Shown here in pieces: positions 1 through 64,000 of a stretch of 64,000 nt of DNA (position 1 is the stretch's first letter; each line of letters opens with the position of its first letter). The translations under genes and the position numbers were made by a program. Source of the stretch: Bacteroidia bacterium. Its GTDB lineage: Bacteria > Bacteroidota > Bacteroidia > SXHM01. The notes beneath the pieces are model-generated. The model did not search any database. It worked only from the letters and a program-made list of their open reading frames with translations, and was not told where the DNA came from. The DNA lies in NCBI GenBank assembly GCA_020054035.1, contig JAGVLY010000017.1:1961-65960 (forward strand). Reading direction: 5' to 3'.

Positions 1-1179
1 TTACGTATTTTCCTTTTGCCGCATCAAAGTAACTGAATGAAAATGGCCCGATCTTAAACTCCCCTGCATGGCGCGGAATAAGCAGATAATCAAACGTGCG
101 GCTACCTGAAACTGCCGTTGCACCCACTTTAATGTTATCGGAAGTTTTGGGGTCGTAGGCTTCAATATCCGGAGGAAATTCAAGCGCAGGTGCATTCACC
201 TGTTTCATGTTACCCGTTCCGCTGATGGTGATTTTCAAATTCACAGCATCATTTGCTTCCACCTGCGATTTGGAGATCTCTGCTTTCATGCTGAAATCAC
301 CTGTCAGTCCGCTGAAATCAGAAGGTTGGTCTGTTAGAGGGTAAGGTAAAATATCCAAAGAAGTAGGACTTGTTTTCAATGATTTTTTTACATCCTGATA
401 CGAACCGAAGAACTGGTCAAAAACACTGTTACCGCCTCTTGTCTGCTCACGAATAACCACATCCACCGTAAACGGTTCAATCTGAATCTTACCTGCCTTT
501 TGCGGATAAAGAATACTTTGTTTTAAAACTCCTGCATTATAAACTTCACCATTGTAATTCTCGCGGTTAAGCGTTATTTGCTGCGGTTGCTGAATGTCTT
601 CGCTCCAAAAGCCATCGTAAGATGGAAACTTTACATCTTCAAAACCAACAATACTTTGCTTGGTGTAAATCTTATGCGTTACCACAATTGCTTCGCCACG
701 ATAGGCTTTGGTTTTACTAAAACTGATACGAACAAATGTTTGTCCATCAGACAAGGAAGAACCTTGCTGAGAACCTTGTTGCTTGTTATTTTGTTGTGCA
801 TTTGCAGCACCTTTTACAACGATAATCTTCAACTCATTTGATTCAATTTCAACTCCATTTACTTTAATTTTTGCAGGCGGAATTGTAAATGTTCCCTCTT
901 TAGTTGCTGAAAGCACAAAAGAATAAGTCAGCGATTGCGACATGGCACCATTCACAAACTGCATACTCGTGCTTTGGTTCGGTCCTGATAAAATATCAAA
1001 ACCTGCAAAAGGGGGAGCTTTAAAACTAGCTCCGTTGTTATTCAGAGCAAATGAAACCTGAAAACGCTCGCCAACAGAAACGGTTGATTTGGCAGAGGCT
1101 TCAAAGGTAATTTCTGCAGCAGAAGCCCGCCAGATGCCCGTAAGAACAAGCATCAGCATCATCACATATTTCATTTTCA
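1..1179 (-). CDS. batD: BatD-like aerotolerance operon protein, N-terminal part (gene continues beyond window start)
   Basis: The minus-strand reading frame is open from an ATG near 1179 to the window edge. Its hand translation starts MLKVKMKYVMMLMLVLTG... with a signal peptide and is BatD-like. It sits directly downstream of batC in the conserved Bat operon order. The ORF track misses it because it runs off the window. Confidence 0.7.
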
Positions 1180-1273
1180 CTTTCAACATTTCTGGAAATC
1201 AATTTTTGCCACAGATTTCACAAATTCTCACAGATTTATCTGTGCAAATCTGCGAAATCTGTGGCACTATTTT

Positions 1274-2062
1274 TTACCAATCTTTCTCTATCTTTACTTT
1301 TTGTGCGGTTTTCAGTCTTTCCTTCTTCATTTTATCCTGCACATCCTTTTCTTCTTTACCCATAGCATCTAACATTCGCTCCGCATCTTTTTGAGATAAT
1401 TTATCCTGTTTTTGTTGCTGCTGTTGCTGCTCTTTTTCCTGTTGTTCTTTATTGTCAGCCTGCTCTTGCTTGTCTTGTTTTTGGTCGTCTTTTTTCTCGT
1501 CCTGCTTTTGCTGTTCCTGCTTTTCCTGTTTTTCGTCCTTTTTATCTTGGTTCTGTTGATTTTCCTGCTGCTGCTGTTGTTGCTGCTGCAATTTACTCAT
1601 GGCATAGGCAAGGTTATAGCGCGTTTCATCATCCACCGAATTAGTCTTCAACGCATTTTTATATGCATTTACGCTTTCCTGATATTTCTCTGTTTTCAGT
1701 AAGGAATTTCCAAGATTGTGATAGGCTTTTGATTTCAAATCTTTGTCTGTTGTTTTACCTGCTATTCCCTGAAAAATGTTGGCAGCATCTTCAAACTTTC
1801 CTTGCTTGTAAAGCGCATCACCTAAATTATAATTAGCGATTTCAGACTCGCGGTTTTTCTCTAAACTCTTACGATACAGAATTTCAGCTTCGTTGTATTT
1901 TCCTGCTTTATATTCAGCATTTCCGTTATCAATCAATTTACGTTCTTCACGTTGTGCAAGTACATCCGATGAAAACAAAAAAAGAACTGACACAGCGAAA
2001 CACAGAGCAGACAAGGAGTTACACAGAGTTCTCATGTTCATATTATTTTGTCTTTTTCTCAA
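1274..2062 (-). CDS. batC: BatC-like TPR-repeat protein with signal peptide and long Gln/Glu/Lys-rich low-complexity tail
   Basis: 262-aa ORF with an N-terminal signal peptide and TPR-like repeats (AEILYRKSL, AYHNLGNSLL, AYKNALK). The C-terminal half is poly-Q/E/K/D. It lies between batB and batD. An alternative start at 2041 (MNMRT) would abut the batB stop in a TAATATG arrangement. Confidence 0.8.
   Translation of the reverse strand: MRKRQNNMNMRTLCNSLSALCFAVSVLFLFSSDVLAQREERKLIDNGNAEYKAGKYNEAEILYRKSLEKNRESEIANYNLGDALYKQGKFEDAANIFQGIAGKTTDKDLKSKAYHNLGNSLLKTEKYQESVNAYKNALKTNSVDDETRYNLAYAMSKLQQQQQQQQENQQNQDKKDEKQEKQEQQKQDEKKDDQKQDKQEQADNKEQQEKEQQQQQQKQDKLSQKDAERMLDAMGKEEKDVQDKMKKERLKTAQKVKIEKDW
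1400..1605. repeat. CAA/CAG/GAA-rich trinucleotide low-complexity tract inside batC (poly-Q/E/K coding)
   Basis: Runs such as ctgctgctgttgttgctgctgc, plus repeated ttgttgctg and cttttcctg units. This explains the spurious plus-strand poly-Leu/Phe ORF at 1412..1702. Confidence 0.6.
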
Positions 2063-3083
2063 ATAAATTCACATTACCAAACCAACGACTTTTCCGCTCA
2101 GGCAACAACAACTCAGCCAATAAAAACAACAGTGCTGCTGCAAGAAAATATTGAAAACGGTCTTCGTAATCGGTAAACATTTTTGAATCAAACTCCTTCT
2201 TCTCCATTTTATCTATCTCTGACAAAAGTGTTTTCATTCCTGAACTCAGGTTATTACCGCGAATATAAACTCCTTTACCTGCCGCAGCCACCTGTTGCAG
2301 CATGGTTTCATTCAATTTGGTAACAACGGTATTGCCCTGATTGTCTTTCCTGAAACCTGATTTTTTTCCATTTACATAAACAGGAATTGGTGTTCCTTCA
2401 GGCGAACCAACACCAATGGTATGAACTGTTATTCCGCCCTCAACGGCAGTTGTGGCTTGCTGAATAGCATCGTCTTCATGATTTTCCCCATCGGTGATAA
2501 TGATGATTGAACGGTTCTTGTCCTGTTTTTCCCCGAATGATTTTATCGCAAGGTCAATTGCTGAACCTACTGCCGTTCCCTGTGTTGGGACAATATCTGT
2601 GCTTACTGTTGAAAGAAAAAGTTTTGCTGCGGCATAATCTGTTGTAAGCGGTAACTGAACATAAGCCTGTCCCGCAAAAACGATGATACCAATTTTGTCG
2701 GATTTCAGCTGATCGATTAATTTTGAAATAGCTTGCTTGGCGCGCTCCAGACGATTTGGTTCCAGGTCTTCTGCCATCATTGAATTGGAAATATCCAGCG
2801 CTATAATCAATTCAAAACCTTCGCGTTTTACTTCTTCATATTTAGAACCAATTTGCGGATTGGCAACACCTAAAACCATCGCTGCAATTCCAAGTGAAGT
2901 CAAAACAAATTTCCAACGCGGGCGACTTGATGAAACATTCGGCATCAATTGTTTCACCAGTTCATCATCACCAAAAGCAGCAATGGATTTCTTGCGTTTA
3001 TTTCTTGCCAGAATAAAAAGCAACCACAGCAGCGGGATTAGCGCCAGTAAGTAAAGCAAGTATGTATGCTCGAACCTAAACAT
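2043..3083 (-). CDS. batB: BatB-like von Willebrand factor A (VWA) domain membrane protein
   Basis: 346 aa with an N-terminal transmembrane segment (LLYLLALIPLLWLLFIL) and a VWA domain bearing a MIDAS-like DISNSM motif. It sits in the Bat operon after batA. Confidence 0.85.
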   Translation of the reverse strand: MFRFEHTYLLYLLALIPLLWLLFILARNKRKKSIAAFGDDELVKQLMPNVSSSRPRWKFVLTSLGIAAMVLGVANPQIGSKYEEVKREGFELIIALDISNSMMAEDLEPNRLERAKQAISKLIDQLKSDKIGIIVFAGQAYVQLPLTTDYAAAKLFLSTVSTDIVPTQGTAVGSAIDLAIKSFGEKQDKNRSIIIITDGENHEDDAIQQATTAVEGGITVHTIGVGSPEGTPIPVYVNGKKSGFRKDNQGNTVVTKLNETMLQQVAAAGKGVYIRGNNLSSGMKTLLSEIDKMEKKEFDSKMFTDYEDRFQYFLAAALLFLLAELLLPERKSRWFGNVNLFEKKTK

Positions 3084-3192
3084 GATTTATATTATCAACG
3101 AATAGCGAATTAAATACGAATTTACGAATACGGGAATGCACGTATGGCATTCGCATATTCGTAAAGTATTCGTTATTCGATGATGTCTTCAT

Positions 3193-4191
3193 TTACGGTA
3201 AAACTCTTAATAATGTATTTCTTAATAATACTTCTATACCAAGCAGAAGCAAAGCAGCTAAAGCAAACGGCAAAAACTCTTCTTTCTTTTTCCTGAACTC
3301 TGTAACATCAATTTTAGATTTTTCCAGTTCATCAATTTGCTGATAAACCTGCTCTAATTTACTATTATCGGTTGCACGGAAATACTGCCCGTCTGTCATA
3401 GCAGAAATTTTCTTCATCATGTCTTCGTCTATCTTCACTTCCATATCCTGATAAACCGTTTGTCCGAACATATTTTTTGCAGGATAAGGAGCCATTCCCA
3501 TTGTTCCCACTCCTACTGTGTAAACCCTGATGCCAAAGGTTTTTGCAATTTCAGCAGCGGTCAAAGGCGGAATAGAACCGCCTGTATTTACACCATCCGT
3601 AAGCAAAATAATCACCTTGCTTTTCGCTTCGCTGTCTTTCAATCTTTTCACAGCAGTTGCCAAGCCCATACCGATTGCTGTTCCGTCTTCAATCAAACCG
3701 TTTTTTATTCCTCCGAAAATATTAAGCAGCACCGAATGGTCAGTAGTCAGCGGGCATTGCGTGAATGCTTCACCTGCAAAAACAACCAATCCCATTCTAT
3801 CTGTCGGGCGGCCTGAAATAAAATTCATTGCCACCTTTTTGGATGCTTCCAAACGGTTAGGCTTGAAATCTTCTGCCAGCATACTTCCCGAGATATCCAT
3901 TGTTATTACAATGTCAATCCCCTCGGTTGTTACATTCTGCCAGCTGCTGCTGCTTTGCGGACGAGCAAGCGCTGCAGAAAGAAAAGCAATGCACAACATG
4001 CGCAACACAAAAGGAAGATGAACCATCTTCTGACGGAACGTTTTTGGTGCATTCCTGAAATTTTCAAGCGATGAAAAACGAATGTTGGCTCGCTGACTGT
4101 TATTGCGTTTCCAATACCAGAAACTCAGTAGCGGAATAAGTGCTAAAAGCAGAAACCAATAAGGATGTGCAAACTCAATTCCGTTCATCAT
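3193..4191 (-). CDS. batA: BatA-like VWA domain membrane protein
   Basis: 332 aa. The N-terminal HPYWFLLLALIPLL is typical of BatA. The VWA domain carries DISGSM, and a C-terminal transmembrane segment is present. It overlaps the upstream gene by 4 nt. Confidence 0.85.
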   Translation of the reverse strand: MMNGIEFAHPYWFLLLALIPLLSFWYWKRNNSQRANIRFSSLENFRNAPKTFRQKMVHLPFVLRMLCIAFLSAALARPQSSSSWQNVTTEGIDIVITMDISGSMLAEDFKPNRLEASKKVAMNFISGRPTDRMGLVVFAGEAFTQCPLTTDHSVLLNIFGGIKNGLIEDGTAIGMGLATAVKRLKDSEAKSKVIILLTDGVNTGGSIPPLTAAEIAKTFGIRVYTVGVGTMGMAPYPAKNMFGQTVYQDMEVKIDEDMMKKISAMTDGQYFRATDNSKLEQVYQQIDELEKSKIDVTEFRKKKEEFLPFALAALLLLGIEVLLRNTLLRVLP

Positions 4192-5192
4192 TTTTTCTCT
4201 TCCTTAACTTCAACGGGCTTTGTAGCGTTTACAAAATCAACAGCATTATTCATGCTCAATTCATTTTCATTCGACAACGGCTCTGCTTTTGCAAATTTCA
4301 CCATATCGGCTAACTGCAAGAGCTGTTTAAGTTTTGTGAATGTATTTTCATCCACTTTATCTTTCATGGCAGCAAGCGTTTCATCACTTACCTGTTCAGG
4401 TGAACTTACTCCGAAACGTTCATCAATGTAATTACGCACGATATCCGTCAACTCACTGTGATAAAGTTTAACCTGATTAGTTTCCCATAGTTTTTTCTTA
4501 CGTAATTGGTCGAGTAACCCAAGAGCTTTTTCATGTGCAGACAATGGTTTAGGCTGAAACAACTGAGTGATCTTCAATTTCTTTTTGCGGAAGAATAACC
4601 AGTAAAGCGCAATGGCACTGATAAGGCCAACTACTAAGAAAATTATTCCTGCAATGATTAGAATTTCTTTCAGCGTAATACCCATTGAAAGCGGTTCCTT
4701 AATATCATTCACTTCTTTTTGCGGATCGAGCGCAACACCTTTTACATCCAGCATCACAGGCTCTGTTTCAATATATTTGCTCGTGTCGTTATTCAAGTAA
4801 ACCCTGATGGGCGGAATAACCCAATAACCCGAATCAAAAGAAGTAATGGTATACGATTTCTCGAACTTATAAAAGGTTGTAACTTCTTCGCTTAATGTGT
4901 CAAGTTTGTGCTCTTCCACAATCTCAATATGTGAAGCAATACTGTCTTTAAACTGAGGGAATGCAATGGTTACATCTTTAGTATGCTCAATGCGAAGACG
5001 AAGTTTTGTTTGTCCTCCAAGTTTGATGACATTGGTATCTAATTCTGCAGAGATGCTTGCGCCTTGGGAGAAAGCAGCGAGTGAAAAGAAAAACAAAAAA
5101 ACAATAATGGCAATTTCTCGCAAAGGCACAAAGACGCAAAGTTTTACATAACTTCCACCTTCTAACTTCCACCTTCTAACTTCCATACTCAT
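4188..5192 (-). CDS. hypothetical membrane protein of the Bat/MoxR operon (signal peptide plus central transmembrane helix)
   Basis: 334-aa ORF with a 4-nt overlap on both neighbours. It has a signal-like N-terminus (IVFLFFFSLAAFSQ) and a transmembrane helix (IIAGIIFLVVGLISAIALYWLFF). Its position between the DUF58 gene and batA matches the conserved operon. Confidence 0.7.
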   Translation of the reverse strand: MSMEVRRWKLEGGSYVKLCVFVPLREIAIIVFLFFFSLAAFSQGASISAELDTNVIKLGGQTKLRLRIEHTKDVTIAFPQFKDSIASHIEIVEEHKLDTLSEEVTTFYKFEKSYTITSFDSGYWVIPPIRVYLNNDTSKYIETEPVMLDVKGVALDPQKEVNDIKEPLSMGITLKEILIIAGIIFLVVGLISAIALYWLFFRKKKLKITQLFQPKPLSAHEKALGLLDQLRKKKLWETNQVKLYHSELTDIVRNYIDERFGVSSPEQVSDETLAAMKDKVDENTFTKLKQLLQLADMVKFAKAEPLSNENELSMNNAVDFVNATKPVEVKEEKK

Positions 5193-6064
5193 CTTCTTCC
5201 TTCCCTTTTCTTAAATAAATTCATTAACGGAGTAATGTATGATTCGTGTGTTGCAATTGAAGTAAAATCAACCCCACTACGGTTCAATATTTTTTTCAAA
5301 CTATCTTCAAACTGAAGTGCGGAGGCTTTGTAGGAAACCCGCACTTTATGGTCTGAGGTATCTAACCAGCGTAATTCTCCGCTTTCAGCATCCTGCACTT
5401 TTATCAGACCGATATCAGGTAATTCATTTTCTCTTTTGTCGTAAATTCTGATTCCAACAACATCGTGTTTACGGTTGGCAATTTTTAGTGCGTCTTCATA
5501 ATTCGCATCCATAAAATCGGAAATCAGAAAGGCAATGCTGCGTTTTTTGATTACGTTATTCAAATACTTTAATGCCTGACTGATATTGGTTTTCTTGTGC
5601 TCAGGAGTAAACTCAATTAACTCACGAATAATGCGCAGAATATGCGATTTCCCTTTTTTAGGCGGGATAAACAGTTCTATCTGGTCACTGAAGAATATCA
5701 CACCGATTTTATCATTATTCTGTATTGCTGAAAACGATAACACCGCACACAATTCCGTTATCAGTTCACGCTTCATTTTTTCTTTTGTTCCAAAATCTTT
5801 TGATCCGCTCATATCCACTATCAACATCACAGTCATCTCGCGCTCTTCTTCAAAAACCTTTACATAAGGACTATTGAAACGAGCTGTTACATTCCAGTCA
5901 ATCGTGCGGATATCATCACCAGGCATATATTCACGAACTTCACTGAAAGCCATACCCCGCCCCTTAAAGGCCGTGTGGTATTCCCCCGAAAAAATCTGGT
6001 TGGAAAGACCACGGGTCTTTATCTCAATCTTTCTTACTTTCTTTAATAATTCAGTTGTTTCCAT
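5189..6064 (-). CDS. DUF58 family protein (MoxR-associated, VWA-like)
   Basis: 291 aa. Motifs typical of DUF58 are present: EYMPGDDIRTIDWNVTAR, IVDMSGS. It sits immediately downstream of the MoxR ATPase. Confidence 0.85.
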   Translation of the reverse strand: METTELLKKVRKIEIKTRGLSNQIFSGEYHTAFKGRGMAFSEVREYMPGDDIRTIDWNVTARFNSPYVKVFEEEREMTVMLIVDMSGSKDFGTKEKMKRELITELCAVLSFSAIQNNDKIGVIFFSDQIELFIPPKKGKSHILRIIRELIEFTPEHKKTNISQALKYLNNVIKKRSIAFLISDFMDANYEDALKIANRKHDVVGIRIYDKRENELPDIGLIKVQDAESGELRWLDTSDHKVRVSYKASALQFEDSLKKILNRSGVDFTSIATHESYITPLMNLFKKREGRR

Positions 6065-6117
6065 TTTGGGACGGGAGACGAAGGGCGAGGGACGGAGGAG
6101 TGTTCCTGCCCTCTTTT

Positions 6118-6480
6118 TTACCTTCTCTTTTCTTCTAATGTTTTAATTGATTTTGCAACCATTGAAATAATTGAATCAAGTTTTGCGATTCTTTCATTAA
6201 TAACTTCTTCTTTCAATAAAAATTTCGACTTCCTATACCACCCTTTGCTTTCCCTTGCAGAGCCTCTTGATATTCTTAAAAATTGCGGATACTCCTTTCC
6301 AAAACCTCTACCGTAGCCTTCCTCAATATTCGCAGATATAGAACCAACCGCTCGAATAAGTTGAGAAGCCACTTCCTTTCCTCTAAAATCTTTCCCTAAT
6401 ACTTCACAATCATTCCAACAGTCATCCCATAATTCAAGAGACATTTTGTAAAATATTAGTTCATCAAGTTTATCTTCCAT
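6118..6480 (-). CDS. four-helix-bundle protein (TIGR02436-like, '23S rRNA intervening-sequence protein' family)
   Basis: 120 aa with the hallmark SISANIEEGYGR...FLRISRGSARE motif. It is an inserted gene between moxR and the DUF58 gene. Confidence 0.75.
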   Translation of the reverse strand: MEDKLDELIFYKMSLELWDDCWNDCEVLGKDFRGKEVASQLIRAVGSISANIEEGYGRGFGKEYPQFLRISRGSARESKGWYRKSKFLLKEEVINERIAKLDSIISMVAKSIKTLEEKRR

Positions 6481-6557
6481 CCTAACTTAAAGTATATTTC
6501 TACTCGCGTTACTCATAAACCTCGTCACTCGCCCTTCGCCTCTCGCCCCCTTCTTCA

Positions 6558-7541
6558 TTAAGGTACTTCAACTGCGTTCAGAATTTCTGCAATAACATTT
6601 TCACTTGTGATATTTTCCGCTTCTGCTTCATAGGTCAGTCCAATTCTATGGCGCAATACATCGTTGCAAACGGCACGCACATCTTCAGGAATTACGTAGC
6701 CTCTGCGTTTGATAAATGCATAAGCTTTTGAAGCCAACGCAAGACTGATGCTTGCACGTGGCGAACCTCCGTAGCTGATCAGCGGTGCAATTTTATCCAG
6801 TTTATAATCTTTAGGAGCGCGGGTTGCAAAAACAATATCAATAATGTAACGCTCAATTTTTTCGTCCATGTAAACTTCGCGCACCACTTCTCTTGATTTC
6901 AGGATTTCAGCAGTAGTTAAGATTTTGCTTGTTTTAGGGAATACACCGCCTGCATTCTGACGAATGATCTTACGCTCGTCTTCTTTATTAGGGTAAGTAA
7001 TCACCACTTTCAGCATAAAACGGTCAACCTGCGCTTCGGGAAGTGTATAGGTTCCCTCCTGCTCTATTGGATTTTGCGTTGCAAGAACAAGAAATGGTTC
7101 AGGCAATTTAAATGTCTGGTCGCCAATGGTAACCTGCTTTTCCTGCATGGCTTCCAGCAAGGCACTTTGCACTTTTGCGGGGGCACGGTTAATCTCATCC
7201 GCCAAAATAAAGTTAGAAAAAATAGGCCCTTTACGAACCGTAAATTCTTCCTTCTTCTGATTGTAAATCATGGTTCCGATCAAATCGGCAGGCAACAGGT
7301 CAGGCGTAAACTGTATGCGGCTGAAACCTGCATCAATGCACGAAGCAAGTGAATTAATCGCCAGCGTTTTTGCTAATCCGGGAACACCTTCTAGCAAAAT
7401 ATGTCCGTTGGAAAGCAAACCGATAAGCAAACGTTCAGTCATATATTTCTGACCAACAATTACCTTATCCATTTCCATTTGAATAAGGTCAACAAAAGCA
7501 CTTTCGCGCTGTATTTTTTCGTTCAGTTCTTTAATATCCAT
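6558..7541 (-). CDS. moxR: MoxR-family AAA+ ATPase
   Basis: 327 aa. Walker A is GVPGLAKT and Walker B is ILADEINRAP. The MoxR-typical QNPIEQEGTYTLPEAQVDRF motif is present. Confidence 0.9.
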   Translation of the reverse strand: MDIKELNEKIQRESAFVDLIQMEMDKVIVGQKYMTERLLIGLLSNGHILLEGVPGLAKTLAINSLASCIDAGFSRIQFTPDLLPADLIGTMIYNQKKEEFTVRKGPIFSNFILADEINRAPAKVQSALLEAMQEKQVTIGDQTFKLPEPFLVLATQNPIEQEGTYTLPEAQVDRFMLKVVITYPNKEDERKIIRQNAGGVFPKTSKILTTAEILKSREVVREVYMDEKIERYIIDIVFATRAPKDYKLDKIAPLISYGGSPRASISLALASKAYAFIKRRGYVIPEDVRAVCNDVLRHRIGLTYEAEAENITSENVIAEILNAVEVP

Positions 7542-7679
7542 AGGTGTGTAGCTTTTTAAATTGCGGACGCAAATTTAACATCTCTGAAGTATCAATAAAC
7601 AAATAAGATTGGTTAAAAATTGTTAACGAATTTGTCAATGCCTATTGGTATTTAGTCAGCATGTAAAGTATTTGTAGTA

Positions 7680-8150
7680 TTGCACTATAAATCCATGAAA
7701 ATGAAAGCTAAAAATCTACTACTTCTGTTTCCCATATTGATTTTTTCGTGCAGTCAACCTTCTGAAAAACAATTCAGTTGGATAGAAGGAAAATGGGTGC
7801 AGTCAAATGGTGAAGCTAACTTCCATGAAGAATGGACAAGAGTAAATGATACCTTATTAATAGGAAAAGGCTTTATAATAGACGGCATCGACTCGCTTTT
7901 CTCTGAAAAATTATCGCTTCTTACATCAGGCGACCAAACAATTTATAGAGTAGAGATGACTACAGGACGGATTGCAGATTTCAAACTAACCGAGAATAGC
8001 GCAGATAAATTAGTTTTTGAAATGCCTGAAAATGACTTCCCTTCAAAAATCAGTTACACAAAAAAATCAGAGACAGAGTTGGTAGTTCTATTGGAAGGCA
8101 GTGAGAACGGGAAAGAGATAAAAGATGAATTAGTATTCTCGAAGCAATGA
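7680..8150 (+). CDS. hypothetical lipoprotein
   Basis: The lipoprotein signal MKMKAKNLLLLFPILIFSC places the likely true start at 7695. No recognisable catalytic motif. Confidence 0.6.
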   Translation: MHYKSMKMKAKNLLLLFPILIFSCSQPSEKQFSWIEGKWVQSNGEANFHEEWTRVNDTLLIGKGFIIDGIDSLFSEKLSLLTSGDQTIYRVEMTTGRIADFKLTENSADKLVFEMPENDFPSKISYTKKSETELVVLLEGSENGKEIKDELVFSKQ

Positions 8151-8659
8151 TTTCAAAAGCTACTCTCAACGATGTAACCGCACTAAATGCGCTTATCAAC
8201 TCAGCCTACCGTGGAGAAAGTTCAAAAGCGGGATGGACAACAGAAGCGGATATATTAGGTGGTCAGCGCACGGATGAGGAAGATTTAAAATCCATTATTT
8301 CAAAAAAAGATTGCACTATTCTAAAATATACTAATGATGCCGGTAAAACAATAAGTTGTGTACGTTTAGAAAAACATGACAACAAAATGTATCTGGGCAT
8401 GTTAACGGTTTCACCTGTTTTGCAAGGTGGTGGAATTGGAAAACAAATGATGACTGCTTCCGAGAAGTTTGCACAAGAAGAAAATTGTATTGCCGTTTAT
8501 ATGCAGGTAATTAAAGGCAGAGATGAATTAATTGCTTGGTATGAACGTCAGGGCTACAGCGACACAGGAGAACGAAAACCTTTTCCTATGAGTGACCCGC
8601 GCTTTGGAATTCCCAGAAAAGAACTGGAGTTTATAATAATGGAGAAATTAATTAGCTGA
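8147..8659 (+). CDS. GNAT family N-acetyltransferase
   Basis: 170 aa with an acetyl-CoA-binding-like motif (VLQGGGIGKQMM). Its start overlaps the stop of the preceding gene. Confidence 0.7.
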   Translation: MISKATLNDVTALNALINSAYRGESSKAGWTTEADILGGQRTDEEDLKSIISKKDCTILKYTNDAGKTISCVRLEKHDNKMYLGMLTVSPVLQGGGIGKQMMTASEKFAQEENCIAVYMQVIKGRDELIAWYERQGYSDTGERKPFPMSDPRFGIPRKELEFIIMEKLIS

Positions 8660-8733
8660 TGTGATGATTAGCTGATTTATTGGCATTGATTTCATCAGCT
8701 AATTATCTCATTTGCTAATCAGCTAATTTTTTT
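8648..8733. terminator. nested-hairpin bidirectional terminator between convergent genes
   Basis: The 10-mer attagctgat occurs twice (8651-8660, 8668-8677). Its reverse complement atcagctaat also occurs twice (8694-8703, 8718-8727), followed by T7. The outer copies are the last codons of the two convergent genes. Confidence 0.55.
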
Positions 8734-10406
8734 CTTACTTTTTTCAGCGTCAGCAAATTCATGGAATTGCTTCCCAGCCCTTCCACATCTTTATTTACAA
8801 AGCGCAGAACACGGTCATAATAAAGCGGAACAACCGGTGCATTATCAATGAGGATGCTGTCCATTTCACGATAGAGTGTATATCGCAAACTGTCATTCAC
8901 TTCCTTCAAAGCAGTTTCATAAAGCTTGTCGTACTTTTCGTTCTTAAACAAAGTGTAGTTTGGTCCTTTAGGGGTGAAGTTTTTTGAATAATAAAGCGCG
9001 AGGTAATTTTCTGCATCGGCATAATCTGCAATCCATGACTTGCGCCAGAAAAGTGATTGTGCATTTGCTACCATTTCACCATGTGTTCCGGGCGGATTTA
9101 CTTCCATCTTAATTTTCACCCCGATCTCTGAAAGCTGGTGTTGTATATATTCACATAGATCCAGATACTGACTCGTGGTATGTAGGGTGATTTCAGGCAA
9201 ACCATTACCATTTGGATAACCCGCTTGTGCAAGCAACTCTCGTGCTTTGGCAGGATTGTAATCATATCCTTTCAACTCTTTGCTGAACGAAGGTAAGCCC
9301 TCGGGAACAAATCCATTCACCGCAGGTGTTCCAATGTTATTGCGGATATAACGCATCATTTTTACTCGGTCAATTCCATAATTAATTGCCTGACGGATTT
9401 CTTTTTTTCTGAGCGGACTGTTGCGCACAATTTCCAGACTATCGTTGACTACAAAACCAAGATATTCCGTATTCAAAAAAGGCTGAGAAATCAGGTTTAC
9501 TTTGTCTTTGAATTCCCCCTTTAACTCACCCGAAGGAGTGATGATAGCATCTTTGTAACTCCCATCATCCAACCCCGAAAGCATATCGGTATTGCCTTTT
9601 ACAAATTCAAGAAACGAGCTTTGCGGATCATTTATAAAAGTGATGGAAACAGCATCTAAATAAGGAAGTTTATTACCACTTTCTGTTTCAAAATAATTTT
9701 CGTTTTTGTGCAAAACTAATTTCACTCCTTCATACCACCATTTTATTTTAAATGGTCCTGTACCAACCGGATTTCTGCCAAAATCTTTTTCATAAAAATC
9801 AACTGCTTCTTTAGGAACTACGGAACAATATTGCATTGTCAGCATTCCTATAAAAGGTGGAAATGATGTTTTCAGATGAATAATAAAAGTTGAATCATCA
9901 GGTGCAGAAAAACCTTTGCCTTCGCTGAAATCAACATTATTAAAAATCCATCTTCCGGGAGAAATAACTTTTTCATCCACAATGCGATTGAAACTGTAAA
10001 CAAAGTCTTGGGCAGAAATTTTTCTGCCCCTACGATCAGGAAAAACCTCACTGTCGTGAAAATACACATCATCGCGCAAATGAAAGGTATAAACCAAACC
10101 ATCTTTCGAAATCTCCCAGTTCTTTGCAATGCAAGGTTGAATTCGTGTTTCATCATCCATCTGCACCAGGCCATTGAACAACTGATTTACTGCCCAGATG
10201 TTTGCCATCGTGCGCGAAAACGCAGGGTCAAGAGAAGTAATTCCTTTGGGTTCGTTGTAACGGAAAATAGTTTTGCCTTCGTGATTATTCTTATTTCCTG
10301 AGCAGGAAATAAGAAATGCAAAAGAGAAAATATAAAGAAGAGAAGTTCTGAATTTCACAGGGGCGAAGATATATGTTTTGAAAAGCACAATTTTCAAAAC
10401 TCCCAA
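8715..10406 (-). CDS. ABC transporter substrate-binding protein, family 5 (peptide/nickel OppA-like), lipoprotein
   Basis: 563 aa with a lipobox (AFLISCSGN). Conserved SBP_bac_5 regions are present: ITSLDPAFS, NQLFNGLVQ, YTFHLRDDVYFHD. Confidence 0.8.
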   Translation of the reverse strand: MGVLKIVLFKTYIFAPVKFRTSLLYIFSFAFLISCSGNKNNHEGKTIFRYNEPKGITSLDPAFSRTMANIWAVNQLFNGLVQMDDETRIQPCIAKNWEISKDGLVYTFHLRDDVYFHDSEVFPDRRGRKISAQDFVYSFNRIVDEKVISPGRWIFNNVDFSEGKGFSAPDDSTFIIHLKTSFPPFIGMLTMQYCSVVPKEAVDFYEKDFGRNPVGTGPFKIKWWYEGVKLVLHKNENYFETESGNKLPYLDAVSITFINDPQSSFLEFVKGNTDMLSGLDDGSYKDAIITPSGELKGEFKDKVNLISQPFLNTEYLGFVVNDSLEIVRNSPLRKKEIRQAINYGIDRVKMMRYIRNNIGTPAVNGFVPEGLPSFSKELKGYDYNPAKARELLAQAGYPNGNGLPEITLHTTSQYLDLCEYIQHQLSEIGVKIKMEVNPPGTHGEMVANAQSLFWRKSWIADYADAENYLALYYSKNFTPKGPNYTLFKNEKYDKLYETALKEVNDSLRYTLYREMDSILIDNAPVVPLYYDRVLRFVNKDVEGLGSNSMNLLTLKKVRKKLAD

Positions 10407-12109
10407 GCAAGTAATCCCCTCACCTCTTCAACCGACAAGGGCTTTACTTCCTTTAATTCAGAAGGGGAGTATTTTGCAATCAACCAATTCAATGCAGGTA
10501 AAATCCAAACTTTACTTTCTTCATTTAACTCATCAATCAGAATGGATATCTGATAAAGCGAAGTCAACTTTTCAAAAAATGGTTTGGCACTTGCCTCCGT
10601 TTCTTCAGGACTTAATGTCATTAGTTTCTCCGCAAAGAAGATGAGTTTATTCAATTCATCTTTCATCCATTTGCCATGTTCTTCATTATTTTCTGCACTG
10701 CGGGTAATCTCTTTGCAGATAGCAGCAAACCCTTTGGATTTGCCCATAGCGCGCAACATATCCAAAACAATAATATTTCCCGAACCTTCCCATATTGGCA
10801 AAACCAACATATCACGGAAAAGCTTTGGCATGACTCCATCTTCAATATAACCCAAACCTCCCATCAACTCCATGCTTTCACGGGTAATGTAAACACCTGT
10901 TTCAGCACTCCATTTTTTTGTCAACGGATTAATGATTCGGAATAATTGTGTTTCGTGTTCATTCCCCGCATCGGCTAAATCAAGCGTTTTTACAGCACGC
11001 CAAACGAGATAAAAATTAGCAACATTTAATGCACCCAATTCCGTCAGCTTAGTTCTTATCAGTGCATGCTCCAGCGCATTTTTTCCAAATGTAATACGAT
11101 GCGATAAAAATTGAAAAGCTTCAATCAATGCCCTGCGCGAAGTGCCTAATGCAGCAACAGAATTATATAAGCGCGAAAGGTTAACCATCTCCACCATCAC
11201 TTTAAATCCTTCAAATTCGTTGCCGACACGTTTACCTTCTGTATTGACAAGAATACATTCCGCACTTGCCATTGAACGCACACCCAGTTTATCTTTCAAG
11301 CGAATAACATCCATGTAATTCTTTTCTCCTGAAGGCAGAGTTTTCTCTACGAGAAAAATGGAAAGGCCTTTTGTTCCTTTTATGTTCTCATCGGTTCTCG
11401 CCAGCGCAAAAATCAAATCGGCATTGGCATTGCTGCAAAACCATTTCTCACCGTTCAGATAATAAGTATCGTCTTCTTTATGAGTTGCAGTAGTAATGCT
11501 TGCCCCCACATCAGAACCTCCTGTTTTTTCGGTCAGGAACATGGCTCCTGTAAATAATTCATCTGCGTTATTGGTGTAAATGTGAGGCAGCAAACGTGCT
11601 TTATCTTCTTCGCTGCAGAAGATATCAATCAATCGTGCAACACCGTCAGTCATGCAAAGCGGACAGAATTGTCCGCACTCACTCATGGCATATAAATAAC
11701 CGGAAGCAAAACCTAATCGCTGTGTTTCATTGCCAAATTGCTCACGCAATTTCGGCTCCCATTTCACACGAAACATTTCACTTTGCACCGCAATTTTCAT
11801 CAAATCCCAATACGCAGGATGGAAACGGATTTCATTAATCGTTTCGCCCAGCATGTTGCGTTTTACCAGAACCGGACCTTGTTTATCAGCCAGCATAGAA
11901 AGTTCATTCATCACTCCTGCTGCTTGTTTACCAAGCCTTTCCAGTTTTTCATTCATGTAGGTAAAACCACTTTCAGAAACATTGTTTTTAAAATAGTTCC
12001 GAAGGATCTTATCGCTCTGATAAAAGTTTTCGCTGGCTTTGAAATCAGCATTTAACACCCTGTTCTTTTCCTGCGGGTAGCGGTTGGTGGTAGAAACGGT
12101 AGTTTTCAT
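10394..12109 (-). CDS. acyl-CoA dehydrogenase family protein (AidB-like, long form)
   Basis: 571 aa. Motifs include GGSDVGASITTA and an AidB-like C-terminal PIWEGSGNIIVLD. Its size is typical of AidB/FadE-like enzymes. Confidence 0.75.
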   Translation of the reverse strand: MKTTVSTTNRYPQEKNRVLNADFKASENFYQSDKILRNYFKNNVSESGFTYMNEKLERLGKQAAGVMNELSMLADKQGPVLVKRNMLGETINEIRFHPAYWDLMKIAVQSEMFRVKWEPKLREQFGNETQRLGFASGYLYAMSECGQFCPLCMTDGVARLIDIFCSEEDKARLLPHIYTNNADELFTGAMFLTEKTGGSDVGASITTATHKEDDTYYLNGEKWFCSNANADLIFALARTDENIKGTKGLSIFLVEKTLPSGEKNYMDVIRLKDKLGVRSMASAECILVNTEGKRVGNEFEGFKVMVEMVNLSRLYNSVAALGTSRRALIEAFQFLSHRITFGKNALEHALIRTKLTELGALNVANFYLVWRAVKTLDLADAGNEHETQLFRIINPLTKKWSAETGVYITRESMELMGGLGYIEDGVMPKLFRDMLVLPIWEGSGNIIVLDMLRAMGKSKGFAAICKEITRSAENNEEHGKWMKDELNKLIFFAEKLMTLSPEETEASAKPFFEKLTSLYQISILIDELNEESKVWILPALNWLIAKYSPSELKEVKPLSVEEVRGLLAWEF

Positions 12110-12155
12110 TTAAAAGATATTTCCACAAATATAAACGTTACATTTAAGATGAAAC

Positions 12156-14471
12156 ATGAGCGTTGTTTCCCTGTATAAATCTAAAATCGCTAACTTTACA
12201 GTCCCTGAAAAAGCGAGCTTTAGACAGAAAATGGAAACCACGATTGATTTAGAAGCCGAAAAGAAAGAAATTCTTAAAGCCTACCGACACTTACTGCGCA
12301 ACACCAAACGCTACCAAGCTAAAGGTGATTTGCAACTTATCCGTAAAGCTTTTGACCTTGCCCTTGAAGCGCATAAAGACATGCGTAGAAAATCGGGTGA
12401 ACCTTATATTTATCATCCGCTTGCCGTTGCCGAAATTGTTACTGCCGAAATTGGTTTGGGCGCAAAATCCATTGTTTGTGCGCTGCTGCACGATGTTGTG
12501 GAAGACACGCACATTACATTGGAAGACATACGCAGTATGTTTGGCGACAAGGTTGCAACCATCATTGACGGGCTGACAAAGATCTCCGGAGTTTTCGACC
12601 ATACTTCCGCTACTACATCCATACAGGCTGAGAATTTCCGTAAGATGTTGCTCACGCTCAGTAGCGATGTGCGCGTAATCCTTATCAAGCTTGCTGACCG
12701 TTTGCATAACATGCGCACATTGGATTCAATGGCTCGTGACAAGCAACTGAAAATTGCATCGGAAACATTGTATTTGTATGCACCGCTTGCGCACCGCTTA
12801 GGTCTGTATGCGATTAAGACTGAGATGGAGGATCTGTCGCTGAAATACACCGAACCAGAAGTGTATGAAAGCATCAGCAATAAGTTGGTAGAAACACAGC
12901 GTCAACGTCAGCGTTTTATCAATAAATTCAGCTTCCCAATTATGAATTCGCTGAATGAAGCAGGGCTTGATTTTGATATAAAAGGGCGCACAAAAAGCAT
13001 TTATTCCATCTATAAAAAGATGAAAAAACAGGAAGTTCCATTTGAGGAAGTCTATGACCTGTTTGCCATCCGAATCATATTAAATTCAACATCCGAAAAC
13101 GAAAAATCTGATTGCTGGCGCACCTACTCAATCGTTTCGGATCACTACGTTCCCAATACTGAACGTATGCGCGACTGGATTTCAACGCCAAAATCAAACG
13201 GATATGAATCGCTACACACCACAGTGATGAGCGGAACAGGACAGTGGGTTGAAGTGCAAATCCGTACCAAACGCATGGACGACATTGCAGAGAAAGGTCT
13301 TGCCGCACATTGGAAATACAAAGAGTCAAGCGGTGAGAATGTGTTGGAAGAATGGATAGCAAAGATCAGGGAAGTGTTGGAGAACCCTGACCCGAATGCG
13401 TTGGATTTTATTGACGATTTTAAACTTAATCTTTTTGCGGAAGAGATTTTTGTATTTACTCCGAAAGGCGAATTGAAAACACTTCCTGTTGGTGCAACAT
13501 CACTTGATTTCGCATTTGAAGTTCACTCCGAAGTGGGCATGAAATGTATCGGTGCAAAAATCAATAACAAACTGATGCCGCTTAGCTATAAGCTGAAAAG
13601 TGGCGACCAGATTGAAGTGCTTACTTCATCCAAACAATACCCAAAAGAAGACTGGCTGAATTTTGTTGTTACTGGCAAAGCAAAATCAAAAATCAAGCAG
13701 GCGCTGAAAGATGAAAAACGCCAGCTTGCGGAAGAAGGAAAAGAAATATTGGAACGCAAATTCCGCAACCTGAAAGTTAAACCGGACAACAACACCATCA
13801 ACCGATTGGTGAAGTATTACAAAATGATGAGTCCGCTTGACTTCTATTACCGCATCGCCAATAAAAATATTGACTTGCATGATTTGAAAGAAGCATTGGA
13901 AGACCCTGATAAGAAAGGCTTCTTCGGTTATCTGAAACGTTTTATTCCGGGTTCAAAAGAAAAAGAAGAAAAGCCTCAACAAATTGAAAACCTTGTCGCT
14001 GACTTAAACGGAAAACCTGCACAACTGTTGATTGGCGATAATTTAGAAAAGCTGGATTATACACTTTCAAAATGCTGCAATCCAATTCCGGGTGATGATG
14101 TATTTGGATTTATCACCATCAACGAAGGAATAAAAATTCACCGTGTAAGTTGTCCGAATGCGATACAGTTGATGGGCAAACATGCTTACCGTGTTATCAA
14201 AGCAAAATGGACCAGCAAAGAATCAATTGCTTTCCTTGCAGGTTTGAAAATTACCGGAATTGATGAAGTGGGAATAGTAAATAACATCACCAAAATAATC
14301 TCCAGCGAATTGCACGTAAACATGCGCTCCATCAGTTTTGAAGAACATGACGGAACATTTGACGGAACCATTATGGTTTATGTTCACGACACACAACACC
14401 TTAACAGCCTTGTGAATAATCTGAAGAAAGTAAATGGTGTGCACACGGTTACCAGAATGGATTCTAATTAA
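12156..14471 (+). CDS. rel: bifunctional (p)ppGpp synthetase/hydrolase Rel/SpoT
   Basis: 771 aa with an HD hydrolase motif (HDVVEDT) and a RelA/SpoT synthetase domain, followed by TGS and C-terminal ACT domains. An alternative start at METTIDLE (about 12231) is possible. Confidence 0.95.
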   Translation: MSVVSLYKSKIANFTVPEKASFRQKMETTIDLEAEKKEILKAYRHLLRNTKRYQAKGDLQLIRKAFDLALEAHKDMRRKSGEPYIYHPLAVAEIVTAEIGLGAKSIVCALLHDVVEDTHITLEDIRSMFGDKVATIIDGLTKISGVFDHTSATTSIQAENFRKMLLTLSSDVRVILIKLADRLHNMRTLDSMARDKQLKIASETLYLYAPLAHRLGLYAIKTEMEDLSLKYTEPEVYESISNKLVETQRQRQRFINKFSFPIMNSLNEAGLDFDIKGRTKSIYSIYKKMKKQEVPFEEVYDLFAIRIILNSTSENEKSDCWRTYSIVSDHYVPNTERMRDWISTPKSNGYESLHTTVMSGTGQWVEVQIRTKRMDDIAEKGLAAHWKYKESSGENVLEEWIAKIREVLENPDPNALDFIDDFKLNLFAEEIFVFTPKGELKTLPVGATSLDFAFEVHSEVGMKCIGAKINNKLMPLSYKLKSGDQIEVLTSSKQYPKEDWLNFVVTGKAKSKIKQALKDEKRQLAEEGKEILERKFRNLKVKPDNNTINRLVKYYKMMSPLDFYYRIANKNIDLHDLKEALEDPDKKGFFGYLKRFIPGSKEKEEKPQQIENLVADLNGKPAQLLIGDNLEKLDYTLSKCCNPIPGDDVFGFITINEGIKIHRVSCPNAIQLMGKHAYRVIKAKWTSKESIAFLAGLKITGIDEVGIVNNITKIISSELHVNMRSISFEEHDGTFDGTIMVYVHDTQHLNSLVNNLKKVNGVHTVTRMDSN

Positions 14472-14510
14472 AAGCCTCACCCTGCCCTCTCCAAAGGAGA
14501 GGGTTAAAGC

Positions 14511-14978
14511 ATGAAAGCACCCAAGCCCCAAGCCGAGAACATTAACAAAAACAGGAAAGCCTCTTTCGAGTATTCTTTTCTGGAAAAATATGTTGCAGGC
14601 ATGCAACTCACCGGTCCAGAAATTAAATCGATTCGCGACAAGCAGACCAATATCTCTGACGCGTATTGCATTTTTATTGATAATGAACTGTGGGTAAAAA
14701 ACCTACACATCTCCAACTATACCGAAGCCTCCTACAACAACCTTGACCCTAAGCGCGACCGCAAATTATTGCTCAACAAAAAAGAGCTGAATAAACTTTC
14801 GGAAAAGCTGAAAGATAAAGGACTTGCCATTGTACCCACCAAACTGTTTATAAGCGAAAGCGGTTATGCCAAACTGGAAATTGCATTGGCTAAAGGAAAA
14901 AAGATCTACGACAAGCGCGAGGACATCAAAGGCAAAGATGCTAAGCGCAATATGGACAGAGCGATGAAGAATCGTTAA
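14511..14978 (+). CDS. smpB: SsrA-binding protein SmpB
   Basis: 155 aa. Conserved SmpB segments are present: IAQNRKASFEY-like NRKASFEY, GMQLTGPEIKS, LLLNKKEL. Confidence 0.9.
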   Translation: MKAPKPQAENINKNRKASFEYSFLEKYVAGMQLTGPEIKSIRDKQTNISDAYCIFIDNELWVKNLHISNYTEASYNNLDPKRDRKLLLNKKELNKLSEKLKDKGLAIVPTKLFISESGYAKLEIALAKGKKIYDKREDIKGKDAKRNMDRAMKNR

Positions 14979-14981
14979 AAA

Positions 14982-15911
14982 CTAAAACAGTCCGAAGAAC
15001 ATTTTCTTTCCGGACTTCCTTTCCTGTTCTCTAATTGATTTTTTATTGGCGTGATAATTAAGCGGAAGAAATTCCTGCAACAGGTTTGCGTATAGTTCGG
15101 TGGTGGTTAATTCTTCTTTATGCTCATCTTCGTGTTTTGAATTTTGAGCAAGTTTATCATCATTGTAATGATAGATATTCCATTCTCCATTATTGTATTC
15201 AAGTGCAGTCAGGTTTTCTACCCAATCACCTGAATTGAGGTAAGTAATATTTCCCTTGTCAGTTTTTATGTTCCGGATTTCAGGTTTGTGGATGTGACCG
15301 CACACAACATAATTGTAATCGTTAGAAATTCCGATTTCGGCAGCAGTAAGTTCAAAGTTGTTGGCGTGTTTTACTGCGCCTTTAACACTGTCTTTTATTT
15401 TCTTGGAGAGTGATATTTTTTCTCTTCCTGTCTTTTCCAGTATGCGGTTTATAAAGCGATTGAAGACAATAAGTAAGTCATAGCCTTGTCCGCCCAGCTT
15501 TGCAATCCACTTGGTGTGTTTCATGGTTACATCAAACACATCACCGTGAAAAATCCATGCTCTTCCTGCTTCAAGGTTGAGCACAATTTTATTGACGATT
15601 TTAAATGAACCTAATTCAAAACCCTCAAACTTGCGCATCATCTCGTCATGGTTTCCGGTAACGTAATACACCTTTACGCCTTTGGCTATCATGCCTGTGA
15701 TTTGTTTTATCACCTGCATGTGCTCTTTAGGGAAATAGCTTTTACTGAATTGCCAGATGTCTATGATATCACCATTGAGAACCAGCGTTTCGGGTTTTAT
15801 GCTTTTAAGGTATTTAACTAATTCGGCTGCATGGCAACCGTAGGTGCCGAGGTGTACATCAGAGATAACAGCTACCTCTACTTTGCGTTTTGGGAGTTTA
15901 GTTTCTGTCAT
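14982..15911 (-). CDS. metallophosphoesterase, LpxH-like (UDP-2,3-diacylglucosamine diphosphatase family) with C-terminal extension
   Basis: 309 aa. Calcineurin-like motifs are present: ISDVHLG, LNGDIIDIW, GNHD, GHIH. Confidence 0.65.
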   Translation of the reverse strand: MTETKLPKRKVEVAVISDVHLGTYGCHAAELVKYLKSIKPETLVLNGDIIDIWQFSKSYFPKEHMQVIKQITGMIAKGVKVYYVTGNHDEMMRKFEGFELGSFKIVNKIVLNLEAGRAWIFHGDVFDVTMKHTKWIAKLGGQGYDLLIVFNRFINRILEKTGREKISLSKKIKDSVKGAVKHANNFELTAAEIGISNDYNYVVCGHIHKPEIRNIKTDKGNITYLNSGDWVENLTALEYNNGEWNIYHYNDDKLAQNSKHEDEHKEELTTTELYANLLQEFLPLNYHANKKSIREQERKSGKKMFFGLF

Positions 15912-16408
15912 TTTTTAACGCTGCAATAAGAACAAATATCTATGGCCGCATAATCAGAACCGGTGAAATAGAACAAACCGATTTTCTCGCCTGAAGAAGA
16001 GAGTTTAAAATTCGTGTGAATATCATCTTCAACCGTATTCATTTTATCGCACCAGATGATAAGACTGCCGTAAGGCTCTATAGTAAGTTCGGGAAGTTCA
16101 AACTTGGCAGGTTTACTTTCAACATCATCTGTTAAAAACCATTTTCCGCTTTCAAGTGTTAGGGTATTTCCTGTGGTGTTGAATAACTCTATCCAGTCTT
16201 CGGCATTGCCGAATTCGTTTTCTTTCTGAGAGCCCGCAGCAGAGAAACTATTGATGATAAGAATCCCGTGTGTGCCTTCGGTGAAAGTTGTTGCGACTTT
16301 AGATGCACTTGGCTTAGCGGGAGAAATGCTTGTTTCCTTTTTGCAACCAATGGCAAGAATAAACAGAAGAAATAGTATTGTATTTTTCATGTTGCAAAAT
16401 TCAGCCAC
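15908..16408 (-). CDS. lamin-tail-domain (LTD) lipoprotein
   Basis: Lipoprotein signal (FLLFILAIGC; likely start MKNTIL at about 16390). The LTD signature is NAEDWIELFNTTGNTLTLESGKWFLTDD. Confidence 0.55.
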   Translation of the reverse strand: MAEFCNMKNTILFLLFILAIGCKKETSISPAKPSASKVATTFTEGTHGILIINSFSAAGSQKENEFGNAEDWIELFNTTGNTLTLESGKWFLTDDVESKPAKFELPELTIEPYGSLIIWCDKMNTVEDDIHTNFKLSSSGEKIGLFYFTGSDYAAIDICSYCSVKK

Positions 16409-16449
16409 GAAGAAGAACTGAATACTAACGCTCTGTTAATTCTCGGTTA

Positions 16450-16490
16450 ATTAAAAAAGCCCTCTTACATTTCTGCAAGAGGGCTTCTGT
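16450..16490 (-). terminator. rho-independent terminator of the large T9SS gene
   Basis: Stem agccctctt / aagagggct (16458-16485) with a 10-nt loop. On the minus strand it is followed by a TTTTTTAATT tract. Confidence 0.6.
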
Positions 16491-16503
16491 GTTTCTCGTC
16501 ATG

Positions 16504-16550
16504 CTGAACTTGTTTCAGCATCTCTTAATGAGAACCTGAAACAAGTTCAG
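16504..16550. repeat. perfect 15-bp inverted repeat hairpin (ctgaacttgtttcag ... ctgaaacaagttcag) just 3' of the large minus-strand gene
   Basis: Exact reverse complements at 16504-16518 and 16536-16550 with a 17-nt loop. It lies 12 nt downstream of the stop at 16562. Confidence 0.6.
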
Positions 16551-16561
16551 GGTGACGGTTT

Positions 16562-19500
16562 CTATCTAACCACCAACTTCACAGTTTTGGCAGATTTATC
16601 AGTAACAATGCGGGCGAAGTATAAACCTGCAGGTTGTTGCTGTGCATCAAACTTCAAATTATGTGTTCCTTCCGTTGCTTTACCGTTGAACAGGTTAGCA
16701 ACCAGTTTACCTTCCATATTGAATACAGTAACATTCATGTTGGTTTTCTCATTCAGGGTAACCGCAATAGTAGTTTCACCGCTGAAAGGATTTGGGTAAG
16801 CCAACACGTTTGCAATAGCAGGAATATGGTCTTCAACACCAACTGTTACGTTGATATTCTGAACCAGCGTATCATTACCGCAAGGGCTGTAAGCAATTAA
16901 TGTAACCACATAAGTACCGCTTGTAGTGTATGTATAAGTAGGGTTCTCATCTGTTGATGTTGCACCGCTTACACCAAAATCCCACAGGTAAGAATCTGCA
17001 TCGGTAGAAGTATTGGTGAAAGAAGCTGTAAACTGATCCGATGAAGAAGTGAAATCAGCAGTAGCGCCTACTAAGAAAATAGTTCCTGTGTAAACAGTGT
17101 TCTGCGGATCCCAGTTAGCCCAGCAAGCTGTCCAGTCTGTTGCACCAAAAGCACCTTTATAAGTAACATCTTCAAAGAAGGCATCCTGCAAATTAGCGTT
17201 GGTAAAATCAGCACCACTCAATAATGGTGAACCTGATTGTGGTAACAACACAGGTGCTGTTAAATCGTTGGTAGGGTAATCAACCAACAGATTATTGTTA
17301 TCGGTAAGCAGGGTATTATTAAAACCTGAAGTATTGAACCAGGTGGTAATATCCCAGCTGCTACCAGAAGCAACAGCAAGTGGTGTAGTACATGCTGAAA
17401 GAATGTTGTTGCGGTATTGCAACAGATTATTGGTTGCATTGCTCTCGGTTGTTGCAGCATCAATTAACAAACCGGTTGGGTAACCTGCTTCTACTGTATT
17501 GTAAATGCTGGTTTGTGTGTTTCTGCGCAAGTGAGCCGCACGTTTGTAGTTGCTGTTGATGGTAGTATTAGCATCTAACAGCGGACCAAAAATGCTGAAG
17601 TTCGAGAAGATAGGGTGAGTAACCGGTGTAGCAGTTGTTCCGCTTGCATCGTTATCACTTTCAAAACCATTTGAACCGCTTTGGTCAGCTACAGCCGCAT
17701 CACGGATAGAAACACCGAATTGCAATTTTCCGCTGAAACCGTTGTCGGTATCAAAATCATCATCCCAACCGCGGTGTGCGATAAGGTGTTTTGCATTTAC
17801 GCTTCCGCCAAACCACTCATAAGAGTCATCGCCTGAATAAGAAATCTGAATGTTTTCAATTACTGTTCCGCTACCTACTCCACCTAATGTTAATCCATTA
17901 ATCTCTTGGTTTGGTTGGAAAGGAATTCCGGGGAACTCAATACGTAAATAGGTTAAAGAACCTGAGTTGTCAGCATCATCAGGGCTGTTACCACCACCGA
18001 ATGTTGCTCCTGTTCCGCCTTCTACAACACCTTCGCCACCGGGCAGGTTGATGGTAGCTTTACCGCAAAGGATAATGCCACCCCAATCTCCATAGCTACG
18101 TTGACCTGCAGCTTGGTTAGATGTGAAAACAATTGGTTGATTTACTGTTCCGTTTGCAATCAGTTTACCGCCACGCTCAACAATAAGTGTTGCTTTGGTT
18201 GATTGCTCGCCACGGATAAGTGTTCCGGGTTGAATAGTAAGTGTAGCACCATCTTTCACGTAAACAAAACCACTTAATAAATACGTGTTGGTATTGTACC
18301 ATGTTGTGTTGGTAGTGATGTTTCCTGTAACAGTAATTGCTTCGCTGCTCAGGTTCATGGTTTGTGTGTTGCTATTTGTTCCGCAAGAATTGGTTGCAGT
18401 TAAAACAACATCGTAAGAACCATCTGCTGCATAGTTATGTGTAGCATTGGTAGTAGTTGCGTGTGCGCTTCCATCACCAAAATCCCAGTCGTAGGTATTT
18501 CCGTTTCCGGTTGAAGTATTGGTGAAGTTTACCAGCAATGCAAAACCTTGTGCTACAAAATGAGCGGCAGGTGCTGCGTTTACGGTTACGGTAGTTTGTG
18601 TTGAAGCTGCAGTGCAACCGTTTCCATCGGTAACGGTAACACTGTAAACACCTGTAGCATTAACGGTGATAGCTTGTGTAGTTGCTGCATTGCTCCATAG
18701 ATATGACGCATTAGAAGCAGCAGTTAAAGTAATCGTGTTAGGTGTGCAGAAAGTAGTAGCTCCGCTTGGAGTAACAGTAGCATCGGGTGTGTTCACCGTT
18801 ACAGTAGTTGCAGCCGAAGTAGCTGTGCAACCTCTTGCGCTCCAAACCTGAACTGAATAATCGCCTGAGGTAGTAACGTTAATAGATTGTGTAGTTGCTC
18901 CGTTGCTCCACAGGAAAGAAGTTCCTGCGCTGGCAGTTAAAATTACTGAACCACCGTTGCAAAATGTTGTTGGTCCGTTTGCATTGATAGCGATTACAGG
19001 AGTGTAATCAACCGCTCCGTTGTAGATTTCGTTTTGCGGATCCCATTCTGTCCAGCAAGATGTCCAGTCTTCAGAACCAAAAGCACCACGGAAAGTAGTA
19101 GGCTCAAAATATGAATCCTGTAATTGAGCATCGGCAAAGCTTGCACCGCTCAAAAGTGGTGAACCAGTTTGTGGTAAAAAATTGGGGTCAGCTAAGTTGT
19201 AACCATCAGCTACCATTAAATCAGTAGTGTTTGCCAATAAAGTATTGTTAAAACCTACAGTATTGAACCATGCACCGATATCCCATGTGCTTGAAGCAAT
19301 GGTATCCATCGGGTTTGGGCAACCTGCGATTATGTTGTTTTGAAATTTAAGTGTGCCGTTGGTTGCGTTGGCTTCGGTTGTAGCGGCATCAATCAATAAG
19401 CCGGTAGGAAAACCGGAAATCATTGAATTGAAAATATTGGTTGCTGTGTTTCTGCGAAGGTGAGCACCTCTTTTATAGTTGCTGTTAATAGTAATGTTTG

Positions 19501-20362
19501 CGTCAACTTTAGGACCAAAGATGCTGATGTTAGAAAACACAGGATGTGTTTGTGGTATTCCCGCAGTTCCTGTAGCATCGTTATCGCTTTCAAAACTGTT
19601 TGAACCGCTTTGGTCGGCAGTAGCAGGGTCGCGTAATGAAACTCCGTACTGAATTTTTCCGCGAAAACCATTGTCGGTATCAAAGTCATCGTCCCAGCCA
19701 CGGAAAGCAACCAGACGTTTTGCGTTTACTGCTCCTCCGAAGAACTCATAGGAGTCATCACCGGAATAAGAAATCTGTACATTCTCGATAATAGTTCCGC
19801 TACCAACTGCGCCCAAGGTAAGACCGTTAATCTCTTGGTTAGGTTGGAAAGGAATTCCGGGAAACTCAATACGCACGTATTTTAGTGTTCCTGAGTTGTC
19901 GGCATCATCGGGTGTTAAACCACCACCATAATAAGAGCCTACACCGCCTTCTATAACGGCTTCGCCTCCGGGCTGGTTGTTGTTTGCTTTTCCGCAGATG
20001 ATAAGGCCACCCCAGTCGCCATAGTTACGCGCTGTTGGTGATTGGTCTGAGGTGAATACAATAGGTTGGTTAGGAGTTCCTATTGCCATGATTTTTGAGC
20101 CGCGCTCAATAATAAGCGTGCCCTGTGAAATTTTTTCTCCTTTAATAACAGTGCCTTCCTGAATGGTAAGCACTGCATTGTTTTTTACATACACCCAACC
20201 GCTTAACAAATATACGTTGTCATTTGTCCAGTTGGTGTTGGTGGTAATATCGCCCGTAACGGTGATGTTGGCTGCGATACTACCGGCAATGGTGGCAACA
20301 ATGAGTGCTGCCGCAAGTAATAGTTTTCGTTTCATTTGTTTTATTGTTTTTAGTTGGCGCAA
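16562..20362 (-). CDS. large T9SS-secreted surface protein with internally duplicated ~430-aa beta-helix-like modules, Ig-like Cys-pair domains, two PKD domains and a C-terminal T9SS sorting domain
   Basis: 1266 aa with a signal peptide (MKRKLLLAAALIVATIAGSIAA). The two modules both begin ITVTG(D/N)ITTNT and share the conserved blocks NQPIVFTS, YGDWGG, DDADNSG, GIPFQPNQEINGLTLG and ISYSGDDSYE. PKD motifs are present (WDFGDGS, YLWDFG). The C-terminus is AYPNPFSG...LYFARIVTDKSAKTVKLVV, typical of the T9SS CTD. Confidence 0.85.
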   Translation of the reverse strand: MRQLKTIKQMKRKLLLAAALIVATIAGSIAANITVTGDITTNTNWTNDNVYLLSGWVYVKNNAVLTIQEGTVIKGEKISQGTLIIERGSKIMAIGTPNQPIVFTSDQSPTARNYGDWGGLIICGKANNNQPGGEAVIEGGVGSYYGGGLTPDDADNSGTLKYVRIEFPGIPFQPNQEINGLTLGAVGSGTIIENVQISYSGDDSYEFFGGAVNAKRLVAFRGWDDDFDTDNGFRGKIQYGVSLRDPATADQSGSNSFESDNDATGTAGIPQTHPVFSNISIFGPKVDANITINSNYKRGAHLRRNTATNIFNSMISGFPTGLLIDAATTEANATNGTLKFQNNIIAGCPNPMDTIASSTWDIGAWFNTVGFNNTLLANTTDLMVADGYNLADPNFLPQTGSPLLSGASFADAQLQDSYFEPTTFRGAFGSEDWTSCWTEWDPQNEIYNGAVDYTPVIAINANGPTTFCNGGSVILTASAGTSFLWSNGATTQSINVTTSGDYSVQVWSARGCTATSAATTVTVNTPDATVTPSGATTFCTPNTITLTAASNASYLWSNAATTQAITVNATGVYSVTVTDGNGCTAASTQTTVTVNAAPAAHFVAQGFALLVNFTNTSTGNGNTYDWDFGDGSAHATTTNATHNYAADGSYDVVLTATNSCGTNSNTQTMNLSSEAITVTGNITTNTTWYNTNTYLLSGFVYVKDGATLTIQPGTLIRGEQSTKATLIVERGGKLIANGTVNQPIVFTSNQAAGQRSYGDWGGIILCGKATINLPGGEGVVEGGTGATFGGGNSPDDADNSGSLTYLRIEFPGIPFQPNQEINGLTLGGVGSGTVIENIQISYSGDDSYEWFGGSVNAKHLIAHRGWDDDFDTDNGFSGKLQFGVSIRDAAVADQSGSNGFESDNDASGTTATPVTHPIFSNFSIFGPLLDANTTINSNYKRAAHLRRNTQTSIYNTVEAGYPTGLLIDAATTESNATNNLLQYRNNILSACTTPLAVASGSSWDITTWFNTSGFNNTLLTDNNNLLVDYPTNDLTAPVLLPQSGSPLLSGADFTNANLQDAFFEDVTYKGAFGATDWTACWANWDPQNTVYTGTIFLVGATADFTSSSDQFTASFTNTSTDADSYLWDFGVSGATSTDENPTYTYTTSGTYVVTLIAYSPCGNDTLVQNINVTVGVEDHIPAIANVLAYPNPFSGETTIAVTLNEKTNMNVTVFNMEGKLVANLFNGKATEGTHNLKFDAQQQPAGLYFARIVTDKSAKTVKLVVR

Positions 20363-20449
20363 AACTATTGGTGCAACATCACGACAGAATAAATTTGAGG
20401 TTACATGATTCTTATGATTGTGTTAAGGGAGTGTGAACAGAGTTTCCTG

Positions 20450-20490
20450 AAAACAACAAAGCCCCGCAATTGCAGGGCTTTGTTTACAGA
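20450..20490 (-). terminator. hairpin terminator downstream of minus-strand gene 20503..21195
   Basis: aaagcccc-gcaattgc-agggcttt (20458-20481). The stem is aaagccc/gggcttt with a palindromic core. On the minus strand a T-rich tract follows (gttgttttc). Confidence 0.5.
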
Positions 20491-20502
20491 AACGTTTAGC
20501 TT

Positions 20503-21195
20503 TTACACTTCTTTTACGGTAATGGTTTGTTCTACGCTAAACTCGCCAATGGGCTGTTCGTTTTTAAAGTAGCGCAGACGGTAAGTCCATTTTTGGCTGG
20601 TGCCTGATGGCGGTAGCGGGCTTTTGTCAAGGTAATTGGGTGTAAGATCAAAGTCAAGGCGGGCAAAGCTGCCGTTGTCCACCTTTTTTTCAATGAAAAT
20701 GCCATCGCTTTTCAGCTTTTTCCAGGTTATTAAAACCTGCCCGGCTACCAGTTCTAAGGTAAACACGGGTTTGTAAGTGCTGTAATCCACAGTGCTTTCG
20801 GGGGCTTCAATCATCAGGTCTTCGCCAATGGCTTTGGTGTAGTTCTGGTGTGCTTTAATTCGTGAGGCAAGGGTTCGGAAGCGGCCTTCAACATTGGGCT
20901 GTATGGTAACAGCTGATGGAGGCACGCTAACATCCGGAGCAGTAGGAAACGGAGGTATTATAGTTCCATCGCCTCCATAGCGCATCTGGTTTTTAAGTTT
21001 GGTCCAGTCCTGGGCAAAGGCCGGAATTACAGCATGTTTTGGGATTACATACTTAACCCAGTCTGCATCAACATCCACTGAGGCTACCTCGGCCGGTGTG
21101 ATGCCAAACATACCCGCATAAAGCGGTAGTTTTTCTTTGAAGTTTTCGATTTGCAGTAGAAAATCGATGTCTGAATTTTTTACATAGGGTGCCAT
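20503..21195 (-). CDS. hypothetical protein (no signal peptide, no recognisable motif)
   Basis: 230-aa ORF, co-directional with and 31 nt downstream of the repeat-protein gene. Confidence 0.55.
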   Translation of the reverse strand: MAPYVKNSDIDFLLQIENFKEKLPLYAGMFGITPAEVASVDVDADWVKYVIPKHAVIPAFAQDWTKLKNQMRYGGDGTIIPPFPTAPDVSVPPSAVTIQPNVEGRFRTLASRIKAHQNYTKAIGEDLMIEAPESTVDYSTYKPVFTLELVAGQVLITWKKLKSDGIFIEKKVDNGSFARLDFDLTPNYLDKSPLPPSGTSQKWTYRLRYFKNEQPIGEFSVEQTITVKEV

Positions 21196-21226
21196 AGTTT
21201 TTTGTTTTAAGGGTTAATATTCAGGG

Positions 21227-21580
21227 TTAATTGGTTTTAAAAAGAATTGTCCGTAACAGCATTTTGCTGATTGTGTCTGTGGCAGCAACAACTGGCGCAA
21301 TGGTGGCAACAGCTGACGCTATGATAGCGACAAGTGTGTCTGAGCTGGACACAACTGTGTCTGAGGTAGCAACAGCTGTGTCTATGGTGGCAACAGGTGT
21401 GTCTGTGGCAGCAACACCTGTGTCTGTGGCAGCAACAGCTGTGGCTGCGGTACCGACAGCTGTTACTGTGGTGGCGACAACTGTTTCTATGTCAGCGCCA
21501 GCTGGCGCTATGGTGGCAACAGGCGCTTCTGTGGCAGCGACAGCTCTGTCTGTGATAGAAACTTGGTGCTTTGTATTCAA
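21227..21580 (-). CDS. small heptad-repeat (Ala/Thr/Asp/Val-rich) protein encoded by a 21-bp tandem repeat; coding strand uncertain
   Basis: 117-aa minus-strand ORF with about 10 heptads of the form VAATDTG/VATIDTA. An overlapping plus-strand ORF (21231..21605) is also open. Minus is favoured because it lies 10 nt from the upstream minus gene and 31 nt from the downstream minus gene. Confidence 0.4.
   Translation of the reverse strand: MNTKHQVSITDRAVAATEAPVATIAPAGADIETVVATTVTAVGTAATAVAATDTGVAATDTPVATIDTAVATSDTVVSSSDTLVAIIASAVATIAPVVAATDTISKMLLRTILFKTN
21273..21562. repeat. imperfect 21-bp tandem repeat array, ~14 copies (consensus gtgtctgtggcagcaacagct)
   Basis: Successive 21-mers can be read directly: gtgtctatggtggcaacaggt / gtgtctgtggcagcaacacct / gtgtctgtggcagcaacagct / gtggctgcggtaccgacagct and so on. 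Confidence 0.85.
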
Positions 21581-21590
21581 AATCGGTTTT

Positions 21591-21839
21591 TTAGTTCTGG
21601 TTTAAGTTATTAAAGCGCTCGGCATAATAAGGTGATACCTCTGAAAAGGGAATGCCCAACTGCTCACACATTACGCTTATCTTTTGGGGCGATGCAAACT
21701 TGGTACCTTTATAGTAACAGCATCCGTTGGTTTCGCAAACGCCTATTTTTTGAAGAAATAGTTCTCTTGATATCTTGTATTTTTTTACAACCTCCAGAAA
21801 ATCGAGGTGCAGTATTTTGCAGAAATCTTGGTAGCGCAT
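21591..21839 (-). CDS. small putative DNA-binding (HTH-like) protein
   Basis: 82 aa. ISRELFLQKIGV resembles an HTH recognition region, and the ORF is Cys-rich (CETNGCCYY). It is the first gene of the three-gene minus-strand cluster. Function is uncertain. Confidence 0.35.
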   Translation of the reverse strand: MRYQDFCKILHLDFLEVVKKYKISRELFLQKIGVCETNGCCYYKGTKFASPQKISVMCEQLGIPFSEVSPYYAERFNNLNQN

Positions 21840-21935
21840 TTTTCCCTGATTGAGTGCAAGGCAAATGGAAGAAAAAATGAAATAATTTTATAGTATATTA
21901 GAGATTGTTGAGGTAATTCCTACTTATAAGGGGAA

Positions 21936-22181
21936 TTGTGGCAAGTTTTTATAGATTTGTTGAGGATATTTAATGTTAGTGGCTATTATAACGACACACA
22001 GCACATGGTAAACCGACAAGTAAATAAACAGGACATTTTAGAGGCGTTGACCTTCATTGACAAAAATGGAGTTCCGTCAAACAGACGTGCGACTAAATAC
22101 AATCTGTATCATAACGACAAATCCTATCCGCCTAAATACGTTCTATCAATTGCGACAAAAAATGCCACAGGCAGAGTGTAA
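21936..22181 (+). CDS. orphan 81-aa ORF with weak resemblance to McrA-type 'head'/DNA-modification-sensing N-terminal domains; possibly a gene remnant
   Basis: DILEALTFIDKNGVPSNRRATKYNLYHNDKSYPPKYVLSIA resembles the ...ILkAi..fd..G...f....g....Yfl.y.gk.Y.sKailg.A pattern. It sits alone in an AT-rich 450-bp intergenic region. Confidence 0.25.
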   Translation: MWQVFIDLLRIFNVSGYYNDTQHMVNRQVNKQDILEALTFIDKNGVPSNRRATKYNLYHNDKSYPPKYVLSIATKNATGRV

Positions 22182-22294
22182 CCCTCCCTCTTTTCGGACT
22201 ACTATTATTTTTACAAATTAAATTCATTTTGTTGTTGTTGGCTTGTTGACATAGCCAGCCGCTCTAAGCCGGATTTAAAAACTGCATTGCAGCT

Positions 22295-22975
22295 TTATTC
22301 CTCCACCGTTTCCTGCGCTTTAATAAGGTCTTTTGTTTTCTTTGCTAAGTAGAGCATTTCCGTTGCTATCTGGCGATTAAGCTCCTCATACTTTTGTTTC
22401 TCCTGTGGTGTTTTTTCAAATATGGTAGGGCTTTGGTAGGCAAGCTCTATGTTAGGAAAACTGGCAGCAATGTTTGATTTTTCGCCCGAGGTACACACAT
22501 TTACTACCACGCTTTTCTCTTTATCAATAGTTCCGAAATCAGCTTTAGATACCATGTATTCAAGCGGAATATCTTTTCCTACATAAATAACATACCCGTT
22601 TGTTTCCTCCATAGCGGTGTAATAAAACCCTGAAAGTTGAAGAACATTTACTACTTCAGGATAAACGGCTGAAGCCACATCGCCTATTGAAAAAGCAAAC
22701 TTCTGGTTCAGTCCGTAAAAAAGAAACGCTGTTTGCGCCCAGGTTTGCAGCAGCATGGTGCGCCTTGAGTTGGTATGGCAGGTAAAGCCGATGTATTTCT
22801 TTATCGTTAGCTGCTCTGCAATACTATTAAGCATTGCTTTCCGCTCTACAGGGATGGATGCAAATTCTTTTTTAGTCTGGCGGCAGAATTTATCCAACTC
22901 ATCGTTAAATCGAATATCTTGTGAATAGCCGATTTGTGTGGCCATCATTAAAAATGCGAACAGTATTTTTTTCAT
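22295..22975 (-). CDS. secreted low-molecular-weight phosphatase-fold protein (CX5R P-loop motif)
   Basis: 226 aa with a signal peptide (MKKILFAFLMMATQIGYSQ). IGFTCHTNSRRTM contains the C-X5-R motif of LMW-PTP/ArsC-fold enzymes. Confidence 0.4.
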   Translation of the reverse strand: MKKILFAFLMMATQIGYSQDIRFNDELDKFCRQTKKEFASIPVERKAMLNSIAEQLTIKKYIGFTCHTNSRRTMLLQTWAQTAFLFYGLNQKFAFSIGDVASAVYPEVVNVLQLSGFYYTAMEETNGYVIYVGKDIPLEYMVSKADFGTIDKEKSVVVNVCTSGEKSNIAASFPNIELAYQSPTIFEKTPQEKQKYEELNRQIATEMLYLAKKTKDLIKAQETVEE

Positions 22976-23051
22976 TGGAATAATTTTTAGCGCAGCATTG
23001 AAGCTGCATTCTTTTTCGGAGTTAATAAAATGTTGTCAAAAAAAATCTTTT

Positions 23052-23132
23052 ACCACATAGGCACATAGAAACATAGGGTTTCATCCGCCTAAGGCGGATG
23101 TTTTTCTAATGTGACCTATGTGCCTATGTGGT
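23052..23132. terminator. nested inverted-repeat terminator: outer 17-bp perfect inverted repeat enclosing an inner GC hairpin plus T5
   Basis: Outer arms are accacataggcacatag (23052-23068) and ctatgtgcctatgtggt (23116-23132). The inner hairpin is catccgcc-taa-ggcggatg (23082-23100) followed by ttttt. On the minus strand the outer stem is followed by TAAAAGATTTTTTTT. It lies 3' of the TonB-dependent receptor gene. Confidence 0.6.
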
Positions 23133-23141
23133 TCCAATTTC

Positions 23142-26003
23142 TTAAAATCTGTAATTAAAGCCCAGCGTGTAATAACTTCCTCTGCGGTAGCTTTGCATTT
23201 GCTGGTCGTTGTTGCGGGTAACTTTACCGTCTTCGTTGGCATCCTGCACCAGCAGGTAAGGCTGGTTAAGAATATCCTGTATCCCGAATTTCACATCGAG
23301 GCGTTTCCAAAAACGTTTGGTAATGGTAAGGTCAAGCGTATTGCGCGGCATCTCATACACATCAGGTGTTCCGTATGAACCAACAATAACAATACGCTCC
23401 CCTATTACATTGTAAAGCAAATTCACCTGCAAGCCAATCGTATCGTTCTGATAATAAATTCCGCTATTGATGATGTAAGGCGATTGCCCCATCATCGGGC
23501 GGTTTTCACTTTGGCCTTGTGCTTTGTCGCCAAGGTTTACTTTGCTCCAGATATAACTTGCGTTCAATACTACCCCTAAGTTTCTTACAAAAGGTGTATT
23601 CAATGCATTGAATGATTTACGCACTTCCAGTTCTATCCCTGTGCTGCTTGCTGATTCTGCATTACGGTAAGTGTAATTGCGTGTTCCTCCCGAACCTGTA
23701 CCCGGAACAAAGTATGTTTCAATTGGGTTGATAAAATTCTTATAGAACGCACCCACACTGATGATTTCACCAAGATTAGGATAATATTCCCAACGTGCAT
23801 CGTAGTTATAAATGCTTGGCGTTTGCAGTGAATCATTTCCGTAGTTCACACTGTTAAAGTTGAAATCATAAAACGCATAAGGCGCAAGCTCTCTGAACTC
23901 TGGACGGTTAAGCGTAATACCAAAACCACCGCGTATCAACATCTTCTCGCTGATGTTGGCAGTTAAGTTTGCCGAAGGCAACAAACGGATAATGTGGTTA
24001 TCCACATTCACAGGATTGCCTGTAACCGTGTGGCTTTCCAAGCGCTGACGATTATTCTCAACCCTTGCTCCTGTGTGCAGGTTCAGCCATTTTGCAAAAG
24101 GAATATCCAACGCAAGGTAGTAAGCAATCAAATCGTTTTGTGCAGTGTAGGTATCGCTTTTGCGGGTGTCTTCATCAATCTTTAATCCGGTAGTGGAGTT
24201 AATGTTGGTGTCATTAAAAAGCTGGTCAATAGATAATTCGCGCAGGCTATTATCAAACTGAAAAACATTAGCAGATGCATAACCAAGGTTGCGTGCACTA
24301 AACTGTCTCCACTTGCGCTCGAGGTAAAGCCCCGCAGTAACCTTCGGCTCAAACTTTCCGATGTGCAGTTTCTGTTCAATGTTTGCAGTTCCGGTCATCA
24401 ATTCTTCATACAGGTCAAAGTACAATCTTCCCAAGAAGAAAGGAGTTGCACCAAAGGGAACGTAGGTTTGATAAGGGTCTGAGGCAGGAGCATTAATGTC
24501 TTTTGCTGTGCGCACACGTCTCCAGTCCGGCTCTTCTTTCTTTGCTTTTGAGTAAGCAAGCGTCCAGTCAATTTTAGTTTTGTCTTCAAACAATTTGTGC
24601 TCACCGCTTAACTGTCCGGTGTAGATACTGCGGTTCATATAGTAGTACGAATACTCTTTGCGCAGCTCGCCTTCTTCAAAATTCTTACCGTCACGCAAGG
24701 TGCTTTGGTTCATACCCGCCTTATTAAAGATGTTTTTGAATTCAATTTTATGGTTCAGGAAATTGAACGACCAATTGTGCAACAAACCAACACGAACATT
24801 ATTACTGTAACGGCTGTCGTTGTAATCAAAGATAGTATCGCTGTATCCAGTTTCAGGGTTAAAGGTGTTGTAATCCGTTCTGCGCGAAACAAAATATTGG
24901 TTGGTGTTGCTATAGTTCAATGCAGTAATGTGTCCTACGTGTACTTTCTTAATATCAAACTTACGTGCAAACGTAAAATTGAAACGTTGGTCAGGTGCAG
25001 CCTTAGAGGGAACAGTGCTCCAGTTATTACTTAGTGAGCGACCAAGTGCAGTCAATTGTTCCATATCATTAGAATTGGAAACATCACGCACGTTAGCTGG
25101 AAAGTCTTTAGGCAAAGAGCGGCTTCCGTCATCAAAACCCATCCAATCAGTTTTACTTCCCGGATTCATGTAAAAATCATTGAACGTTGTGCCTTGTCTG
25201 TAAGAAGCCGAGTAACCTGCAGAAACCATATTTTCATCAGGTGTATTTTTAGTAAACACTTTGATTACACCGCCTCCAAACTCTCCTGATATTTCAGGAG
25301 CGGGGCTTTTGTAAATCAAAATTCGGTCAATCATAGCACTTGGTATCATATCGAATGAAAAGGCTTTCACATCCGATTCGGTGCTGGGCGTTGTTACGTT
25401 ATTAAGGTAAACAGAATTATAGCGTTCGCTTAGTCCGCGCACCATAACAAAACGGTCGTTCATAATAGTAACACCCGGTACACGCTTAATAACTTCTGAT
25501 GCATCTCTGTCCTGCGATTTAGCAATCTGTTGCGAAGAAATTCCGCTTACTACGGCAGTGCTGCGTTTCATTTCGGTAAGCACTGCGTTTTCAGTATGCG
25601 TTACTTTTTGCGCTGAAACTTTTGTCTCTTTCAACTGCTGAGCTAAAGATTGAACAGTGAAATCAATAGTAGTTGTTTCGCCTGCGGTAACAGCCACTCC
25701 TGTTTTTACAACAGTTTCGTAGCCTACAAAACTTGCAACTATTTCATAAACACCTTCGCTGACAGTAATCTTATAATTTCCGTCAAAATCAGTAGTTGAA
25801 CCGTTAGCAGTTCCTTTAATACTTACGTTTGCAAATGGAACAGGCATGGGTTTTCCATCCACTACTTCCGTTACTTTCCCGATAACAAAACCGGGTTTTT
25901 CATTGTAAGCAAATGCCGAAACGGCAAGGAGAATAGCAGTAAAAAGTGTTACTGATTTTTTCATTAAGAGTTGTTGTTTTTTCACGCTGCAAAACAAAGC
26001 CAA
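23142..26003 (-). CDS. TonB-dependent outer-membrane receptor with N-terminal carboxypeptidase-regulatory-like domain
   Basis: 953 aa with a signal peptide (likely start MKKSVTLF at about 25964) and a CarbopepD_reg-like N-terminus (GKVTEVVDGKPMPVPFANVSI...DFDGNYKI). A plug domain and a beta-barrel ending in aromatic ...GFNYRF follow. No SusD partner is present. Confidence 0.85.
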   Translation of the reverse strand: MALFCSVKKQQLLMKKSVTLFTAILLAVSAFAYNEKPGFVIGKVTEVVDGKPMPVPFANVSIKGTANGSTTDFDGNYKITVSEGVYEIVASFVGYETVVKTGVAVTAGETTTIDFTVQSLAQQLKETKVSAQKVTHTENAVLTEMKRSTAVVSGISSQQIAKSQDRDASEVIKRVPGVTIMNDRFVMVRGLSERYNSVYLNNVTTPSTESDVKAFSFDMIPSAMIDRILIYKSPAPEISGEFGGGVIKVFTKNTPDENMVSAGYSASYRQGTTFNDFYMNPGSKTDWMGFDDGSRSLPKDFPANVRDVSNSNDMEQLTALGRSLSNNWSTVPSKAAPDQRFNFTFARKFDIKKVHVGHITALNYSNTNQYFVSRRTDYNTFNPETGYSDTIFDYNDSRYSNNVRVGLLHNWSFNFLNHKIEFKNIFNKAGMNQSTLRDGKNFEEGELRKEYSYYYMNRSIYTGQLSGEHKLFEDKTKIDWTLAYSKAKKEEPDWRRVRTAKDINAPASDPYQTYVPFGATPFFLGRLYFDLYEELMTGTANIEQKLHIGKFEPKVTAGLYLERKWRQFSARNLGYASANVFQFDNSLRELSIDQLFNDTNINSTTGLKIDEDTRKSDTYTAQNDLIAYYLALDIPFAKWLNLHTGARVENNRQRLESHTVTGNPVNVDNHIIRLLPSANLTANISEKMLIRGGFGITLNRPEFRELAPYAFYDFNFNSVNYGNDSLQTPSIYNYDARWEYYPNLGEIISVGAFYKNFINPIETYFVPGTGSGGTRNYTYRNAESASSTGIELEVRKSFNALNTPFVRNLGVVLNASYIWSKVNLGDKAQGQSENRPMMGQSPYIINSGIYYQNDTIGLQVNLLYNVIGERIVIVGSYGTPDVYEMPRNTLDLTITKRFWKRLDVKFGIQDILNQPYLLVQDANEDGKVTRNNDQQMQSYRRGSYYTLGFNYRF

Positions 26004-26183
26004 CAGTGTAATTACACAATGAACTAAAGGTTAAGGAAATGTTAAGTGTCGGATTGGGCATTTATTTAAAACCCTATTGAAATCAGATAAATATGCCAAT
26101 GGAGGATTTAAAACAGAATTAACACTAACGTAATGTTGTAGAATCTTTGCAGAGGTAGTTTTGCTGCCTAACTTCTGCGGGCC

Positions 26184-26873
26184 ATGAGTGCAAAAACTAC
26201 CAACCATCCTAAAATACTTCTTGTTGATGACGAACCAGATATTCTGGAGTTCCTGAAATACAACATAGAAAAGGAAGGCTTTCTTGTTTACACAGCTAAT
26301 AACGGAAAAGAAGGAGTTACACAGGCATTGAAACATCTTCCGCAGCTAATCCTGTTAGATGTAATGATGCCCGGTATGGACGGGATTGAAACTTGCCAGG
26401 TGTTACGCGATTCCTCCGTATTAAAAGATACAGTAATTGCATTTCTGACTGCACGAAGCGAAGACTACTCGCAGATTGCAGGCTTTGAAGCCGGTGCTGA
26501 TGATTACATCAGCAAGCCCATAAAGCCAAAAGTTTTGGTGAGCAGAATCAAAGCTTTGCTGCGCAGAAAAAACACCCAAACAGTTTTGCCTACTGAAGAA
26601 ACAGCAGATATAATGATCGATCCTGATCGTTTTATTGTTATTAAAAAAGGGGAAGAATTAAACCTACCGCGCAAAGAATTTCAGTTATTAAATCTTCTGA
26701 TGTCAAAGCCCGGAAATGTTTTCACACGTGAAAACATTCTTAGCGACATCTGGGGACATGAGATTGTTGTAGGCAACCGCACCATTGATGTACATATCCG
26801 TAAGCTGCGCGAAAAATTAGGTGATGAATATATCCAGACTATTAAAGGGGTGGGATATAAATTTATGGGGTAA
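26184..26873 (+). CDS. OmpR/PhoB-family DNA-binding response regulator
   Basis: 229 aa. The receiver domain has the DD...D...K residues (KILLVDDEPDILEF, LDVMMPGMDG). The winged-helix output domain contains RTIDVHIRKLREKL. Confidence 0.9.
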   Translation: MSAKTTNHPKILLVDDEPDILEFLKYNIEKEGFLVYTANNGKEGVTQALKHLPQLILLDVMMPGMDGIETCQVLRDSSVLKDTVIAFLTARSEDYSQIAGFEAGADDYISKPIKPKVLVSRIKALLRRKNTQTVLPTEETADIMIDPDRFIVIKKGEELNLPRKEFQLLNLLMSKPGNVFTRENILSDIWGHEIVVGNRTIDVHIRKLREKLGDEYIQTIKGVGYKFMG

Positions 26874-28202
26874 TTATTCCAAACTGAATTTCACAGGAAT
26901 AGTCATTTGCACCGAAACCTGTTTGCCATCTTGTTTGCCGGGTGTAAAATCTTTGAGGGAGGAAACAACACGCACCGCTTCGTTATCTAAATCTTTACTT
27001 ACGCTCTTCCACACCTTCACATTAGTTACTTTGCCGGCTGCGCTTACCACATAGCTGATGTACACTGTTCCTGAAACGGCTTGTTCTTTTGCCGTCTGCG
27101 GGTACTTAACATTATCCTTGATGTGTTTTTTAAGCGCTTCGTTACCTCCGGGATATTGAGGCATTTCGTCAGCAAAAGCATAAACCTTAGTGTCTCCGTT
27201 TTGTGTTTGAACTTGCTGTTCAACATCCCTTCTGCCTTGCTCTACTTCAGCTTTCTCTTCAGCAACTTTGCGTGTGTCGTATGCAGCAACTGATGCGGCT
27301 TCCTGAGTGGATGTTGTTCTTGAAGCAGCCTCATCTTTTGCTCTTTTTTCAGCTTCCTTTTGGGCTTTCTTATCCGCAGCTTTATTCTTTGATGCAGTAG
27401 CAACCTCAACAGACGAAAGGGTTTTAGTGTTTTCTCGTTCAACATTTTCAGAAATTCCATCGCTCACATATTTATCTGAGTCAAACCTGAAAACAGTGTC
27501 GGTATAACCTGCTTGGCCTGCACCGGTCTGAGGATTGTAAAACATAGGAGCTGAATTGGAAGCCCCGCCTGTTGCCTTCATAGTTGCATAATCCGCTGGC
27601 AAATCATCATCTGCTGTTAATGATTCTGCTTTACCTGTTCCGTTTGCTACTAATCCCTCATCAGTCTTTGTCAGCGGTAATTTATACAAATCCTGCGCAG
27701 GCGACTCCAGCAAAGGAGCTGCATCAGGCGGCAGAACCACCGCGTTGCCGGCAACAGCACTATCCAATAAAACATTTTCTGTGTCTTTTACTTCTGCATT
27801 ATTTTCTGCCAATACTTTTTCTTCAGCTTTATTTTGAGCAACATCACTTTTAAACGGTGGATTTAATGCAACATATAATACACCTCCGCCCAAGACAAAG
27901 AACAAAGCTACTGCAGCAGCTAACCGCAGAAAATTCATCTGAATCACTTTACCGCCTGCCCTTTCAGGCTTACCATGATTGGCAATCTTTTCATTTAACT
28001 GAACAATGGCTGCACGCGAAGATTCTTTGCTCTTCATCAGCGAAATACCTTCCAGTGCATCACGACAAAAATCACAATCGTTAATGTGTATCTCCACCTG
28101 CTTTTTCAGATGAACACCCAATTTACCATGCGCATATTCTGTCAGTGCTTCTTCTGAAAGACAGCCTGTTTCGTCAAATATTTTCACATTCTTTGAACTC
28201 AT
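26874..28202 (-). CDS. anti-sigma factor (zf-HC2) with transmembrane helix and C-terminal TonB-like domain
   Basis: 442 aa. The N-terminal H-x3-C-x2-C motif is HINDCDFC. A transmembrane segment (LAAAVALFFVLGGGVLYV) and a charged Ala/Lys/Glu linker follow. The C-terminus has a TonB_C-like fold (YPQTAKEQAVSGTVYISYVVSAAGKVTNVKV). It ends 4 nt after the sigma gene. Confidence 0.8.
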   Translation of the reverse strand: MSSKNVKIFDETGCLSEEALTEYAHGKLGVHLKKQVEIHINDCDFCRDALEGISLMKSKESSRAAIVQLNEKIANHGKPERAGGKVIQMNFLRLAAAVALFFVLGGGVLYVALNPPFKSDVAQNKAEEKVLAENNAEVKDTENVLLDSAVAGNAVVLPPDAAPLLESPAQDLYKLPLTKTDEGLVANGTGKAESLTADDDLPADYATMKATGGASNSAPMFYNPQTGAGQAGYTDTVFRFDSDKYVSDGISENVERENTKTLSSVEVATASKNKAADKKAQKEAEKRAKDEAASRTTSTQEAASVAAYDTRKVAEEKAEVEQGRRDVEQQVQTQNGDTKVYAFADEMPQYPGGNEALKKHIKDNVKYPQTAKEQAVSGTVYISYVVSAAGKVTNVKVWKSVSKDLDNEAVRVVSSLKDFTPGKQDGKQVSVQMTIPVKFSLE

Positions 28203-28206
28203 TGTA

Positions 28207-28800
28207 TTAAGGACTTTGCCTTTTTTCAGTTAAAAATATTTTCAAATTCCTTTTTCCGTTCTGGATATAACTCTTCACCTGCATCATAGTGTAGCCTGTT
28301 ATTTCCGAAACCTCTTCGTAAGACTTACTCTGCATATAAAACAATTCCACACACACTTTCTGCTCTTCTTTTAAATGTTCTATTCCTTCATACAAATTCT
28401 TATCCAACATCTCTTGCTCCTCTCCGTTTGTATGATGCAAAGGTTCATCAATTTCCATAAGCGTAAGTGAATCTTTCCCGAATTCATCCACATGGTTAGC
28501 CTGCGACTTATCTTTTCTCAGCTTCATCAGGCAATGATTTTTACTCACGCTGTAAAGCCATGATTTGAAATTATCCACATCGTGTTTCTTTAAATCAATC
28601 AATAGCTTTTCAAAGATTTCCATTACAGCATCTTTCGAACCTTCTTCATCTTTCAGGTATTTCATGCACACACCAAAAACCAAGTGTGTGTAGCGCTGAA
28701 AAAGTTCGCCAACATAGTCGGAATTATGGGAAAGGCGGAAACTGCTGACCAGTTCACTGTCAGTAGAATTTTTATCTCGCACAAGTTTGATAAACGCCAT
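28207..28800 (-). CDS. RNA polymerase ECF sigma-70 factor
   Basis: 197 aa with region 2 (YTHLVFGVCMKYL) and a region 4 HTH. It lies immediately upstream of the anti-sigma gene. Confidence 0.85.
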   Translation of the reverse strand: MAFIKLVRDKNSTDSELVSSFRLSHNSDYVGELFQRYTHLVFGVCMKYLKDEEGSKDAVMEIFEKLLIDLKKHDVDNFKSWLYSVSKNHCLMKLRKDKSQANHVDEFGKDSLTLMEIDEPLHHTNGEEQEMLDKNLYEGIEHLKEEQKVCVELFYMQSKSYEEVSEITGYTMMQVKSYIQNGKRNLKIFLTEKRQSP

Positions 28801-28831
28801 TAACCCTTAAAAGAAGGCTAATTTACGTAAT

Positions 28832-29473
28832 TTAGGTTTTTAGGTTTTCGTAATACTTACAAATATCACGAATACCGCATTCTCCGCACTTTGGACTGCG
28901 GGCAGTACACACATAACGCCCGTGCAAAATGAGCCAGTGGTGGGCAATTGCAATCTTATCTTCAGGAATGTATTTTATCAGTTGCCGCTCGGTTTCCAAA
29001 GGATTTTTTGAATTAACGGTTAACCCAATGCGGGCCGAAACACGAAAAACATGCGTATCCACAGCCATTTTTGGTTGATTATAAACCACAGAAGCAATTA
29101 CATTGGCAGTTTTCCTGCCAACTCCCGGTAGTTCCTGAAGTTTATCAACATCAGCAGGAACAACGTTGTTAAATTTCTCAACCAGCATTCTTGCCATTCC
29201 TGCTATGTGTTTGGCTTTATTGTTTGGATAGCTGATGCTTCTGATGTATGGGAATATTTCGTCTGATGAGGCTGCAGCCATTGTTTCTGCATCAGGAAAA
29301 CGGAGAAGCAGAGCCGGGGTAATCATATTCACACGTTTGTCGGTGCATTGCGCAGAAAGGATTACTGCAACAAGCAATGAAAACGGATCGTCATACACCA
29401 ACTCGGTTTCAGCAACCGGCATGTTTGTGCTGAAGTACTCAATTGCTTTCTGAAAGCGTTGTTTAAGTGTCAT
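28832..29473 (-). CDS. nth: endonuclease III
   Basis: 213 aa with an HhH-GPD motif (LPGVGRKTANV) and the 4Fe-4S cluster C-x6-C-x2-C-x5-C (CTARSPKCGECGIRDIC). Confidence 0.9.
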   Translation of the reverse strand: MTLKQRFQKAIEYFSTNMPVAETELVYDDPFSLLVAVILSAQCTDKRVNMITPALLLRFPDAETMAAASSDEIFPYIRSISYPNNKAKHIAGMARMLVEKFNNVVPADVDKLQELPGVGRKTANVIASVVYNQPKMAVDTHVFRVSARIGLTVNSKNPLETERQLIKYIPEDKIAIAHHWLILHGRYVCTARSPKCGECGIRDICKYYENLKT

Positions 29474-29476
29474 GCT

Positions 29477-29977
29477 TTATGCGGGAATAAGGGCAGACAA
29501 AGCCTCGCTACTGTGTCCGGTAAAATTTACCTGAGAGTCAAATACCTTAATAACTACTCCTTCTTTGTTGATTACAAAGGTTACTCTGCCTGATAGGAGC
29601 CCAAAGAGGTTATCTTTTACGCCATAAAGCTCTTTCACTTTTCCACCTTTATCGCTTAACAAAATAAAGGGCAGCTTATGTTCTCTTGCAAATTTGCGAT
29701 GCGATATAACATCGTCTGAGCTGATGCCTATTACTTCTGCTCCTGCATCAGTAAAGTCTTCATAACTATCACGAAAACTACATGCCTCTGCTGTGCAACC
29801 TCCGGTGAAGTCTTTCGGATAAAAGAATAGTACCACATTCTTCTTACCTTTAAAATCAGTTAATTTTACTAAATCTCCATTATTATCCGGCAATTCAAAA
29901 TCGGGTGCTTGTTGTCCTTCTTTTATCATTTTTCTATTATTGATGATTATGTTTTTTCTAAGTGATAAACCTAACAC
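29477..29977 (-). CDS. bcp: thioredoxin-dependent peroxiredoxin Bcp/PrxQ
   Basis: The peroxiredoxin motif FFYPKDFTGGCTAEAC is present. The probable true start is MIKEGQQAPDF at about 29929. Confidence 0.85.
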   Translation of the reverse strand: MLGLSLRKNIIINNRKMIKEGQQAPDFELPDNNGDLVKLTDFKGKKNVVLFFYPKDFTGGCTAEACSFRDSYEDFTDAGAEVIGISSDDVISHRKFAREHKLPFILLSDKGGKVKELYGVKDNLFGLLSGRVTFVINKEGVVIKVFDSQVNFTGHSSEALSALIPA

Positions 29978-29998
29978 TTAAGAACTTAAATTTGTTCC

Positions 29999-30247
29999 AT
30001 GGCAAAACTAAAACTTGATCTGCACGAAATCTTCAACAAAGGTAAACAGATTGATGATGCTTTGAATGATATTATTGATGAAGCTGTTGAACGCAGAGTT
30101 GATTTCGTTGAAATAATTCCAGGAAAAGGCAGCGGGCAACTGAAGAAAAAAGTTCAACGCTTTCTTATGCAGAAGCATATTAAAGAAAAATACAAACGTT
30201 TAGAAAATGACAGCAAAAATCACGGACGGATTTTTGTACACTTTTAA
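29999..30247 (+). CDS. Smr domain protein
   Basis: 82 aa. LDLHEI...VEIIPGKGSGQLKKKV is the Smr signature. Confidence 0.7.
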   Translation: MAKLKLDLHEIFNKGKQIDDALNDIIDEAVERRVDFVEIIPGKGSGQLKKKVQRFLMQKHIKEKYKRLENDSKNHGRIFVHF

Positions 30248-30248
30248 A

Positions 30249-30452
30249 TCAGAAAGGGAAGTGAAAGGCTTCTAATAAAAGTACAGTTAAAAAAACAACC
30301 AAACCCCACAACATCAGATTAGTTCTGCAATAGTCTATTACTGATGCTATCTTATCGCCTAAAGCAATCTCGTTCTTTTTCATACACAACAGGAATTTAA
30401 GGGTTGTACTTTTGATTACGTTTACATATTTTTGTAATAAAACACACAACAA
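30249..30452 (-). CDS. small hypothetical protein with C-terminal hydrophobic helix
   Basis: 67-aa ORF; a shorter version starts MKKNEIAL. The hydrophobic helix is LMLWGLVVFLTVLLL. No homology evidence. Confidence 0.25.
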   Translation of the reverse strand: MLCVLLQKYVNVIKSTTLKFLLCMKKNEIALGDKIASVIDYCRTNLMLWGLVVFLTVLLLEAFHFPF

Positions 30453-30774
30453 TTTCTTAACTCAAAGCTAATAAACAAAAATACCGGATTGCAAATTTTA
30501 GACTAATCCATTTATTAAGCCGACTAGTTCTGATTTTATTCAATCAAAACCTACAACCTGCTAAAAAGAAAAACCAAAAGATGACAGTAGCAAAGCAAAT
30601 GTAAACGCAAGCAGTAAAAAGTAAATGGCGTAAGTAAAAAAACTTTCGCCAAAAGAAATAAGTGTGTTCCAGAAATTATAAGTGGTTCTTCTCATTATGA
30701 TGTTTCAACTTGCTAAATCTTATAAAAGTTTAACAAAGTCGATAAACAGCAGCAATAATTTAGAAACGAAGAAA

Positions 30775-31740
30775 TTACTTCAGCAATTCTTTAATAATAT
30801 CCTCAACCGATAATCCATCAGCCTCAGCTTTATAGTTGCGCACAATACGATGGCGCAACACAGCGGGAGCAACAGCTTTCACATCTTCAATATCAGGTGA
30901 ATATTTTCCGTTGATAGCTGCATTAGTTTTTGCACCAATAACTAAATACTGCGATGCGCGCGGACCAGCACCCCAAGTAAGGTAGTTATTTACAGTGTCA
31001 GTTGCATACTTAGTGCCCGGACGGGTACTGGTTGCTACTTTTACAGCATACTCCAGCACATTATCAGGAACGGGTAGTTTAGTAAGCAGTTGCTGAAAGA
31101 ACGTAATCTCTTCGGCACTTAATACTTTGTTTGGTTTAACACCTGCTGCGCCTGTTGTCTGTTTAACAATGTTCAACTCTTCTGCAAAACTTGGATAATC
31201 CAGCCAGATATTGAACATAAAACGGTCAAGTTGTGCTTCAGGCAAAGGATATGTACCCTCCTGCTCTATCGGGTTTTGTGTAGCAAGAACAAAGAAAGGT
31301 TTGTCCAATACGTAACGTTTTCCGGCAGTGGTTACAGCGCGCTCCTGCATGGCTTCCAGTAATGCTGATTGTGTTTTAGGCGGGGTTCTGTTTATCTCAT
31401 CTGCCAGAATGATGTTTGCAAAGATGGGGCCTTTCACAAATTTAAACTGGCGTGTATCGTCCAATATTTCTGTACCGATAATATCACTCGGCATAAGGTC
31501 GGGAGTAAACTGTATGCGATTGTAGCTCAATCCAAGTGCTTCGGAAATAGTATTTACTAATAATGTTTTTGCCAAACCCGGAACACCAACCAACAGGCAG
31601 TGTCCGTTACTAAAGATAGAGGTAAGTACGCTTTTCACCACCTCGTCCTGCCCCACAATTACTTTTGCTATTTCGCTATTCAGTTTCTTGTAAGAAACCA
31701 CAAAGGCATCAATTGCTTCTTTGTCTGATGTATAATTCAT
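30775..31740 (-). CDS. MoxR-family AAA+ ATPase (second paralogue)
   Basis: 321 aa. Walker A is GVPGLAKT and Walker B is ILADEINRTP. The QNPIEQEGTYPLPEAQLDRF motif is present. Long stretches of identity are shared with the 6558..7541 product. Confidence 0.9.
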   Translation of the reverse strand: MNYTSDKEAIDAFVVSYKKLNSEIAKVIVGQDEVVKSVLTSIFSNGHCLLVGVPGLAKTLLVNTISEALGLSYNRIQFTPDLMPSDIIGTEILDDTRQFKFVKGPIFANIILADEINRTPPKTQSALLEAMQERAVTTAGKRYVLDKPFFVLATQNPIEQEGTYPLPEAQLDRFMFNIWLDYPSFAEELNIVKQTTGAAGVKPNKVLSAEEITFFQQLLTKLPVPDNVLEYAVKVATSTRPGTKYATDTVNNYLTWGAGPRASQYLVIGAKTNAAINGKYSPDIEDVKAVAPAVLRHRIVRNYKAEADGLSVEDIIKELLK

Positions 31741-31747
31741 ATATTCT

Positions 31748-33097
31748 TTAGTTTGTCTTCTTTATCCACGGATTATTAAAATCGCAATTCAGGTAAGCAT
31801 CATCTATGCGCACGTAAGTGATAGCGATTTTCTTCTCTATCCATTCACGTACCAGATTGCTCTCTTTCATGGTTGATGCTGCGCCCTGAATCTTCTGATA
31901 ATCATCACGTAAATTCGCTTTGTGCGGCTCGGTGCGTGACTTTAATAAGATAATGCTGTAAGCTTGCTTACCATCAGCTGCACTGGTAATAATGGGTTTT
32001 GAAAATTCACCAACTTCCATTTTATCAATAGTAAGAAATAACGTTGGGTCAATGCTGCTGAGTTGATCCATCTCAAATTTGGTACTTCCTGTTTGTGCAT
32101 TGGTCACCATACCTCCGTTCTTTTTGTCAGCTTCATCATCTGAAAATTTTTCTGCGGCCTCTGCAAAAGTGAGCGAGTCTTTCTTCAAAAGATCATAAAC
32201 ACTATCAAGGAAAATTTTAGAACTTGTTAAATCATTCTCCGAAGTTTTAGGAGTGATCAATATGTGGCGCGCATTTACCTGTTCGCCTCTTCGTTCAATT
32301 ACCTGCAAAAAATGAAAACCATATTCGGTCTCGAATACTTCTGAGATTTCTTTACCCTGCAAACTAAATGCAAGAGCTTCAAATTCAGGAACCATGTTAC
32401 CGCGCCCGAAAAAACCAAGTTCGCCACCGGCTTGTGCAGAACCCGGGTCTTCGCTATAGAGTTTTGCCATCGTTTCAAACTTCGCTCCGTCAAGAATACG
32501 CTGACGCAATTCCTCTGCACGGGCTTTAGCTTCGTCCTTTTCTTTCTTGCTTATCATCGGTTTCTTAACAATACGCCCAATCTCCAGTTCCACATTAATA
32601 TAAGGCAAACTGTCAGCCGGTATTTTGCTGAAATAATTACGCACATCGGCAGGGGTAACTTTTATCTCACCCGTAATTTTATATTGCATATTCTGGGCAA
32701 GCAACTGATCTTTGATCAGTTCACGAAAATCATCTTTAATCTCCACAATTGATTTCTTGTAATATTCTTCCAACTTTTCCTCAGAGCCTATCTGACCTAT
32801 AAAATAACGCAACCTACGATCCAGTTCTTCTTCCACCTGGTCATCGCTAACCTCAACGCTATCCAAGCGTGCTTGGTTTACAAGCAATTTCTGAAAAAGC
32901 AACTCCTCAAGCAAATCACATTTAATGGTCGGATCTTCAGCATAACCCTGTGATAAAATCTGAAGATATTGTGCTTCCACTTCACTTAACATGATGATGT
33001 TGGAGCCCACAACTGCAACAATCTTATCTATTGGCTGCGCGAATAAAGTTAAAAGTGATAAGTTAAAAGTGATAAGTATTAAGATCCTTTTTTTCAA
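31748..33097 (-). CDS. SurA-like periplasmic peptidyl-prolyl isomerase/chaperone
   Basis: 449 aa with a signal peptide and a SurA N-terminal chaperone domain. The parvulin rotamase motif is ARHILITP...GGELGFF. Confidence 0.8.
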   Translation of the reverse strand: MKKRILILITFNLSLLTLFAQPIDKIVAVVGSNIIMLSEVEAQYLQILSQGYAEDPTIKCDLLEELLFQKLLVNQARLDSVEVSDDQVEEELDRRLRYFIGQIGSEEKLEEYYKKSIVEIKDDFRELIKDQLLAQNMQYKITGEIKVTPADVRNYFSKIPADSLPYINVELEIGRIVKKPMISKKEKDEAKARAEELRQRILDGAKFETMAKLYSEDPGSAQAGGELGFFGRGNMVPEFEALAFSLQGKEISEVFETEYGFHFLQVIERRGEQVNARHILITPKTSENDLTSSKIFLDSVYDLLKKDSLTFAEAAEKFSDDEADKKNGGMVTNAQTGSTKFEMDQLSSIDPTLFLTIDKMEVGEFSKPIITSAADGKQAYSIILLKSRTEPHKANLRDDYQKIQGAASTMKESNLVREWIEKKIAITYVRIDDAYLNCDFNNPWIKKTN

Positions 33098-33102
33098 TGC
33101 TT

Positions 33103-34020
33103 TTATTTTTTATTCGGGGTGTAAATTTCAAAATTATTTTTGGCTGCACCTTCGTTCATCACATCTTCTTCTAATTGCTCAATCAACTGCATCTTACGCT
33201 TGTTCAATATAATGTTTCGGATGTTTAGCACCTCAAATTCCAAAGGCGAAATATCGTCTTTTAATTGATACTCCAGTGTTTTTACAATGTAATACCCATC
33301 GTTTTCATCCATTTCGTAGATGTTTGGATAGCGCGCCATTTGTTCAATTTTATTCTGCTCAATTCCTGTTTCTTCCGCAAACTCATCGGGCTTAAACCAT
33401 TTGTGTTCATCTAACGAAAACCTTAATGCTTGTGTGCTGCAATACTCTGTTAACTTATTCTTACTGTCAGCATCTTCATCTTTCAACCACTTCCTTATTT
33501 TATTCACTGACTTGTTCTGCTTGTCTAACTTAACGTAAACCGCACGTAAAATATTTTCTTTCAGTGCAAAATTTTGTTTATTCTCTTCGTAATAAGTTAA
33601 AAGCTCGTTCTGTTTTATCACTGTGTCTAAGCGTTGTTTTACTAACTCCTCTTGATAAAGATAGAGAATTAGTGAATTACGATATTGATCCAATTGCGCC
33701 TGTACATCTTTCTTTTCATCCGGCAAATTAAGTTCGGCTTTCTTTATCAGCAACTGTTGTTTCACCCAGTTATTTACATAGTTAGTAACAAGCAGCAAGC
33801 TATCTTCCGAACTTACTCCCGAAGGAATAATACTACTTAATTCTTCAGCATAAAGATATTGGTCATATACGCGAGCAAGCGGCTTTTCATCACTCTCTTT
33901 TCTAAAATACTTGCAGGATGAAAACAGAAAAACTAAACATCCAAAAAGCAACAAGTGATGATGAAATGAAAACCTTGTTTCGCAATTCATCATCACTTGC
34001 TTTTTAATTACTATAAACAA
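33103..34020 (-). CDS. SurA-N-domain-like periplasmic lipoprotein (no rotamase domain)
   Basis: 305 aa with a lipobox (LVFLFSSC). Its helical composition resembles a SurA N-domain. It lies between two PPIase genes. Confidence 0.5.
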   Translation of the reverse strand: MFIVIKKQVMMNCETRFSFHHHLLLFGCLVFLFSSCKYFRKESDEKPLARVYDQYLYAEELSSIIPSGVSSEDSLLLVTNYVNNWVKQQLLIKKAELNLPDEKKDVQAQLDQYRNSLILYLYQEELVKQRLDTVIKQNELLTYYEENKQNFALKENILRAVYVKLDKQNKSVNKIRKWLKDEDADSKNKLTEYCSTQALRFSLDEHKWFKPDEFAEETGIEQNKIEQMARYPNIYEMDENDGYYIVKTLEYQLKDDISPLEFEVLNIRNIILNKRKMQLIEQLEEDVMNEGAAKNNFEIYTPNKK

Positions 34021-34024
34021 TTCT

Positions 34025-35974
34025 CTATGGTGTTGGTATAGTTGCCAATACCTCTTTATTTACTTCAACTTTGTATTTAGAGCGCAACTCTTTTATCCAT
34101 TCTTTTTCCAGGTAATCCTGATAAGCTGTTGTTACAAGTCCTTTGGCTTCTTTCAGAGTTTTGGGTCCGGGAGCAAGAACATCATTTACAATTACAATAA
34201 TTGTCTGTCCGTCTTTTTTCACTGTTTGAGTAGTGTTCTTTGTCCATTTTATTTCGTCAAGATAATCGTTCTCATCTTTAATGTATTTCCCCGCTTCCAC
34301 TTTCAGATTCAGCTTTGAAGTTTTGTTCATGTCTGCCAGTATCTCGTCAGAAGTTTTTCCGGCATCAATCATTTTCTTTGTTGCGGTTGCTACCGAATCA
34401 TTTTTGCAGATAAATAATTTAGCATCCAAACGCTCTTCCCACTGAAACTTGTCTTTGTTGGCTTCATAAAATTTCTGCAAACCAACTGTGTCGGTCTGGG
34501 CTTTTTTCCAGACTTTTTGTTCCATGTGATTGAAAAGAAGAATACCATCACGATACTCATTCAGTAACATACGGTAATCGGTATATTTAGAAGCAAGTTT
34601 ACTCTCTTCGTATTTAATCAATTCTTCTTCAACAAACTGTTTATACATATTATCAACGTAACTCTGTATTTCAGCTTTAGGACGTTTTGCCTGATGAGAT
34701 GCAAGGTAATCAGCAAAACCTTTTTGTGTGAATTTTACACCACCAAGATTAAATATCTCTTTTTCTAAACCTTTAGCTTTATCAGCAGTCCATTTACCGT
34801 TGAAAATATTAGTATCAACCACAGCATAAAACTCTTCTCTTGCTTTTGGAACTTCTTTGAATTTATACTCTGCTTTTATTTTATTGATAACAGCGGTGCG
34901 GCTCATTTGCGAACGCGAATCTTTAGAAATTTTAGTTTTTAATTCAGCTTCCAGTTCTTTAAATTCAGGCAAGCCTTTTTTGTCTAACAACTTGATAATA
35001 TGCCAACCGTAATCAGTTTTAACGGGCTTGCTGTAATCACCTTTGTTTTTAAGTGCAAATGCAGCAGTTTCAAACTCAGGAACCATTTGTCCTGAACCAA
35101 ACCAGTTCAGTTCGCCACCTTTTTTAGAATTTGATTTATCGTCTGAGAACTGTTTGCACAACTCGCCAAAATCACCACCGGCTTGCAGTTTTGAATAAAT
35201 CTCATTCGCTTTTGCTTCAGCGGCATCGGCAGCTACTTTGCCTGAATCTTTTAATGCTTTAATCATGATGTGTGCTACTTTCACTTCACCTTGCGAAGCA
35301 CGTTTGTCAACCACTTTAATAATGTGGTAACCGAATTTGGTACGAACAGGTTGAGAAATTTCTCCAACTGGTGTATTGTAAGCACCATTTTCAAAAGGGT
35401 AAATCATGCGCATAGAAGTAAAGTAACCTAAGTCTCCGCTATTATCTTTTGCCGAAGGATCTTCGGAAAGGTCTTTTGCAAGTTTGCCAAAATCTTCGCC
35501 TTTCAAAACACGTTTGCGTATTTCATTGATTTTATTCCATGCCGCCAATGTGTCTTTAGGCAATGCTTCAGCCGAAACTTTAATCAGAATATGGCTGGCA
35601 CGCACATCCGTTTTCATGCGCTCATACGCTTCTTTAATAAGATTTTCAGTAACTGTTTTATCAGTAAGATACGGTTGCGCCAACTGTTTTTGATATCCAC
35701 TGAACTCCTGTTTAAAAGCCTTTGCAGTATCCATTCCTGCATCAACAGCTTCTTTTACTTTCAATTTAAAATTGATGTACAATTCCATGTAATCGGCAGG
35801 CGACTTTTTGTCAATGGCTGCTCCGTTGGAATTGTTCTTGTTATAAACGTAAAGAAAATCGGATTTAGTAACCGGTTCGCCTGCCACTGTCAGAACTACC
35901 GGTTCTTTTTGTGCATAAGATGCAAAAGAAATTGCGGCTGCAAGTGCTGTAAGAAATAATGATTTGGTCTTCAT
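34025..35974 (-). CDS. PpiD/SurA-like periplasmic peptidyl-prolyl isomerase with two parvulin domains
   Basis: 649 aa with a signal peptide and two parvulin motifs: RASHILIK...SGDLGYF and VAHIMIK...GGELNWF. Confidence 0.8.
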   Translation of the reverse strand: MKTKSLFLTALAAAISFASYAQKEPVVLTVAGEPVTKSDFLYVYNKNNSNGAAIDKKSPADYMELYINFKLKVKEAVDAGMDTAKAFKQEFSGYQKQLAQPYLTDKTVTENLIKEAYERMKTDVRASHILIKVSAEALPKDTLAAWNKINEIRKRVLKGEDFGKLAKDLSEDPSAKDNSGDLGYFTSMRMIYPFENGAYNTPVGEISQPVRTKFGYHIIKVVDKRASQGEVKVAHIMIKALKDSGKVAADAAEAKANEIYSKLQAGGDFGELCKQFSDDKSNSKKGGELNWFGSGQMVPEFETAAFALKNKGDYSKPVKTDYGWHIIKLLDKKGLPEFKELEAELKTKISKDSRSQMSRTAVINKIKAEYKFKEVPKAREEFYAVVDTNIFNGKWTADKAKGLEKEIFNLGGVKFTQKGFADYLASHQAKRPKAEIQSYVDNMYKQFVEEELIKYEESKLASKYTDYRMLLNEYRDGILLFNHMEQKVWKKAQTDTVGLQKFYEANKDKFQWEERLDAKLFICKNDSVATATKKMIDAGKTSDEILADMNKTSKLNLKVEAGKYIKDENDYLDEIKWTKNTTQTVKKDGQTIIVIVNDVLAPGPKTLKEAKGLVTTAYQDYLEKEWIKELRSKYKVEVNKEVLATIPTP

Positions 35975-36036
35975 ACTTTTTGTTAATCGTTAATTTGGTT
36001 AGCGTTAATACTGATTATCTGTAAATTTTAAAATGT

Positions 36037-37575
<1,539 letters not shown>

Positions 37576-37737
37576 TCAAGGTATTGAAATTATGTAAATG
37601 GCGAAAAAATATGGTTCAAAGACAATGTTTTTCGGGCGAATGAAAAATAAATTTGCATTTGAAGAATAAAAAGCCTTACCTTTTGAACAAATTTCAAACA
37701 AGAGAAGAACGTGTTTAACCCTAAAAATTAAAAACGT

Positions 37738-38574
37738 ATGAAGAAGATAATTGTTCCCCTCGATTTCTCAGACGATTCAGTTAATGCGCTTGATTTTGCT
37801 GTAAGTGTAGCAAGAAAAACAGATGCTGAAATCATGATGATTAACGTGATTAAAACCAGCCGTTTTGATTTTTTCAAAGGCGTAGAGAATGTTGCCACAA
37901 AAGGTGATTTCGAAACACTCATGAGTAAATATGGCGAGTTCAGCTCTCGAATTCAGTATAAAATAAGAAGAGGAAAAGTTTACCGCGAGATTGTGGAACA
38001 AGCTATTGAAGACAAGGCGTTTCTCATTATTATGGGTTCACATGGCGTTTCGGGCTTCGAGGAAGTGTGGATTGGTAGCAATACTTTCAGAGTTGTAAGT
38101 GAAGCACCTTGTCCTGTAATTACATTAAGAAAAGAATTCCAAAAACGCAGCATTGATAGGATTGTTTTACCGATTGATACTACTTTTGAATCGCGTCAAA
38201 AAATTCCAATGACCGTTGAAATTGCAAAACTGTTTGATACTGAAATACATGTACGTGGTGTTTGCATTAATGAAGTGGAAAATGAACTGGTAAAAGTGAA
38301 AAAGTATGTTGCACAAACCAGAGAAGTTATAGAAAAACAAGGCATTTCTAAAATTGTGGAAAGTGTTGCCGAAGGCAAAAACAAATCTAAAATGGCATTG
38401 GAATACGCTAATACCATAAATGCTGATTTAGTAAGTATTATGACTGAACAGGAAGAAGATTTTTCATTAAATCTTATGGGAAGCTATGCTCAATACATGG
38501 TTCACCATTCCAGTATTCCTATTTTGGCTTGTCATCCGCGCGAAGATTTAGTAGTGAAGACCTTCCTGAAATAA
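37738..38574 (+). CDS. universal stress protein (tandem UspA domains)
   Basis: 278 aa with two Usp modules (MKKIIVPLDFSDDS...; second GSHG...PVI). Confidence 0.8.
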   Translation: MKKIIVPLDFSDDSVNALDFAVSVARKTDAEIMMINVIKTSRFDFFKGVENVATKGDFETLMSKYGEFSSRIQYKIRRGKVYREIVEQAIEDKAFLIIMGSHGVSGFEEVWIGSNTFRVVSEAPCPVITLRKEFQKRSIDRIVLPIDTTFESRQKIPMTVEIAKLFDTEIHVRGVCINEVENELVKVKKYVAQTREVIEKQGISKIVESVAEGKNKSKMALEYANTINADLVSIMTEQEEDFSLNLMGSYAQYMVHHSSIPILACHPREDLVVKTFLK

Positions 38575-40179
38575 GTGGAGAAAGTTTACGATTACATTGT
38601 CATAGGTTCCGGCTTTGGCGGAAGTGTTTCTGCCATGCGCTTATCTGAAAAAGGATATAGTGTTGCCGTTCTTGAAAAAGGGAAAAAATACGAAACGAAA
38701 GATTTTCCAAAAACAAACTGGGAAATAAAAAAATATCTGTGGATTCCTTTGCTGCGATGCTTCGGTTTTCAAAAGCTAACATTCTTTCGTGAAGCATTTA
38801 TTTTAAGCGGTGTTGGTGTTGGTGGCGGAAGTTTAGTTTACGCCAATACCTTAATGCAACCCGATGATAAATTCTACAATAACAAATCCTGGTCGCATTT
38901 TAAAGATTGGAAGAATGTGCTGGCTCCGTTTTATGACAAAGCTCGTTTTATGCTGGGAGCAGTAAAAAATCCTAAGTTTTACGAAGCCGATAATATATTG
39001 CGAGAAGTGGCGAAAGACATGGGCAGAGAAAGTTCATTTGAAGGTGTGAATGTGGGCGTTTACTATGGCGACACCAAGAAAATGACTGACCCTTACTTCA
39101 AAGGATTAGGCCCTGAAAGACGCGGCTGCATTGAGTGTGCAGAGTGTATGTCTGGTTGCAGGCATCATGCAAAAAACACATTAGATAAAAATTATTTATG
39201 GTTCGCGCAGAAATTCGGCACAGAAATTTTTGCTGAAACGTTGGTAGAGAAAGTTGAATTTAAAGACGATGTTTACCATATCCACACCGTAACAAGCACA
39301 GCATGGCTAAAATTAAAAAAGACAGTTTACAAATCAAAAGGATTGGTGCTGAGTGGCGGGGTTTTAGGAACAATGGATTTGCTGCTGAAACAGAAATATA
39401 AGCACAAAACACTTTCAAAACTCTCGGACAAATTAGGTTATAACCTACGTACCAACTCTGAGTCGCTTTGTGGAATTAGTAATGCTGACAGAAAATTAAA
39501 TCATGGTGTTGCTATTACTTCCATTTTTAATCCTGATGACCATACGCACATTGAAATAACAAAATTCGGAGAAGGTTCAAACTCCATGAAGCTTTTGGCA
39601 ACGCTGGCAACAGGAAAGGGTTCTCCCTTTGTGCGCACAGCAAAAATGATTGGAAATATTATTCAAAATCCGTTGACTTATTTCAAATTATTGTTTGGAA
39701 AAAACTGGTCAACAAACACCATTATTTTATTAGTTATGCAAACGCTGGATAACTCCATGCGCATGGCTTACAGCAATTTTAGAGGTATGTATATAAAGAA
39801 TGACGGCCCCGAAAAAGTTCCTGCTTATATTGAAACCGGACAAAATGTAATGCACCGCTTCGCTAAAAAAGTGAACGGCACAGCTGGAAACGGATTGATT
39901 GAAGTAATGTTTAACACCTCCACTACAGCACACATTATGGGCGGCTGCCCGATGGGTGCTGATATAAATGAAGGCGTTGTAAACTCCGAGTTTAAAGTTT
40001 TCGGTTATCCCGAAATGTATGTGTTAGATGGTTCAATTATTCCCTGCAACTTAGGTGTAAACCCAAGTCTTACCATTACTGCGTTGAGTGAATACGCTAT
40101 GAGTTGCATTCCTAAAAAACAAGGTGTGGAAAGAGAAACGTTAGATGAAATGCTTTTATCAAAAAGCACAAACCAATAA
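38575..40179 (+). CDS. GMC-family FAD-dependent oxidoreductase
   Basis: 534 aa. An N-terminal Rossmann FAD motif (YDYIVIGSGFGGSV) is followed by a GMC C-terminal region. Its start abuts the usp stop. Confidence 0.75.
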   Translation: MEKVYDYIVIGSGFGGSVSAMRLSEKGYSVAVLEKGKKYETKDFPKTNWEIKKYLWIPLLRCFGFQKLTFFREAFILSGVGVGGGSLVYANTLMQPDDKFYNNKSWSHFKDWKNVLAPFYDKARFMLGAVKNPKFYEADNILREVAKDMGRESSFEGVNVGVYYGDTKKMTDPYFKGLGPERRGCIECAECMSGCRHHAKNTLDKNYLWFAQKFGTEIFAETLVEKVEFKDDVYHIHTVTSTAWLKLKKTVYKSKGLVLSGGVLGTMDLLLKQKYKHKTLSKLSDKLGYNLRTNSESLCGISNADRKLNHGVAITSIFNPDDHTHIEITKFGEGSNSMKLLATLATGKGSPFVRTAKMIGNIIQNPLTYFKLLFGKNWSTNTIILLVMQTLDNSMRMAYSNFRGMYIKNDGPEKVPAYIETGQNVMHRFAKKVNGTAGNGLIEVMFNTSTTAHIMGGCPMGADINEGVVNSEFKVFGYPEMYVLDGSIIPCNLGVNPSLTITALSEYAMSCIPKKQGVERETLDEMLLSKSTNQ

Positions 40180-41595
40180 GTGAGAATATTTCACAACTAT
40201 ATAAAGTCAATGAAAAAAACAACCCTACTATTTCTTCTTTTCACGATTAGCATTCTTTCAGCTATTGCAGACAGTCTGACGATTTCAAGCGCTCCAATCA
40301 AACCAAATCCTTTCGCAACTAAAGAAACAAAGGTTTATGTATTTGATGTGAAAGAAGAAATTGGACCGGGAATATGGAGAAAGATGGAAAAGGCTTTTAA
40401 GCAAGCAGAAGAACTAAAATTCGATCTAATTCTACTGCACATGAATACGTATGGAGGTGCTGTAGTGCAGGCAGATTCTATGCGTACAAAAATCCTTCAT
40501 TCCGAAATTCCTGTGTTCGTCTTCATTGATAATAATGCAGCTTCAGCAGGTGCGCTTATTGCCATTTCTTGTGATAGTATTTATATGCGTTCGGGTGCAA
40601 ACATTGGTGCAGCGAGTGTTGTCAATGAAAATGGCGAAGTGCTTCCTGATAAATACCAAAGCTATATGCGCAGCACCATGCGTTCAACTGCCGAAGCTAC
40701 CGGGCGCAACCCCAACATTGCAGAGGCCATGGTTGACCCAAGAATTTACATCGAAGGAATTAATGACTCGGGAAAAGTATTGACATTCACTGCCAGAGAA
40801 GCTATGGAACATGGCTTTTGCGAAGGCATGGGTGAAAACATTGAAGAAGTTCTGAAACTTGCTCAGGTAAATGAGTACAAAATCACACGCTTTGAACCAA
40901 CACGCTTAGACAATATTATTGGCTGGTTAATCAGTCCGGCAGTAAGTGGAGTGTTAATCATGCTTATTATTGGTGGGATTTATTTTGAAATTCAGGCTCC
41001 GGGACTTGGCTTAGCCGGATTAGCAGCTCTTGTAGGAGCATTGCTATATTTTGCTCCGCTTTATTTGGAAGGCTTAGCAGCCAATTGGGAAATACTTGTA
41101 TTCTTTATTGGAGTTATTTTGCTGGCTATTGAACTATTTGCTCTTCCCGGATTTGGAGTAGCCGGAATTTCAGGAATTATTCTCATGGTTTCTTCGCTGA
41201 TGTTAAGTTTAGTTGGCAATGTGGGTTTTGACTTTGATCCGGTAAGTGCTTCACGTGCAACCGAAGCTGTACTTATTGTTTTTACTGCATTGCTGATTGC
41301 AATTCCGCTTTCTGTTTTTCTTGGCTTTAAGTTTTTAAACAGCAGTTTTTTCGGGCGACTTGCATTAAACACTGTTCAGGAAACTTCGCAAGGTTATACC
41401 TCTGTTGATGTTGTAGCAGGAAATAATCTTGTAGGAAAGACAGGAACTGCTTTTACTGTTTTACGACCTGCGGGAAAAATTTCAATTGATGGAGAGATTT
41501 ATGACGCAACTGCTTTGACGAGTTACATTGAAAAAGGTGAAGCTATTAAAGTGGTGAAATTTGAAACAGCGCAGGCTGTGGTGGTAAAACTATAA
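40180..41595 (+). CDS. NfeD-family membrane-bound ClpP-class serine protease
   Basis: 471 aa with a signal sequence (alternative start MKKTTLL at 40210) and a ClpP-like N-terminal domain. Multiple transmembrane helices and a C-terminal OB-fold (GEAIKVVKFE) are present. Confidence 0.75.
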   Translation: MRIFHNYIKSMKKTTLLFLLFTISILSAIADSLTISSAPIKPNPFATKETKVYVFDVKEEIGPGIWRKMEKAFKQAEELKFDLILLHMNTYGGAVVQADSMRTKILHSEIPVFVFIDNNAASAGALIAISCDSIYMRSGANIGAASVVNENGEVLPDKYQSYMRSTMRSTAEATGRNPNIAEAMVDPRIYIEGINDSGKVLTFTAREAMEHGFCEGMGENIEEVLKLAQVNEYKITRFEPTRLDNIIGWLISPAVSGVLIMLIIGGIYFEIQAPGLGLAGLAALVGALLYFAPLYLEGLAANWEILVFFIGVILLAIELFALPGFGVAGISGIILMVSSLMLSLVGNVGFDFDPVSASRATEAVLIVFTALLIAIPLSVFLGFKFLNSSFFGRLALNTVQETSQGYTSVDVVAGNNLVGKTGTAFTVLRPAGKISIDGEIYDATALTSYIEKGEAIKVVKFETAQAVVVKL

Positions 41596-41601
41596 TCTGA
41601 A

Positions 41602-43908
41602 TTATTTTTTCAGATTATCCAGTTCGCGTTTCAGTTCTTTTTCTGAACCGGCTACAAGTTCAGTAAGTCTGTCAAGTTTAGCTTTTAACAAATCCTGATC
41701 ACTATTTTTTTCATCTGACTGCTCTATTGAATCTGCTATCTGCAATGATTCACTCATGCCCATCATCCCGAATGAAGATTTTATTTTGTGCGCTGTGCGT
41801 TTCAATTTTTCAAAATCATGCTTTTTGAAACTGGCTTTTATTTCTTTCAACATTACCGGTGTATTACGCAAATAAATTTCAATCATTTCAGCCATAAAAA
41901 CGTCATCACCACCGGTAAGTTCTTTTAGTGATTGAGTATTAACAAAAGAATCGGAAGCATATTCTTCACGCTTGTTTTCATTACTTTTATTACCGGAAAG
42001 TGTCAGAATCTTATGCAACAACTCACCCTGCTTAAAAGGTTTTGAAAGGTAATCATTCATTCCTGCTTCAAAGCATTTTTTGCGCTCCTCCACGAGTGCA
42101 TCAGCTGTCATTGCCATAATTGGAATCTGCGCTTTTTCTTTATCACGATACTTTCTTATTCTGCGGGTAGTTTCAAAGCCATCCATCTCAGGCATCTGCA
42201 CATCCATAAGTATAATGCTGTAATCATTCTTCTTGAATAAATCAAACCCTACTTTACCATTTGGAGCAATATCAAGGTCAGCATTCCATTGTTTGCTTAT
42301 GATTTTATGAACCAAACGTTGATTCATTTCATTGTCTTCACACAACAAAATTTTCATCCCGTTAAGATTAACATCTTCTGCCGGTGCAATTACTTTATTG
42401 ATGAGTATAATATCTTCTTCACTACCTTGTTCAAATTCAAGCGTAAAACTGAACAACGTTCCGGTTCCTTCATTGCTTTTCAGGTTTAACGTTCCTCCCA
42501 TCAGTTTTACTAATTGGTCAACAATGGTAAGTCCAAGTCCTGTTCCTCCATATTTACGGGTAGTATCATTGCTTGCTTGCGTAAAACTCTGAAATACCAC
42601 ATCTAATTTATCCTTCGGAATTCCAATCCCAGTATCTTCAATTTTAAACTGAATGATGCAACGTTTTTCAGCTATACTTTTTAATTCTGCACTTATTTCA
42701 ATCCAGCCTTTTGAAGTAAATTTCATTGCATTACTCACCAGATTAATAAGCACCTGATCCAAACGTACCGCATCACCAACCAGCACCTCTGGTATTTTAT
42801 GGTCTATATTGAAAATGAGTTTTACATTTTTCTGTTGCGCCTTCAGTGCAAATAAACTCTTCACTGTTTTAATCACTTCGGGGAAGCTGAAAAGCGAGTG
42901 CTCAATATTAAGTTTGCCAGCTTCTATTTTTGAAAAGTCAAGAATATCGTTGATGATAACAGTAAGATTATCACCGGCCTGACGAATTGCATTTACGCTA
43001 TCCTGCTGATCGCTGTTGAGTTTGCTTTGCATCAGCAATTCGGTAAAACCAATAATTGAATTCATTGGCGTACGTATTTCGTGGCTCATATTTGCGAGAA
43101 ATTGTTCCTTCACTTTTGCCGATTGTTCTGCAATATCTTTTGCACGAATAAGCTGAAATTCCGTTTTCTTCTTATCAGTAATATCACTAATGATCTCGAT
43201 GTGCTTTCCTTTCAGCTCATTATTTTCTTTTACCGGTGTATTAACAACCGAAATCCAGATGGTTTTTCCGCTTTTATGAGAAATTAGAACTTCTATATAA
43301 AACGGTTCACGAGCTGCCTGTTTTTTAATGGCATAGTTGATTGTTTCCATACTGGTATTAGGTCCAAGCATTACAGAACTTGGTGTTCTGCCTAAAATCT
43401 CATCGCTGCCGTATCCAGTAATACGGGAAAAACCTTCATTTACCCACTCTACTATTCCATCCGTATTAGCAATCAAAATCCCGTTTTCAGTGCTTTGCGC
43501 TACTAATGAGAGCTTATTAATTTCTTCATTCTTTTTTATTTCCTCGGTTATATCCTTTGCCGCTGCATAAATTATCCCTGTCTCCGGGTCAGGAGCACAT
43601 GTCCAATCCAAAATTTTAAGAGAACCATCTTTACAATAGTATCTGTTCCTGAAATGAATGGTAGGTATTCCTTTCGACAATTTTTCAACTTCATTCAAAG
43701 TTGCCTGCAAATCATCAGAATGAACAAATTCAAGGAAAGGCTTTGCCAGAAGTTCTTTCTGAGTATAACCGAGAACTTTTTCAAATGCAGGATTCAACTT
43801 TTTAAAATAGCCGTCAACTCCGGCAATGCAGAGCAAATCAAATGAGAGCGAGAAAAACTTCTCGAACTCAGCAGAAAAATTGAGTTTATTTTCTTTGGAC
43901 TGAGGCAT
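41602..43908 (-). CDS. hybrid sensor histidine kinase/response regulator with PAS domains and C-terminal Hpt domain
   Basis: 768 aa with two PAS domains, HisKA (SHEIRTPMNSIIGFTELL) and HATPase_c (GGTGLGLTI). A REC domain (ILLCEDNEMNQ...MDVQMPEMDG) and an Hpt-like tail (HKIKSSFGMMG) complete the architecture. Confidence 0.9.
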   Translation of the reverse strand: MPQSKENKLNFSAEFEKFFSLSFDLLCIAGVDGYFKKLNPAFEKVLGYTQKELLAKPFLEFVHSDDLQATLNEVEKLSKGIPTIHFRNRYYCKDGSLKILDWTCAPDPETGIIYAAAKDITEEIKKNEEINKLSLVAQSTENGILIANTDGIVEWVNEGFSRITGYGSDEILGRTPSSVMLGPNTSMETINYAIKKQAAREPFYIEVLISHKSGKTIWISVVNTPVKENNELKGKHIEIISDITDKKKTEFQLIRAKDIAEQSAKVKEQFLANMSHEIRTPMNSIIGFTELLMQSKLNSDQQDSVNAIRQAGDNLTVIINDILDFSKIEAGKLNIEHSLFSFPEVIKTVKSLFALKAQQKNVKLIFNIDHKIPEVLVGDAVRLDQVLINLVSNAMKFTSKGWIEISAELKSIAEKRCIIQFKIEDTGIGIPKDKLDVVFQSFTQASNDTTRKYGGTGLGLTIVDQLVKLMGGTLNLKSNEGTGTLFSFTLEFEQGSEEDIILINKVIAPAEDVNLNGMKILLCEDNEMNQRLVHKIISKQWNADLDIAPNGKVGFDLFKKNDYSIILMDVQMPEMDGFETTRRIRKYRDKEKAQIPIMAMTADALVEERKKCFEAGMNDYLSKPFKQGELLHKILTLSGNKSNENKREEYASDSFVNTQSLKELTGGDDVFMAEMIEIYLRNTPVMLKEIKASFKKHDFEKLKRTAHKIKSSFGMMGMSESLQIADSIEQSDEKNSDQDLLKAKLDRLTELVAGSEKELKRELDNLKK

Positions 43909-43939
43909 TTTTTTTGTCTGATTAACGCCCCTGCTGATT

Positions 43940-44620
43940 TTACAAAATATTCAGTCTTCTTACCAACCCATCTTTATTGGAGCGGCTTACAGGAATTAAT
44001 TTTTCGTTCAGCACAATAGTATTCTCCTCTATGGTACTAATTTTATCAAGCCTTACAATATAAGAACGATGTACACGCATAAAATCAGCAGACGGTAGTT
44101 TACTTTCAATTGCTTTCATAGTTGAAAGCACCGTGTAACGTGCTGTTTTAGTATAAATATTTACATAATCAGAAAAGGCTTCTATGTAATAGATATTAGA
44201 CAAATCCAGTTTTACCAATTTAGAATCCTGTTTAATCAAAAGCGAATTACTTCCTTCGCTTTTAACGTTCTCGTAAATCTGGCGAGCTTTTTCAACTGCC
44301 TTCATGTAACGGGCAAACTGAACAGGTTTCAGTAGATAATCAGTAACGTTATATTCAAATGCATCAACTGCATATTCCTTTTTAGAAGAAACAATAATTA
44401 CCTGACAGGCAACTTCTACATTTTTTATAAACTCTATACCACTCATCTCCGGCATTTCCACATCCAGAAACATTAAATCAATCTGATTGTCGCGGATTAT
44501 TTTCTGCGCCTCAATCGCATCTTTACATTCTGCAACGAGATTGAGAAAATCACTTCGCTCAACACATTTTCTTAAGGCTGCTCTTGAAAGCTCATCATCA
44601 TCAACAATTATACAGTTCAT
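43940..44620 (-). CDS. LytTR-family response regulator
   Basis: 226 aa. The REC domain (IIVDDDELSR...LDVEMPEMSG) is followed by a LytTR DNA-binding domain. Confidence 0.9.
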   Translation of the reverse strand: MNCIIVDDDELSRAALRKCVERSDFLNLVAECKDAIEAQKIIRDNQIDLMFLDVEMPEMSGIEFIKNVEVACQVIIVSSKKEYAVDAFEYNVTDYLLKPVQFARYMKAVEKARQIYENVKSEGSNSLLIKQDSKLVKLDLSNIYYIEAFSDYVNIYTKTARYTVLSTMKAIESKLPSADFMRVHRSYIVRLDKISTIEENTIVLNEKLIPVSRSNKDGLVRRLNIL

Positions 44621-44671
44621 TTTGTGGTTATTTAATGTTTAATAAAAATGCCGCTTCTGCGGCATTTCAAA

Positions 44672-45295
44672 TTATTTCCCTACTCCTTCTACATTCAATT
44701 CAATGCACCAGTGACCTGCTACACGGTTATTATACATATACAATTCAAATTTTACTTTAGGTCCTTTTTTAGCCTCATAGCCTACTAATTTCCTAAAGTT
44801 GGTATCTTCAAGATACAAGTCATTGGTTTTATCTTTATCCATCAATTTCCATTCAGGATTTGAGGCAAAGCAGGCTTTAATTTTTTCTTTATAGCTTTCA
44901 AACTCCTGAACCAATTTAGCTTCGGGAACATCACCTTTTACAGTGCTGGTTGCTATCAATTCTTCGTAAGCAGGATATTCCTGACTGTCGTTTACATATC
45001 CTTTATCTTTTCCTAAATGAGCAGTTGAAACAAAGAAGGGGCGGGCTACACCTGAAATTTGTTTGGATGTTGATTCGCCACGCAAACCTGTAAACTGTGT
45101 GTTTCCTGCCTCAACAATTTTCTTGAGGTTGGCACATAAATCGTCCTGAGCAAAAGCAAAGGTAAAAAATGCAAAAAATGAGAGGCTGGTTAAAACTATT
45201 TTCTTCATACTTTTCAGAATGGTTCTATTTAGGGTTGACAAAAGTAAATGTTTTATTGAAATAGAACTAAAATTTCTTGACGAAAACAAATACAA
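44672..45295 (-). CDS. hypothetical secreted protein
   Basis: A signal peptide at MKKIVLTSLSFFAFFTFAFAQ suggests the true start is at about 45208. No recognisable domain. Confidence 0.55.
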   Translation of the reverse strand: MYLFSSRNFSSISIKHLLLSTLNRTILKSMKKIVLTSLSFFAFFTFAFAQDDLCANLKKIVEAGNTQFTGLRGESTSKQISGVARPFFVSTAHLGKDKGYVNDSQEYPAYEELIATSTVKGDVPEAKLVQEFESYKEKIKACFASNPEWKLMDKDKTNDLYLEDTNFRKLVGYEAKKGPKVKFELYMYNNRVAGHWCIELNVEGVGK

Positions 45296-45362
45296 AGCCA
45301 GAATTTGATAAGCAGGCTATTTGTATATATTTGCAACCGCTTAAAAAAGGATTAAAAAACGG

Positions 45363-46508
45363 ATGGAAATTACCATGAAAAAAATACAAATGGTTGATTT
45401 AAAAACCCAGTATGAGCATATCAAAACTGAGGTAGATATAGCCATTCAAAATGTAATTAATACTACCACATTCATTAACGGGCCGGAAGTAAAATCTTTC
45501 CAGGCTGAACTGGAAAAATACTTAGGCGTAAAGCACGTTATTCCCTGTGCCAACGGTACCGATGCCTTGCAGATTGCAATGATGGCTTTAAATATTCAAC
45601 CGGGCGATGAAGTAATTACTGCCAACTTTACATACGTAGCAACGGCTGAAGTAATAGCGCTTTTAAAATTAACTCCTGTGTTGGTAGAAGTAAATCCCGA
45701 CACTTTTACCATTGACCCTGCTGCCATTGAAAAAGCAATAACTCCAAAAACTAAAGCCATTGTTCCGGTCCATCTTTACGGACAATGTGCCAACATGGAA
45801 CCCATCATGGAAATTGCCCGCAAGCACAACCTCTTTGTGATTGAAGATGTGGCGCAGGCCATTGGTGCTGACTACACATTTAAAGACGGCAAAAAAGCAA
45901 AAGGCGGAACTATAGGAACAGTAGGTTGTACTTCGTTTTTCCCTTCTAAAAATCTTGGCTGCTATGGTGATGGTGGTGCCATGTACACCAATGACGATAC
46001 GCTGGCTGCAAGATTAAGAATGATTGCCAACCACGGACAATCGGTGCAATACATACACGATGATATTGGAGTGAACTCACGCCTTGACAGCATACAGGCG
46101 GCTGTTCTGAATGTAAAACTGAAACATCTTGACGAATATGCGGCAGCACGCAACAAGGCAGCAGACTTTTATGACAAGGCTTTTGCAAACAATCCAAAAC
46201 TAAAAACTCCGGCACGTGCAAAAAATTCAACACACGTTTTTCATCAATACACATTGGTATTAAGTGGTGTTGACCGAACGCAATTGAAAGAGTATTTAGC
46301 CTCAAAAGATATTCCGGCAATGATTTATTATCCGAAGCCGCTGCACCACCAGAAAGCGTATGCTAATCCTCTATTTAAGGATGCGGATTTCCAAACGACT
46401 ATACACTTGTGTAAAAATGTAATTTCGCTTCCTATGCATACAGAAATGGATGAGGAAACGTTATCATACATCACTTCTTCAGTTTTGGAATTCGTGAATA
46501 AAATTTAA
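45363..46508 (+). CDS. DegT/DnrJ/EryC1/StrS-family PLP-dependent sugar aminotransferase
   Basis: 381 aa with family-typical blocks: NGTDALQIAM, SFFPSKNLGCYGDGGA. Confidence 0.85.
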   Translation: MEITMKKIQMVDLKTQYEHIKTEVDIAIQNVINTTTFINGPEVKSFQAELEKYLGVKHVIPCANGTDALQIAMMALNIQPGDEVITANFTYVATAEVIALLKLTPVLVEVNPDTFTIDPAAIEKAITPKTKAIVPVHLYGQCANMEPIMEIARKHNLFVIEDVAQAIGADYTFKDGKKAKGGTIGTVGCTSFFPSKNLGCYGDGGAMYTNDDTLAARLRMIANHGQSVQYIHDDIGVNSRLDSIQAAVLNVKLKHLDEYAAARNKAADFYDKAFANNPKLKTPARAKNSTHVFHQYTLVLSGVDRTQLKEYLASKDIPAMIYYPKPLHHQKAYANPLFKDADFQTTIHLCKNVISLPMHTEMDEETLSYITSSVLEFVNKI

Positions 46509-46512
46509 GAAT

Positions 46513-47838
46513 ATGAATATAGCAGTAGTAGGAACAGGATACGTTGGATTGGTTACCGGAACTTGTTTTGCCGAAACAGGCAACAACGTTATCTGTGTGG
46601 ATATAGATGTGGAGAAAGTCCGCAAGATGAAAGACGGTATTGTACCGATTTATGAACCGCACCTAGATGTTATTTTTGAACGCAACATCAAACAAGGTCG
46701 TTTGACTTTTACTACCAATCTTGCTGAAGCGATTGAAACAGCTAAAGTGATTTTCCTTGCGCTGCCAACACCTCCAGGTGAAGATGGCTCTGCTGACCTC
46801 TCCTATATTTTAGGAGTAGCCAATGATTTGGGAAAACTTATAAAAGAATACAAAGTAATAGTTGACAAAAGCACTGTTCCTGTTGGCACTGCAGAGAAGG
46901 TTCGCCTTGCCATTGCAAAGAATGCAAAGGTAGAATTTGATGTGGTGAGCAACCCCGAATTTTTGCGTGAGGGTTTTGCTGTAGATGATTTTATGAAACC
47001 CGATCGCGTTGTAATCGGAACAGGTTCTGAGAAAGCAAAGCACATTATGGGCGACCTTTTCAAGCCTTATGTGCGTCAGGGCAACCCTGTAATATTTATG
47101 GACGAGAAATCTGCGGAGCTGACTAAGTATGCAGCCAACGCTTTTCTTGCTACTAAGATTACCTTCATGAACGAGATTGCAAACCTCTGCGAACTATTAG
47201 GCGCTGATGTAGATAAAGTGCGCATAGGTATTGGCTCTGACGACCGCATCGGGAAACGTTTTCTTTTTCCGGGAATTGGTTATGGCGGAAGCTGTTTCCC
47301 GAAAGATGTGCAGGCAATTGCAAAATCTGCTTCTGATGTTGGTTACAACTTTGCCCTGCTGCAGGCGGTGATGGAAGTGAATGAAAAACAAAAGACCATC
47401 ATTGTTCCTAAAATCCTGGACTACTTCGGTGGTTCGTTAAAAGGCAAAAAAATTGCGTTGTGGGGATTGGCTTTCAAGCCTGATACCGATGATATCCGCG
47501 AAGCCCCTGCGCTTTATATAATTGAAGAATTGCTGAAAGCCGGGGCAGAAGTAACTGCATTTGACCCCGAGGCAATGAACAATGTAAAGAAGTTACTGGG
47601 TACAAAAATCAATTTTACAGAAAATCATTATGATGCGCTGAACAATGCTGATGCCTTGGTGATAGCAACCGAATGGAGTCTTTTCCGCAATCCGGATTTT
47701 GATAAAATAAGCGAACTGCTTAAAAATAAAATTATTTTTGACGGAAGAAATCTTTACGATACTCAACAAATGAAAGAACTCGGATATACTTATTATAGCA
47801 TTGGAAGAGAAACGGTAAAAAAATCAATTCATGCCTAA
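46513..47838 (+). CDS. ugd: UDP-glucose 6-dehydrogenase
   Basis: 441 aa. The N-terminal NAD-binding motif is IAVVGTGYVGL. The catalytic GGSCFPKD motif is present. Confidence 0.9.
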   Translation: MNIAVVGTGYVGLVTGTCFAETGNNVICVDIDVEKVRKMKDGIVPIYEPHLDVIFERNIKQGRLTFTTNLAEAIETAKVIFLALPTPPGEDGSADLSYILGVANDLGKLIKEYKVIVDKSTVPVGTAEKVRLAIAKNAKVEFDVVSNPEFLREGFAVDDFMKPDRVVIGTGSEKAKHIMGDLFKPYVRQGNPVIFMDEKSAELTKYAANAFLATKITFMNEIANLCELLGADVDKVRIGIGSDDRIGKRFLFPGIGYGGSCFPKDVQAIAKSASDVGYNFALLQAVMEVNEKQKTIIVPKILDYFGGSLKGKKIALWGLAFKPDTDDIREAPALYIIEELLKAGAEVTAFDPEAMNNVKKLLGTKINFTENHYDALNNADALVIATEWSLFRNPDFDKISELLKNKIIFDGRNLYDTQQMKELGYTYYSIGRETVKKSIHA

Positions 47839-48898
47839 CGAAAACAGTAATCACCTGACATATTTTAAAGTTCAAAACTTTAAATGTTTTGATTCTATTG
47901 AATTAGAAGATATAGGACTAATTAATTTTATTGTTGGTGATAATAACGTTGGGAAAACAAGTTTGCTGGAAGCCTTAACATTTGAGAATGATTTGTATTT
48001 TTTCAATTCAAATCTTGAAGATTTATTGTTCGACAGAGATTTAACCTCAGTTGAGAATACTTACAATGCAGAAAAACAACTTCCACTAAATTTTTATAAA
48101 ATTTTCTTAAATCAAAAGACAAAAAAGCAAATACTACAATTTGATTACAGGTTAAATGAAAATATAAAATTTGATTATTCTACAGAGGTAAAGCTATTTG
48201 AAGATGATGGTAAGTTTCATGATATTAAACCATTACTGTCTGAAGAGAAAATAATGTTCCGAAATGGAGAGTATGCTGTAATGAAAACAAATGGCGATGA
48301 TTCACTCACTGAAACACATTTACTCCCATTACTTGGCACTAATTCTTCTTCAGATTTAGTTGAATATTATGAAGCAACTTTGCAAGATAGCCCGATTTTA
48401 AAAAAACAATTCATTGAAGAACTTAAATATTTTATCCCCGATTTATTAAACATAGAAATTCGGATTTCAAAAGATCAATTTTCATTTCCTCATTTAATAG
48501 CAGCATTAGATTCTGTTGGCAAAACCATTCCTCTTTCAATGTTTGGTGAAGGTTCTTTGCGATTTTTTAAAATATTAATGGCAATCATAGTATTCAAAAA
48601 AAACAGATTAATGATTGATGAAATAGATAATGGCTTTCACTACAGTAGGTTAAAATCAGTTTTTCGTTCCATTGTAAAATCTGCCACTTCAAATCAAACA
48701 CAGTTATTTATTAGCACACATAATTCTGAATGCTTACGTTCCTTCAAGGAAGTTTTAGAAGAAATTGAATTCACACATCTTCAAAAAGATGTAAGAAGCT
48801 ACTCATTAAAAAAGCTACCAAATGAGAGCATCAAAGCCTACAAATACAATTTTGAAGAATTTGAACATGCAATAAACCAAGAAGTAGAATTGAGGTAA
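47831..48898 (+). CDS. ABC-type (AAA_21/AAA_15-like) ATPase of a two-gene OLD/PARIS/AbiL-class module
   Basis: 355 aa. Walker A is GDNNVGKTS and Walker B is RLMIDEIDNGFH. A signature-like SMFGEGSLRF and an H-loop FISTHN are present. The gene is AT-rich, overlaps the ugd stop by 8 nt and overlaps the next gene as TAATG. Confidence 0.8.
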   Translation: MPNENSNHLTYFKVQNFKCFDSIELEDIGLINFIVGDNNVGKTSLLEALTFENDLYFFNSNLEDLLFDRDLTSVENTYNAEKQLPLNFYKIFLNQKTKKQILQFDYRLNENIKFDYSTEVKLFEDDGKFHDIKPLLSEEKIMFRNGEYAVMKTNGDDSLTETHLLPLLGTNSSSDLVEYYEATLQDSPILKKQFIEELKYFIPDLLNIEIRISKDQFSFPHLIAALDSVGKTIPLSMFGEGSLRFFKILMAIIVFKKNRLMIDEIDNGFHYSRLKSVFRSIVKSATSNQTQLFISTHNSECLRSFKEVLEEIEFTHLQKDVRSYSLKKLPNESIKAYKYNFEEFEHAINQEVELR

Positions 48899-49476
48899 TG
48901 GATAAATCTGTTCAGATTTTTTTAGAAGGGAATTCAGACAAAAAGTTTTTCACTGACTATATTCAGTTCTTGTTTCCGGAAAAATCTGAAAAATTTATCA
49001 TCATCGATGTAGGCGGAAAAAACAAACTCCATTTATCTAAAAATGAGTTCAAAAAAAATACAGATGCAGGAGGAATCAACTTAGTAATTTTTGATGCAGA
49101 TGGTGATTTTGAAAATAGAAAAAAAGAACTTGAAGCTAAAAAAATTGAGTTAGGACTTTCATTCGAATTATTTCTACTACCCAACCACAATGGAATTGGT
49201 GATTTTGAAGATTTATTAGTAGCCGTTTCTAATCAAAAACACAAACAGATTTTTAATTGTTTTGAAGAATATCAAGGTTGCCTTACCAAACATGATCAAG
49301 GATATACTCTACCCAATAAAAAAGCAAAGGTTTACGCTTATTTAGAAGCACTTCTTCCTGTTTCGGAAAATGAGAATATAAGAATTGGTAAAAGAGATTA
49401 CTTGAATGCAGAACATTGGGATCTAAATCATCCCTTTCTAAATCCATTAAAAGCATTTTTGGAAAAATATTTATGA
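48898..49476 (+). CDS. small TOPRIM-like protein (DUF4276-like), partner of the upstream ATPase
   Basis: 192 aa. It has a conserved Glu in [11 protein letters not shown], then IIDVGGKN, and an acidic DxD-type cluster in LVIFDADGD. This matches TOPRIM nucleases of the OLD family. Its stop overlaps the uxs start as ATGA. Confidence 0.6.
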
Positions 49477-50417
49477 AAAAGAGAATATTAATCACCGGAG
49501 CCGCAGGCTTCCTCGGTTCACACCTGTGCGACCGGTTTATTAAAGAAGGATACCATGTTATTGGAATGGACAACCTGATAACGGGTAGTCTCAGCAACAT
49601 TGAGCACCTGTTTAAACTGGAGCAGTTTGAGTTTTATCACCACGATGTTTCAAAATTTGTGTTTGTGTCAGGCAAGCTGGATTATATTCTGCACTTTGCT
49701 TCGCCTGCCTCCCCTATTGATTACCTGAAAATTCCTATCCAGACTTTAAAAGTTGGTTCGCTGGGAACGCACAACCTGCTTGGTTTGGCCCGCGCCAAAA
49801 AAGCACGTATGCTTATTGCTTCTACTTCTGAAGTGTATGGCGACCCGAATGTGCATCCGCAAAACGAAGATTATTGGGGCAATGTAAACCCTATCGGTCC
49901 GCGCGGTGTGTATGATGAGGCCAAGCGTTTTCAGGAAGCTATTACCATGGCTTACCACACGTATCACCAACTGGAAACACGCATTATCCGCATATTTAAT
50001 ACTTACGGGCCACGCATGCGCTTAGATGATGGTCGTGCCCTGCCTGCCTTTATGGGTCAGGCGCTGCGCGGACAAGACATCACCGTTTTTGGTGATGGAA
50101 GCCAAACGCGTTCATTCTGTTATGTAGATGATTTGGTAGAAGGTATTTACCGTCTACTGCTCAGTGATTATGTAAATCCTGTGAACATCGGAAACCCTGA
50201 TGAAATAACCATCAAGGAATTTGCTGAAGAAATTATTGCGCTGACAGGAACAAACCAAAAAATAATCTATCATCCGCTTCCAACTGACGACCCAAAACAG
50301 CGCAGACCTGATATTACCCGTGCCCAACAAATACTTGGCTGGTCGCCCAAAGTTTCGCGCAAAGAAGGCTTGAAGACTACCTTCGATTACTTCAAGAATT
50401 TACCCGAGTTTAAGTAA
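49473..50417 (+). CDS. uxs: UDP-glucuronate decarboxylase (UDP-xylose synthase), NAD-dependent epimerase/dehydratase family
   Basis: The true start is [18 protein letters not shown], so the track ORF is N-terminally extended. The catalytic YDEAKR motif is present. Overall similarity is to UXS1-type enzymes. Confidence 0.85.
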
Positions 50418-50467
50418 GCCCTAAAGTAGAAGACCTTAAATAATTTACATTTGCGTCAAACCAAATT

Positions 50468-51064
50468 ATGGGGCGCAAATCCATCAATAAAACCCGCAGC
50501 AACAGTCCGGCAAAAAAGGATGAATTGGTGCAACGACTTATTCCTTTTTTGCAGGAAAAGGGCCTGCAGGGCATTACCATGGATAATATGGCCGGGGCTA
50601 TGAACATCAGCAAGGCCACGGTTTACAAGTATTTTCAGTCGCGCGAAGAAATACTGGCAGCCGTTATTGCCTTTAAGCTGGATGAGATAAAAAACTTTGA
50701 ACTATATCTGAACGATATAAAGGTGGAATACCTTGACCGTTATAAAAATGCGGTGCAGTATTTATCTGCCCATATCTCCGACATCACCAACCTGTTTCTT
50801 GCCGATTTGAAAACCTATTTTCCCCACCTGTGGCAAATGATAGAAGCCTTTAAAGATTACTGCATGAATGCGCTGAAAGCCTATTATAACGAGGGAATCC
50901 GCAAAGGCTATTTCAACAAAATAAACCCTGCGATAATGGTAATGAGCGACCAGTTTTTTTTAGACAAACTAACCGACCCGGATTTTCTGGTTTCGCACAA
51001 ACTAAGCATGCAGCAGGCCTTTGATGAATATTTCAGAATGAAGTTTTACGGGATAATGAAATAG
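50468..51064 (+). CDS. TetR/AcrR-family transcriptional regulator
   Basis: 198 aa with an N-terminal HTH (ITMDNMAGAMNISKATVYKYFQSREEIL). Confidence 0.85.
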   Translation: MGRKSINKTRSNSPAKKDELVQRLIPFLQEKGLQGITMDNMAGAMNISKATVYKYFQSREEILAAVIAFKLDEIKNFELYLNDIKVEYLDRYKNAVQYLSAHISDITNLFLADLKTYFPHLWQMIEAFKDYCMNALKAYYNEGIRKGYFNKINPAIMVMSDQFFLDKLTDPDFLVSHKLSMQQAFDEYFRMKFYGIMK

Positions 51065-51069
51065 GGATA

Positions 51070-51151
51070 GAACGCAGATTATTATGATTTTTATGATTAA
51101 CGCTGATAAAAAAATCTTAACCAATCTTAACAATCATAATAATCTGCGTTC
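51070..51151. promoter_or_regulatory. 20-bp perfect inverted repeat (gaacgcagattattatgatt / aatcataataatctgcgttc) with 42-nt spacer, enclosing the downstream gene's ATG
   Basis: The arms are at 51070-51089 and 51132-51151 and are exact reverse complements. The ATG at 51084 lies inside the left arm. The stop of the TetR gene is 6 nt upstream, and a T5 tract follows the right arm. Confidence 0.6.
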
Positions 51152-52325
51152 CATCCTTTTTGCATTTCTCTTTCCGATAGCCGCCTTTGCCCAAAGCGAC
51201 AGCACCCGCACCGAACTATCCCTCCCAAAAAAGTGCATTGTTATTGAACCCGGAATACGTGTAGGAAAAATAATAAAAAACTTTCCCGACTTTCCGGAGC
51301 GCGGGCCGGCTGTGCTTTCCGAAATCAATATCGGTCAGCAATGCAGCGGCAACAAAAAATGGCATCAGTTGTATGGTTACCCAACAGCAGGTGTTGCTTT
51401 CATTTATGGTATCATGGGCAATGATGATATTATAGGACGCAGCTTTGCCGTGCTGCCCAACCTTAGTTTCACCACCAAAAAATACCGCAGATGGGGTTTT
51501 CAATGGAAGGTAGGAATGGGCTTTGCCTTCTTCACCAAAAAATACGACCGCATCACCAACCCCGACAACAGGCTTATCGGCACCACCATGACCAACATGG
51601 CCATCGGCAGTTTTGATTTCCGTTACGACATTTCTAAATTCTATACCATATTGTTAGGCGTTTCGGGCATCCATTATTCCGATGCGCATTATCAGTTACC
51701 CAACATCGGTATCAACTTTCCTGCAATTAATCTTTCCCTGAAATATTTTCCATCGGGTCGCCCGAAATTGTATAAAAACGACAGCCTTCCCGATTTCGCA
51801 AACAAAATACTGTTCAATGTACGGCTTGGTTTTGGTGCCAATGAATTTGGCGGTTCGCTGCATCCTACGGGCGGGGCAACATATCCTATTTATACAGGCT
51901 CGCTGTTTACATCCAAACGCTACAGCCGCAAAAACAATGTTCAGTTAGGCATTCATATAAACTACCACACGGCTTTTTATGATTTTATTGTTCAGCAGGA
52001 ATTGTACAGCAGCAACCAACGCATCCGCGCCTTTACGGGACAGATTTTTCTGGGCCACGAATTTATTATCGGACATTTTGGATTGCTAACCCAGCTCGGC
52101 ATTTATTTCTACAATCCATTCTTCAAATATTTACAGGAAATACAGGGCGATTCAAAAGGCTTCAGCAATTGGATAAAACGTGTCAACAGCAATAAATTAG
52201 GCGTTAATTATTACTTTATGAACCCGATGAAAACCACTAAACACAATGTATATATTGGTCTTGCGCTAAAAGCAAATTTTGGTCAAGCCGATTTTCCGGA
52301 AATAAGTGTGGGGTGTGCGTTTTAA
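51084..52325 (+). CDS. outer-membrane beta-barrel protein, possibly acyloxyacyl hydrolase (PagL-like) family
   Basis: 413 aa with a signal peptide ending AAFAQS. Alternating-hydrophobic beta-strand pattern with a C-terminal aromatic (GCAF). The family assignment is tentative. Confidence 0.5.
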   Translation: MIFMINADKKILTNLNNHNNLRSILFAFLFPIAAFAQSDSTRTELSLPKKCIVIEPGIRVGKIIKNFPDFPERGPAVLSEINIGQQCSGNKKWHQLYGYPTAGVAFIYGIMGNDDIIGRSFAVLPNLSFTTKKYRRWGFQWKVGMGFAFFTKKYDRITNPDNRLIGTTMTNMAIGSFDFRYDISKFYTILLGVSGIHYSDAHYQLPNIGINFPAINLSLKYFPSGRPKLYKNDSLPDFANKILFNVRLGFGANEFGGSLHPTGGATYPIYTGSLFTSKRYSRKNNVQLGIHINYHTAFYDFIVQQELYSSNQRIRAFTGQIFLGHEFIIGHFGLLTQLGIYFYNPFFKYLQEIQGDSKGFSNWIKRVNSNKLGVNYYFMNPMKTTKHNVYIGLALKANFGQADFPEISVGCAF

Positions 52326-52454
52326 AAAAAGTTTTCAGCGTCAATACTAAAACCTCGGGGTTGCCGTTTATGAGAATAAAAAACCTTTACTTTGCGCTAC
52401 ATGAATTTCACTTTTTTTGAATTCCATGTAGCTGTTAAAAAGCACTTATCTATC

Positions 52455-53537
52455 ATGAAAAAAAACATCTTCTCCTCTCTCCCACTCCTGTTTATTTCGT
52501 TTTGTTCACTGGCACAAAACCAAACTGGAGGAAACAACACTTATGATTTTCTGACCTTGAATGCCAATGCACGCATTGCAGCCATGGGCGGAAATCTTAT
52601 TTCGGTTATGGATGATGACCTTAACCTGTTCTCACAAAACCCTGCGGCACTCAATCCGCGCATGAATAATCAGCTTACGTTAAACTATGTTCCCTATTTC
52701 TCAAAAATAAATTACGGCTATGCTGCTTTTGCAAAAAACTTCGACAGCATTCCAGGAACATTTGCAGTAGGTGTACACTACGTTAATTACGGAACATTTA
52801 CCCGTGCCGATGAAACAGGACAAGTGCTTGGCGAATTTTCTTCCGGTGAGTTTGCGCTCAATCTGGGTTATGCTCATCAGTTTGGTAAAGACTCCATGTT
52901 CTCCGTTGGCGGAAACCTTAAAACCATTATTTCTTCCTTGGAAAGCTACAGTTCATGGGGCATGGGGCTTGATCTTGCAGGAACTTACCGTGGCAAAAAA
53001 GGATTTACAGCATCCGTTGTTTTAAAAAATATTGGCGCACAGTTTCAGGCCTACACCAAAGGAAATGCGGAAGCCTTGCCCTTTGAAATTCAGGTGGGTG
53101 TTTCGCAACAATTTGCGCATTTGCCTTTCAAAATTTCCATCATCGCACATAATCTTCAAAAACCTGTTTTGCGTTATGACGACCCTAACGATCAGGAACC
53201 AACCGTTGACCCACTTACAGGCGAAGAAATAAAACAGAAGAAATACATTGGCGATAATATTATGCGCCACTTTATTTTTGGCGGTGAGTTTGCCCCCGGA
53301 AAACGTAAAATTTTCAGCCTGCGAATTGGCTATAATTACATGCGCAGACAGGAATTAAAAGTGGATACAAGACCCGGAACCATGGGACTTTCGTGGGGCA
53401 TTGGTCTTAAAATTTCAAAGTTCAGATTCAGCTATGCACGTGCGGCTTATCACCTGGCAGGAGCATCCAACCACATCAGCATCAGCACCAACATCAGCGA
53501 TTTCCACAAAAAGGAAAAGCCTGCTCCTAATGAATAG
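52455..53537 (+). CDS. porQ: T9SS PorQ/PorV-family outer-membrane beta-barrel (PorQ-like)
   Basis: Signal peptide MKKNIFSSLPLLFISFCSLAQ. The N-terminal motif is TYDFLTLNANARIAAMGG...NPAALN. Its size (~360 aa) and position immediately upstream of cmk match the PorQ-cmk arrangement seen in Bacteroidetes. The track ORF begins earlier, at 52392. Confidence 0.55.
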   Translation: MKKNIFSSLPLLFISFCSLAQNQTGGNNTYDFLTLNANARIAAMGGNLISVMDDDLNLFSQNPAALNPRMNNQLTLNYVPYFSKINYGYAAFAKNFDSIPGTFAVGVHYVNYGTFTRADETGQVLGEFSSGEFALNLGYAHQFGKDSMFSVGGNLKTIISSLESYSSWGMGLDLAGTYRGKKGFTASVVLKNIGAQFQAYTKGNAEALPFEIQVGVSQQFAHLPFKISIIAHNLQKPVLRYDDPNDQEPTVDPLTGEEIKQKKYIGDNIMRHFIFGGEFAPGKRKIFSLRIGYNYMRRQELKVDTRPGTMGLSWGIGLKISKFRFSYARAAYHLAGASNHISISTNISDFHKKEKPAPNE

Positions 53538-54222
53538 AATTACCATTGCCATTGACGGTTATTCGTCTTGCGGAAAAAGCACGCTGGCAAAGCAACTGGC
53601 AAAAAAACTCGGCTATTCTTATATTGATTCCGGAGCCATGTATCGCGCAGTAGCGCTGTGGTGCCTTGAAAACAACGCAATAGAAAACGGTGTGCCCGAC
53701 AACGGAAAAATAATCGCCAATCTCAGCAACATAAAAATTGAGTTTCGCTTTCATCCCGAAATACAATCCTCACAAACCTATCTTAACGGACGCAACATTG
53801 AGAAGGAAATCCGCGGCATGGCGGTTTCTGAAGTGGTAAGCAAAATAAGCAGCATAAAAGAAGTGCGCCAGAAAATGGTAATGCTGCAACGCCAGTTTGG
53901 CGAAGATAAAGGAGTAGTAATGGACGGCCGCGATATTGGCAGCATTGTTTTTCCGAATGCCGAACTGAAATTATTTATGACTGCCGACCCTGTTATTCGT
54001 GCCAAACGCAGGTACGATGAGCTGAAAGCAAAAGGCACCGAAGTAAGCATAGAAGAAATTGCAGAAAACCTTCGCCTGCGCGATTATGAAGACACCACGC
54101 GCAAAGAAAATCCGCTGATACAGGCGGCAGATGCTGTGGTTTTAGACAACTCACGCCTTACTCCCGAACAGCAGTTTGCCGCAGCCTGGAAACTGGTGGA
54201 AGAACGTTTGGTTACTGCATAA
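53527..54222 (+). CDS. cmk: cytidylate kinase
   Basis: The true start is MNRITIAIDGYSSCGKST (P-loop). The track ORF at 53401 is an upstream extension that overlaps porQ. Confidence 0.9.
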   Translation, partial: LMNRITIAIDGYSSCGKSTLAKQLAKKLGYSYIDSGAMYRAVALWCLENNAIENGVPDNGKIIANLSNIKIEFRFHPEIQSSQTYLNGRNIEKEIRGMAVSEVVSKISSIKEVRQKMVMLQRQFGEDKGVVMDGRDIGSIVFPNAELKLFMTADPVIRAKRRYDELKAKGTEVSIEEIAENLRLRDYEDTTRKENPLIQAADAVVLDNSRLTPEQQFAAAWKLVEERLVTA

Positions 54223-54333
54223 TAAAACCGAACAAAGAGTTCCTCTGATTGTTTATTAAAAAAATGCAACGCATTCTTTTTACTGCATCAATAATTTCCC
54301 TAATATCGTGTCCGCAAAAAATCAACTGAAATC

Positions 54334-55620
54334 ATGAGCGAAAAAGCAACCATTACCTTAGAAGGAAAAAACTTTGAACTGCCTGTTATCACTGGCACTG
54401 AGAACGAAAAAGCCATTGACATAACAAAACTCCGCGACCTTACCGGTTACATTACACTTGACTCGGGTTACAAAAATACCGGAGCTACACAAAGCCAGAT
54501 TACTTTTCTGGATGGTGAAACAGGAATACTGCGTTACCGAGGCTACCCTATTGAACAACTTGCTGAACAATCAAGCTTTCTTGAAGTAGCATACCTGCTT
54601 ATTTACGGTGCGCTTCCAATCACTGACCAGTTTGATGATTTTTCAAAAAAGATAGTACGCCATACACTTATTCATGAAGACATGAAACGTTTCTATGAAG
54701 CGTTTCCTAAGAAAGCACATCCGATGGCAGTTCTTGCTTCCATGCTCTGTACACTTTCAACTTTCTACCCTGAATCACAGCAAACCAACCGCCCCTGGGA
54801 AGAAGTAGAAACAACAGTACACCGCTTGCTGGCAAAAATTTCAACCATCTCTGCATGGGCTTACAAAAACTCAGTAGGTCACCCGGTGGTTTATCCTCAG
54901 AACAAATTTAACTACGTTGAGAATTTCCTGAACATGATGTTCTCCATGCCAACCGAGGAATATGAAATTGATCCTGTAATTGTTCAGGCACTTGACAAAC
55001 TTTTAATCCTTCATGCCGACCACGAGCAAAACTGCTCAGCATCTACAGTGCGCATGGTAGGTTCATCACACGCTAATTTATATTCTTCAGTTTCTGCCGG
55101 TGCAATTGCATTGTGGGGACCACTACACGGTGGTGCCAACCAGGAAGTAATTGAAATGCTTCAGAAAATTCAGAATGACGGTGGCAACTACAAAAAATGG
55201 GTTGACAAAGCCAAAGACAAAAGCGATCCTTTTAAACTGATGGGCTTCGGACACAGAGTTTACAAAAACTTTGATCCGCGCGCTAAAATCATTAAAAAAG
55301 CATGCGATGATGTGTTGAACAAACTTGGCATCAACGATCCAATTCTTGATTTAGCTAAACACCTGGAAGAAGTTGCTCTGAATGATGAATATTTTGTTGA
55401 ACGCAAACTTTATCCTAACGTAGATTTCTACTCAGGTATTATCTACAAAGCAATTGGTATTCCAACCGAAATGTTTACCGTGATGTTTGCGCTAGGACGC
55501 CTACCGGGTTGGATTGCACAATGGAAAGAAATGATTGCTGCAAAAGAGCCTATCGGAAGACCAAGACAGATTTACACAGGAGAAACAGAACGCAATTACG
55601 TTCCGATTGCGAAGAGATAA
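54334..55620 (+). CDS. gltA: citrate synthase
   Basis: 428 aa with conserved citrate synthase blocks (GYPIEQL, HADHEQNCSAST, GFGHRVYK). Confidence 0.95.
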   Translation: MSEKATITLEGKNFELPVITGTENEKAIDITKLRDLTGYITLDSGYKNTGATQSQITFLDGETGILRYRGYPIEQLAEQSSFLEVAYLLIYGALPITDQFDDFSKKIVRHTLIHEDMKRFYEAFPKKAHPMAVLASMLCTLSTFYPESQQTNRPWEEVETTVHRLLAKISTISAWAYKNSVGHPVVYPQNKFNYVENFLNMMFSMPTEEYEIDPVIVQALDKLLILHADHEQNCSASTVRMVGSSHANLYSSVSAGAIALWGPLHGGANQEVIEMLQKIQNDGGNYKKWVDKAKDKSDPFKLMGFGHRVYKNFDPRAKIIKKACDDVLNKLGINDPILDLAKHLEEVALNDEYFVERKLYPNVDFYSGIIYKAIGIPTEMFTVMFALGRLPGWIAQWKEMIAAKEPIGRPRQIYTGETERNYVPIAKR

Positions 55621-55629
55621 TTTCTTCTT

Positions 55630-56640
<1,011 letters not shown>

Positions 56641-56671
56641 TTAGATTTGAGACGGCAAAGATACTGCATAA

Positions 56672-56713
56672 AACAAAAAAGCCTCCGCGATTGTCGCGAA
56701 GGCTCTTTTGTTT
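56672..56713. terminator. bidirectional rho-independent terminator (A6-hairpin-T4)
   Basis: aaaaaa gcctccgcga ttg tcgcgaaggc tctttt. On the minus strand this gives a hairpin followed by T6. It lies 3' of the M43 protease gene. Confidence 0.6.
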
Positions 56714-56730
56714 ATGATTTAATATACCTG

Positions 56731-58950
56731 TTACTGAACAATTAATTTAACAGCAGTTGTTTTATCGTTATAGTTCATCTGCATGAAATAAATACCGGCA
56801 TCGATGGTATTTACATCAACGCTGTAAACCTGCTCACCTGAATTTACGCTTCCGTTGTAAACGTTTGCAACTGTTCTGCCCAGCACATCAACAAGGTTGA
56901 TTGCAAGTTTTCCGTTCTCAGGTAAATTCATGGAGATGCGCGTTAAACCGTTTGAAGGGTTTGGATACACCTGAACTCCCAACATTGCATTTAATTCTTC
57001 AACCCCTGTTGTATTTTCAATGCGCACAGCATCTAAGTAGAAGTTATTGCCATAACCGCTGCCTACTTCATACACAAACTTGAATTTTACATTGTCAGAA
57101 TTAGCTGCACCGGCAGGGATATTAGCTTGTTTCTCGTTCCAGATGCTTTGTGCATCGGGCACATATGAAGCTGAATACAATCCCGCATTAATCAGATTAT
57201 CTGCAGATAAGGCAAGTTGAGGAATTTGTGTCCAACTTGCTCCGCAGTTGGTGGAATAAAAAACTTTAAAAGCATCACCGTCAACAGTAAATTCAAATGG
57301 GGTTGTATGATCACCCAAGAAAGTAGTAGTGGCACCTGAATATTGATATTTCAAAATCAATGGAGCTTGCAGGTTGCTTAGATTATAAGAAGGCGAAATT
57401 ACTTCTTCATATTCGGTGGTAGTATTACCAAAATTATTAACTCTCAAAACACCTCCGCCTGAAGGAGTTGTAAGATTTCCTGCAATTTCCCATTTATGAG
57501 TTGTATTATCAGGATTGATAACAACCCAGTTGTTATCAAAATCACTTTGGCTTTCAAAATCTTCAAAGTAAGTATAATCAGCAGTTACCGAAGGTGCATC
57601 TTCTGCAATGTGAATATAAGTTGTTTTGGTTTCGCTGTCAGTTCCCGCAGCATTGGTAAGTGTAAGCGTTACTTCATAAACACCCGGTGCATCATAAGTA
57701 ACATTAGTAGATGCCGCAGTCAGCGATGAAGCATTACCTCCTGGAAAAGACCACAGACGCTCTACTGAGGAACCTGTTACTATTCCGTTATACGAATTAT
57801 CATCAAAATTAATAGTTGTTCCTGTGCAGGCAAATGTTTTATTAGCTAAAAAATTTGCAATCGGTGCACATGCCGAAGCATCGTAATCATCGTGTGTACC
57901 TGTCAACCATTGGTTTTCATCTGACCACAGGTAAGAACGAATTCCATTGTTCCCACTGGTACCTGAAAGTACATATTCCATTCTTTCGCATTGACCAACT
58001 GTAAACATACTCTGACACTCGTCATTTGAATAATCCATGTAGTTTACCATCATTTCACCATAAGGATTAGTGTTATCACAAGTATCAGCAGGAAAGTACG
58101 GGAAATCATCATAGCAAATTCCCAAGTTAGGACCAAAAGCAGCCGGTGTATCATTTACCTGATCGCTTCCGCAATCATCATCGCCCCAAATATGGATAAG
58201 GCTTAACCAATGACCTGCTTCGTGAACAAGCGTCCTGCCTTCTGCTCCACTTGCTGTACCTATACTTCCGCAAACATTATGCAATAAAACAACTCCGTCT
58301 GTTCCACATAATCCGCTTGCAGGAAATTGTGCATAACCCAAAATAGTTCCAAAATCCGAATCAACTCCAATGCTTTTTACCACCCAAACATTAAAATATT
58401 GATAGCAATTCCAGTCAATTAATTCTTTTATACCGTTATCATCAGATGCCTGATTTGTTTTATTGGAGAACGTTCTTGTAATACCTTCAGTACAGTTTCC
58501 TTTCGGGTCAAGTTTTGCAAGACGAAACTCAATATCCAGTTTCCCTGCAATATCAAGAAACGGTTGTGGAGTATTAACCGAATCTGAGTTCTCATGCCTG
58601 TAACATTTATTCAAAATCTCTAACTGATCTTCAATCTGAGCTTTTGAAATATTTTCGCTGCCCCCTTCATGAATTATATGAAACACTACAGGAATGATGT
58701 ATTTCTCACCTTCACGGAAGCCAATTGGTTTATTCGCTTTCCAGTCAGAAAAGCCTCTTTCAAATTCTTCTGCATCAACAGCTATTTGAGGATTTTTAGC
58801 CATTTGCTGTTTCAGTACAATATCACTTCCACACTTATTTTGTTGTGCAAAAGAAGCAGTAAGAGTAGCAGTGAAAATTAAGGCTGTGGTAAATAGTTTT
58901 TTACTCATTGATAAAATAGTTGAGTTAAGGTATTCGTGAGAGAAGTTCAT
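56731..58950 (-). CDS. secreted M43-family (pappalysin/ulilysin-like) zinc metalloprotease with T9SS C-terminal sorting domain
   Basis: 739 aa with a signal peptide (likely start MSKKLFTT at about 58908). The zinc motif is HEAGHWLSLIH (HExxHxxxxxH). The C-terminus is VYPNPSNG...IYFMQMNYNDKTTAVKLIVQ, typical of the T9SS CTD. Confidence 0.8.
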   Translation of the reverse strand: MNFSHEYLNSTILSMSKKLFTTALIFTATLTASFAQQNKCGSDIVLKQQMAKNPQIAVDAEEFERGFSDWKANKPIGFREGEKYIIPVVFHIIHEGGSENISKAQIEDQLEILNKCYRHENSDSVNTPQPFLDIAGKLDIEFRLAKLDPKGNCTEGITRTFSNKTNQASDDNGIKELIDWNCYQYFNVWVVKSIGVDSDFGTILGYAQFPASGLCGTDGVVLLHNVCGSIGTASGAEGRTLVHEAGHWLSLIHIWGDDDCGSDQVNDTPAAFGPNLGICYDDFPYFPADTCDNTNPYGEMMVNYMDYSNDECQSMFTVGQCERMEYVLSGTSGNNGIRSYLWSDENQWLTGTHDDYDASACAPIANFLANKTFACTGTTINFDDNSYNGIVTGSSVERLWSFPGGNASSLTAASTNVTYDAPGVYEVTLTLTNAAGTDSETKTTYIHIAEDAPSVTADYTYFEDFESQSDFDNNWVVINPDNTTHKWEIAGNLTTPSGGGVLRVNNFGNTTTEYEEVISPSYNLSNLQAPLILKYQYSGATTTFLGDHTTPFEFTVDGDAFKVFYSTNCGASWTQIPQLALSADNLINAGLYSASYVPDAQSIWNEKQANIPAGAANSDNVKFKFVYEVGSGYGNNFYLDAVRIENTTGVEELNAMLGVQVYPNPSNGLTRISMNLPENGKLAINLVDVLGRTVANVYNGSVNSGEQVYSVDVNTIDAGIYFMQMNYNDKTTAVKLIVQ

Positions 58951-59052
58951 TTTGTATTTTTTTAGCTAAGGCAAATATATTCTCTTAAAGCGGATAAACA
59001 AAAACAAGTTTTTCGATTATTATACACGTCAAAAGCAGTATGCTAGGTTTAA

Positions 59053-59907
59053 TTAGAATAAATGTTTCTCGGCATGGTAGGATGAACGCACCAACGGTCC
59101 GCTTTCTACATAGCGAAAACCCTTTGCCAGTCCTGCTTTCTTATACATTTCAAACGTGGCTGGTTTTACAAATTCAACTACCGGCAAATGCTTGCGTGTG
59201 GGCTGTAAATATTGTCCAATTGTAAGCACATCCAAACCAACATTTATTAAATCATCCATGGTTTCCAACACCTCTTCTTCGGTTTCACCCAAACCTACCA
59301 TTATGCCTGACTTGGTGCGCATTCCACCCTGCTTTAAGCGTTTAAGCACTTCAAGGCTACGGTCGTATTTAGCCTGTATACGCACCTCTTTGGTCAATCT
59401 GCGCACGGTTTCCATATTATGAGAAACTATTTCGGGCGCTACATCAATAATGCGTTGCAGGTTTTCCCAGTCGCCACGAAAATCGGGTATCAGTGTTTCC
59501 AGCGTTGTTGCCGGACTTTCTTTCCGTATTTCTTTAATAGTTTCTGCCCAAATAATGGAGCCGCCATCTTTCAATTCATCGCGGTCAACTGAAGTGATAA
59601 CGCAATGTTTAACACCCATCAGTTTTACTGATTCTGCAACGCGCTTAGGTTCTTCCAGATCAACAGGTAAAGGCCTTCCTGTGGCAACGGCACAGAAGCC
59701 GCAGGAGCGGGTACAAATGTTGCCCAATATCATAAATGTTGCTGTTCCTGCGCCCCAACATTCGCCCATATTGGGACAATTACCGCTCTGGCAAATGGTA
59801 TGTAGCTTGTGCTTACTAACTATTTCGCGGACTTTAAGATAGCTTTCTCCGGTGGGAAGTTTTACGCGAAGCCAGTCGGGCTTTTTTACTCTTTCTTCTG
59901 TTATCAC
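59053..59907 (-). CDS. lipA: lipoyl synthase
   Basis: 284 aa with a radical-SAM CxxxCxxC motif (CTRSCGFC) and an N-terminal cluster ([12 protein letters not shown]). Confidence 0.95.
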
Positions 59908-59940
59908 TTCTAAACTTGTGACTTTATTATTTATAAAAAA

Positions 59941-60720
59941 CTAATACCACTTTTTTCCGAAATTAATTCCAATGTATAACGAAACAAAATACGGATGATT
60001 ATCGGCAAAAGCCATAATCGGAATTTCTTTGTAATAGCCATCCACCACAATGCCAGCCTCAATAGCTTTTACATTATCCTGACGCGATGCATATTCAAAA
60101 CTCATTCCTGCTTTAATATACAAGCCCGGGTAAACTTTCAATTCATCCAAGCCTTTTGTAAAAGGCGCTTTGCCATAGATGTTATCAATGTAATGTTTAT
60201 CCGAATTATACTTTTCGGTGGAAAGACTAAACTCAAAAGGCACATTGGTAGGCACCAGAATTTCGAGGTAAACAGGTTTTGCAAAACCCAATGAAAGACC
60301 ACCGTAAACATGAGAGCGGATTTCAACGCCTCCTCCCCTTCTATCCTGACGGTGTACCAAAACCCACTGAGCTCCGTAGCCTATTCTGCCAATGGTGAAT
60401 GTGTTCATTTTACCATAAACAAAACCTTTTGAATTTTCAAAATACGGGTTTACCGATTTGAATTCTTTTGGATGCTTCATACTCACAATATCCAACTCCC
60501 ACATCCGTTTAAGCTTTGCCGTTTTGTGTTTCCCTCTGCGCAGATTTATTCCCCAACCGTTGCTGTGCAGCAAGCCACCGAAAGTAAATTCATGCTTCAT
60601 CAGAACTTCTTTGTCGCTCAGATTGGCTGTATCTGCAGGTGGTTCCATTTTATCAACCTGCGCAAAAACAGTTGTTGCAGCAAAGAAGAAGAAAAGGATA
60701 AAATATTTTTTTCTGAACAT
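59941..60720 (-). CDS. hypothetical outer-membrane beta-barrel protein
   Basis: 259 aa with a signal peptide (FFFFAATTVFAQ). Amphipathic strands and a C-terminal aromatic (KKWY) are present. Confidence 0.55.
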   Translation of the reverse strand: MFRKKYFILFFFFAATTVFAQVDKMEPPADTANLSDKEVLMKHEFTFGGLLHSNGWGINLRRGKHKTAKLKRMWELDIVSMKHPKEFKSVNPYFENSKGFVYGKMNTFTIGRIGYGAQWVLVHRQDRRGGGVEIRSHVYGGLSLGFAKPVYLEILVPTNVPFEFSLSTEKYNSDKHYIDNIYGKAPFTKGLDELKVYPGLYIKAGMSFEYASRQDNVKAIEAGIVVDGYYKEIPIMAFADNHPYFVSLYIGINFGKKWY

Positions 60721-60979
60721 TGAAATTTCTGAAGGCTTACAAAGGTAAAAAGAATTAATTGATTAGTTCCGTCATTCCTGTAAAGGTTGGTTCATCAAAA
60801 AAATCAATAGCGGCTGTTCATCCAAGGTTTATTTACCGCATCTTTGCGCCCCTCAAAAAATGAACTTCACCAGTATCTTCAACCTTTTTACCGCACTGGC
60901 CTTGGGTTTTGCCTGCCTCAGTTCGGCAAGTGCCTAAACTGCTGAAGAGTTTTACAACCGAGGACTGGCGAAGGTTAAT

Positions 60980-61483
60980 ATGCGCGATTATCAGGCTTCT
61001 ATTATTGAATACAATAGGGCCATTGATGCAGACCCCGAGTTTGACAAAGCCTATATTCAGCGTGGTGTTTCAAGATTTGAGCAGGAAGATTACAGCGATG
61101 CCATCGGTGATTTCAATATGGCTATTGTTCTAAACTCCAATTTGTGGGAAGCATGGTATCACCGAGCCAATTCATGGCGCAAAGACGAAAATTATACAAA
61201 AGCACTTGCCGATTTCAATAAAGTTATTGAGTTAAATCCTACCCATGCCGATGCCTGGTTTAAACGCGGAATTACAAAATACAAACTGAACGATTACAAC
61301 GGAGCTATCAGCGATTATTCAAAAGCGATTGAACTGAAACCAAATTTACACGAAGCATTTTATAACCGTGGACTTGCACGATTTAAAACTAATGATAAAA
61401 AAGGAGCTTGCGCAGATTTAAACACTGCAAAGCAATTGGGTAACAGTTATGCAAATGACTTTATTCTGAAATACTGTAAGTGA
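60980..61483 (+). CDS. TPR-repeat protein (possibly interrupted gene: an in-frame signal-peptide ORF lies upstream, separated by a single TAA)
   Basis: 167 aa with about 4 TPR units (AYIQRGVSRF, AWYHRANSW, AWFKRGITKY, AFYNRGLARF). The frame is open back to the TAA at 60935-60937. Beyond that, in the same frame, lies MNFTSIFNLFTALALGFACLSSASA starting at 60860. Confidence 0.65.
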   Translation: MRDYQASIIEYNRAIDADPEFDKAYIQRGVSRFEQEDYSDAIGDFNMAIVLNSNLWEAWYHRANSWRKDENYTKALADFNKVIELNPTHADAWFKRGITKYKLNDYNGAISDYSKAIELKPNLHEAFYNRGLARFKTNDKKGACADLNTAKQLGNSYANDFILKYCK

Positions 61484-61501
61484 TAGATATGTCATGGCAT
61501 A

Positions 61502-62266
61502 TCACTCAGCACCCAACATATATTCCAGAATAGGCTTGCATTTATCGGTGCAGGCGGGATAAAACTGCCCGTGTTGTTTGTCTCCTGAATTAGAAGACTT
61601 ACCCCACCAGAATTCAGCAATTGCAAGAGGCTGCATACCATGTGCAAAAGCATAGTGCAGCAGTTTAGGTGCAGCACATTCGCCCGCTCCTGAAGGCGGA
61701 ATTTTATTAGGAGTAGTTTCAAAAATAGCGCACACATTTTTTACCACTCCATCTTTATTCAAAAAATTATAACTCTCAAATAATTGCTGTTGCAGTAAGG
61801 AGGATTTTGTTTTCCGCTCTTCTTTCAACGCTTCAATTTCCTTTAACAAATCGGCATCTGTATTCTCTTCCAGTGCTTTAATTTTATTGCCGATAGCGGT
61901 AATTTCAATCATTCCTTTACTGATAAAATTATTGTCGGTAGCTATATCAAACAATGATGGCACAAAAACCGCAGGATGCGGCTCATCAGCCAGTTTACCC
62001 GAAAAGGTGCATAAATAACCCAGCTTATCTTCTTTGTTTTTGACTACCAACACACCAAACATTTTACCTTTTGCTATACTTTCTTTTTCTGTGTCTAATC
62101 CAAAATTATGCAGCCATGCAGATTGATTTTCTGCAATAAACGCCTGCAACTGCGCTGCCGCCAGTTGGCAAATCTCCGGAGTATTGGTATCAAAGGGATT
62201 ATTCAACTTCTCAGGAATGAGCGAAGAATCCGGTTCGACAGCAAAGGGTATAAAGCAGTTATGCAT
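61502..62266 (-). CDS. hypothetical protein with C-terminal Cys-containing motif
   Basis: 254 aa with conserved-looking blocks GKMFGVLVV...GYLCTFSGKL and GECAAPKLL...YPACTDKC. Function is unknown. Confidence 0.55.
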   Translation of the reverse strand: MHNCFIPFAVEPDSSLIPEKLNNPFDTNTPEICQLAAAQLQAFIAENQSAWLHNFGLDTEKESIAKGKMFGVLVVKNKEDKLGYLCTFSGKLADEPHPAVFVPSLFDIATDNNFISKGMIEITAIGNKIKALEENTDADLLKEIEALKEERKTKSSLLQQQLFESYNFLNKDGVVKNVCAIFETTPNKIPPSGAGECAAPKLLHYAFAHGMQPLAIAEFWWGKSSNSGDKQHGQFYPACTDKCKPILEYMLGAE

Positions 62267-62299
62267 CAGCGCTGCAACGGCAATGGAATTATTAAAAGT

Positions 62300-63058
62300 T
62301 CAGCATTCAATATGCTCCTTCTTTAAAATGTCTTCAATAACTTTTATATCCTGTTCCGGATTTCTGATAATTCTATGAGCACTATCGCAATTGAAAATAT
62401 CAAAAGGCAGTTCAATCAGTTTAATTCCATTTAGAGGAAGTTTTTCTGCTCTGCGCTGGTCGTAGATTTTTCGTTGCTCTCCCCTGCTTACTCCGCTTAC
62501 TGTTTTACCATTCGTTTTATTAAAATCATTTAACTGACCGTACTGCGCTTCCTTATATTCAATAACCAGATTTAAAGACTGGTAATAAGCATCTACCGGC
62601 AGCGGGGTTCTTGTTATTCCGTCTTTATGTACATCGCCTAACAGAAAAGGAAAACGTTTTTGGCGGTCGGCTTTTTGCTTTAGTGCTGTGTCGCATAAGT
62701 CTATCACATAGGTTTCATCACTCTGCAAACGGGCTTGTTCAGCTTCCTGCTTTGCCGTGGAAACAGTATCCTGTTTGTATAAAGTAGTGGGCTTGGGCGC
62801 GTCCTTAGGTATAAAATACCAATACGTATCTATTCCCTTTTGTTCGGCATGTACATAAGGTATCAGATGCAATTGCTCCCGCTCCTTCAATCCTCTTAAA
62901 ATATCTCTGATTGGCTTACCGTTTTTAACGTCTTTCCTGAAAATACCGGCAGCAATAAACTCGGGCATTAATGCTTTGGCAGGTATTATTTCAGTAGTTG
63001 TATTTTTTATAAAATACGCTTCAATTACGCTGTTGATGGTATCAATTTCTTTTATCAT
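62300..63058 (-). CDS. hypothetical protein with PD-(D/E)xK nuclease-like motif
   Basis: 252 aa. LLGDVHKDG ... PVDAYYQSLNLVIEYKE fits the D...(D/E)xK arrangement of restriction-endonuclease-fold proteins. Confidence 0.45.
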   Translation of the reverse strand: MIKEIDTINSVIEAYFIKNTTTEIIPAKALMPEFIAAGIFRKDVKNGKPIRDILRGLKEREQLHLIPYVHAEQKGIDTYWYFIPKDAPKPTTLYKQDTVSTAKQEAEQARLQSDETYVIDLCDTALKQKADRQKRFPFLLGDVHKDGITRTPLPVDAYYQSLNLVIEYKEAQYGQLNDFNKTNGKTVSGVSRGEQRKIYDQRRAEKLPLNGIKLIELPFDIFNCDSAHRIIRNPEQDIKVIEDILKKEHIEC

Positions 63059-63066
63059 AGTTTCTT

Positions 63067-63990
63067 TTAATTTACATATTCAGATGAAGTAAACAACTCG
63101 AGCTGCATCGGGCGAAGAGTTGTAATCTTTTTATTTATTTTCCTGCTCTTTCCTGCCTGTATATGAAACACAGGTGTTTCGTGGTAGCGCGGAGCAACAC
63201 AGATATGAACATCCTTGGTGGCATTACTGAACAGCTTTTCAACCAGCAAAGGATTATTATTATTTTTTGAAAGATGCGCTAAAATTAAATGGCTTAGGTT
63301 TTCGTGACGATGATTGGTTAAAAGTTCAAGAGCTTCGGTGTTGGATAAATGGCCTTTGCCTCCGCGTATCCGTCTTTTTAAATGAAAGGGATAATTCCCT
63401 TCTTCCAGCATCTGCTCGTCATAATTACTTTCCAGAAAAGCAGCATGGCATTGCTTAAAATACTGCACTACCTGCTTGCAGACTATGCCTATATCGGTAA
63501 ACACACCTGCTGTTACTCCATTGCCCTCTATTATAAAGCTGCAAGGGTCTGCTGCATCGTGTTCTTTACCGAAAGGCGTAATGCTCAATGCACCGATGGT
63601 TACCGTTTCATTAAAACTGAAATCGCACACCTGCGAATCCGGGAGGGCTAATCCGCTGCTTTTTAAGGTAGCGGGTGTTATATAAACCGGAAGCTGATGT
63701 TTGCGTGATAACACAGTAACTCCGCTGATGTGATCACCATGTTCATGCGAAATAAAAACAGCTTTTACCTTGCTGATGCTAAGCCCCAGATTGCTCAGGC
63801 GCTTTTCCACTTCGCGGCAGCTGATACCTGCATCTACCAGCACTGCTTCCTCTTTGTTGCCGATGTAATAGCAATTGCCATTACTGCCCGAGTTTAAGGA
63901 TGCGATAAAAAGCGACATGCTGCAAAGAAACGGAATTTGAGGAGGCTGCACGTCTTTTATTTCAAGATAAATGCTACTCCTGAAATACAA
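63067..63990 (-). CDS. MBL-fold metallo-hydrolase (YycJ/PhnP-like)
   Basis: The HxHxDH motif is ISHEHGDHISG, and the N-terminal block is LNSGSNGNCYYI...VLVDAG. The likely true start is MSLFIASL at about 63918. Confidence 0.8.
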   Translation of the reverse strand: MYFRSSIYLEIKDVQPPQIPFLCSMSLFIASLNSGSNGNCYYIGNKEEAVLVDAGISCREVEKRLSNLGLSISKVKAVFISHEHGDHISGVTVLSRKHQLPVYITPATLKSSGLALPDSQVCDFSFNETVTIGALSITPFGKEHDAADPCSFIIEGNGVTAGVFTDIGIVCKQVVQYFKQCHAAFLESNYDEQMLEEGNYPFHLKRRIRGGKGHLSNTEALELLTNHRHENLSHLILAHLSKNNNNPLLVEKLFSNATKDVHICVAPRYHETPVFHIQAGKSRKINKKITTLRPMQLELFTSSEYVN

Positions 63991-64000
63991 TCAATTCAAC

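What the first reader, a model, noticed from the sequence alone, without database searches (positions are those of the whole stretch)
20503..21839. Three-gene minus-strand cluster built around a 21-bp tandem repeat encoding Ala/Thr/Val heptads that reads open on both strands
Positions 21273-21562 contain about 14 imperfect copies of a 21-mer (gtgtctgtggcagcaacagct). Both strands are open across the array. The minus strand gives VAATDTG-type heptads and the plus strand gives VSVAATA-type heptads, so the coding strand cannot be settled by ORF logic alone. Minus-strand coding gives a tidy operon: a Cys-rich 82-aa HTH-like protein, then a 117-aa repeat protein, then a 230-aa protein with no homology I recognise, then a hairpin terminator. 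Intergenic gaps are 10 and 31 nt. Thr/Ala/Val heptads with regularly spaced Thr/Asp recall beta-solenoid ice-binding or adhesin-like surfaces, but there is no signal peptide. A 21-bp array is also a candidate contingency locus, since copy-number slippage would stay in frame. The sequence-level facts are the array and the dual open frames. The protein-level reading is inference.
Basis: partly seen in the sequence, partly recalled or inferred. Interest (0 to 1): 0.6.

Follow-up and report, generated by a model that had tools for sequence, protein, structure and literature searches.

The report
Period-locked 21-bp array before Fn3 gene
The 21-bp tandem repeat is real, but it is probably not a conserved repeat-protein gene: repeats with the same 21-bp spacing and a completely different sequence sit in front of every relative examined (bar two) of the neighbouring gene, a large protein family of unknown function, so the repeat more likely acts at the DNA or RNA level.

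Summary
Positions 21272-21562 hold 13.9 head-to-tail 21-bp units (68% match, no indels). One frame is open on each strand. The ORFs, the gaps of 10 and 31 nt and the terminator are as described.

The 230-aa neighbour has three N-terminal helices, a Pro-rich linker and a C-terminal Fn3 domain. It belongs to an unannotated family of about 3,000 clusters. In about 20 loci (25-100% protein identity), all but two carry an array of period 21, 42, 63 or 84 just upstream on the same strand. The unit sequence is unrelated between loci, including the closest relative (68% identity).

- No peptide motif, charge or structural class is conserved.
- Conserved bases form contiguous, often palindromic cores.
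- Codon usage of the open frames resembles wrong-frame DNA.
- Some arrays have no start codon, and one distant array has stops in all six frames yet keeps exact 63-nt spacing.
- AlphaFold gives a helix, not a beta-solenoid.
- No copy-number variation was seen where it could be checked.
- The 82-aa ORF is lineage-specific and not demonstrably an HTH.

The array is most likely a cis-acting repeat in the transcribed leader of the Fn3 gene. Its mechanism is unresolved. Sense-strand stop-codon depletion remains unexplained.

The parts
21272..21562 (-). Tandem array of 13.9 units of 21 bp. On the gene strand each unit reads as an imperfect 16-bp palindrome AGACACAG|CTGTTGCT centred on CAGCTG, plus a 5-bp spacer.
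   Evidence: TRF. Unit table and per-position entropy. Palindrome count of 3-8 of 8 pairs per junction. WC-only folding z = -2.29 against the column-permuted null. No significant unit-to-unit covariation.
21227..21580 (-). Sense-strand open frame across the array (117 aa, TTG start, VAATDTx heptads). It may be translated, but it is not a conserved protein.
   Evidence: No ATG. Mean log RSCU is -0.040, against 0.109 ± 0.035 for real genes, and 4 of 16 Val codons are the rare GTC. AF2 gives a long helix at pLDDT 82 in 2 of 5 models. No Pfam, NCBIfam or PADLOC hit.
21231..21605 (+). Antisense open frame across the array (124 aa, VSVAATA heptads). It is most likely a by-product of unit composition.
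   Evidence: The antisense strand is closed in L001, L007, L008, L009 and L011 and shows no excess of open frames overall. Its gene-like RSCU of 0.103 rests on only about 7 codon types.
20503..21195 (-). 230-aa protein with three N-terminal helices (9-73), a Pro-rich linker, two short helices and a C-terminal Fn3 beta-sandwich (145-228). It is the conserved partner of the array and founds a large unannotated family.
   Evidence: AF2 pLDDT 86.8. Foldseek matches Fn3 domains only, in PDB and BFVD. 40 close homologues. 3055 representatives at E <= 1e-3. No Pfam, NCBIfam or PADLOC family.
21196..21240 (-). A-rich leader before the ATG with a conserved TTAACC..TAAAA motif. Most relatives also have TATATA(A/T)AA upstream of it.
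   Evidence: Alignment of the 85 nt before the ATG in 18 loci.
21591..21839 (-). 82-aa ORF with 5 Cys. It is probably a real gene but is lineage-specific. The HTH reading is unverified, and it is not part of the conserved module.
   Evidence: One homologue at 78% identity. No family hit. hhalign against the SinR HTH gives 0.4%. Absent from the other loci.
21862..21869 (-). TCCATTTG, a near match to the Bacteroidetes -7 promoter box TAnnTTTG, 22 nt before the ATG of the 82-aa ORF. Its context resembles the TACATTTGCC boxes of L007 and L019.
   Evidence: Direct reading. Positions of TAnnTTTG in relatives. The promoter consensus comes from general knowledge, so the assignment is an inference.
20448..20484 (-). 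Intrinsic terminator that closes the transcription unit.
   Evidence: A 13-bp stem plus U-run, -28.1 kcal/mol, z = -5.6.

Best explanation
The array is the window's copy of a conserved, non-protein-level element. It is a block of about 100-290 bp of head-to-tail units whose period is locked at 21 bp or a multiple. It lies between a promoter and the A-rich start region of an uncharacterised Fn3-domain protein gene, on the same strand.

The unit sequence turns over completely between lineages by concerted evolution. Three things are kept: the period, the position, and a tendency of each unit to be self-complementary.

I infer that it acts in cis on expression of the downstream gene. The most likely form is a phased platform of operator-like palindromes spaced two DNA helical turns apart, sitting in the transcribed leader. 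A repeated-hairpin leader RNA is the alternative form.

The open reading frames are a consequence of stop-free units. They may be kept stop-free so that ribosomes or RNA polymerase can pass through the long leader. They do not encode a conserved protein.

Shown: the anatomy, the conservation pattern, and the lack of coding signatures. Inferred: the regulatory role, and the choice between DNA and RNA. The binding partner is unknown.
For: **The array goes with the gene, and its sequence does not matter**
- Ten genomic loci, five metagenomic loci and further contigs encode homologues of the 230-aa protein. All but L013 and L014 have an upstream array on the gene strand.
- Autocorrelation peaks at 21, 42 or 63 in every one of these.
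- Units are unrelated between loci, and also between paralogues within one genome.

**The array evolves faster than its flanks, by concerted change**
- L002 and L003 have proteins 88% identical and leaders about 85% identical, but arrays only about 50% identical. Both keep a TGCCAA.GC core and a 42-nt dimer.
- L004 and L006 differ at 24 of 179 array positions against 2 of 89 flank positions.

**There is no coding signature**
- Unit variability shows no third-position excess.
- Conserved bases form contiguous cores: L002 GTGCCnAnGCnC, L008 ACTGCCGGCAAT, and CAnnTGT in the window.
- Heptads differ in charge and class between orthologues.
- Open sense frames score -0.38 on a codon-usage scale where 0 is wrong-frame DNA and 1 is a real gene (n = 32 frames). 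The best frame per locus averages about 0.05.
- The window's minus ORF scores -0.040.
- L001 and L023 have no start codon, and the window has only TTG.

**Self-complementarity**
- Nine of 18 arrays fall below z = -1.64 against column-permuted nulls, with mean z = -1.64.
- The G-U asymmetry shows no consistent strand preference, which favours DNA-level symmetry over RNA.

**A distant, clearly non-coding member keeps the phasing**
- L028 has stops in all six frames. It still has four GGTGCA-N9-TGCACC palindromes at exactly 63, 63 and 63 nt, and four TTCCAATCATTGGAA palindromes at 32, 33 and 32 nt. These spacings are about 6 and 3 helical turns.

**The array is transcribed in the gene's orientation**
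- TAnnTTTG boxes lie just upstream of the arrays in L016, L007, L019, L011 and L015.

**Only the Fn3 gene is shared by the loci**
- An all-against-all comparison of neighbouring ORFs in 19 loci finds no other shared gene.
Against: - Stop codons are depleted on the sense strand: 28 stop-free frames against 17.6 ± 2.7 expected. The antisense strand shows no depletion, with 15 against 16.8. Every array except the distant L028 has at least one open sense frame. Ten of 18 have an ATG-initiated array-spanning ORF that ends 7-80 nt before the gene. This is what translation would predict.
- Two orthologue pairs show a small excess of synonymous differences in one frame (and hand count).
- No binding protein is identified. 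The Fn3 protein has no recognisable nucleic-acid-binding fold, and its N-terminal domain is not basic.
- Small HTH genes lie next to the array in only 3 lineages.
- Predicted intrinsic curvature is not elevated.
- Within the window's own array, unit-to-unit covariation for the palindrome is not significant.
- Two family members, L013 and L014, lack an array.
- No expression data were available.
Confidence: 0.5

Rival explanations
1. The minus-strand ORF is a real, translated, very fast-evolving heptad-repeat protein. It would be low-complexity, helical or disordered, and would work with the Fn3 protein encoded next to it. Concerted evolution of the repeats erases sequence similarity between lineages.
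For: - Stop codons are depleted on the sense strand only, and the array has no indels despite 32% unit divergence.
- The period is always a multiple of 3.
- ATG-initiated ORFs of about 90-160 aa begin 20-25 nt after a promoter box in L011 and L016, and similar ORFs exist in 10 of 18 loci.
- Gene callers call a sense ORF in L017 and L021.
- In the ATG frame, the A-type units of L002 and L003 keep R/F-A-K/N-A-R-S/I-I with three synonymous codon changes (hand count).
- In the window, Val at heptad position 1 is kept with GTT, GTC and GTG.
- AF2 gives a confident long helix in 2 of 5 models.
- In P0137 and L030 the array is in frame with the downstream gene.
Against: - No peptide motif, charge or structural class is conserved, even at 68% identity of the neighbouring protein.
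- Most heptads contain Pro or Gly and lack an a/d hydrophobic pattern.
- Codon usage is at wrong-frame level across 16 loci.
- Start codons are missing in L001 and L023, and the window has only TTG.
- L028 is closed in all frames but still phased.
- Conserved nucleotides are contiguous rather than codon-periodic.
- Coding alone does not explain why the period is never 15, 18, 24 or 27.
- Gene callers disagree on the strand. In L016 they chose the antisense.
Confidence: 0.25
2. The array is an essentially neutral or selfish minisatellite that settled in a permissive leader, or in an upstream small ORF, of this gene family. It persists because in-register slippage preserves the period. Selection only removes variants that create polarity, such as stop codons or terminators. 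This is the logic proposed for MIRU repeats.
For: - Sequence turnover is fast and concerted, and the array changes about 6 times faster than its flank.
- Hairpin-prone units are expected to expand more easily, which would explain palindromy as a mutational bias.
- Stop-codon avoidance occurs without gene-like codon usage.
- L013 and L014 have lost the array without losing the gene.
- Mycobacterial MIRU repeats are a precedent: repeat-borne ORFs coupled to the downstream gene so that the insertion is harmless (PMC12548453).
Against: - The array persists at the same position across a family that has diverged to 25-30% identity and spans several phyla.
- Total length stays within about 100-290 bp.
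- L028 keeps exact 63-nt spacing while its spacers have diverged. All three points suggest selection.
- Units are not dispersed elsewhere in the window.
- ORF-to-ATG gaps of 7-155 nt are not the -4 overlap typical of MIRU.
Confidence: 0.15
3. The array is a contingency (phase- or antigenic-variation) locus whose copy number changes rapidly between cells or strains.
For: - It is a tandem array with a short unit inside a transcription unit.
- (AG)n tracts of 7.5-22 copies lie upstream of the array in four related loci and differ in length between loci.
Against: - A 21-nt unit keeps the frame, so it offers no ON/OFF switch.
- Units are 68% matched, so the array is old and diverged and is a poor slippage substrate.
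- Arrays are identical in L019/L020, L021/L022 and L023/L024, and 24 contigs of the P0033 locus collapse to one neighbourhood.
- The product has no signal peptide, so it has no surface exposure.
Confidence: 0.05
4. The plus-strand ORF (124 aa, VSVAATA heptads) is the real gene.
For: It is open across the array. Its synonymous codon usage is gene-like, at 0.103.
Against: - That score rests on only about 7 codon types.
- The antisense strand is closed in many related arrays and shows no excess of open frames.
- The ORF would be convergent with and overlapped by the operon, and it has only a TTG start.
Confidence: 0.02

Closest known systems
MIRU-type intercistronic minisatellites of mycobacteria
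   Same: Both are tandem repeats lying between co-oriented genes. Both carry a co-oriented open frame whose peptide is not thought to matter, which is tolerated or kept because it avoids polarity on the downstream gene (PMC12548453).
   Different: - MIRUs are dispersed at many loci of one genome with a shared sequence, and they overlap the downstream start codon by 4 nt.
- Here the unit is locus-specific and is not dispersed in the 64-kb window.
- The frame ends 31 nt before the gene.
- The element is tied to one protein family across phyla.
Iteron, operator and centromere arrays (plasmid iterons of 17-22 bp; sopC of F, twelve 43-bp repeats; parC). Recalled from general knowledge.
   Same: Both are direct repeats at about one, two or four helical turns. 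The units often contain an inverted repeat, and they form a platform for cooperative binding next to the gene they control.
   Different: - Those arrays have a known cognate binder (Rep, SopB, ParR) encoded beside them, and their sequence is conserved within a replicon family.
- Here no binder is identified.
- The sequence is not conserved.
- The loci are chromosomal, with no plasmid or phage homologues.
Fast-evolving low-complexity repeat proteins (heptad or other short-unit surface and disordered proteins)
   Same: Both have an in-frame short tandem unit, concerted evolution, and a repeat motif that differs between relatives.
   Different: - Such proteins keep conserved non-repeat flanks, a secretion signal or an anchor, and gene-like codon usage.
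- Here the flanks are not conserved, there is no signal peptide, and codon usage is wrong-frame-like.
REP/BIME palindromic repeats
   Same: Both are short palindromic units of about 20-40 nt, sometimes clustered head to tail. The sequence is specific to a lineage.
   Different: REPs are dispersed in hundreds of copies and are linked to RAYT transposases. Here there is a single array per locus, no RAYT, and a strict 21-nt period.
CsrB/RsmZ-type repeated-hairpin RNAs
   Same: Both have many similar short hairpins in one transcript.
   Different: - Those RNAs carry a conserved loop motif (GGA) that is bound by a global protein.
- Here there is no motif shared between loci, no strand-consistent G-U pattern, and no Rfam match.

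Membership tests
Beta-solenoid / ice-binding or adhesin repeat protein | Repeat units predicted to form stacked beta-strand coils | tested here: not met
   AF2 in single-sequence mode gives one long helix over residues 31-115 and no strands. pLDDT is 82 in 2 of 5 models and 49-65 in the others.
Beta-solenoid / ice-binding or adhesin repeat protein | Conserved Thr/Asx ladder motif in homologues | tested here: not met
   Heptads are unrelated in relatives, for example QRSVRVE, TAGNKSA, HSTPGWS and RAEAPKV.
Beta-solenoid / ice-binding or adhesin repeat protein | Export signal for a surface or extracellular role | tested here: not met
   The N-terminus MNTKHQVSITDRAV... has no hydrophobic signal segment (direct reading).
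Contingency locus (simple-sequence phase variation) | Copy number differs between strains or assemblies | tested here: inconclusive
   Arrays are identical in three related loci seen in two assemblies each, and 24 contigs collapse to one neighbourhood. The paired assemblies may come from the same samples. The window's own lineage has no second copy in the databases.
Contingency locus (simple-sequence phase variation) | Slippage changes the reading frame or the promoter spacing | tested here: not met
   The unit is 21 nt, so it preserves the frame. The array lies downstream of the promoter-like box.
Iteron / operator / centromere array | Direct repeats in helical phase, with internal dyad symmetry | tested here: met
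   The period is 21, 42 or 63 in all arrays. Palindromy is significant in 9 of 18 arrays, and the window scores z = -2.29.
Iteron / operator / centromere array | Cognate DNA-binding protein encoded beside the array | tested here: inconclusive
   The window's 82-aa ORF is not demonstrably an HTH. A GerE-type gene sits upstream of the array only in L032 (E = 1e-18) and, more weakly, in L017 and L003. The Fn3 protein has no known DNA-binding fold.
Iteron / operator / centromere array | Repeat sequence conserved among related elements | tested here: not met
   Unit sequences are unrelated between loci.
MIRU-like intercistronic repeat | Repeat-borne ORF overlaps the downstream start codon (-4 spacing) | tested here: not met
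   The gap is 31 nt in the window and ranges from -16 to +155 nt in relatives.
MIRU-like intercistronic repeat | The same unit is dispersed at many loci of the genome | tested here: not met
   All matches in the 64-kb window lie inside the array. The whole genome was not available.
CRISPR array | Repeats separated by unique spacers, with cas genes nearby | tested here: not met
   The units are head to tail with no spacers. No cas-like neighbours appear in the ORF and Pfam scans of the region.
Known structured RNA family (Rfam) | Match to a covariance model | tested here: not met
   No match reaches a gathering threshold in the window. Only sub-threshold chance hits appear, and they are driven by the terminator.
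XRE/Cro-type HTH (82-aa ORF) | Profile match to an HTH family | tested here: not met
   Pfam and NCBIfam give no HTH hit. There is no PDB relative. hhalign against the SinR HTH gives 0.4% probability.
Fibronectin type III domain (C-terminus of the 230-aa protein) | Seven-strand beta-sandwich that matches solved Fn3 domains | tested here: met
   The AF2 model places strands at 145-228. Foldseek matches Fn3 domains at E of about 1e-4 in PDB and 4e-6 in BFVD. The Pfam sequence model does not detect it.

The most novel reading that the evidence does not exclude
A previously undescribed class of cis-element. It is a 'period-locked, sequence-free' 21-bp array that has co-evolved for a very long time with a large Fn3-protein family (about 3,000 clusters) across Bacteroidota and at least one PEP-CTERM-bearing lineage. 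Each paralogue would carry its own private repeat. The array would be read by a locus-specific partner as a private address that controls the Fn3 gene and perhaps the secreted-protein gene that usually follows it. That partner might be the Fn3 protein itself through its N-terminal three-helix domain, or a small regulator.
Probability: 0.25. Interest if true: 0.85.

Novelty: new variant of a known kind. Interest (0 to 1): 0.62.

Why it matters
If the association holds across the family, thousands of bacterial genomes carry an unannotated gene preceded by a repeat whose spacing is conserved while its sequence is free. Homology-based annotation cannot see this kind of signal.

Gene callers now turn the array into spurious 'hypothetical proteins', on either strand.

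The system would also give a clean natural test of what a period of two helical turns, or a heptad, is selected for when sequence is not.

The frequent pairing with secreted T9SS or PEP-CTERM cargo genes hints at a role in surface-protein expression.

Tried and rejected
- **Intrinsic DNA curvature as the reason for the 21-bp period.** A wedge-model path calculation gives mean z = -0.34 against column-permuted arrays, and the window's array is straighter than the null. The parameters were written from memory, so this is a soft rejection.
- **Strand-specific RNA hairpins.** Folding energies favour the gene strand in some arrays (L011, L023) and the opposite strand in others (L008, L002, the window).
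- **Unit-to-unit covariation in the window's palindrome.** It is not significant: 72.1% of cells are paired, against 70.6% after shuffling.
- **Third-codon-position variability as a strand or frame test.** It showed no signal. In the window it cannot separate the strands, because the two open frames share wobble positions.
- **Synonymous/non-synonymous counts between L004 and L006.** One frame shows a weak excess (9/12 against 4-5/15-17). The result is confounded by unit shuffling.
- **Searches that found nothing.**
  - Phage or plasmid origin: no viral contig, phage or plasmid homologue.
  - Defence-system membership: no PADLOC hit for the 230-aa or repeat ORFs, only a weak chance-level HamA match (E = 0.007) for the 82-aa ORF.
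  - Remote homology of the 230-aa family to solved structures by sequence.
  - Pfam and NCBIfam on 33 diverse members.
- **Copy-number variants of a related array ORF in the protein database.** The homology search gave nothing, and the exact sequences are not in the collection.
- **Literature searches for a described 21-bp array in Bacteroidetes.** Nothing relevant was found.
- **A sigma-54 reading of the TGCC/GGCA motifs.** Rejected by inspecting the spacing.
Full report
**1. The observation**

Tandem Repeats Finder reports an array at 21272-21562 with period 21, 13.9 copies, 68% matches and no indels. Higher-order periods of 42 and 63 are also present. The quoted 21-mer matches five times at up to 3 mismatches against none expected. 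All five matches lie inside the array, and no other sizeable tandem repeat exists in the 64 kb.

One frame is open on each strand: a 117-aa ORF on the minus strand (21227-21580) and a 124-aa ORF on the plus strand (21231-21605). The minus ORF has only a TTG start. The two frames share their third codon positions, so codon-position arguments cannot separate the strands in this window.

The 82-aa and 230-aa ORFs, the gaps of 10 and 31 nt, and a strong terminator after the 230-aa gene are all as described. The terminator has a 13-bp stem and a U-run, with z = -5.6.

The surrounding genes identify a Bacteroidota chromosome. They include a T9SS cargo protein with Por_Secre_tail, a TonB-dependent receptor and RelA/SpoT.

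**2. The neighbouring genes**

*The 230-aa protein.* It has no Pfam, NCBIfam, PHROG or PADLOC family. An AlphaFold2 model built on 40 homologues has pLDDT 86.8. It shows:
- three long N-terminal helices (residues 9-73);
- a Pro-rich linker;
- two short helices;
- a C-terminal beta-sandwich (residues 145-228).

Foldseek matches only Fn3 domains, both in PDB and among viral models. The protein has no signal peptide and no transmembrane segment.

A profile search of 1.84 billion representatives finds 3055 proteins at E <= 1e-3 and 390 at E <= 1e-30. Nearly all of the 150 best hits listed are about 225-235 aa long. Thirty-three diverse members have no Pfam or NCBIfam family. The family has no homologue in the phage, plasmid or viral collections.

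*The 82-aa ORF.* It has a single homologue at 78% identity. No HTH family matches it, and hhalign against the SinR HTH gives 0.4% probability. It is probably a real gene, but the HTH label is unverified.

**3. The key comparative result**

Loci encoding homologues were collected from genomes, metagenomes and assemblies: L001-L032, about 20 independent loci spanning 25-100% protein identity.
- Every locus with enough upstream DNA, except L013 and L014, has a tandem array immediately upstream of the gene and on its strand. The period is 21, 42, 63 or 84.
- Autocorrelation peaks at 21, 42 or 63 in all of them.
- The unit sequence differs completely between loci. This holds for three paralogues in one genome (L002, L007 and L008) and for the window's closest relative, L016 (68% protein identity). 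The window's unit is GTTGCTGCCACAGACACAGCT and L016's is CAACGGAGCGTCCGTGTCGAA.
- An all-against-all comparison of neighbouring ORFs in 19 loci finds that the Fn3 gene is the only gene shared.

The module sits in unrelated neighbourhoods, including inside a nuo operon. The conserved unit is therefore the array plus the Fn3 gene.

A distant member, P0137, was called with an N-terminal read-through of GDNDELL x5. The association therefore extends into the wider family.

**4. Anatomy of the module**

Bacteroidetes-type -7 boxes (TAnnTTTG; consensus from general knowledge) lie about 430-530 nt before the Fn3 start codon in L016, L007, L019, L011 and L015. That places them just upstream of the array. 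The array is therefore transcribed in the gene's orientation.

The window has TCCATTTG 22 nt before the 82-aa ORF, in a context resembling the boxes of L007 and L019. This comes from reading and is an inference.

An A-rich leader with conserved TATATA(A/T)AA and TTAACC..TAAAA motifs lies between the array and the ATG.

Total array length stays within about 100-290 bp.

**5. Is it coding?**

*Evidence for translation of the sense strand:*
- Against a null that permutes unit columns, the gene strand has 28 stop-free frames over 15 arrays, against 17.6 ± 2.7 expected (0 of 2000 permutations reach 28). The opposite strand has 15 against 16.8.
- Stop trinucleotides in any phase are rarer than their reverse complements in 14 of 19 arrays.
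- Ten of 18 arrays have an ATG-initiated array-spanning ORF that ends shortly before the gene.
- Two orthologue pairs show a small synonymous excess in one frame (and a hand count).

*Evidence against a conventional protein:*
- Heptads share no motif, charge or structural class.
- Variability among units shows no third-position excess. In the window, the third positions of three codons are invariant while the first and second positions vary.
- Conserved positions form contiguous cores.
- L001 and L023 have no start codon in the open frame, and the window has only TTG.
- In the window, synonymous codon usage of the minus ORF is -0.040. Real genes score 0.109 ± 0.035 and wrong frames score -0.029 ± 0.061. 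Four of its 16 Val codons are GTC, which has a genome RSCU of 0.10.
- Over 16 loci, open sense frames score -0.38 on a scale where 0 is wrong-frame DNA and 1 is a real gene. Even the best frame per locus averages about 0.05.
- In the distant member L028 the array has stops in all six frames.
- Gene callers disagree on the strand or call nothing.

AlphaFold2 on the 117-aa sequence alone gives one long helix and no beta-structure. This refutes the beta-solenoid idea, though it is weak evidence for anything else.

**6. Nucleic-acid-level features**

Many units contain an inverted repeat whose sequence is locus-specific:
- ACGGA-GCG-TCCGT in L016;
- TGCCGGCA in L008;
- GTGCC-GA-GGCAC in L002;
- GCAAGAAT-C-ATTCTTGC in L003;
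- GGGTGGAGT-C-ATTCTACCC in L011;
- ACATAAAAAT-C-ATTTTTATGT in L027.

With Watson-Crick pairs only, 9 of 18 arrays are significantly more self-complementary than column-permuted versions. Mean z is -1.64 and the window scores -2.29. L006 and L030 are not self-complementary.

The window's unit reads as a 16-bp imperfect palindrome, AGACACAG|CTGTTGCT, plus a 5-bp spacer. Covariation between its units is not significant.

Between L002 and L003, a G-C pair of the unit's stem is replaced by T-A (reading).

The strand that folds better with G-U pairs differs between loci. This argues against a strand-specific RNA structure and for DNA-level symmetry or a mutational bias.

L028 keeps four GGTGCA-N9-TGCACC palindromes at exactly 63, 63 and 63 nt while the spacers between them have diverged. 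It also has four TTCCAATCATTGGAA palindromes at 32, 33 and 32 nt. These spacings are close to integral numbers of helical turns.

Predicted intrinsic curvature is not elevated, so curvature alone does not explain the period. The parameters were written from memory.

Rfam has no match.

**7. Evolutionary dynamics**

Arrays diverge faster than their flanks, and they do so by concerted change.
- L002 and L003 have proteins 88% identical and leaders about 85% identical, but arrays only about 50% identical. Both keep a TGCCAA.GC core and a 42-nt dimer.
- L004 and L006 differ at 24 of 179 array positions against 2 of 89 flank positions.

Where one locus was seen in two assemblies, the arrays are identical. 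This holds for L019/L020, L021/L022 and L023/L024. In addition, 24 contigs of one locus collapse to one neighbourhood. These results give no sign of rapid copy-number change. The test is weak, and it could not be run on the window's own lineage.

**8. Explanation**

The best-supported reading is that the array is a cis-acting repeat in the transcribed leader of the Fn3 gene, constrained in period, position and partial dyad symmetry but not in sequence. Its open frames are by-products, possibly kept stop-free to avoid polarity. I put this at 0.5.

Within this reading I favour a DNA-level phased platform over an RNA hairpin leader. No binder is identified, and this step is an inference.

The rivals are:
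- a real but very fast-evolving heptad-repeat protein (0.25);
- a tolerated, MIRU-like minisatellite (0.15; precedent in PMC12548453);
- a contingency locus (0.05);
- a plus-strand gene (0.02).

Sense-strand stop-codon depletion is the main fact that the favoured model does not explain well.

**9. Novelty**

I found no description of this association in Pfam, NCBIfam, Rfam, PADLOC or the literature searches. It fails the tested defining features of iterons, MIRUs, REPs, CRISPR arrays, contingency loci and beta-solenoid repeat proteins.

I file it as a new variant of a known kind, namely repeat arrays in gene leaders. There is a 0.25 chance that it is a new class of element.

Noticed in passing
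L001:5557-5600; L009:2-34; L019:7607-7623; L007:5666-5680: Perfect (AG)n microsatellites of 22, 16.5, 8.5 and 7.5 copies lie about 50-60 nt upstream of the 21-nt array, inside the presumed leader. In L007 and L009 the tract is followed by a conserved ATTCCTTTTA. The window has no such tract.
   Followed up: partly
window 16562-20362 (-): The 1266-aa T9SS cargo protein just downstream is an internal tandem duplication. Its two roughly 600-aa halves both begin ITVTG(D/N)ITTNT. It also has PKD domains and a Por_Secre_tail.
   Followed up: partly
Genes downstream of the Fn3 homologue in L001, L006, L007, L009, L011, L015, L016, L017 and L021, and both flanks in L027: The next co-oriented gene almost always encodes a protein with a signal peptide. 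The families vary: a T9SS C-terminal domain (CHU_C or Por_Secre_tail) in the window, L017 and L021, with L015 resembling one only by eye, and PEP-CTERM proteins on both sides in the non-Bacteroidota locus L027.
   Followed up: partly
L023:5167-7212 and L024: The array plus the Fn3 gene, together with a 275-aa RHS-repeat protein, sit inside a NADH dehydrogenase operon between nuoL-like and nuoM-like genes. This looks like an insertion.
   Followed up: no
L014:2590-2790; L013: Two family members lack the array. In L014 the position holds a MITE-like element with long inverted ends (GGGATAAG...CTTATCCC), a perfect central palindrome and GTCATTCCGA-type repeats.
   Followed up: no
L028:3347-3458 and 3665-3874: There are two separate sets of four palindromes upstream of a distant family member. 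One is TTCCAATCATTGGAA at 32-33 nt spacing. The other is GGTGCA-N9-TGCACC at exactly 63 nt spacing. The centre AATCATT also recurs in the palindromes of L001, L003 and L027.
   Followed up: partly
P0137 (N-terminus); L030:3839-4822: In two distant loci the array's open frame continues without a stop into the Fn3 gene. In P0137 the called protein begins with GDNDELL x5.
   Followed up: no
L017:7270-7542; L003:5223-5507; L032:3201-3518: A small GerE/LuxR-type HTH gene lies immediately upstream of the array, in the same orientation, in two unrelated lineages. The Pfam match is strong in L032 (E = 1e-18) and weak in L017 (E = 0.003).
   Followed up: partly
window 21936-22181 (+): An 81-aa ORF runs divergent from the operon (…NRRATKYNLYHNDKSYPPKYVLSIATKNATGRV). 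It has no family hit, and it looks like a fragment of a larger protein.
   Followed up: no
window-wide codon usage (29 long ORFs): The Val codon GTC is almost absent from this genome's genes, with an RSCU of 0.10. This is much more extreme than for other C-ending codons.
   Followed up: no

Follow-up and report, generated by a model that had tools for sequence, protein, structure and literature searches.

AbiL and PARIS have been grouped together as systems that combine an ABC ATPase with a TOPRIM protein (PMC13064643; PMC11464382). In AbiL of Lactococcus lactis, a plasmid-borne two-gene operon, the ABC ATPase AbiLi, given as 453 aa (PMC13064643), is encoded first and the small TOPRIM/OLD-like protein AbiLii second. 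AbiLii has been assigned to the RloB family (PMC10440598), and its model is reported to superimpose on the OLD structure 6NJV (PMC13064643). In PARIS the effector AriB belongs to DUF4435, and coiled-coil insertions of the ATPase AriA build a hexameric propeller; Ocr-like proteins are sensed and tRNA-Lys is cut. DUF3226 is not among the effector domains on the ATPase tree of the PARIS paper (PMC11464382). In OLD and GajA (classes 1 and 2) the ATPase and TOPRIM parts are fused in a single protein. AAA:TOPRIM_OLD pairs have also been validated as antitoxin:toxin pairs, and for the NetFlax pairs of Clostridium algidicarnis and Streptococcus agalactiae experiments showed toxicity, not phage defence: the TOPRIM protein is toxic and the ATPase neutralises it (PMC10440598). 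The NetFlax toxin nodes are RloB-like or OLD_TOPRIM. For DUF3226 itself the structure of PH0156 from Pyrococcus horikoshii has been solved (PDB 2p62), with the protein entered as hypothetical, and a literature search returned no paper naming the family.

Here we describe a two-gene cassette located between ugd and uxs in a 64,000-nt stretch of Bacteroidia contig JAGVLY010000017.1, hereafter the window. The cassette encodes a module of the superfamily that includes OLD, Gabija, PARIS and AbiL, with an effector from the DUF3226 branch. The module is of a known kind, only its position inside a sugar-nucleotide operon is unusual, and the results leave the current understanding of ABC-ATPase/TOPRIM systems unchanged. 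Our main reading, to which we assign a probability of about 0.72, is that the cassette is a promoterless ABC-ATPase and TOPRIM-nuclease module, an AbiL/PARIS-like defence or toxin-antitoxin system, that hitch-hikes on the operon.

Gene organization of the locus

The open reading frames of the locus show a conserved degT-ugd-uxs operon in which the cassette (~1.63 kb) is set precisely between ugd and uxs, with the following layout:

45304..45333, + strand: candidate promoter of Bacteroidota type (TTTG ... TAnnTTTG), within the 67-nt gap that precedes degT
45363..46508, + strand: aminotransferase of the degT family, opening the conserved operon (Pfam DegT_DnrJ_EryC1, 2.7e-113)
46513..47838, + strand: ugd, UDP-glucose 6-dehydrogenase, 441 aa, three UDPG_MGDP_dh domains
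47831..47838, + strand: left junction ATGCCTAA, ATPase start over ugd stop, 8 nt; equal in position and sequence to the uxs start of empty sites
47831..48898, + strand: ATPase, ABC-type (SMC/Rad50-head-like), 355 aa, AbiLi-like
48898..49476, + strand: DUF3226 protein, 192 aa, TOPRIM domain followed by a C-terminal helical domain
49473..49476, + strand: right junction ATGA, uxs start over the stop of the small gene, 4 nt; identical in sister contig L001
49473..50417, + strand: uxs, UDP-glucuronate decarboxylase family, 314 aa (GDP_Man_Dehyd 3e-52, Epimerase 1.9e-49)

Direct reading of the sequence and the open reading frames confirmed the gene boundaries, the three overlaps and the ATPase motifs given in an earlier note on this DNA, as well as the tight coupling that it described at every junction: ugd and the ATPase gene overlap by 8 nt (ATGCCTAA), the two cassette genes by 1 nt (TAATG), and the small gene and uxs by 4 nt (ATGA), the last of these containing the predicted uxs start in the window. 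The gene degT lies upstream of ugd in most related genomes, the window ugd is equal in length to, and shares 95% amino acid identity with, those of the empty-site relatives L168 and L172, and uxs, whose 90% cluster consists of members named UDP-glucuronic acid decarboxylase family protein, encodes 314 aa in the window versus 316 aa in empty-site relatives.

In the sister lineages L168 and L172, which lack the insert, ugd and uxs overlap by 8 nt (ATGCCTGA and ATGTCTGA, respectively), and the predicted ATG of the ATPase gene has the position and sequence of their uxs start. The left-hand coupling matches the ugd/uxs overlap of these lineages and was not newly engineered; the cassette takes the coupled start position of the downstream gene, and a new overlapping start serves uxs.

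A scan for Bacteroidota-type promoter motifs located none within or just before the cassette, and the site upstream of degT is the sole + strand instance between 44 and 52 kb, although with 8 motifs found in the window against 6.1 expected the count is not above chance and the position alone is suggestive. Scanning also found no terminator-like site inside the cassette; counts from the sigma-70 promoter and intrinsic-terminator scans equalled those of shuffled sequences and were uninformative. With no promoter or terminator of its own detected, the cassette is therefore presumably transcribed from the degT promoter and, judging from the overlaps, translationally coupled to its neighbours.

The two cassette proteins

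The conserved elements of the two proteins are the following:

47936..47962, + strand: ATPase Walker A GDNNVGKTS, residues 36-44; G36, N38, G41 and K42 invariant in 68 homologues
47981..48535, + strand: ATPase variable central domain, residues 51-235, replaced between the window and L001
48533..48556, + strand: ATPase ABC signature region LSMFGEGS, residues 235-242; G239 and G241 invariant (68 homologues)
48608..48640, + strand: ATPase Walker B/D-loop LMIDEIDNGFH, residues 260-270; D263, E264 and G268 invariant (68 homologues)
48710..48724, + strand: ATPase H-loop ISTHN, residues 294-298; T296 and H297 invariant (68 homologues)
48925..48939, + strand: TOPRIM Glu motif E10-G-N-S-D14 of the small protein; E10, G11 and D14 invariant in 44 homologues
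49093..49101, + strand: TOPRIM DxD motif D66-A-D68; D66 invariant, D68 in at least 90% (44 homologues)
49207..49209, + strand: E104, opening the first helix (103-109) after the TOPRIM sheet; invariant (44 homologues)

The ATPase presents Walker A, signature, Walker B and H-loop motifs in the expected order on an SMC/Rad50 head fold, and the best structural neighbours of its confident model are SMC, Rad50 and defence ATPases. Between the window and L001 its two ends share 80-85% amino acid identity, whereas residues 51-235, modelled as several beta-strands and helices, share 12-23%; the same region is 48% identical between the window and L174, a member of a second carrier clade. This central domain, replaced between sister carriers, is probably the site of trigger specificity.

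The small protein scores 44.0 bits with Pfam DUF3226 (PF11536), whose curated cut-off is 27, at an E-value of 3e-11; its residues 6-190 align to profile positions 3-205 of 208, and all of its listed homologues carry the same domain. It had been taken to be DUF4276-like, an assignment that gives way to DUF3226; neither DUF4276 (PF14103) nor RloB matched at E <= 0.1 in the Pfam scan. The protein has the characteristic TOPRIM residues: a DxD motif, and an invariant Glu and an invariant Gly that follow beta-1 and beta-2, respectively; among 44 homologues E10, D14, G40 and D66 are invariant and D68 nearly so. It adopts the PH0156 fold, and its confident model has as best structural neighbours the TOPRIM domains of PH0156, OLD and GajA, the top Foldseek match being OLD 6NJV, the structure named above for AbiLii. 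PH0156, the nearest solved structure, shares only 15% identity with it and is undetectable by PDB sequence search. Searches of PDB sequences with either cassette protein or with the DUF3226 profile gave no match; only fold comparison succeeded.

As in OLD and GajA, a TOPRIM fold is followed by a helical domain and the partner ATPase is of AAA_15/AAA_21 type; unlike in those fused proteins, the two parts are here separate open reading frames overlapping by 1 nt. The sequence pattern suggests conservation of the two-metal site of Bp OLD, with a Glu, an acidic residue at +4, a DxD motif and a later acidic residue: by this mapping E10/D14 would parallel E400/E404, and D66/D68 would parallel D455/D457. 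By analogy with E508 of Bp OLD, E104 is a candidate second-metal ligand, and K142 and R166 are invariant candidates for the position of the catalytic Lys (44 homologues), all assigned by sequence order only. Profile scores against related families fall short, with 14.7 bits for OLD-like_TOPRIM (PF20469; cut-off 23.2, E 0.045) and 19.2 bits for DUF4435, the AriB family (cut-off 27), and PADLOC AriB reaching just 2.8e-4.

Among the closest described counterparts is AbiL, with the same gene order. The PADLOC AbiLi model (PDLC02336) matches the window ATPase over its full length (1.2e-45) and the AbiLii model (PDLC02338) matches residues 61-191 of the small protein (8.4e-10), both being hits to the individual models on adjacent genes. 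The window ATPase is shorter than AbiLi, the small protein is DUF3226 in place of RloB, and the locus is chromosomal and inside an operon. With respect to PARIS, the ATPase is smaller than AriA and in its model has a central insert with several beta-strands instead of coiled coils. The NetFlax pairs share the partnership of an AAA-ATPase antitoxin and a TOPRIM_OLD toxin and differ in effector family. Pfam, PADLOC and structural neighbours thus agree with the initial identification of an ATPase with a small TOPRIM-fold partner of OLD/PARIS/AbiL type; as a kind, the module is not new: PADLOC AbiL models recognise the pair and AbiL is already grouped with PARIS. We propose that the ATPase is the sensor or antitoxin and the DUF3226 protein the nuclease effector or toxin.

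Acquisition and distribution at the ugd/uxs site

The two cassette genes are markedly AT-rich. GC content is 0.288 in the ATPase gene and 0.299 in the small gene, versus 0.416 in ugd and 0.452 in uxs; against the other 49 genes of the window (mean 0.401, sd 0.027) this corresponds to z = -4.2 and z = -3.8, and GC3 follows the same trend (0.225 and 0.212 versus a mean of 0.377). Low GC as a universal trait of the family was considered and not upheld: over 50 loci the mean difference between pair and flanks is -0.03, and the gap is large solely at loci flanked by housekeeping genes.

Of 80 related genomes, 75 have ugd and uxs within -13 to +205 nt of each other and no insert, in keeping with the claim that the two are normally adjacent; the closest syntenic relatives likewise show the two genes abutting or overlapping. 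The compositional break, together with the empty site in relatives, supports acquisition of the cassette, as the earlier note had argued from AT-richness. The insertion is not confined to the window: L001 shares it with all three overlaps retained, and the cassette directly follows ugd in a second small clade (L174, L175). The window, L001 and this clade are the only carriers at the site. The cassette evolves under purifying selection, with dN/dS of 0.04-0.18 between the window and L001 and a dS close to the values of the flanks next to it.

Conservation of the exact site and of all three overlaps in two diverged genomes, the recurrence of the cassette right after ugd in a more distant clade and the lack of a detected promoter of its own would fit a functional role for the position, in which UDP-sugar or surface-polysaccharide synthesis would be linked to how the nuclease module is expressed or how active it is. 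We regard this as very improbable. Among 95 other cassette loci tested, ugd neighbours the pair only in L174, to which direct reading adds the ugd 3' end in L175, where the 54-nt upstream stretch is too short for scoring. Moreover, the same operon runs without the cassette in close relatives, and the Pfam scan found no sugar-related or nucleotide-sugar-binding domain in either protein. Imprecise excision from between coupled genes would be costly, which explains persistence equally well. These comparisons gave no evidence for the proposed coupling of nuclease activation to surface-polysaccharide status, and we infer that the cassette acts as a defence or addiction module carried along by the operon and not as part of sugar-nucleotide metabolism.

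Under the hitch-hiking reading, the locus offers a clean, datable case of how a defence or toxin-antitoxin cassette without a promoter can enter a housekeeping operon and leave it unbroken, with natural empty sites on hand for comparison with carriers.

The pair in other genomes

The ATPase gene lies directly upstream of the DUF3226 gene in all 80 loci (80/80) with enough upstream DNA, usually at a junction of -4, -1 or 0 to +4 nt, and the pair is obligate. Most other cassette loci are part of restriction-modification islands, the prevailing setting of the pair, or are flanked by unrelated housekeeping genes, and in isolates, as in the window, the pair is placed among housekeeping genes. In neighbourhood statistics drawn mostly from rumen and gut Bacteroidales contigs, which are mutually non-independent, 25/63 distinct cases have a C5 DNA methylase gene immediately downstream and 4/63 an N6/N4 methylase gene, while the gene after that encodes a GHKL ATPase in 18/55. 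Genes for D12 methylase, SNF2/ResIII, GmrSD, HsdR and Vsr are also present in these neighbourhoods. A HicA toxin gene lies near the Spirosoma copy. Matches to the pair were absent from GenBank phages, and in IMG/VR consisted of just two loci with identical coordinates and match statistics; on this basis, the pair is not typically phage-borne.

Distant pairs form the sole cargo of 3.8-kb mobilisable plasmids. This, the toxin-antitoxin behaviour of AAA:TOPRIM_OLD pairs, the HicA gene near the Spirosoma copy and the persistence of a low-GC cassette under purifying selection within an operon are what would be expected of a purely selfish addiction module lacking any defence role, in which loss of the ATPase antitoxin would be lethal and deletion between coupled genes costly. 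We consider this reading unlikely, given the strong association of the pair with restriction-modification and defence genes in other genomes and the fast turnover of the ATPase central domain, as expected of an arms-race sensor; toxin-antitoxin and abortive-infection roles are, besides, mutually compatible.

The patchy distribution of this AT-rich pair, its presence on small plasmids and in restriction-modification islands and the lack of it in the closest relatives and in 75 of 80 related genomes speak against a housekeeping role in DNA repair or maintenance, with a RecF/RecR-like or Rad50/Mre11-like ATPase and nuclease. The ATPase N-terminus does weakly match RecF and Rad50 models, and RecR also carries a Toprim domain, as the title of Aravind et al. 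1998 indicates, but every NCBIfam repair model falls well short of its cut-off, and we hold such a role to be highly doubtful.

The neighbourhoods also admit a broader and very improbable reading, in which ATPase and DUF3226 pairs would form a distinct OLD-like defence class. Its usual operon would be larger, comprising genes for Cro/C1 HTH, ATPase, DUF3226, C5 DNA methylase and MORC-like GHKL ATPase, and the copy in the window would be a minimal stand-alone version, adaptively retained at ugd/uxs in two separate clades. If true, such retention could, for example, tie defence expression to an envelope-sugar operon that shapes phage receptors.

For the preferred reading of a hitch-hiking defence or toxin-antitoxin module, homology with PARIS and with the tested AAA:TOPRIM_OLD toxin-antitoxin pairs suggests a mode of action. 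An oligomer of the ATPase would hold the TOPRIM protein inactive until a phage- or stress-derived trigger, recognised by the variable central part of the ATPase, sets the nuclease free or activates it. The nuclease might then cleave nucleic acid, with tRNA, other RNA and DNA as possible targets, leading to growth arrest and abortion of the infection. The locus draws attention to the DUF3226 branch of ABC-ATPase/TOPRIM pairs, for which the cultured carriers Spirosoma linguale and Flavobacterium arcticum provide a route to experiments.

Boundaries of the insertion

Both boundaries of the insert carry a 22-nt imperfect repeat (17/24 matches, shuffle p about 1e-4). Its interpretation as a target-site duplication, that is, a duplicated uxs 5' end, was rejected because the shared TAATCACC encodes His8 of the ATPase, which is invariant in 68 homologues, and because NHLTYFKV also occurs in clade-B ATPases, whose genes do not overlap ugd.

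L171 might represent a deletion scar: its uxs start, MKKR, equals that of carriers, and at score 30 and p 0.006 its spacer is similar to the 5' end of the ATPase gene. The spacer is a 7-nt tandem repeat, however, and the match is therefore one of low complexity. Comparison with distant relatives suggested that the C-terminal tail of ugd, KSIHA, might be encoded by inserted DNA; this was discarded, the ugd of the closest relatives being also 441 aa long.

Organization and composition of the cassette operon

The gene for a 355-aa ABC-type ATPase and that for a 192-aa TOPRIM-like protein, together the cassette, lie between ugd (UDP-glucose 6-dehydrogenase) and uxs (UDP-glucuronate decarboxylase family), in a run of five co-directional open reading frames that begins with the aminotransferase gene degT:

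45304-45333, +, Bacteroidota-type motif TTTG ... TAnnTTTG in the gap before degT, the sole one on this strand nearby
45363-46508, +, degT
46513-47838, +, ugd
47831-48898, +, ATPase, 355 aa
48898-49476, +, small DUF3226 protein, 192 aa
49473 (ATG) to 50417, +, uxs

Direct reading of the DNA bears out the earlier note's overlaps at all three cassette junctions, which measure 8 nt (ATGCCTAA, ugd/ATPase), 1 nt (TAATG, ATPase/small gene) and 4 nt (ATGA, small gene/uxs). The AT-richness that it had reported likewise holds: the ATPase and small genes are the lowest in GC of the whole window (0.288 and 0.299; z-scores of -4.2 and -3.8 against a mean of 0.401, sd 0.027, for the other 49 long window ORFs), with GC3 values of 0.225 and 0.212 versus 0.377. 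A sigma-70 promoter scan stayed at chance level. Because no terminator-like hairpin was found within the cassette or at its borders, the lone Bacteroidota-type motif precedes degT and no alternative start codon lies close to the 5' end of the ATPase ORF, the most economical reading is that the cassette would be co-transcribed from the predicted degT promoter and translationally coupled. A search of the 64-kb window (1-64000) revealed no tRNA or tmRNA genes and no Rfam family at gathering score.

A split ABC ATPase and TOPRIM pair

The ATPase matches AAA_21, AAA_15 and SMC_N over the Pfam cut-offs and no NCBIfam model at its cut-off. Among PADLOC models, it is matched over its full length by AbiLi (1.2e-45), and more weakly by AriA, GajA and further defence ATPases. 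The small protein, previously taken for DUF4276, gave no match to that family in the Pfam scan and belongs instead to DUF3226 (PF11536; 44 bits, cut-off 27), with scores under the Pfam cut-offs for DUF4435 and OLD-like_TOPRIM; PADLOC AbiLii covers its residues 61-191 (8.4e-10) and AriB matches at 2.8e-4. Across 44 homologues, the invariant positions are E10, G11, D14, G40, D66, E104, K142 and R166; D68 comes close to invariance. Judging from the alignment, the order of these residues appears to match the Toprim Glu, +4 acidic residue, invariant Gly, DxD, helical-domain acidic ligand and basic residue from which the two-metal site of Bp OLD is built (PMC6755086). The proposed split ATPase and TOPRIM architecture hence survives in its separate ORFs and intact motifs but not in its family assignment, and AbiL models match it, AbiLii over residues 61-191 only. 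Established are a split ABC ATPase and TOPRIM pair, intact motifs, obligate pairing, a link to defence islands and purifying selection.

AbiL and PARIS have been classed together as ABC ATPase and TOPRIM systems (PMC13064643; PMC11464382), and PADLOC AbiL models recognise the window pair, so that the module is not uncharacterised as a kind. The pair differs from these and from the OLD systems: AbiLii belongs to the RloB family (PMC10440598) and AriB to DUF4435, whereas the small protein is DUF3226, and OLD classes 1 and 2 are excluded because ATPase and TOPRIM are on separate polypeptides. DUF3226 was not found by name in the literature searched and does not figure among the effector domains of the ATPase tree in the PARIS paper (PMC11464382), indicating that the DUF3226 branch is unstudied, yet the kind of system is already known. 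In PARIS, the ATPase retains the TOPRIM effector until a trigger frees it, after which host lysine tRNA is cut (PMC13064643; PMC11464382), while AAA:TOPRIM_OLD pairs act as antitoxin:toxin in neutralisation assays (PMC10440598). By analogy, we infer that the cassette works like AbiL or PARIS; the logic of PARIS and AAA:TOPRIM_OLD pairs probably extends to the window locus, making the DUF3226 protein a putative nuclease toxin and the ATPase its putative sensor and antitoxin.

Comparison with L001, the sister carrier, revealed a mosaic ATPase. The ends of the two proteins are 80-85% identical, and the following segment only 12-23%:

47981-48535 (L001, approximately 618-1260), variable ATPase centre, residues 51-235, from the identity comparison

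The window centre shares 48% identity with its counterpart in the distant carrier L174 and 23% with that in L001. These identities indicate that the centre was swapped as a domain rather than having drifted gradually. The replaced segment follows Walker A and precedes the signature motif. AriA carries insertion sequences inside its ATPase domain, one of them proposed to act in trigger recognition (PMC11464382), and by the same token residues 51-235 may be the portion of the ATPase responsible for sensing or specificity.

Insertion at the ugd/uxs junction

A search with uxs as query, limited to one genome per species, yielded 80 Bacteroidota loci. As the earlier note had assumed, ugd and uxs are usually adjacent: ugd lies directly 5' of uxs in 75 of the 80 (intergenic distance -13 to +205 nt), commonly in the order degT-ugd-uxs, with an overlap of 4 or 1 nt already present in six of these relatives and the cassette in none of the 75. 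Closer relatives (L168-L170, L172/L173), reached via the 90%-identity cluster of the window uxs, show complete upstream synteny with the window (hybrid kinase, LytTR regulator, small ORF, degT, 441-aa ugd) and are without the cassette; their ugd/uxs overlap spans 8 nt (ATGCCTGA or ATGTCTGA), and the uxs product begins with MPERKR or MSERKR. The window ATPase, reading MPNENS, starts with ATGCCTAA at the position of the sister-lineage uxs start. Its position and sequence therefore match the left junction to the sister ugd/uxs junction and place the ATPase on the uxs-equivalent start codon. The window uxs product (314 aa) is two residues shorter than in the closest relatives, its ATG overlapping the small-gene stop, and comparison of the junctions with the sister lineages delimits an insert of 1.63 kb (~47839-49472).

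An imperfect 22-nt direct repeat (17/22 matches, common TAATCACC) is found just within each boundary of the insert (47837-47858 and 49478-49499); it is probably coincidental, since the left copy codes for ATPase residues that are conserved, His8 among them being invariant. In L171, a further empty-site genome, a 7-nt tandem repeat (AAAGTYY, ~7 copies, 1551-1619) covers the last part of ugd as well as the 45-nt spacer that separates it from uxs, and uxs starts with MKKR, as in cassette carriers; this junction could be remodelled or could be a scar from cassette loss. Divergent from the operon, the upstream region 41602-45295 (-) comprises three ORFs, of 768 aa (PAS/HisKA hybrid sensor kinase), 226 aa (LytTR response regulator) and 207 aa. 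These assignments derive from syntenic genes in L168 and L172, whose small ORF has 178 aa; of the window products, only the 226-aa one was viewed in translation. On the 3' side of uxs, the window has ORFs of 198, 413 and 381 aa (50468-53537), a position taken up in the closest relatives by M43 peptidase/PKD/Por_Secre_tail genes (L168, 7088-12083); synteny thus ends right after uxs.

The insertion is not unique to the window. L001 (GCA_975105155.1) shares the arrangement, the three overlaps and the low GC, with identities of 78% for the small protein, 87% for the 3' part of ugd and 96% for the 5' part of uxs. Between the two, dS of the cassette genes resembles that of the flank next to each (small gene and uxs, 0.7; ATPase ends and ugd, 1.4-2.1), and dN/dS is 0.04-0.18 for the conserved cassette parts; the insertion is therefore older than the window/L001 split and has since been under purifying selection. 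Four-point sums join the window with L001 in the ugd 3' region and are ambiguous in the uxs 5' region. In a second, more distant carrier clade (L174/L175), the cassette follows ugd after a ~12-nt spacer; this ugd is 77% identical to that of the window and closest to the ugd of L048, an empty-site genome. Given this spread of carriers and empty-site genomes, the distribution of the cassette is patchy, reflecting either an old gain with several losses or recombination spread via conserved flanks. When 95 other cassette loci were tested, ugd or uxs adjoined the pair in L174 alone; in L175, whose 54 nt of upstream DNA fell below the length that this test could score, the ugd 3' end was read directly. 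As an evolutionary detail the operon embedding is neat, but it is no evidence for a new function.

Genomic settings of the DUF3226 pair

Scanning metagenome contigs with a DUF3226 alignment identified 80 loci. The same alignment returned two viral loci with identical coordinates and match statistics, and GenBank phages held no copy of the pair. The ATPase lies directly 5', on the same strand, in all 80 loci with sufficient upstream DNA, and the ATPase/DUF3226 junction measures -4, -1 or 0 to +4 nt in almost every case. In counts drawn mainly from rumen and gut contigs and mutually non-independent, the immediate 3' gene (n = 63 distinct) encodes a C5 DNA methylase in 25 cases, an N6/N4 methylase in 4 and a Schlafen-like helicase in 2, the second 3' gene (n = 55) a GHKL (HATPase_c_3) ATPase in 18 and a D12 methylase in 5, and a Cro/C1-type HTH gene lies 5' of the pair in 9 loci. 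SNF2/ResIII, GmrSD, HsdR, Vsr and PD-(D/E)XK genes are also among the neighbours. By these counts, the family is mainly found in restriction-modification and defence islands.

Numerous rumen and gut metagenome loci (L092, L096, L100, L114, L117, L119, L122, L147, L149, L156, L158, L163, L165 and others) present an array in which the pair is followed by genes for a C5 DNA methylase and then a ~710-aa GHKL (HATPase_c_3, MORC-like) ATPase, same-strand with few-nt gaps or overlaps; the HTH gene often precedes it. Pair, methylase and GHKL ATPase, with or without the HTH gene, may form a single four- or five-gene system, not a chance neighbourhood.

Other settings are of a housekeeping kind or plasmid-borne. 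In a human-gut lineage, amidase and prmA flank the pair, and in Flavobacterium arcticum methylmalonyl-CoA mutase and TonB-dependent receptor genes do so. In Spirosoma linguale, HTH gene, pair and M42 peptidase gene are joined by 4-nt overlaps, with a HicA toxin gene close by, a second instance of translational coupling to an apparently housekeeping gene. The 4-nt overlap of the pair with the downstream M42/M20 peptidase gene is seen in this cultured isolate at L176 7001-9845. The GC of the pair is 7 to 20 points under that of housekeeping flanks, with no such drop inside islands. Salmonella and E. coli have ~3.8-kb ColE1-type plasmids on which a 25%-identical pair is the sole cargo besides mobA and rop; the E. 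coli plasmid CP056813.1 (~3.8 kb) carries the distant ATPase gene, and the mobilisable Salmonella plasmid NZ_AP026957.1 (L180), whose annotated genes are those for the ATPase, the DUF3226 protein, mobA and rop only, is a convenient minimal natural construct for the family.
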